NCBI GenBank assembly: GCA_046570105.1
Contig: JBKHVI010000057.1
Span: 1 to 15,809 of the forward strand
Source of the DNA: Bacteriovoracia bacterium
GTDB lineage: Bacteria; Bdellovibrionota; Bacteriovoracia; Bacteriovoracales; Bacteriovoracaceae
Direction: 5' to 3'
DNA length: 15,809 nucleotides
Shown: one piece after another, positions 1 to 15,809 of the stretch
Numbering within the stretch: position 1 is the first letter of the stretch
How the letters are laid out: each line of letters starts with the position of its first letter
Translations under genes and position numbers: made by a program
The notes under the pieces: generated by a model
What the model saw: only the letters and a program-made list of their open reading frames with translations
What the model was told of the DNA's origin: nothing
Database searches by the model: none

Positions 1-2
1 AT

Positions 3-1067
3 GGCCGCGGTATGATCTGCGCGCCGATCACTCCAGAGCTCGCAACAAAACTCCAACTCCCTCTGCAAACCGGCTCCAACACCGCTCCACTTGGTACAGC
101 ATTCACAGTGACGATTGATGCTATCGAAGGTGTCTCAACTGGCATTTCTGCTTCTGATCGCGCCATTACTTTAAAGCTCATGGCCGATGCAAAAGCCACG
201 CCCTCTGATTTCTCTCGTCCGGGCCATATCTTTCCCTTGATTGCTCGCGATGGTGGCGTGCTGGTGCGTGATGGACATACCGAGGCTTCAGTTGATCTCG
301 CTCGCATGGCGGGTTTTGCTCCTGTCGGAGTAATTTGTGAAATTTTAAATACTGATGGCTCGATGGCCCGTCGTCCGGATTTAGAAATCGTCGCCGAAAC
401 TCATAATTTGAAATTAATCAGTATCGAAGATTTGATTCGCTACCGCAAAGAGCATGAAAGTCTTTTGACTCAAACTGAAGCCGTTCCTATGCCCACAAAG
501 CATGGTGAATTCACACTGCATGTTTTTCGCTCAGAGTTTTTGGGTCAAGAAGCGATGGCGATTGTGAAGGGTGACCCTACTCTTCTCAAAAATAATCCAC
601 TGGTGCGTGTGCACTCAGAATGTTTCACCGGTGATGTGCTAGGCAGTCAGCGCTGTGATTGTGGAGCGCAACTAGAACACGCCCTTAATCGTCTTGAAAC
701 GGAAGGCTCAGGGCTGGTCATTTATCTCAAGCAAGAAGGCCGTGGCATTGGTTTGATGAATAAAGTGCGCGCCTATCAATTACAAGATTTGGGTCTTGAT
801 ACCGTTGAAGCGAATTTAAAATTGGGCTTTCCCGCCGATGCCCGCGACTACACCATGGCCCATCAGATCTTGCGTCACTTTGAAGTCAAAGAGGCGCGCT
901 TGATGACCAACAATCCATTGAAGCTTGAAGGTTTAAAAAATCTTGGCTCAGTGGGTTTTGAGCGCGTCGCTCACGAAACGGCGCCTCATGCCTTGAATAT
1001 GCAGTATCTTATGACTAAAAAATCAAAGCTCGGCCATTGGCTTGGAGCGGGTCTTCTTAACCAGTAG
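3..1067 (+). CDS. ribBA: Bifunctional 3,4-dihydroxy-2-butanone-4-phosphate synthase / GTP cyclohydrolase II (5'-truncated by window edge)
   Basis: The frame is open from base 3 (GRGMIC...). DHBPS motifs: TGISASDR, RPGHIFPL, GHTEASVDL, ICEI. GCH II motifs: RVHSECFTGD..CDC, QEGRGIG, DARDY, MTNNP. Confidence 0.97.
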   Translation, partial: GRGMICAPITPELATKLQLPLQTGSNTAPLGTAFTVTIDAIEGVSTGISASDRAITLKLMADAKATPSDFSRPGHIFPLIARDGGVLVRDGHTEASVDLARMAGFAPVGVICEILNTDGSMARRPDLEIVAETHNLKLISIEDLIRYRKEHESLLTQTEAVPMPTKHGEFTLHVFRSEFLGQEAMAIVKGDPTLLKNNPLVRVHSECFTGDVLGSQRCDCGAQLEHALNRLETEGSGLVIYLKQEGRGIGLMNKVRAYQLQDLGLDTVEANLKLGFPADARDYTMAHQILRHFEVKEARLMTNNPLKLEGLKNLGSVGFERVAHETAPHALNMQYLMTKKSKLGHWLGAGLLNQ

Positions 1068-1073
1068 GTTTGT

Positions 1074-1544
1074 ATGACATTTGAAGGAACACTCTCAGCG
1101 AAAGGTCTTAAAGTTGCCATCGTGACTGCACGCTTTAATGACTTCATTACTTCGAAGCTTTTAGAAGGTGCTATTGGCTGCCTTAAACGCCACGACATCA
1201 ACGTTGAAGACATCACTGACACTTGGGTACCTGGTGCCTTTGAACTTCCTCTGATCGCTCAGACGCTGGCCGAAACTCATAAGTACGATGCAGTTATCTG
1301 CTTGGGTGCCGTGATCCGTGGAGCGACCACTCACTATGACTATGTGTGTAATGAAGCTGCTAAAGGCATCGCTGCTGCCGGACTCAAAACCGGCGTACCG
1401 GTCATCTTTGGTGTCGTCACCACTGAGACCATCGAGCAAGCCATCGAGCGCGCAGGCACTAAGGCCGGCAACAAAGGCTGGGACGCGGCCATGGCGGCGA
1501 TCGAGATGGGAACTTTGATGCGCAAGATCAAGGCCACACGCTAG
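1074..1544 (+). CDS. ribH: 6,7-dimethyl-8-ribityllumazine synthase
   Basis: Motifs [29 protein letters not shown] and [11 protein letters not shown]. Starts 6 nt after the ribBA stop. Confidence 0.98.
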
Positions 1545-1573
1545 TAGACGGCCTAAAAACAATCGCTTATAAC
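1545..1573 (+). promoter_or_regulatory. Putative sigma70 promoter for rpsD
   Basis: TAGACG (1545-1550), 17-nt spacer, TATAAC (1568-1573). Confidence 0.45.
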
Positions 1574-1586
1574 TTCTAAGCTTTCC

Positions 1587-1735
1587 GAGTGAGGAGACAG
1601 GCTCGCGGCGAGTAATTTAATAAACGTTTCCTGTCACCAACAAGCTTCGCGCTTGATATCAACGGTCTAATTCAATTCCTTTCAGGAATTGCTTACTCCT
1701 TCTTGATTCATTTTCGAAGCCCGCCACCAGAGGAG
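1587..1735 (+). promoter_or_regulatory. Structured 5' leader of rpsD (candidate S4 autoregulatory r-leader)
   Basis: Nested helices 1587-1593/1692-1698, 1596-1601/1630-1635, 1602-1605/1609-1612, 1641-1645/1651-1655 and 1673-1680/1684-1691. Anti-SD CTCCT at 1696-1700 is complementary to SD AGGAG at 1731-1735. Confidence 0.6.
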
Positions 1736-1742
1736 AAAACTC

Positions 1743-2375
1743 ATGGCAAAAGCAACGATGGGCCGTTCACGGTTCAAAATCCAACGCCGTCTCGGTGTTG
1801 AACTTCCAGGTTTGGGCAAGGCCGGAGCTCTTGAGCGCCGTCCGTACGGTCCAGGTCAACACGGTATGCAACGTAAAAAGTTGTCGGACTATACCGTTCG
1901 TTTGATGGAGAAACAAAAAGTCGCATTCAACTACGGCCTTCGTGAGCGTCAGCTCGTGAACGCAGTTAAGAAAGCTAAACGTGTAAAAGGCCAAGCTTGG
2001 GTTGACGTTCTTGTCATCGCCCTTGAGTCTCGCCTTGATAACGTCGTTTTCCGTATGAACTGGGCCCCTTCAGCAATCGCAGCTCGTCAGATGGTTTCTC
2101 ACGGCCACATTCTTTTGAATGGCAAGAAAGTGAACCTTCCTGGTATCGAAGTGAACGCTGGCGACGTGATCGAGATCACGGACAAAGGTGCTAAGTCAGG
2201 AAACTTCCTCCAAGCTAAAACTCGCCCACGTATCAGCAGCATCCCTGCTTGCCTCGTGGTTGAGAAAGTTGGCGAGAAAGAAAAAGGCAAAATGGTTGCG
2301 AAGCCATTGCCAGACGATATTCCATTCGCGTTCGAGAAGCGTCTCGTGACCGAATACTACTGGAAAGTGAAGTAA
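1743..2375 (+). CDS. rpsD: 30S ribosomal protein S4, zinc-independent (C-) type, stand-alone
   Basis: Motifs RRPYGPGQHG, SDY..RLMEKQK, LESRLDNVVFR, AARQMVSHGH and EYY. AGGAG Shine-Dalgarno. No N-terminal Cys ligands. Confidence 0.97.
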   Translation: MAKATMGRSRFKIQRRLGVELPGLGKAGALERRPYGPGQHGMQRKKLSDYTVRLMEKQKVAFNYGLRERQLVNAVKKAKRVKGQAWVDVLVIALESRLDNVVFRMNWAPSAIAARQMVSHGHILLNGKKVNLPGIEVNAGDVIEITDKGAKSGNFLQAKTRPRISSIPACLVVEKVGEKEKGKMVAKPLPDDIPFAFEKRLVTEYYWKVK

Positions 2376-2394
2376 TCAATTTCCGACATAAACG

Positions 2395-2423
2395 AAAAAG
2401 CCCCGCGAATGCGGGGCTTTTTT
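2395..2423. terminator. Bidirectional intrinsic terminator between rpsD and the antitoxin gene
   Basis: AAAAAGCCCCGC-GAAT-GCGGGGCTTTTTT, with A/T tracts on both sides, between convergent genes. Confidence 0.9.
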
Positions 2424-2730
2424 ATTTCTGGTCTTTGTAGATCCTCTCCACCGCCGCAAACAATACATTCATTGAAACATTTTGATGGGCCATCATGCGA
2501 TAAAGAGTTTGGCGATTTGTGCCGATTGCTTTAGCAAATTCATCCTGACTTTTATATTTTGGGCAGTTGGCTATGTAGGCGGCAATAATATCTGTGATTG
2601 ATTCAAAATCACCACTTCGTAAATAGTCGGCCATGAACTCAATCATATAGCTGGGATCAGCAAACTTTTTCTGTAGCTCAGCTGACTGTAGGGATACTTT
2701 TTGAGGATAAATCGTTTTTAGTTTTTTCAT
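2422..2730 (-). CDS. HTH antitoxin (HigA-like, addiction module antidote family)
   Basis: Cro/XRE-like HTH (SQDEFAKAIGTNRQTLYRMM). N-terminal DPSYMIEFMADYL segment resembles antidote proteins. Lies 3 nt downstream of a RelE-like gene. Confidence 0.8.
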   Translation of the reverse strand: MKKLKTIYPQKVSLQSAELQKKFADPSYMIEFMADYLRSGDFESITDIIAAYIANCPKYKSQDEFAKAIGTNRQTLYRMMAHQNVSMNVLFAAVERIYKDQK

Positions 2731-2733
2731 AAA

Positions 2734-3096
2734 TCATTCGTCCTTTAAATCAAGACTCCCTTTAAAAACATTAAGCTTACTCAACTTTTCTTTGCATCTT
2801 CTAATTGCCGCTTCCTGCTCCCGACCTTTTCCACTACCCAATAGTAGCAAGGTATATTGGCCGTCCGTCTCAAGAACAACAGCGAAGTACAAACGTAAAC
2901 CGTCATTCCACTTTCTTTCAAACAATCCATTTCCTAAACTCTTTACACTTTGAACGATCCCGAAAATTTTGATCTTAGCTAGCGCCACCTCAATGCTACG
3001 AATTGAAGACCCATCAAGCCTATTTCTCCATTCGTAAAAATCGGGATGTTCAATAATTTCCTTCGGAACATTTGCCGTAAAAGTATCTCTAGCCAT
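2734..3096 (-). CDS. RelE/HigB-like toxin (addiction module killer family)
   Basis: Pattern F.EW...L..., KSLGNGLFE, GLRLYF, LLLLGSGK..Q..AI. Toxin-first order with the HTH gene. GGGAG Shine-Dalgarno. Confidence 0.8.
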   Translation of the reverse strand: MARDTFTANVPKEIIEHPDFYEWRNRLDGSSIRSIEVALAKIKIFGIVQSVKSLGNGLFERKWNDGLRLYFAVVLETDGQYTLLLLGSGKGREQEAAIRRCKEKLSKLNVFKGSLDLKDE

Positions 3097-3114
3097 GGAA
3101 ACTCCCTGGCACCC

Positions 3115-3143
3115 TCAATGTAACATATATGTTACATATTTAA
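3115..3143 (-). promoter_or_regulatory. TA promoter with perfect 20-bp palindromic operator (3118-3137)
   Basis: ATGTAACATATATGTTACAT is its own reverse complement. It overlaps an extended -10 (TGtTACATT) on the minus strand, about 20 nt upstream of the toxin ATG. Confidence 0.75.
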
Positions 3144-3237
3144 AATACGGCACCACTGGGCTGAAGAAATAGCCTAGCAAAAGGCTTGAACTCAATTACA
3201 GAGTTCTTTAAAAGAGAAAAATGTCTTTTTTGAAATT

Positions 3238-3274
3238 TAAAAGAAGGTCTCGCCCATGAAAGGCGAGACCTTTT
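3238..3274 (-). terminator. Intrinsic terminator ending the cox-fur-YHS operon
   Basis: 11-bp stem AAGGTCTCGCC/GGCGAGACCTT (3244-3254/3262-3272), followed on the minus strand by CTTTT. Lies just after the YHS-gene stop. Confidence 0.8.
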
Positions 3275-3282
3275 GGAGTTAA

Positions 3283-3642
3283 CTAATTTTTCGTTCCACC
3301 AAAACTTGAACCCCAAACGGCATGGGCCTTCTTGGCGTTGGCATCGACATTTTTCATGAACGTATCGCGTGCTTCGAGGCTTGAGAAACAGTAGTTCTTG
3401 CCTTTGAAAGCCGCTGTGATTTCAGGATCACATTTTACTTTTTGGCCTTTGCGACACAGCCCCATGGCACAGTGGCCGTCGAACTCAACCGGTGCTGATT
3501 TGATCTCTGCTTTCTTGTCACAGTTGCACTTGTGATCTTTGCCGTGATGATCTTTTTTCTCTGCGTGGTGATGGCCATGACCTTTATGGTGGTGAGCACA
3601 GCCAGCGAGAGCGATAAGCATAATAACGAGAAGAGCTTTCAT
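3283..3642 (-). CDS. His-rich lipoprotein with YHS-like domain
   Basis: ATG at 3642 overlaps the fur stop (ATGA). Lipobox LAGC, then a His-rich tract, then FDGHCAMG...DP...GKNYCFSS.EARDTF (YHS-like). Confidence 0.75.
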   Translation of the reverse strand: MKALLVIMLIALAGCAHHHKGHGHHHAEKKDHHGKDHKCNCDKKAEIKSAPVEFDGHCAMGLCRKGQKVKCDPEITAAFKGKNYCFSSLEARDTFMKNVDANAKKAHAVWGSSFGGTKN

Positions 3643-4103
3643 GATTTTCCTTTTTTCTTCTGGCACGCCGGACAGATGCCGGAGAATTCCAAATGGTGTT
3701 TAAGTTGAGCGTAACCGAGATCTTCCACCACCTTGAGAGTCTCAGGTGGAATACACATATCTAAGCGAATAATATTTTTACAAACGGTACACATCAAATG
3801 GTGATGATGCTCATGATCTCCATGGGCACACTCTCCCCTATGCACCACTTCAAAGCGCGCAGGACCATCGCCAAATAAACGCTTCTCAACGAGGCCCGCC
3901 TCTTCAAAGGTGCCCATGCTGCGATAGATAGTAGCGAGATCAAATCCTTCGCCCTTAAGTTTCACGGCGAGTTCTTCTACGGTGAAAGGCCCGTGATTAT
4001 GAATGAGAAAATTGAGAATTTTACGACGTTGTTCAGTCACCTTGAGGCCTTGGGCCTTAAGCAAATCATCAGCCGAATCATGATCATGCTTGTGATCGCC
4101 CAC
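3639..4103 (-). CDS. Fur-family transcriptional regulator (Zur/Fur/PerR type unresolved)
   Basis: Motifs GLKVTEQRRKIL, ATIYRSM, HHHHLMCTVC and GICPAC. GTG start overlaps the upstream stop (TAGTG). Confidence 0.93.
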   Translation of the reverse strand: MGDHKHDHDSADDLLKAQGLKVTEQRRKILNFLIHNHGPFTVEELAVKLKGEGFDLATIYRSMGTFEEAGLVEKRLFGDGPARFEVVHRGECAHGDHEHHHHLMCTVCKNIIRLDMCIPPETLKVVEDLGYAQLKHHLEFSGICPACQKKKGKS

Positions 4104-4339
4104 TACTTCTCCTGCGCCTCAATCTTGGCATGAACATGTGTGCGCAGCTCTCGCAGAGAATCGATACTCTTTTTAAGATAGTCGTCGGCCTTGGCGAGAC
4201 GCTCTTTTTCTTCAGGCACATCGAGTTTCTTCTCGTCGATATTACGAAGAACTTTCTTTACGGCACCTTGGATGATGGTCAAATGATTGGCCAGTTCATG
4301 AATGTGCTTTCTTTCGTGACTGTAATCGATTTTCTTCAC
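4103..4339 (-). CDS. Small stand-alone HisKA/DHp-like helical protein
   Basis: H-box-like IHELANHLTIIQG in a two-helix pattern. GTG start overlaps the SCO stop (GTGA), and the stop overlaps the fur start. Confidence 0.65.
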   Translation of the reverse strand: MKKIDYSHERKHIHELANHLTIIQGAVKKVLRNIDEKKLDVPEEKERLAKADDYLKKSIDSLRELRTHVHAKIEAQEK

Positions 4340-4941
4340 TGTCCATCCTTAGCAAGAATTTTTACATCCTCAATCAGCTCTTGAGTTTTGTCATAAGCAT
4401 AATAGCCTCTGATCTGCCCCTTCTGATCGACTAGAACCATCTTTTCAGAGTGGGCGATGTCATAAAGATCCTTAGAGGGTTGCGCCTCAGAAACATTGAC
4501 CTTAAAGCCCTCTTTATAGAGCGTAAAAAGTTTCGCCTCATCAGGATCAGTCAAAAAACTCCAGAAACCGACTTTGGCATTGTACTGATGTGAGAGCTTC
4601 TTGAGTACCTGAGGAGTGTCATGCTTGGGATCAACGGTAAATGTCAGCATCCTCACATTCGTGATCGCTGAGAGTTCTTGCTGAATTTTCTCACTGTCTT
4701 TAAGCATCTTCGGGCAAACCGACGGGCAGCTTGAGAAAACAAAGTTGGCGACATACACCTGGCCTCTTAATTCAGTCGAACTAAAAGGAGTTCCTTCTTG
4801 GTTTGTCAGAGTCCATTCAGGGACTGAAAAATAAATTGGGATTTCTTTTTGCGGAGTACATCCAAAAAAGAGTGCACTTAAAACAACAAGTCCGAAGGTT
4901 TTCACCTTCGGACTTAAATTGATGGCAAAAAGAGGAGACAT
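4336..4941 (-). CDS. SCO1/SenC copper chaperone lipoprotein (second copy); start is either ATG 4941 or GTG 4905
   Basis: CPSVC motif, FTVDPKHDTP and IAHSEK His. Lipobox-like FFGC. Confidence 0.93.
   Translation of the reverse strand: MSPLFAINLSPKVKTFGLVVLSALFFGCTPQKEIPIYFSVPEWTLTNQEGTPFSSTELRGQVYVANFVFSSCPSVCPKMLKDSEKIQQELSAITNVRMLTFTVDPKHDTPQVLKKLSHQYNAKVGFWSFLTDPDEAKLFTLYKEGFKVNVSEAQPSKDLYDIAHSEKMVLVDQKGQIRGYYAYDKTQELIEDVKILAKDGQ
4880..4915 (-). terminator. Terminator/attenuator-like hairpin overlapping the SCO gene start
   Basis: Minus strand reads AAGTCCGAAGGT-GAAA-ACCTTCGGACTT-GTTGTTTT: a perfect 12-bp stem with a GNRA loop and a U-rich tail. Confidence 0.6.
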
Positions 4942-4942
4942 C

Positions 4943-5818
4943 TTACTGTTCAGCGCGCTTGATAAAAGCGTCACGGGCACCAGCATCTTTACGTAACTCG
5001 ATCAAGCTCTCCACGTAATACGTAAGGGCCCAAAGATCATCGTCAGAAACCACGTCTTTCCAACCTGGCATGCCTGAACCAGTTACACCGTAAACCAAAC
5101 GCTGATAGATATCATCGGTTGAATAAACAGAGCGAAGATCGTGCATGGTGAAATCAGGTGGGATAACTTTGTAGTTATACTCTGAATCCTGAGGCTTTAA
5201 CTGGAAGAGATTGTCGTCAAATGAAGCAATCGCAGTGCCGTTGATTTCTTTATTCCATGCGCTGATATCAGCTTTTGAAGCATATCCACGGTGACAAGTC
5301 GTACACTGTGCGACGACGTGATAAACCTTCTCGCCGCGAGCAACCGCTTCGGCTCTCTTCTCTGTGCCGTAAGGATCAGCGGTGGCTTCGATTTTTGTGC
5401 CCAACACTTTATCCGCACCTTCCCATGCTTCAGGAGCAAAAGTTTTGATGTACTGAGTGACCGCCATCAAGCGGCGATCAGACATATCCCATGGAAGCAT
5501 GCCTGAGCCGACTAGGCCTTTGCGGATAATACGATAAAAGTCCTCATCGTGAGGAAGTTCGCCGTAAGGGACATTGGCAAATTTGTAGAGACCTTGCTTA
5601 AAGTTACGTGGAGGCGGCAACATCCCTTTGTGAGATACACCCGCTCCGTCACCTTCTTTACCGTGGCACTGAACGCAGTATTCAAGATAAGTAGAGTGTC
5701 CGAGATTCAATGTCTCAGCGTCGATCACCTGACCGCCGGCAAAAGTCTTGCTCTCTTTGAACTTGTGCTCCTGACAGGCAGTGAGGGCCACGAGCAAAAT
5801 TAACATCAAAAATTTCAT
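4943..5818 (-). CDS. Di-heme cytochrome c lipoprotein
   Basis: Lipobox LTAC. Heme motifs CVQCH and CTTCH, each followed by GSGM.xW (distal Met). Confidence 0.92.
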   Translation of the reverse strand: MKFLMLILLVALTACQEHKFKESKTFAGGQVIDAETLNLGHSTYLEYCVQCHGKEGDGAGVSHKGMLPPPRNFKQGLYKFANVPYGELPHDEDFYRIIRKGLVGSGMLPWDMSDRRLMAVTQYIKTFAPEAWEGADKVLGTKIEATADPYGTEKRAEAVARGEKVYHVVAQCTTCHRGYASKADISAWNKEINGTAIASFDDNLFQLKPQDSEYNYKVIPPDFTMHDLRSVYSTDDIYQRLVYGVTGSGMPGWKDVVSDDDLWALTYYVESLIELRKDAGARDAFIKRAEQ

Positions 5819-5843
5819 ATCAATCCTTTCTGGAGTCTTTTAA

Positions 5844-6035
5844 TTATTTGCCGTGTCTCTTCTCGTCTTTCAGGTAAATGAAACCTTTCAAGATAAAGAA
5901 TGAGATGATCAAAACAACAATCAGCGCCCATGTTGGAAAAACCAACTGATTGGCCTTAGGCATCTGGTTCGGATGACCAAAGATTGAGGTCTCTGATTGA
6001 TAAGGTACTTTTTTAGCAACAGCTTTCGTATCCAT
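5844..6035 (-). CDS. Small single-pass membrane protein in the cox operon
   Basis: Strong GAGGAG Shine-Dalgarno, one hydrophobic helix (WALIVVLIISFFIL) and a basic C-terminal tail. Fills the gap between coxIV and cytochrome c. Confidence 0.75.
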   Translation of the reverse strand: MDTKAVAKKVPYQSETSIFGHPNQMPKANQLVFPTWALIVVLIISFFILKGFIYLKDEKRHGK

Positions 6036-6048
6036 TTGCGCTCCTCAA

Positions 6049-6336
6049 TTAGCGGTAAACTGATTCAAGTACAACCACGACAGCGTAAACAAACGCAGCG
6101 ATGGGAATCAAGGCAATGAACTTGAGCCAACGTGTCTCTTCGTTCAAGTGCATGTAAGACCATCCCACCATACCGGCCTTCACTAAAGCGAGCGCCGAAA
6201 GTGAACTTGCCTTAGCGAATTGGGAGATCTTCATTTCAGGGATGAGCAATTCCACGACTGTTAACACAGTCAAGGCAATGAACACCTTGAAGTAAACCAT
6301 CTTATGATTTTTGTGACCTGCTACTGCTGTACCCAC
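6049..6336 (-). CDS. Cytochrome c oxidase subunit IV family protein (prokaryotic, CtaF/CyoD-like)
   Basis: Y.KVFIALTVLTVVEL and KAGMVGWSYMHL..E motifs, three TM helices, cox operon context. Confidence 0.88.
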   Translation of the reverse strand: MGTAVAGHKNHKMVYFKVFIALTVLTVVELLIPEMKISQFAKASSLSALALVKAGMVGWSYMHLNEETRWLKFIALIPIAAFVYAVVVVLESVYR

Positions 6337-6350
6337 ATCTCTCTCCTTGA

Positions 6351-7019
6351 TTAGGAATTCTTTTTTCTATTAATGAGAAGACCGCTATCAATCATCAACT
6401 GGTTCACTCCATCTTTGTCAGCGGAGTAATAACCACGAATACGTCCCTCTTGATCCACTAAGACCAGCTTATTGGAATGGGCGACATCCATAACATTATC
6501 AGCGATTTCTTTATCACCCATGGGAACTTTAAAACCGTCCACCAGAAGAGTTTTAATCACAGCGCTATCACCGGTTAAAAAACGCCAGACATTGGGATTG
6601 GCCTTGCGCTCGCGGGCCACTTGATAAAGCACTTCCGGAGTATCAACAGTAGGATCAACCGAAATTGAAACGATGGCGGCGCGATCAATCACACCACGCA
6701 TACGGTGTTGCACCATCTGAACTTCTTTCAAAAGAGTCGGGCAAGAAGTCGTGCATGTTGTGAACATAAAGTTGGCAATATAGACCTTCCCGCGCAGATC
6801 TTCCGTGCCATATGAGCGACCGTTTTCATCTGTGAGGTTAAATTCAGGCAATGTGCTCAAGATCGGAAGCTCCGCCGGAAGCTCGCGCTGGATACTTTTG
6901 AGCATCGGATAAGCAAAGAAGAAGCCAATGAGGCCCAACCAAAACAACTTACTGAGGACAAGACGCTCAATCCAGTTGTTCTGACGATGATAACCAATAT
7001 CTGTCATGACCTTTTCCAC
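6351..7019 (-). CDS. SCO1/SenC copper chaperone (membrane-anchored)
   Basis: N-terminal TM helix, FTTCTTSCP, SISVDPTVDTP and VAHSNK. Confidence 0.95.
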   Translation of the reverse strand: MEKVMTDIGYHRQNNWIERLVLSKLFWLGLIGFFFAYPMLKSIQRELPAELPILSTLPEFNLTDENGRSYGTEDLRGKVYIANFMFTTCTTSCPTLLKEVQMVQHRMRGVIDRAAIVSISVDPTVDTPEVLYQVARERKANPNVWRFLTGDSAVIKTLLVDGFKVPMGDKEIADNVMDVAHSNKLVLVDQEGRIRGYYSADKDGVNQLMIDSGLLINRKKNS

Positions 7020-7028
7020 AATTCTTCC

Positions 7029-7580
7029 TTAGAAAACAAACAGGCCAAAATACATAACCAACCAAACGATGCCTAAAAAATGCCAGAACTTCTCTACATT
7101 GAGAGTGGTCTGCAAAATGTGGCGGCGTTCAGGCTTCATCACAATACGTAAAAAAACGAGCGTTCCTAATCCACACAGCACGTGGGCGGCATGGATCCAA
7201 GTAAAGGCATAGAGAATCGAAGCAAAAATTCCCGAGCTGGCAAACAAACCGACATTCTTGAGATAGGCCCACAAGAGTGACTGCACCACCATAAAACCTA
7301 GACCCAATCCCAAAGTGATGTTGAGATTAGTTTTGGCCTCTTTAAAGCTCTGAGCTTTCACATTCAAGCGCACTTGATAGGCAAACCAAGAGCTCACCAA
7401 AATCATCAGTGTGCTGACGGTAGGGAGCACGAGAGAAACTCGTCCCACACCTAATGGCGGCCACTGATCTGCCGACGTGCGGTAGATGGCGTAACCCATA
7501 AATAAAGTCGTGAACAACATCGCCCCTGAAATCAGGGTCACAGTCATAGCGAGGTTGTTCTGCAACTCGTGTCTTTTCAC
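7029..7580 (-). CDS. ctaE: Cytochrome c oxidase subunit III family protein (copy A, short)
   Basis: Five TM helices, FTWIHAAHV and FWHFLGIVWL. Immediately follows subunit I. Confidence 0.88.
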   Translation of the reverse strand: MKRHELQNNLAMTVTLISGAMLFTTLFMGYAIYRTSADQWPPLGVGRVSLVLPTVSTLMILVSSWFAYQVRLNVKAQSFKEAKTNLNITLGLGLGFMVVQSLLWAYLKNVGLFASSGIFASILYAFTWIHAAHVLCGLGTLVFLRIVMKPERRHILQTTLNVEKFWHFLGIVWLVMYFGLFVF

Positions 7581-7582
7581 TC

Positions 7583-9313
7583 TTAGCCTTTCACCAATTC
7601 TTCAGTTTGATATTGGAAGTCGCGGCCATTTTTGAGATTCGGGTTACCGAGCTCATGAGGACCACACTTCACAACCGGAATCTCATCATAGTTGTGGTGA
7701 ACAGGAGGTGACGGAATCGTCCACTCAAGTGTGCCCACGTTCCATGGATTGGCGACCGCTTTCTTACCTTTCAAGAGTGACCAAATAAAGTTGATCACGA
7801 AGATGATTTGGAAAGCGCCCATCAAAATCGCTGACACCGTGATCATTTCGTTGATCGGCATCAAGCGCTTCAATGAATCATAGATGAATGGGTTGTAGAT
7901 ACGACGGTGCATACCACCGAGACCCACCATCAACATGCCCCAGAAAATTCCGTTCAACGGAATCATGGTGCCCCAGAAGTGAATCTTGGCCATCCCTTCA
8001 TGCATCATGCGACCGAACATCTTAGGGAACCAGAAATAAATTCCAGCGTAACCACCCAAGAGAACGGAAGCTGCCATTGTGTAATGGAAGTGACCGACCA
8101 CGAAGTAGGTGTCGTGAAGATAAAGGTCAGTTGTGACAGTTCCTAAATGAAGACCGGTCAAACCACCCAAACCGAAAACGAACACAACGCCCAAAGAGAA
8201 GAGCATCGGTGAATCGAAACGAATCGAGCCTTTCCAGATTGTTCCCAGCCAGTTGGCAAAGAAGATCGCCGAAGGAATCGAGATGGTCATGGTCAGTGTC
8301 ATGAACGACTGCGTGAGCAACGGGCTCATCTGAGTCGTGAACATATGGTGACCGTAAACCAAGGTTGAAAGAACTGTTACGGCCGTCATAGCGAGAGCAG
8401 TCGCCTTGGCACCGAAAGCTGGCTTTCTTGAGAAGAAAGACAAAAGATCAGAGACGATACCCCAAGCAGGAAGAATCAAAATATAAACTTCTGGGTGACC
8501 GAAGATCCAGAAAACGTGTTGGAAGAGCACCGGATCGCCTGAGCCAGAAGTCGCAGAAGCACCGGCCAAGAAGAAAGTGGTGCCCATCACGCGATCAAAT
8601 AACAACAGCATCACACCTGCGCCCAACACTGGAACGAAGATAGCGTTCAAGATCGCTGTGAGCCAGAGACCCCAAACAGTTAAAGGCATATCGAAATAGC
8701 CCATACCAGGAGCGCGCAAGGTAATAACAGTCGTCACGTAGTTAACGGCACCCATGGTAGATGAAACACCCAACACGAAAATCGCTAAACACCATAAGGT
8801 CTGCCCCATACCAGGACTTCCGATCATAGTGGAGAGCGTGGGATAACTGGTCCATCCGCCGGCAGCAGCACCCAGTGGCACGACGAGCGAGATCAAAACG
8901 ATCAAACCTGAAAGTGCGGCAAACCAGAATGAGAGCATATTCAAAAGTGGGAACGCCATATCGCGCGCGCCGATCATGAGCGGAATACAGTAGTTACCAA
9001 AAGCACCAATTAGAATCGGTGTGATGGCGTAGAAAATCATGATGGTCCCATGCATGGTGAACAGCATGGCGTAAGTATCAGGAGGAACAACACCCGCTGA
9101 ATCAGGGAAGAGCATTTGACCCAAAACTGGGAACGGTACGCCTGGATAAGCGAGTGTCCAGCGAATCAAAAGCGCCATGATGCCGCCGATGCCGAGGAAG
9201 AAGATTCCGTACCACAGGAATTGCTTCGCGATCACTTTGTGATCGAAGGAGATAATGTACTTACTCCAAAAGGTGGTAGGTTCCGGGTGAATTTCGTTAA
9301 ATCCGCCGCTCAT
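7583..9313 (-). CDS. ctaD: Heme-copper oxidase subunit I, type A1
   Basis: All six His ligands present (TMHG, GHPEVY, GHHMF, GHFHY), plus DMAFP..N, HDTY and RR. The K-channel Lys position is Phe. Confidence 0.98.
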   Translation of the reverse strand: MSGGFNEIHPEPTTFWSKYIISFDHKVIAKQFLWYGIFFLGIGGIMALLIRWTLAYPGVPFPVLGQMLFPDSAGVVPPDTYAMLFTMHGTIMIFYAITPILIGAFGNYCIPLMIGARDMAFPLLNMLSFWFAALSGLIVLISLVVPLGAAAGGWTSYPTLSTMIGSPGMGQTLWCLAIFVLGVSSTMGAVNYVTTVITLRAPGMGYFDMPLTVWGLWLTAILNAIFVPVLGAGVMLLLFDRVMGTTFFLAGASATSGSGDPVLFQHVFWIFGHPEVYILILPAWGIVSDLLSFFSRKPAFGAKATALAMTAVTVLSTLVYGHHMFTTQMSPLLTQSFMTLTMTISIPSAIFFANWLGTIWKGSIRFDSPMLFSLGVVFVFGLGGLTGLHLGTVTTDLYLHDTYFVVGHFHYTMAASVLLGGYAGIYFWFPKMFGRMMHEGMAKIHFWGTMIPLNGIFWGMLMVGLGGMHRRIYNPFIYDSLKRLMPINEMITVSAILMGAFQIIFVINFIWSLLKGKKAVANPWNVGTLEWTIPSPPVHHNYDEIPVVKCGPHELGNPNLKNGRDFQYQTEELVKG

Positions 9314-9314
9314 A

Positions 9315-10097
9315 TTAGTTCTCCCACTTCCATCCCCACGCCAAGTTCTTGTCGTCAGGATTGTTTGTTGCCAAGGCCATTTCTTCTGAAGACTTCAACC
9401 ATTTCTGGAAGTCCTCTTCGCTATAAACTGTAAGTTGGGCTTTCATCAGGTAGTGATGAGTGCCGCACATTTCCGCACACGCAATATCGTATGTGCCAGG
9501 GATATTAGCATCCCACCATACGCGGGTGATTCGTCCTGGAATGGTATCCACTTTCAAACGCACGTTCGGTACGAAGAAGGAGTGAATCACATCTTTTGAA
9601 GTAAGGTGAAAGAGAATCTTGGTATTGGTAGGAACACGCAAATCGTTATTCGTTACCACGTCATCAGAAGTATTGAATTCACCATCAGGGCCAGCATAAC
9701 GGAATGACCACAACCACTGCTGAGCGAGGACTTGAATTTTGAGTACCTTTTCAGTTTTAGCATCAGGCCACTTCCAGAAAACATTACGAAGATCATCGTT
9801 AGCGATACGAGTGATGTTCAAGTCCACTGCCAAGAAAACCGAAGCACCGATAAATGCGGTCACTAAAAGGTGCTTCTTCTTATTGCCATAGGTGTAATAA
9901 GGCGTCTTGTTCCGCTTTGCCGAGTACAGGAAAGAGAAACCAAAAAGACCGATACACACCAAAAGGAAGAAGAAGACTCCCATCCATGATGTGTAAGCGA
10001 AAAGGCTGTCAATTAAGTGCCCGTTCGTTGAAATATCCATGGGAGGCTTTGAGAGATCCCACCAACTTGTCGATACTGCTACATTCAAAAGACCCAT
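9315..10097 (-). CDS. ctaC: Cytochrome c oxidase subunit II (CuA), no fused cytochrome c
   Basis: Two TM helices, QQWLWSFRY, DVIHSF and CAEMCGTHHYLM. Confidence 0.97.
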   Translation of the reverse strand: MGLLNVAVSTSWWDLSKPPMDISTNGHLIDSLFAYTSWMGVFFFLLVCIGLFGFSFLYSAKRNKTPYYTYGNKKKHLLVTAFIGASVFLAVDLNITRIANDDLRNVFWKWPDAKTEKVLKIQVLAQQWLWSFRYAGPDGEFNTSDDVVTNNDLRVPTNTKILFHLTSKDVIHSFFVPNVRLKVDTIPGRITRVWWDANIPGTYDIACAEMCGTHHYLMKAQLTVYSEEDFQKWLKSSEEMALATNNPDDKNLAWGWKWEN

Positions 10098-10136
10098 TAT
10101 GCATTCCTTGAAGTAAGTTCTATTTGCATCCGTGTA

Positions 10137-11057
10137 TTATTTAAAAATTAAAAGTCCGATAAAAATCACTGGTAGATACATCAAAGAACCGTAGAAATAG
10201 CCGCGTGACCATTTCATCAATTCTGGTGAGTCCACCTGGTAGCGATAGCCTCTTAGTGCAAACACACTGAAAAACGCGCCCACCAAACAACTCAATACGA
10301 GGTAACCCTCATGAGCAAAACCTAACAAATAAGGAGTAAGTGAGACGGCCCACAAAACAAAAGTCCATACGACAATGCGATGAAGAGTGCCACGCATGCC
10401 AATCAAAACTGGGAAAATTTTAATGTCGGCTTTTTTGTAATCTTCCATGTGGTACATGGAAATAGAGAGAAAGTGCGGCAGCTGCCAGACGAACAAAATC
10501 CCAAAAAGGGCCCAGCCCATCGCTGAGACTTCCCCACTCATCGCCGTCCAGCCCATCAAAGGTGGAATAGCACCAGGAATGGCGCCGGCAAACAGCGCCC
10601 AAGAAGTTTTGCGCTTCATGGGAGTGTAGAGAAAAATATAAACCACAGCAGCGGTGAATCCGAGTGCCGCCGTGAGTGTGTTTATCGTGAACCAAAGGGC
10701 CAACAAGCATACAGTGATCAGACCCAATCCAAAGCTTAATGCCAGTTCACTAGAAAGACGTCCTGAAGGAAGAGGACGCGAACTGGTGCGCTCCATTTTG
10801 GCATCGATTTCTTTTTCCATGTAACAGTTAATCACGCAGGCGCCGCCCACGAGACCTGACGTTGCTAGAATAGCGACAAAAATTTGCCAAAAACTCATTG
10901 AACCAGGCGCCAAGAAGAGACCTAGTGCTGAAGTAAAAATAACGAGAGAAGAAAGACGTGGCTTTGTTAATGAAAATAAATCAACGAGCACACTGAGTTT
11001 AGACTCAGGCAAAGCAAGCAACGCGGCAGAACGTGTCGACATCATGAAAAAGCCCAT
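10137..11057 (-). CDS. ctaB: Protoheme IX farnesyltransferase (heme O synthase); start ambiguous (11057/11045/11042)
   Basis: Motifs LTKPR, D.KMERT..RPLPSG, YTPMKR, GAIPPLMGW and WQLPHF. Confidence 0.97.
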   Translation of the reverse strand: MGFFMMSTRSAALLALPESKLSVLVDLFSLTKPRLSSLVIFTSALGLFLAPGSMSFWQIFVAILATSGLVGGACVINCYMEKEIDAKMERTSSRPLPSGRLSSELALSFGLGLITVCLLALWFTINTLTAALGFTAAVVYIFLYTPMKRKTSWALFAGAIPGAIPPLMGWTAMSGEVSAMGWALFGILFVWQLPHFLSISMYHMEDYKKADIKIFPVLIGMRGTLHRIVVWTFVLWAVSLTPYLLGFAHEGYLVLSCLVGAFFSVFALRGYRYQVDSPELMKWSRGYFYGSLMYLPVIFIGLLIFK

Positions 11058-11072
11058 TGATAAGTTTAGTCG

Positions 11073-11100
11073 AGCTTACAACAAAGCGTCAGATTTTCAA
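11073..11100 (-). promoter_or_regulatory. Putative sigma70 promoter of the cox operon
   Basis: Minus strand TTGAAA, 16-nt spacer, TAAGCT upstream of ctaB. Confidence 0.45.
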
Positions 11101-11224
11101 ACTTTAAACGATATATCTCAGCTTCAACCTAAGAAGTTAGCTTGTCTCATTTTTTTCCATGTCACATTGCTTCAAATTTATTTCTTGGTATTTTTTTTGT
11201 CCGCTAATCATTATAGTTTGCAGC

Positions 11225-11656
11225 ATGACCATCAATGATCTGCCGACCCTTAATGCCAGTCTCAATGGAGTTTCGACCCTGCTTTTGACATGGGGCTATA
11301 TCAGCATCCATAGGGGCAACAAAGAGCTGCATAAAAAAATAATGATCAGCGCGTTGGTGGTTTCAGCAGCTTTTTTAGTAAGTTATCTTATCTATCATTA
11401 TCATGCCGGCTCGAAGCCTTTCCCTGATCTTGGCTTTATCAAAACAATTTATTTGCTGATCTTGGTTCCTCACATTATTTTGGCGGCGGTCATGGTGCCG
11501 ATGATACTAAAAACTTTTTGGCACGCTTTTCGTGAGGAGTGGGAGCCGCATAAAAAAATTGCGCGCCTGACTTTCCCGATTTGGATGTATGTGTCGATCA
11601 CCGGAGTCATCATATATATGATGCTCTATCATTGGTTTGCCGCTCCAACAGTTTAA
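11225..11656 (+). CDS. DUF420 (CtaM/YozB-like) oxidase assembly membrane protein
   Basis: LPTLNASLN, HKKIM, FLVSYLIYH, HIILA, HKKIARLTFPIWMYVSITGVIIY. The family-like N-terminus begins at ATG 11225, not 11159. Confidence 0.93.
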   Translation: MTINDLPTLNASLNGVSTLLLTWGYISIHRGNKELHKKIMISALVVSAAFLVSYLIYHYHAGSKPFPDLGFIKTIYLLILVPHIILAAVMVPMILKTFWHAFREEWEPHKKIARLTFPIWMYVSITGVIIYMMLYHWFAAPTV

Positions 11657-11716
11657 TTACCTATTCCATTTATAAAGAATAGGTCTTATCATGGTGAGCA
11701 AAAGGAAGATTAATTT

Positions 11717-12334
11717 ATGGCGCATGCAGCAGCTGATCATCACCACGTAGAACGTAACGACGCTCAATTCGGTAAGGCCTCCATCGGCAAGATTGCCATG
11801 TGGATCTTCCTCGTCACCGATGCGATGTCGTTTTCTGGCTTCTTGATTGCTTATGCCATTCTACGCACAACGACTGATTGGCCACATCCGGCGCAATACC
11901 TCGGTATTAATCTTTCAGGTTTTGCCACTTTTATTCTCGTTTGTAGTTCTGTGTCGATGGTTCTTTCCATCGATGCCTGTAAGCATCGCGACCGCAAAGG
12001 CATGCTCAACTGGCTTCTTGCGACGATTGCCGGTGGTGTGATCTTCTTGGGAATCCAAGTTTACGAATACCAACATTTGATCAACGAAATCGGGATGACC
12101 TTCTCGAATTTCGCTCACGGAAATAATCTCTTCGCTTCAACCTTCTATATCGTAACCGGCTTCCACGGTTTGCACGTATTAACAGGTGTGATTTATTTGA
12201 TCTGCGAATACCGTATGGCGCGCGCTGGCCGCTACGACAACGGCAACTATGATCGCTTGGAAATCCTTGGATTGTTCTGGCACTTTGTTGACCTGGTCTG
12301 GATCTTGGTCTTCACCTTCATTTACTTATTATGA
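11717..12334 (+). CDS. ctaE: Cytochrome c oxidase subunit III family protein (copy B)
   Basis: GKIAMWIFLVTDAMSF, TGFHGLHV and GLFWHFVDLVWI. AAGGA Shine-Dalgarno. Confidence 0.95.
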   Translation: MAHAAADHHHVERNDAQFGKASIGKIAMWIFLVTDAMSFSGFLIAYAILRTTTDWPHPAQYLGINLSGFATFILVCSSVSMVLSIDACKHRDRKGMLNWLLATIAGGVIFLGIQVYEYQHLINEIGMTFSNFAHGNNLFASTFYIVTGFHGLHVLTGVIYLICEYRMARAGRYDNGNYDRLEILGLFWHFVDLVWILVFTFIYLL

Positions 12335-12537
12335 AGTGGTTGTTAGCTCTTCTTTTAAATTTCTTAACATTTGCTGCCTGGGCCTGTCCTAACTGTCACA
12401 ACACAGTGGGACCGGCTCGTCCGCCTTATACTCTTATCATCGTCGGCATCTTCATTTTACTGACCTATGTCCCCTTTTATATTCTGTTTAGGGCCATGAA
12501 GAAGTACGACCCGCATAACGAAATTAAGTTAGACTAA
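12331..12537 (+). CDS. Small exported, membrane-anchored CxxCH protein
   Basis: ATGA overlap with coxIII-B. Signal peptide ending AWA, mature N-terminus CPNCH, one C-terminal TM helix. Confidence 0.8.
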   Translation: MKWLLALLLNFLTFAAWACPNCHNTVGPARPPYTLIIVGIFILLTYVPFYILFRAMKKYDPHNEIKLD

Positions 12538-12605
12538 CTTCAGAATTAAGATTCAAACGGCCATTTTTTCTGGGGTCTAGTAGCTTACAGAGCTATAATC
12601 GCCCT

Positions 12606-13073
12606 ATGAAGTCGTCCTACGGTAAACTCAAAATTCATAAGCAAGAACTCTTCGAGCAGATTCGTGGACAGGCCGAGCTCCATTTACTTCACAATGTTCA
12701 TGACTGCCGCACTCGACGCAATGAGGGCAATCGCTGGCTCTTTAAGCAAGGCATGGATCAAGGAATTAAGAGTGGCATCGAGTATGTACTAGGAAATCTT
12801 CAGCAAATTAACGAAGACAAACGTCCGATGGGACAAATTCTTTTGGCCTATCAATTTGATGTTCTAGAGACATGTCGCTTACTCCCCTTTCAGGCAGTGG
12901 AAAAATGGGGACTCACCGAACTGGAAGATAAATTAGATATTGAACGAGAAGACATTATTTCCGGTGTCCAGCACGGCCTTTACACCACGGCCCACACTCT
13001 TCCTCGCCTGCTCAGAAATACAAAGGGCCCTCATACGAAGGCCCCTTATAATTTTAAATTTTCGAGAGATTAG
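12606..13073 (+). CDS. Hypothetical soluble protein (155 aa)
   Basis: Long ORF filling the gap. TATAAT lies 6 nt before the ATG. No motif recognised. Confidence 0.65.
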   Translation: MKSSYGKLKIHKQELFEQIRGQAELHLLHNVHDCRTRRNEGNRWLFKQGMDQGIKSGIEYVLGNLQQINEDKRPMGQILLAYQFDVLETCRLLPFQAVEKWGLTELEDKLDIEREDIISGVQHGLYTTAHTLPRLLRNTKGPHTKAPYNFKFSRD

Positions 13074-13075
13074 TT

Positions 13076-13471
13076 CTACCAGCGATTGCCGCCGCCGCCG
13101 TAACCACCACGGTCTCCACCGCGATTTCCACCTCGGTCTCCACCGCCGCCGTAACCACCACGGTCTCCGCCGCGATCGCCACCTCGGCCGCCACCAAATC
13201 CACCGCCGCCACGAGGACGATCAGTTTGAGGCTTAGCTTCTGAAACGCGCAAAGCACGCCCGCCCACTTCCTTGCCATCGAGTTCTGAAATAGCTTTTTG
13301 CGCCCCTTCTTCGCTCTCCATTTCGATGAAAGCAAAACCCTTCGAGCGACCAGTTGCCTGATCCATAATGATTTTCGCCGACACCACTCCTCCGCATTGA
13401 GCGAAGGCCGTCTGAAGTTCATCAGAGGTGAGGTTGTAAGAGAGGTTTCCGACATACAATTTTTTGTTCAT
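13076..13471 (-). CDS. RRM (RNP-1) RNA-binding protein with Gly/Arg-rich tail
   Basis: RNP2 KLYVGNL and RNP1 KGFAFIEM. AGGAGG Shine-Dalgarno before ATG 13471. Confidence 0.96.
   Translation of the reverse strand: MNKKLYVGNLSYNLTSDELQTAFAQCGGVVSAKIIMDQATGRSKGFAFIEMESEEGAQKAISELDGKEVGGRALRVSEAKPQTDRPRGGGGFGGGRGGDRGGDRGGYGGGGDRGGNRGGDRGGYGGGGNRW
13089..13190. repeat. Imperfect 51-bp tandem duplication encoding the RGG tail
   Basis: TAACCACCACGGTCTCC starts at 13101 and again at 13152. Encodes RGG(D/N)RGGDRGGYGGGG(D/N) twice. Confidence 0.85.
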
Positions 13472-13514
13472 TTTGCGTGCCCTCCTGGGCCAAATAAAAG
13501 TACCTAAGAGAAAA

Positions 13515-13542
13515 ATCATAGCATTTCCCCTAAACACGTCAT
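13515..13542 (-). promoter_or_regulatory. Putative extended -10 promoter of the RRM gene
   Basis: Minus strand ATGACG, 16-nt spacer, TATGAT, with a TGn extension (TGC-TATGAT). Confidence 0.5.
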
Positions 13543-13570
13543 CTCTAGTTTTCTTTAGATTTTGCGGGGC

Positions 13571-13737
13571 GCCAATGAAATGAGCAGGTCTCATCCTGGC
13601 GCAGAGACTCTTTTATAATTCCTAATTCAAGCCAGGATGAACTCACTCCAAACCTCTAGAAATCACTGGCGTCCTCTAGAGAGAACTGTGTCTCAAAAAC
13701 CAGCTTTGCTTCGGACTTACCTGCTCATTTCATTGGC
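13571..13737. repeat. 167-bp element bounded by perfect 19-bp inverted repeats, with nested inverted repeats (candidate ncRNA, MITE or invertible segment)
   Basis: GCCAATGAAATGAGCAGGT (13571-13589) and ACCTGCTCATTTCATTGGC (13719-13737). Inner TCATCCTGGC/GCCAGGATGA (13591-13600/13631-13640) and CTCTAGA/TCTAGAG (13654-13660/13675-13681). Confidence 0.85.
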
Positions 13738-13804
13738 ATTCCTTGATCTTGCCGCTCTGTGTCCTCTATGGCATAAGCCTCAAAACCACTTTCAGGACAA
13801 GACC

Positions 13805-15556
13805 ATGACAAAAACCATGATTTTAGGCAAAGACGCGGCCCTTGAGGATTCGATTACGCGAATGCGCAAACTGCTCGCCGATATCGGCTTTGACGTGGAA
13901 GAGGCCTCATGGCTCAATCCGGTTCCGCATGTGTGGTCATTGCATCTGCGCGATAAGTACTGCCCGATGCTTTTTACTAACGGCAAGGGCGCATCGAAAC
14001 TGGCGTGTGAGGCCTCAGCGATTGGTGAATTTTTTGAACGTCTGAATTGTAATTATTTTTTCGCCGATTTTTATTTGGGCGAAAAAATCGCCAATGCTGA
14101 GTTTGTCCATTACCCACAAGAAAAATGGTTCAAGCTCGAGGGTGATAAGTGGCCCAAGGGTTTGCTCGATGAGCGCTTACTTAAAGAATACAATCCGACT
14201 GGTGAGTTAAAACCCTCGATGTTGATTGATACGCAATCAGGAAACAAAGAGCGTGGTATCTGTGCTCTTCCGTTTAAGCGGCAGCGTGATGGTGAAACGG
14301 TATATATTCCGATGAATATCGTGGGGAACCTCTACGTATCAAACGGCATGTCAGCGGGTAACACGCCGACAGAAGCGCGCGTCCAATCACTGTCTGAGAT
14401 TTTTGAGCGCTCGATTAAAAATCGCATTATCGCCGAAGGTCTCTCGCTGCCGGATGTACCAGCAGCAGTGATCGCTCAGTATCCTCGCATTCAAGAAGCG
14501 ATTAATAAACTGGAAGCTCACGGTTATCCGATCCTGGTTAAGGACGCTTCTTTGGGTGGTAAATACCCAGTGATGAATGTGACACTATTGAATCCAAAAG
14601 AAGGGACTGCGTTTTGTAGCTACGGAGGCCATCCGAAATTTGAAGTGGCACTTGAGCGCACACTCACTGAACTTCTCCAAGGCCGCTCTCTCGATAAACT
14701 GGATGTCTTCTCTCCTCCGACTTTTGATCAAGATGCGGTTAAAGACAATCTCAATCTCGAAGCGCATTTCATCGACTCAAATGGTTTAGTGTCGTGGGAC
14801 TTCTTTAAGAAGTCGGCTGACTTTGAATTTGTTCACTGGAACTTTAAAGGTGAAACCACCGAAGAAGAGTATCAGGGACTTCTGAAAATCTTCCATGAGA
14901 TGAACAAAGACGTCTACGTCGCTGACTATGAGCACTTAGGTGTCTATGGTTGTCGCATTTTGGTACCTGGCATGTCGGAGATCTATCAAGCGGAAGATCT
15001 CGTTTGGGAAAATAATAACTCGGGCGCTGAGCTTCGTGCGCCGATTCTAAATCTTCATCGCTTACCATCTGATGAACTCCACTCTCTTTATAGCACTATC
15101 GATGAGCGCGGTTATGACGACATGATGCTCGTGACTCATGCTTTAGGTATTGTCGGCGATGCCGGCTCTGCTTGGGCCGAATTACGTTTTGGTGAACTCA
15201 AAGCGATGATCGCACTTGCGCTTGGTGAATTTGAAAATGCCAAAACGCACACCGAGTGGCTCTTGCACTTTGCTCCACTTTCTACTGAGCGTCGTCGCTG
15301 GTATTTGAGTCTTGATACTCTCTTGCAATTTAAAATTGATGATTCCAGAGATGTGAATGAATTCCTGAGCAATTTTGAGCGCCTCTATGGACCTGAGATG
15401 GTGCAAGCTGCTACTCAGACAATTGAGGGTAAAATGAAGTTTAGTGGACTCTTACCCACATCAATGCAACTTGAGGGCTTTACCATGCACCAAAAACTGC
15501 TAGTCTCTTATGAGAAATTGCAGAAAGCGAAAGCTCTTTGGTGGGCAAAAAAGTAG
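13805..15556 (+). CDS. ycaO: YcaO-family protein (E. coli YcaO type, annotated as S12 methylthiotransferase accessory factor)
   Basis: GKDAALEDSI, WLNPVP, FTNGKG, SNGMSAGN, EIFER, ERTLTELLQGR. C-terminus YEKLQKAKALWWAKK. AGGA Shine-Dalgarno before ATG 13805. Confidence 0.95.
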   Translation: MTKTMILGKDAALEDSITRMRKLLADIGFDVEEASWLNPVPHVWSLHLRDKYCPMLFTNGKGASKLACEASAIGEFFERLNCNYFFADFYLGEKIANAEFVHYPQEKWFKLEGDKWPKGLLDERLLKEYNPTGELKPSMLIDTQSGNKERGICALPFKRQRDGETVYIPMNIVGNLYVSNGMSAGNTPTEARVQSLSEIFERSIKNRIIAEGLSLPDVPAAVIAQYPRIQEAINKLEAHGYPILVKDASLGGKYPVMNVTLLNPKEGTAFCSYGGHPKFEVALERTLTELLQGRSLDKLDVFSPPTFDQDAVKDNLNLEAHFIDSNGLVSWDFFKKSADFEFVHWNFKGETTEEEYQGLLKIFHEMNKDVYVADYEHLGVYGCRILVPGMSEIYQAEDLVWENNNSGAELRAPILNLHRLPSDELHSLYSTIDERGYDDMMLVTHALGIVGDAGSAWAELRFGELKAMIALALGEFENAKTHTEWLLHFAPLSTERRRWYLSLDTLLQFKIDDSRDVNEFLSNFERLYGPEMVQAATQTIEGKMKFSGLLPTSMQLEGFTMHQKLLVSYEKLQKAKALWWAKK

Positions 15557-15561
15557 AAACG

Positions 15562-15809
15562 ATGTTGTTAGATAAAACCTTCAGTCGTGAATTCGATGCC
15601 AGTGGCACGCAATTGCGCGTGGGTTTTATTCGACCAGAAGCTCGCCATAAAATTTCCGCGGGCATTGCCCTCATGTCACGGGAAACTATTCGCCACCGCT
15701 TTTTCGGTATTAAAAATGGCTTCACTGATCGAGAACTGAAATACCTCACTGAGATTGATGGTATTAATCACTTCGCATTAGGGGTTGAAGAAGTTCACGC
15801 CCCTGAGCG
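15562..15809 (+). CDS. Probable GNAT-family acetyltransferase (3'-truncated)
   Basis: Not in the ORF track. My translation, MLLDKTFSREFDASGTQLRVGFIRPEARHKISAGIALMSRETIRHRFFGIKNGFTDRELKYLTEIDGINHFALGVEEV..., matches the S.E....RFF...L.YLT.ID...H.AL pattern of GNAT domains. Starts 5 nt after ycaO. Confidence 0.8.
   Translation, partial: MLLDKTFSREFDASGTQLRVGFIRPEARHKISAGIALMSRETIRHRFFGIKNGFTDRELKYLTEIDGINHFALGVEEVHAPE

What the first reader, a model, noticed from the sequence alone, without database searches (positions are those of the whole stretch)
8249..8290. A1-type oxidase subunit I lacks the K-channel lysine (Lys to Phe)
Seen: helix VIII reads ISIPSAIFFANW where A-family enzymes read IAVPTG(I/V)KIF(S/N)W. 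This puts Phe351 (codon 8261-8263) at the K362 (R. sphaeroides) / K319 (bovine) position. The D-channel residues (FGNY, DMAFPLLN, GAVNY, HPEVY Glu), the cross-linking Tyr, all six His and the RR pair are retained. Established: non-polar substitution of this Lys nearly abolishes O2 turnover in model aa3/bo3 oxidases. Inference: this is a natural oxidase that takes all protons via the D-channel or an alternative route, or has altered chemistry such as a peroxide preference. The operon is intact, so decay looks unlikely.
Basis: partly seen in the sequence, partly recalled or inferred. Interest (0 to 1): 0.75.

Follow-up and report, generated by a model that had tools for sequence, protein, structure and literature searches.

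The report
Lysine-free respiratory oxidase of Bacteriovorax
This gene encodes an intact, conserved respiratory oxidase subunit that lacks the lysine textbook enzymes need to feed protons to the active site, a loss already tabulated for Bacteriovorax; the enzyme likely still reduces oxygen, and a new buried aspartate in its partner subunit may do the lysine's job, which is untested.

Summary
Confirmed: Phe351 (TTC, 8261-8263) sits at the K-channel lysine position. It is neither an error nor a private mutation. All 121 closest proteins have Phe or Leu there, dN/dS is about 0.03-0.07, and the clade reaches at least six phyla. The rest of the channel is dismantled too: subunit II has lost the entry glutamate, and Trp284 is invariant beside the site. 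Two residues track the loss: subunit I Ser345, and subunit II Asp92 (54 of 54), predicted to face helix VIII. In 12 near-complete genomes, one a single contig, this is the only heme-copper oxidase found and no cytochrome bd was found. That favours O2 reduction over a peroxide preference. The Lys-to-Phe change is already in print: Degli Esposti et al. 2021 tabulate it for Bacteriovorax and Halobacteriovorax in a supplement, as a 'KC-channel' variant. I found no biochemistry. This scan also reported the same kind of clade, with a buried subunit II acid, on other genomes. Best guess: Asp92 and Ser345 replace the lysine (about 45%); D-channel only is the main rival. A catalogued but untested variant, with culturable members.

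The parts
7583..9313 (-). Oxidase subunit I (576 aa), A1 motif GHPEVY, CoxN-like
   Evidence: PF00115 E 8.6e-134; TIGR02891 557 bits, under its 670.75 cut-off; model pLDDT 88.5 matches A-family structures, TM about 0.85
8261..8263 (-). Phe351 in place of the K-channel lysine
8279..8281 (-). Ser345 (Ala348 in P. denitrificans), polar gain that tracks the lysine loss
   Evidence: S or T in 148 of 151 lysine-free rows, A or G in 47 of 48 lysine rows
8270..8272 (-). Ser348 (T351 position, upper K-path); relaxed in the clade
   Evidence: Ala or Gly in 16 of 82 clade rows
8450..8452 (-). Ser288 (S291 position, lower K-path); partly kept
   Evidence: S in 40, G in 8 of 51
8462..8464 (-). Trp284 (F287 position), invariant bulky residue in helix VI
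   Evidence: 51 of 51 in the tree-defined clade, 0 of 15 lysine-bearing relatives
8399..8401 (-). Thr305, polar gain at a position equivalent to a C-family channel serine
   Evidence: T or S in 51 of 51, Met in 15 of 15 relatives; aligned to CcoN
8960..8962 (-). Asp118, D-channel entry
   Evidence: 49 of 51; faces D124 of 1ar1
8483..8491 (-). Glu275 and Tyr277 of the HPEVY motif
   Evidence: 51 of 51 each
9315..10097 (-). Oxidase subunit II with CuA ligands H172, C207, C211, H215, M218
   Evidence: PF00116; each of these ligands 54 of 54
9870..9872 (-). Subunit II His76 in place of the K-channel entry glutamate
   Evidence: faces the Glu of T. thermophilus caa3 subunit II; Glu kept in 23 of 23 lysine-bearing rows shown
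9822..9824 (-). Subunit II Asp92, invariant acid inside the second membrane helix
   Evidence: 54 of 54; in the predicted interface with subunit I
7029..7580 (-). Subunit III, first copy
   Evidence: PF00510
6351..7019 (-). SCO copper chaperone
   Evidence: PF02630
6049..6336 (-). Subunit IV
   Evidence: PF03626
5844..6035 (-). Small membrane protein of no known family, kept in many Bacteriovoracaceae operons
   Evidence: no Pfam or NCBIfam hit; homologs beside the operon
4943..5818 (-). Cytochrome c with two CxxCH motifs, likely electron donor
   Evidence: PF13442; beside the oxidase in most clade loci
4336..4986 (-). Second SCO protein
   Evidence: PF02630
10137..11057 (-). Heme O synthase CtaB
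   Evidence: TIGR01473 over cut-off
11159..11656 (+). DUF420 protein
   Evidence: PF04238
11717..12334 (+). Subunit III, second copy
   Evidence: PF00510
12331..12537 (+). Small CPNC-motif membrane protein linked to the operon
   Evidence: no family hit; homologs beside the operon

Best explanation
This is the intact catalytic subunit of a CuA-type A1 cytochrome c oxidase from a wide clade that lacks the K-channel lysine and its entry glutamate; it likely still reduces O2, and likely replaces the lysine with subunit II Asp92 acting through helix VIII Ser345, which is untested. Shown: the loss, its fixation, the kept metal ligands and D-channel acids, and the co-gain of Ser345 and Asp92. Inferred: electrons run from the dihaem cytochrome c to CuA, the low-spin heme and the binuclear site; pumped protons and two chemical protons use the D-channel; Trp284 and Phe351/352 plug the old K cavity. 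Predicted: Asp92 packs against helix VIII in the outer half of the membrane, about one turn from Ser345. Speculative: Asp92 gives the proton, or the charge compensation, that the lysine supplies to Tyr277 in the reductive half of the cycle. Which side refills Asp92 is open.
For: Fixation and selection: 121 of 121 without Lys; dN/dS 0.028-0.072 in 8 of 8 same-genus pairs (synonymous sites near saturation, so rough). Clade: 51 thinned rows, SH-aLRT 100; 15 rows, 100, under a mixture model. O2 use: in 12 of 105 class genomes searched, the single PF00115 match is this enzyme and bd subunit I was not found. They include G119 (one contig, 99%) and G122 (4 contigs, 99%). G027 and G036 outside the class show the same. 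G000 also has heme A synthase and a cytochrome b. Compensation: Ser or Thr at 345 in 148 of 151 lysine-free rows against Ala or Gly in 47 of 48 lysine rows, and 61 of 61 against 19 of 19 in 80 loci fetched afterwards. Asp92 is invariant in 54 of 54 subunit II sequences of 31-87% identity, in a helix where only Gly71 and Phe88 are as well kept. The predicted I-II complex (score 0.89, best control 0.00; mark reached by 116 of 157 solved and 2 of 215 mismatched pairs; runs agree in at least 93% of contacts; partner pLDDT at least 84) lists II:91-92 and I:342-343, 345-346 in the interface. A related lysine-free group has membrane glutamates in the same helix.
Against: No activity, pumping or expression data: RNA runs held only short or divergent contigs. 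The complex is a textbook pair that can pass by likeness; no Asp92-Ser345 pair is among the listed contacts and no coordinates were returned, so their nearness is read from helical register. No conserved polar chain links Asp92 to the cytoplasm (columns 77-91 mostly apolar). The correlated residues may come from one ancestral event: both lysine-free groups fall on one weak branch (support 44), so the counts are not independent. Three Lys-to-Gln outgroup oxidases lack Ser345 and one lysine-bearing enzyme has it. Asp stands at the entry column in 11 of 54 subunit II rows. G000 itself has a cbb3 oxidase. Two of 105 genomes showed neither an oxidase nor bd, so absence in fragmented genomes can mislead. 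The AOX searches had no positive control.
Confidence: 0.45

Rival explanations
1. Working O2 reductase that takes all eight protons through the D-channel. Asp92 and Ser345 are structural or only tune the heme potential.
For: D118, N107, N125, N191 and E275 are kept. Clade-specific invariants also occur in helix V (N223 51 of 51, F226 50 of 51) and beside the heme ligands (G407 51 of 51, T412 46 of 51). No polar wire joins Asp92 to the cytoplasm. Lysine-free oxidases of iron oxidisers were proposed to rely on the D-channel (passages).
Against: In R. sphaeroides K362M an intact D-channel does not rescue oxidase activity (passages). Three Myxococcaceae-type members have also lost D118 (L093, L095, L099) yet keep Asp92 and Ser345.
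Confidence: 0.27
2. A C-family-like 'KC' path along helix VII replaces the K-channel, as classified by Degli Esposti et al. 2021.
For: T305 faces the CcoN serine of that path and is T or S in 51 of 51 against Met in 15 of 15 relatives. S316 is invariant, T313 common and F320 of P. denitrificans is reduced to T, A, G or S. Their table lists Halobacteriovorax as KC and B. stolpii as hybrid.
Against: Other KC positions are not rebuilt: G301 (G in 70 of 82), A308 (A 41, S 34, C 7; His in CcoN), F380 (82 of 82; Tyr in CcoN). D/E289 and N354 are shared with lysine-bearing relatives. The second lysine-free group has apolar residues at 305 in 60 of 61.
Confidence: 0.13
3. Altered chemistry: the enzyme mainly reduces H2O2 (or NO), like the K362M mutant that keeps peroxidase activity.
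For: K362M keeps peroxidase and loses oxidase activity (passages). Most family members also carry a cbb3-sized oxidase that could do the O2 respiration.
Against: Sole detectable oxidase in 12 class genomes. The active-site Tyr and the three CuB histidines are invariant. Full assembly gene set and upstream complex III or ACIII subunits are present.
Confidence: 0.08
4. Assembly error, private loss-of-function mutation or decaying gene.
For: G000 has a cbb3 back-up.
Against: Codon seen in other runs' contigs; fixed in 121 of 121; dN/dS under 0.08; clade spans several phyla.
Confidence: 0.01

Closest known systems
'Oligoflexia' A1 subclade (Bacteriovorax stolpii WP_102242033, Halobacteriovorax WP_114706215) of Degli Esposti et al. 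2021, PMC8239418, Table S1 and table for Fig. S7
   Same: Same taxa and same residues: Y, S, F, S, N, D, G, T, A, S at their K and KC columns and a non-Glu at COX2 E78; the window protein matches the B. stolpii row in subunit I.
   Different: Their table has no column for Ala348-to-Ser, Phe287-to-Trp or the subunit II aspartate; the text parts read give no biochemistry and name only 'Bacteriovorax and other taxa'. They favour an ancestral KC-like origin; my best trees nest the clade among lysine-bearing enzymes but do not reject their rooting.
CoxMNOP-like A1 oxidases, subtype a-III (two subunit III genes) and the Gemmatimonadota/Rokubacteria A1 group
   Same: Nearest lysine-bearing relatives (43-55% identity); one starred branch with the clade; two subunit III genes, subunit IV, DUF420.
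   Different: They keep Lys, the entry Glu, Ala345 and Met/Phe284, and lack Asp92.
Canonical A1 aa3 oxidases (P. denitrificans 1ar1, R. sphaeroides 1m56/2gsm, mycobacterial CtaD) and the R. sphaeroides K362M mutant (3om3)
   Same: Fold (TM about 0.85, rmsd 2.4-2.6 A), metal ligands, HPEVY, D-channel acids, RR pair.
   Different: K-channel lysine and entry glutamate absent. The K362M mutant has lost oxidase activity, whereas this clade is under strong purifying selection.
Lysine-free A2-type oxidases of acidophilic iron oxidisers (Acidithiobacillus and others) and the Elusimicrobia 'KC channel' A1 group
   Same: Hydrophobic residue at the lysine site, D-channel kept. The Elusimicrobia group shares Ser345 and membrane acids in subunit II helix 2.
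   Different: The iron-oxidiser enzymes were not sampled here and are classed in other subclades. The Elusimicrobia group lacks Trp284 and N354 and has two glutamates whose homology to Asp92 is uncertain.
B-family (ba3) and C-family (cbb3) oxidases
   Same: Work without this lysine (one search lists Thr for ba3 and Gly for cbb3).
   Different: They lack the D-channel and use a polar K-analogue path; here the D-channel is kept and similarity to ba3 is weak (E about 1e-4 against 1e-113).

Membership tests
A-family heme-copper O2 reductase | Six histidine ligands for low-spin heme, high-spin heme and CuB | tested here: met
   H88, 273, 322, 323, 408, 410
A-family heme-copper O2 reductase | Active-site Tyr in helix VI | tested here: met
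   Y277, 51 of 51; the cross-link itself is not testable
A-family heme-copper O2 reductase | D-channel (Asp, Asn, Asn, Asn, Glu) | tested here: met
   D118, N107, N125, N191, E275; Y35 position is Phe
A-family heme-copper O2 reductase | K-channel with Lys, Thr/Ser, Ser, Tyr and subunit II Glu | tested here: not met
   F351 and H76(II); S288, S348 and Y277 remain. So it is not a canonical two-channel A enzyme, though it sits in the A tree.
A-family heme-copper O2 reductase | CuA-bearing subunit II | tested here: met
A-family heme-copper O2 reductase | Reduces O2 and pumps about one proton per electron | not testable with these tools
   only indirect support from gene content
A1 subfamily | XGHPEVY motif (definition read in PMC8361435) | tested here: met
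   FGHPEVY
Subtype a-III (CoxMNOP-like) operon | Two subunit III genes (PMC6431628) | tested here: met
   7029-7580 and 11717-12334; the published table files Bacteriovorax as a separate subclade
'Oligoflexia' lysine-free A1 subclade (Degli Esposti 2021) | Bacteriovorax-type COX1 with Phe at K354, non-Glu at COX2 E78, residues S/F/S/N/D/G/T/(A or S)/S | tested here: met
   81% identical to a Bacteriovorax sp. PP10 protein
C-family KC-channel | Ser, Ser, His, Tyr, Tyr along helices VI-VII plus a helix IX Tyr | tested here: not met
   G301, T305, A308, D289, S316, F380; only T305 is a clade-specific match; the helix IX Tyr as a channel residue is recalled
B-family (ba3) | No D-channel; Thr/Ser/Tyr K-analogue | tested here: not met
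   D-channel present; Phe at the Thr site; weak similarity
NO reductases | No active-site Tyr; changed ligand set (PMC11214002) | tested here: not met
   Tyr277 and HH motif present

The most novel reading that the evidence does not exclude
An A-family oxidase whose K-type chemical protons enter through a carboxylate of subunit II (Asp92 to Ser345 to the active-site Tyr), refilled from the periplasmic side. It would still pump through the D-channel but move about six rather than eight charges per O2: a natural low-gear oxidase and a third proton route in the A family, spread over many phyla.
Probability: 0.2. Interest if true: 0.8.

Novelty: new member of a known kind. Interest (0 to 1): 0.5.

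Why it matters
Why A-family oxidases need two proton channels, and whether the lysine carries protons or compensates charge, is a long-standing question studied mostly with crippled mutants. This clade is a natural, selected enzyme without the lysine. It is the commonest A-type oxidase of Bacteriovoracia and has cultured members. The sequence points to two residues (subunit II Asp92, subunit I Ser345) whose mutation would separate the rival mechanisms. The loss itself is not new in print, which caps the score.

Tried and rejected
Register shift supplying another lysine: rejected. Assembly error and decay: rejected. Expression: RNA runs X18-X20 held only small shares and short or divergent contigs, so nothing is shown. 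The top Foldseek hit being the K362M structure means nothing, as it ties with wild type. Independent origin of the two lysine-free groups: not shown; they join on a branch of support 44. Derived versus ancestral loss: best trees say derived, but rooting on the lysine-free branch is not rejected (p-AU 0.34; quick trees, long outgroup branches). The careful tree did not finish. Treating the second group's glutamate as the homolog of Asp92: uncertain, with a 5-residue offset from the upstream Tyr. AOX absence: inconclusive without a positive control. The wide profile search of 50%-cluster representatives never ran, so the clade's full breadth is not measured. Ducluzeau 2014 was not held and the Degli Esposti 2020 review was not read; either may describe more. 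Paper searches that found no biochemical study or mention of the aspartate: and a supplement search for 'Asp' and 'aspartate'; the library lacks most subscription papers, and bioRxiv supplements were not seen.

Full report
Observation. The window is a whole 15.8 kb contig of an 88% complete genome whose oxidase is closest to Bacteriovoracaceae proteins. Subunit I lies at 7583-9313 (-). Against P. denitrificans 1ar1 helix VIII aligns without gaps and Phe351 (TTC, 8261-8263) faces the lysine. There is no lysine between residues 303 and 361 and the helix is continuous in the model (pLDDT 88.5). Contigs of three runs from two studies span the codon unchanged. The six histidines, Tyr277, Glu275, Asp118, Asn107/125/191 and the arginine pair are present. 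The Y35 position is Phe, as in 10 of 15 lysine-bearing relatives.

Surroundings. The cluster holds CtaB, subunits II, I, III, SCO, IV, a 63-residue membrane protein, a dihaem cytochrome c and a second SCO on the minus strand. DUF420, a second subunit III and a 68-residue protein lie on the plus strand. Elsewhere the genome has heme A synthase, a cytochrome b and a cbb3 oxidase with fused CcoNO; cytochrome bd was not found. A third COX1 match is a 690-base, 29% GC contig with six TGA codons at Trp positions, probably a mitochondrial contaminant.

Breadth and selection. None of 121 closest proteins has lysine. dN/dS to 8 same-genus relatives is 0.028-0.072 (rough). Loci from named genomes extend the type to Myxococcota, Planctomycetota, Omnitrophota, Marinimicrobia and Acidobacteriota. 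After thinning 119 rows to 82 at 86% identity, 51 lysine-free rows form one branch (SH-aLRT 100) inside a starred group with lysine-bearing CoxN-like, Gemmatimonadota and Rokubacteria enzymes and a second lysine-free group. A 37-row mixture-model tree agrees (quick search only). With B/C-type outgroups the nesting holds, but a root on the lysine-free branch is not rejected (p-AU 0.34), and the two lysine-free groups may be one clade (support 44). About 81 of 105 class genomes carry a match in this enzyme's length and score band (counted by hand, not all read at the residue).

The channel is dismantled, not point-mutated. Subunit II lacks the entry glutamate: His76 here, and His, Ser, Asp, Gln or Asn in 50 of 54 clade rows, Asp in 11 of them. 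All 23 lysine-bearing rows shown keep the Glu. Ser288 is Gly in 8 of 51 and Ser348 is Ala or Gly in 16 of 82. Trp284 is invariant and Phe352 nearly so; that these fill the old cavity is my inference from the recalled position of F287.

What was gained. Ser345 replaces Ala348 of P. denitrificans: Ser or Thr in 148 of 151 lysine-free rows, Ala or Gly in 47 of 48 lysine rows, with four named exceptions. In 80 metagenome loci fetched afterwards the split was 61 of 61 and 19 of 19. These rows are kin and include near-copies. Subunit II has Asp92 in 54 of 54 sequences, 16 residues after the old entry site. Other invariant or near-invariant gains are Asn223, Thr/Ser305, Gly407 and Thr412; 13 of 82 rows add a helix VIII Glu at 349, always where Ser348 is lost. 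Tyr or His at 389 (71 of 82; Tyr in 3 of 48 lysine rows) is a possible partner of Asp92. The predicted I-II complex scored 0.89 against a best control of 0.00; the mark was reached by 116 of 157 solved and 2 of 215 mismatched pairs; runs agree in at least 93% of contacts and partner pLDDT is at least 84. This is a textbook pair, so the pass shows likeness only. Its use is the interface list, which includes II:91-92 and I:342-343 and 345-346, with II:99 touching I:392-394 at the outer face. Helical register then puts Asp92 in the outer half of the membrane about a turn from Ser345; no direct pair was listed. That the Ala at 345 lines the high-spin heme's side chain near the active-site Tyr in canonical structures is recalled, not computed.

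Does it reduce O2? In 12 of the 105 class genomes the only PF00115 match is this enzyme, read at the residue level, and bd subunit I was not found; ccoN was also not found in the 5 tested. One, G119, is a single 2.48 Mb contig at 99% and has an NrfD-family (ACIII-like) subunit. Against this: G101 and G104 showed neither oxidase type, the AOX search had no working control, and the lifestyle of these uncultured genomes is unknown. I put O2 reduction at about 85%.

Mechanism. In canonical enzymes the K path supplies the two protons of the reductive half to the Tyr (PMC8361435, passages), and K362M blocks oxidase but not peroxidase activity (PMC7601700, passages). A selected enzyme without the lysine therefore needs a substitute. 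I favour Asp92 with Ser345 (0.45), ahead of D-only (0.27), a helix VII KC-like path (0.13) and peroxide chemistry (0.08). For KC, alignment with the genome's own CcoN shows only Thr305 as a clade-specific match. No conserved polar chain runs from Asp92 to the cytoplasm, which is why periplasmic refilling is the novel case.

Prior knowledge. Degli Esposti et al. 2021 (PMC8239418; main-text passages, supplementary file 5 whole, file 2 parts 2-3 and passages) list Halobacteriovorax and B. stolpii with Phe at K354 and Ile or Ala at COX2 E78, define an 'Oligoflexia' subclade marked 'no, KC', and list my second group as the Elusimicrobia KC group. The preprint 10.1101/2020.03.01.968255 (passages) describes lysine-free oxidases in iron oxidisers. 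Murali et al. 2024 (PMC11214002; passages and supplement rows) count one A and one C enzyme in B. stolpii and H. marinus. PMC6431628 (passages) defines subtype a-III. I found no biochemical study and no mention of Asp92 or Ser345 in the searches listed under Tried and rejected. Unchecked notes from this scan describe the same kind of clade and buried acid on other genomes; I saw them after finding Asp92, and they are not independent support.

Verdict. Real, fixed and probably functional. A new member of a catalogued but uncharacterised variant, with specific residues that make an old mechanistic question testable. Interest 0.5.

Noticed in passing
window 11159-12537: DUF420, the second subunit III and the 68-residue gene point away from ctaB here and in L034, but lie on the same strand upstream of ctaB in L035-L037 and others: a local inversion.
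   Followed up: partly
window 5844-6035 and 12331-12537: Two small membrane proteins of no known family travel with the operon in Bacteriovoracaceae; the second has a CPNC motif. Possible extra subunits or assembly factors.
   Followed up: partly
window 2422-3096: Gene pair with weak hits to the HI1419/HI1420 addiction-module families (TIGR02683 E 6.6e-07, TIGR02684 E 0.0014; both under cut-off): a likely toxin-antitoxin pair.
   Followed up: partly
window 1743-2375: Ribosomal protein S4 gene standing apart from other ribosomal genes; the only tblastn match in the assembly.
   Followed up: partly
window 3283-4339: His-rich lipoprotein with a weak YHS-domain hit, a Fur-family regulator and a 78-residue protein of no family follow the oxidase genes on the same strand.
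   Followed up: no
L003 (G000:C123): 690-base, 29% GC contig with a cox1 fragment that keeps the lysine and has six TGA at Trp positions; probably mitochondrial contamination of the bin.
   Followed up: partly
L093, L095, L099 (Myxococcus, Pyxidicoccus, Hyalangium): These clade members have also lost the D-channel entry Asp and the Asp of the HDT motif: both canonical entries are gone, in partly cultured genera.
   Followed up: no
L058, L059, L064, L080, L082, L083, L088-L090, L093-L095, L097: A helix VIII glutamate at 349 appears where Ser348 is replaced by Ala or Gly (13 of 82 rows).
   Followed up: partly
L141-L202 (second lysine-free group): Subunit II has two glutamates seven residues apart in helix 2 and often a His at the start of helix 1; subunit I has Gln338 in 51 of 66.
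   Followed up: partly
L119, L120, L136: A separate group with Gln at the lysine site and no subunit II entry Glu, without Ser345.
   Followed up: no
L132 (G025): A 0.9 Mb, 96% complete genome keeps the lysine-free oxidase alongside cytochrome bd.
   Followed up: no
L231 and L233 (G124): A single-contig genome carries both the lysine-free A1 enzyme and a lysine-bearing A2 enzyme.
   Followed up: no
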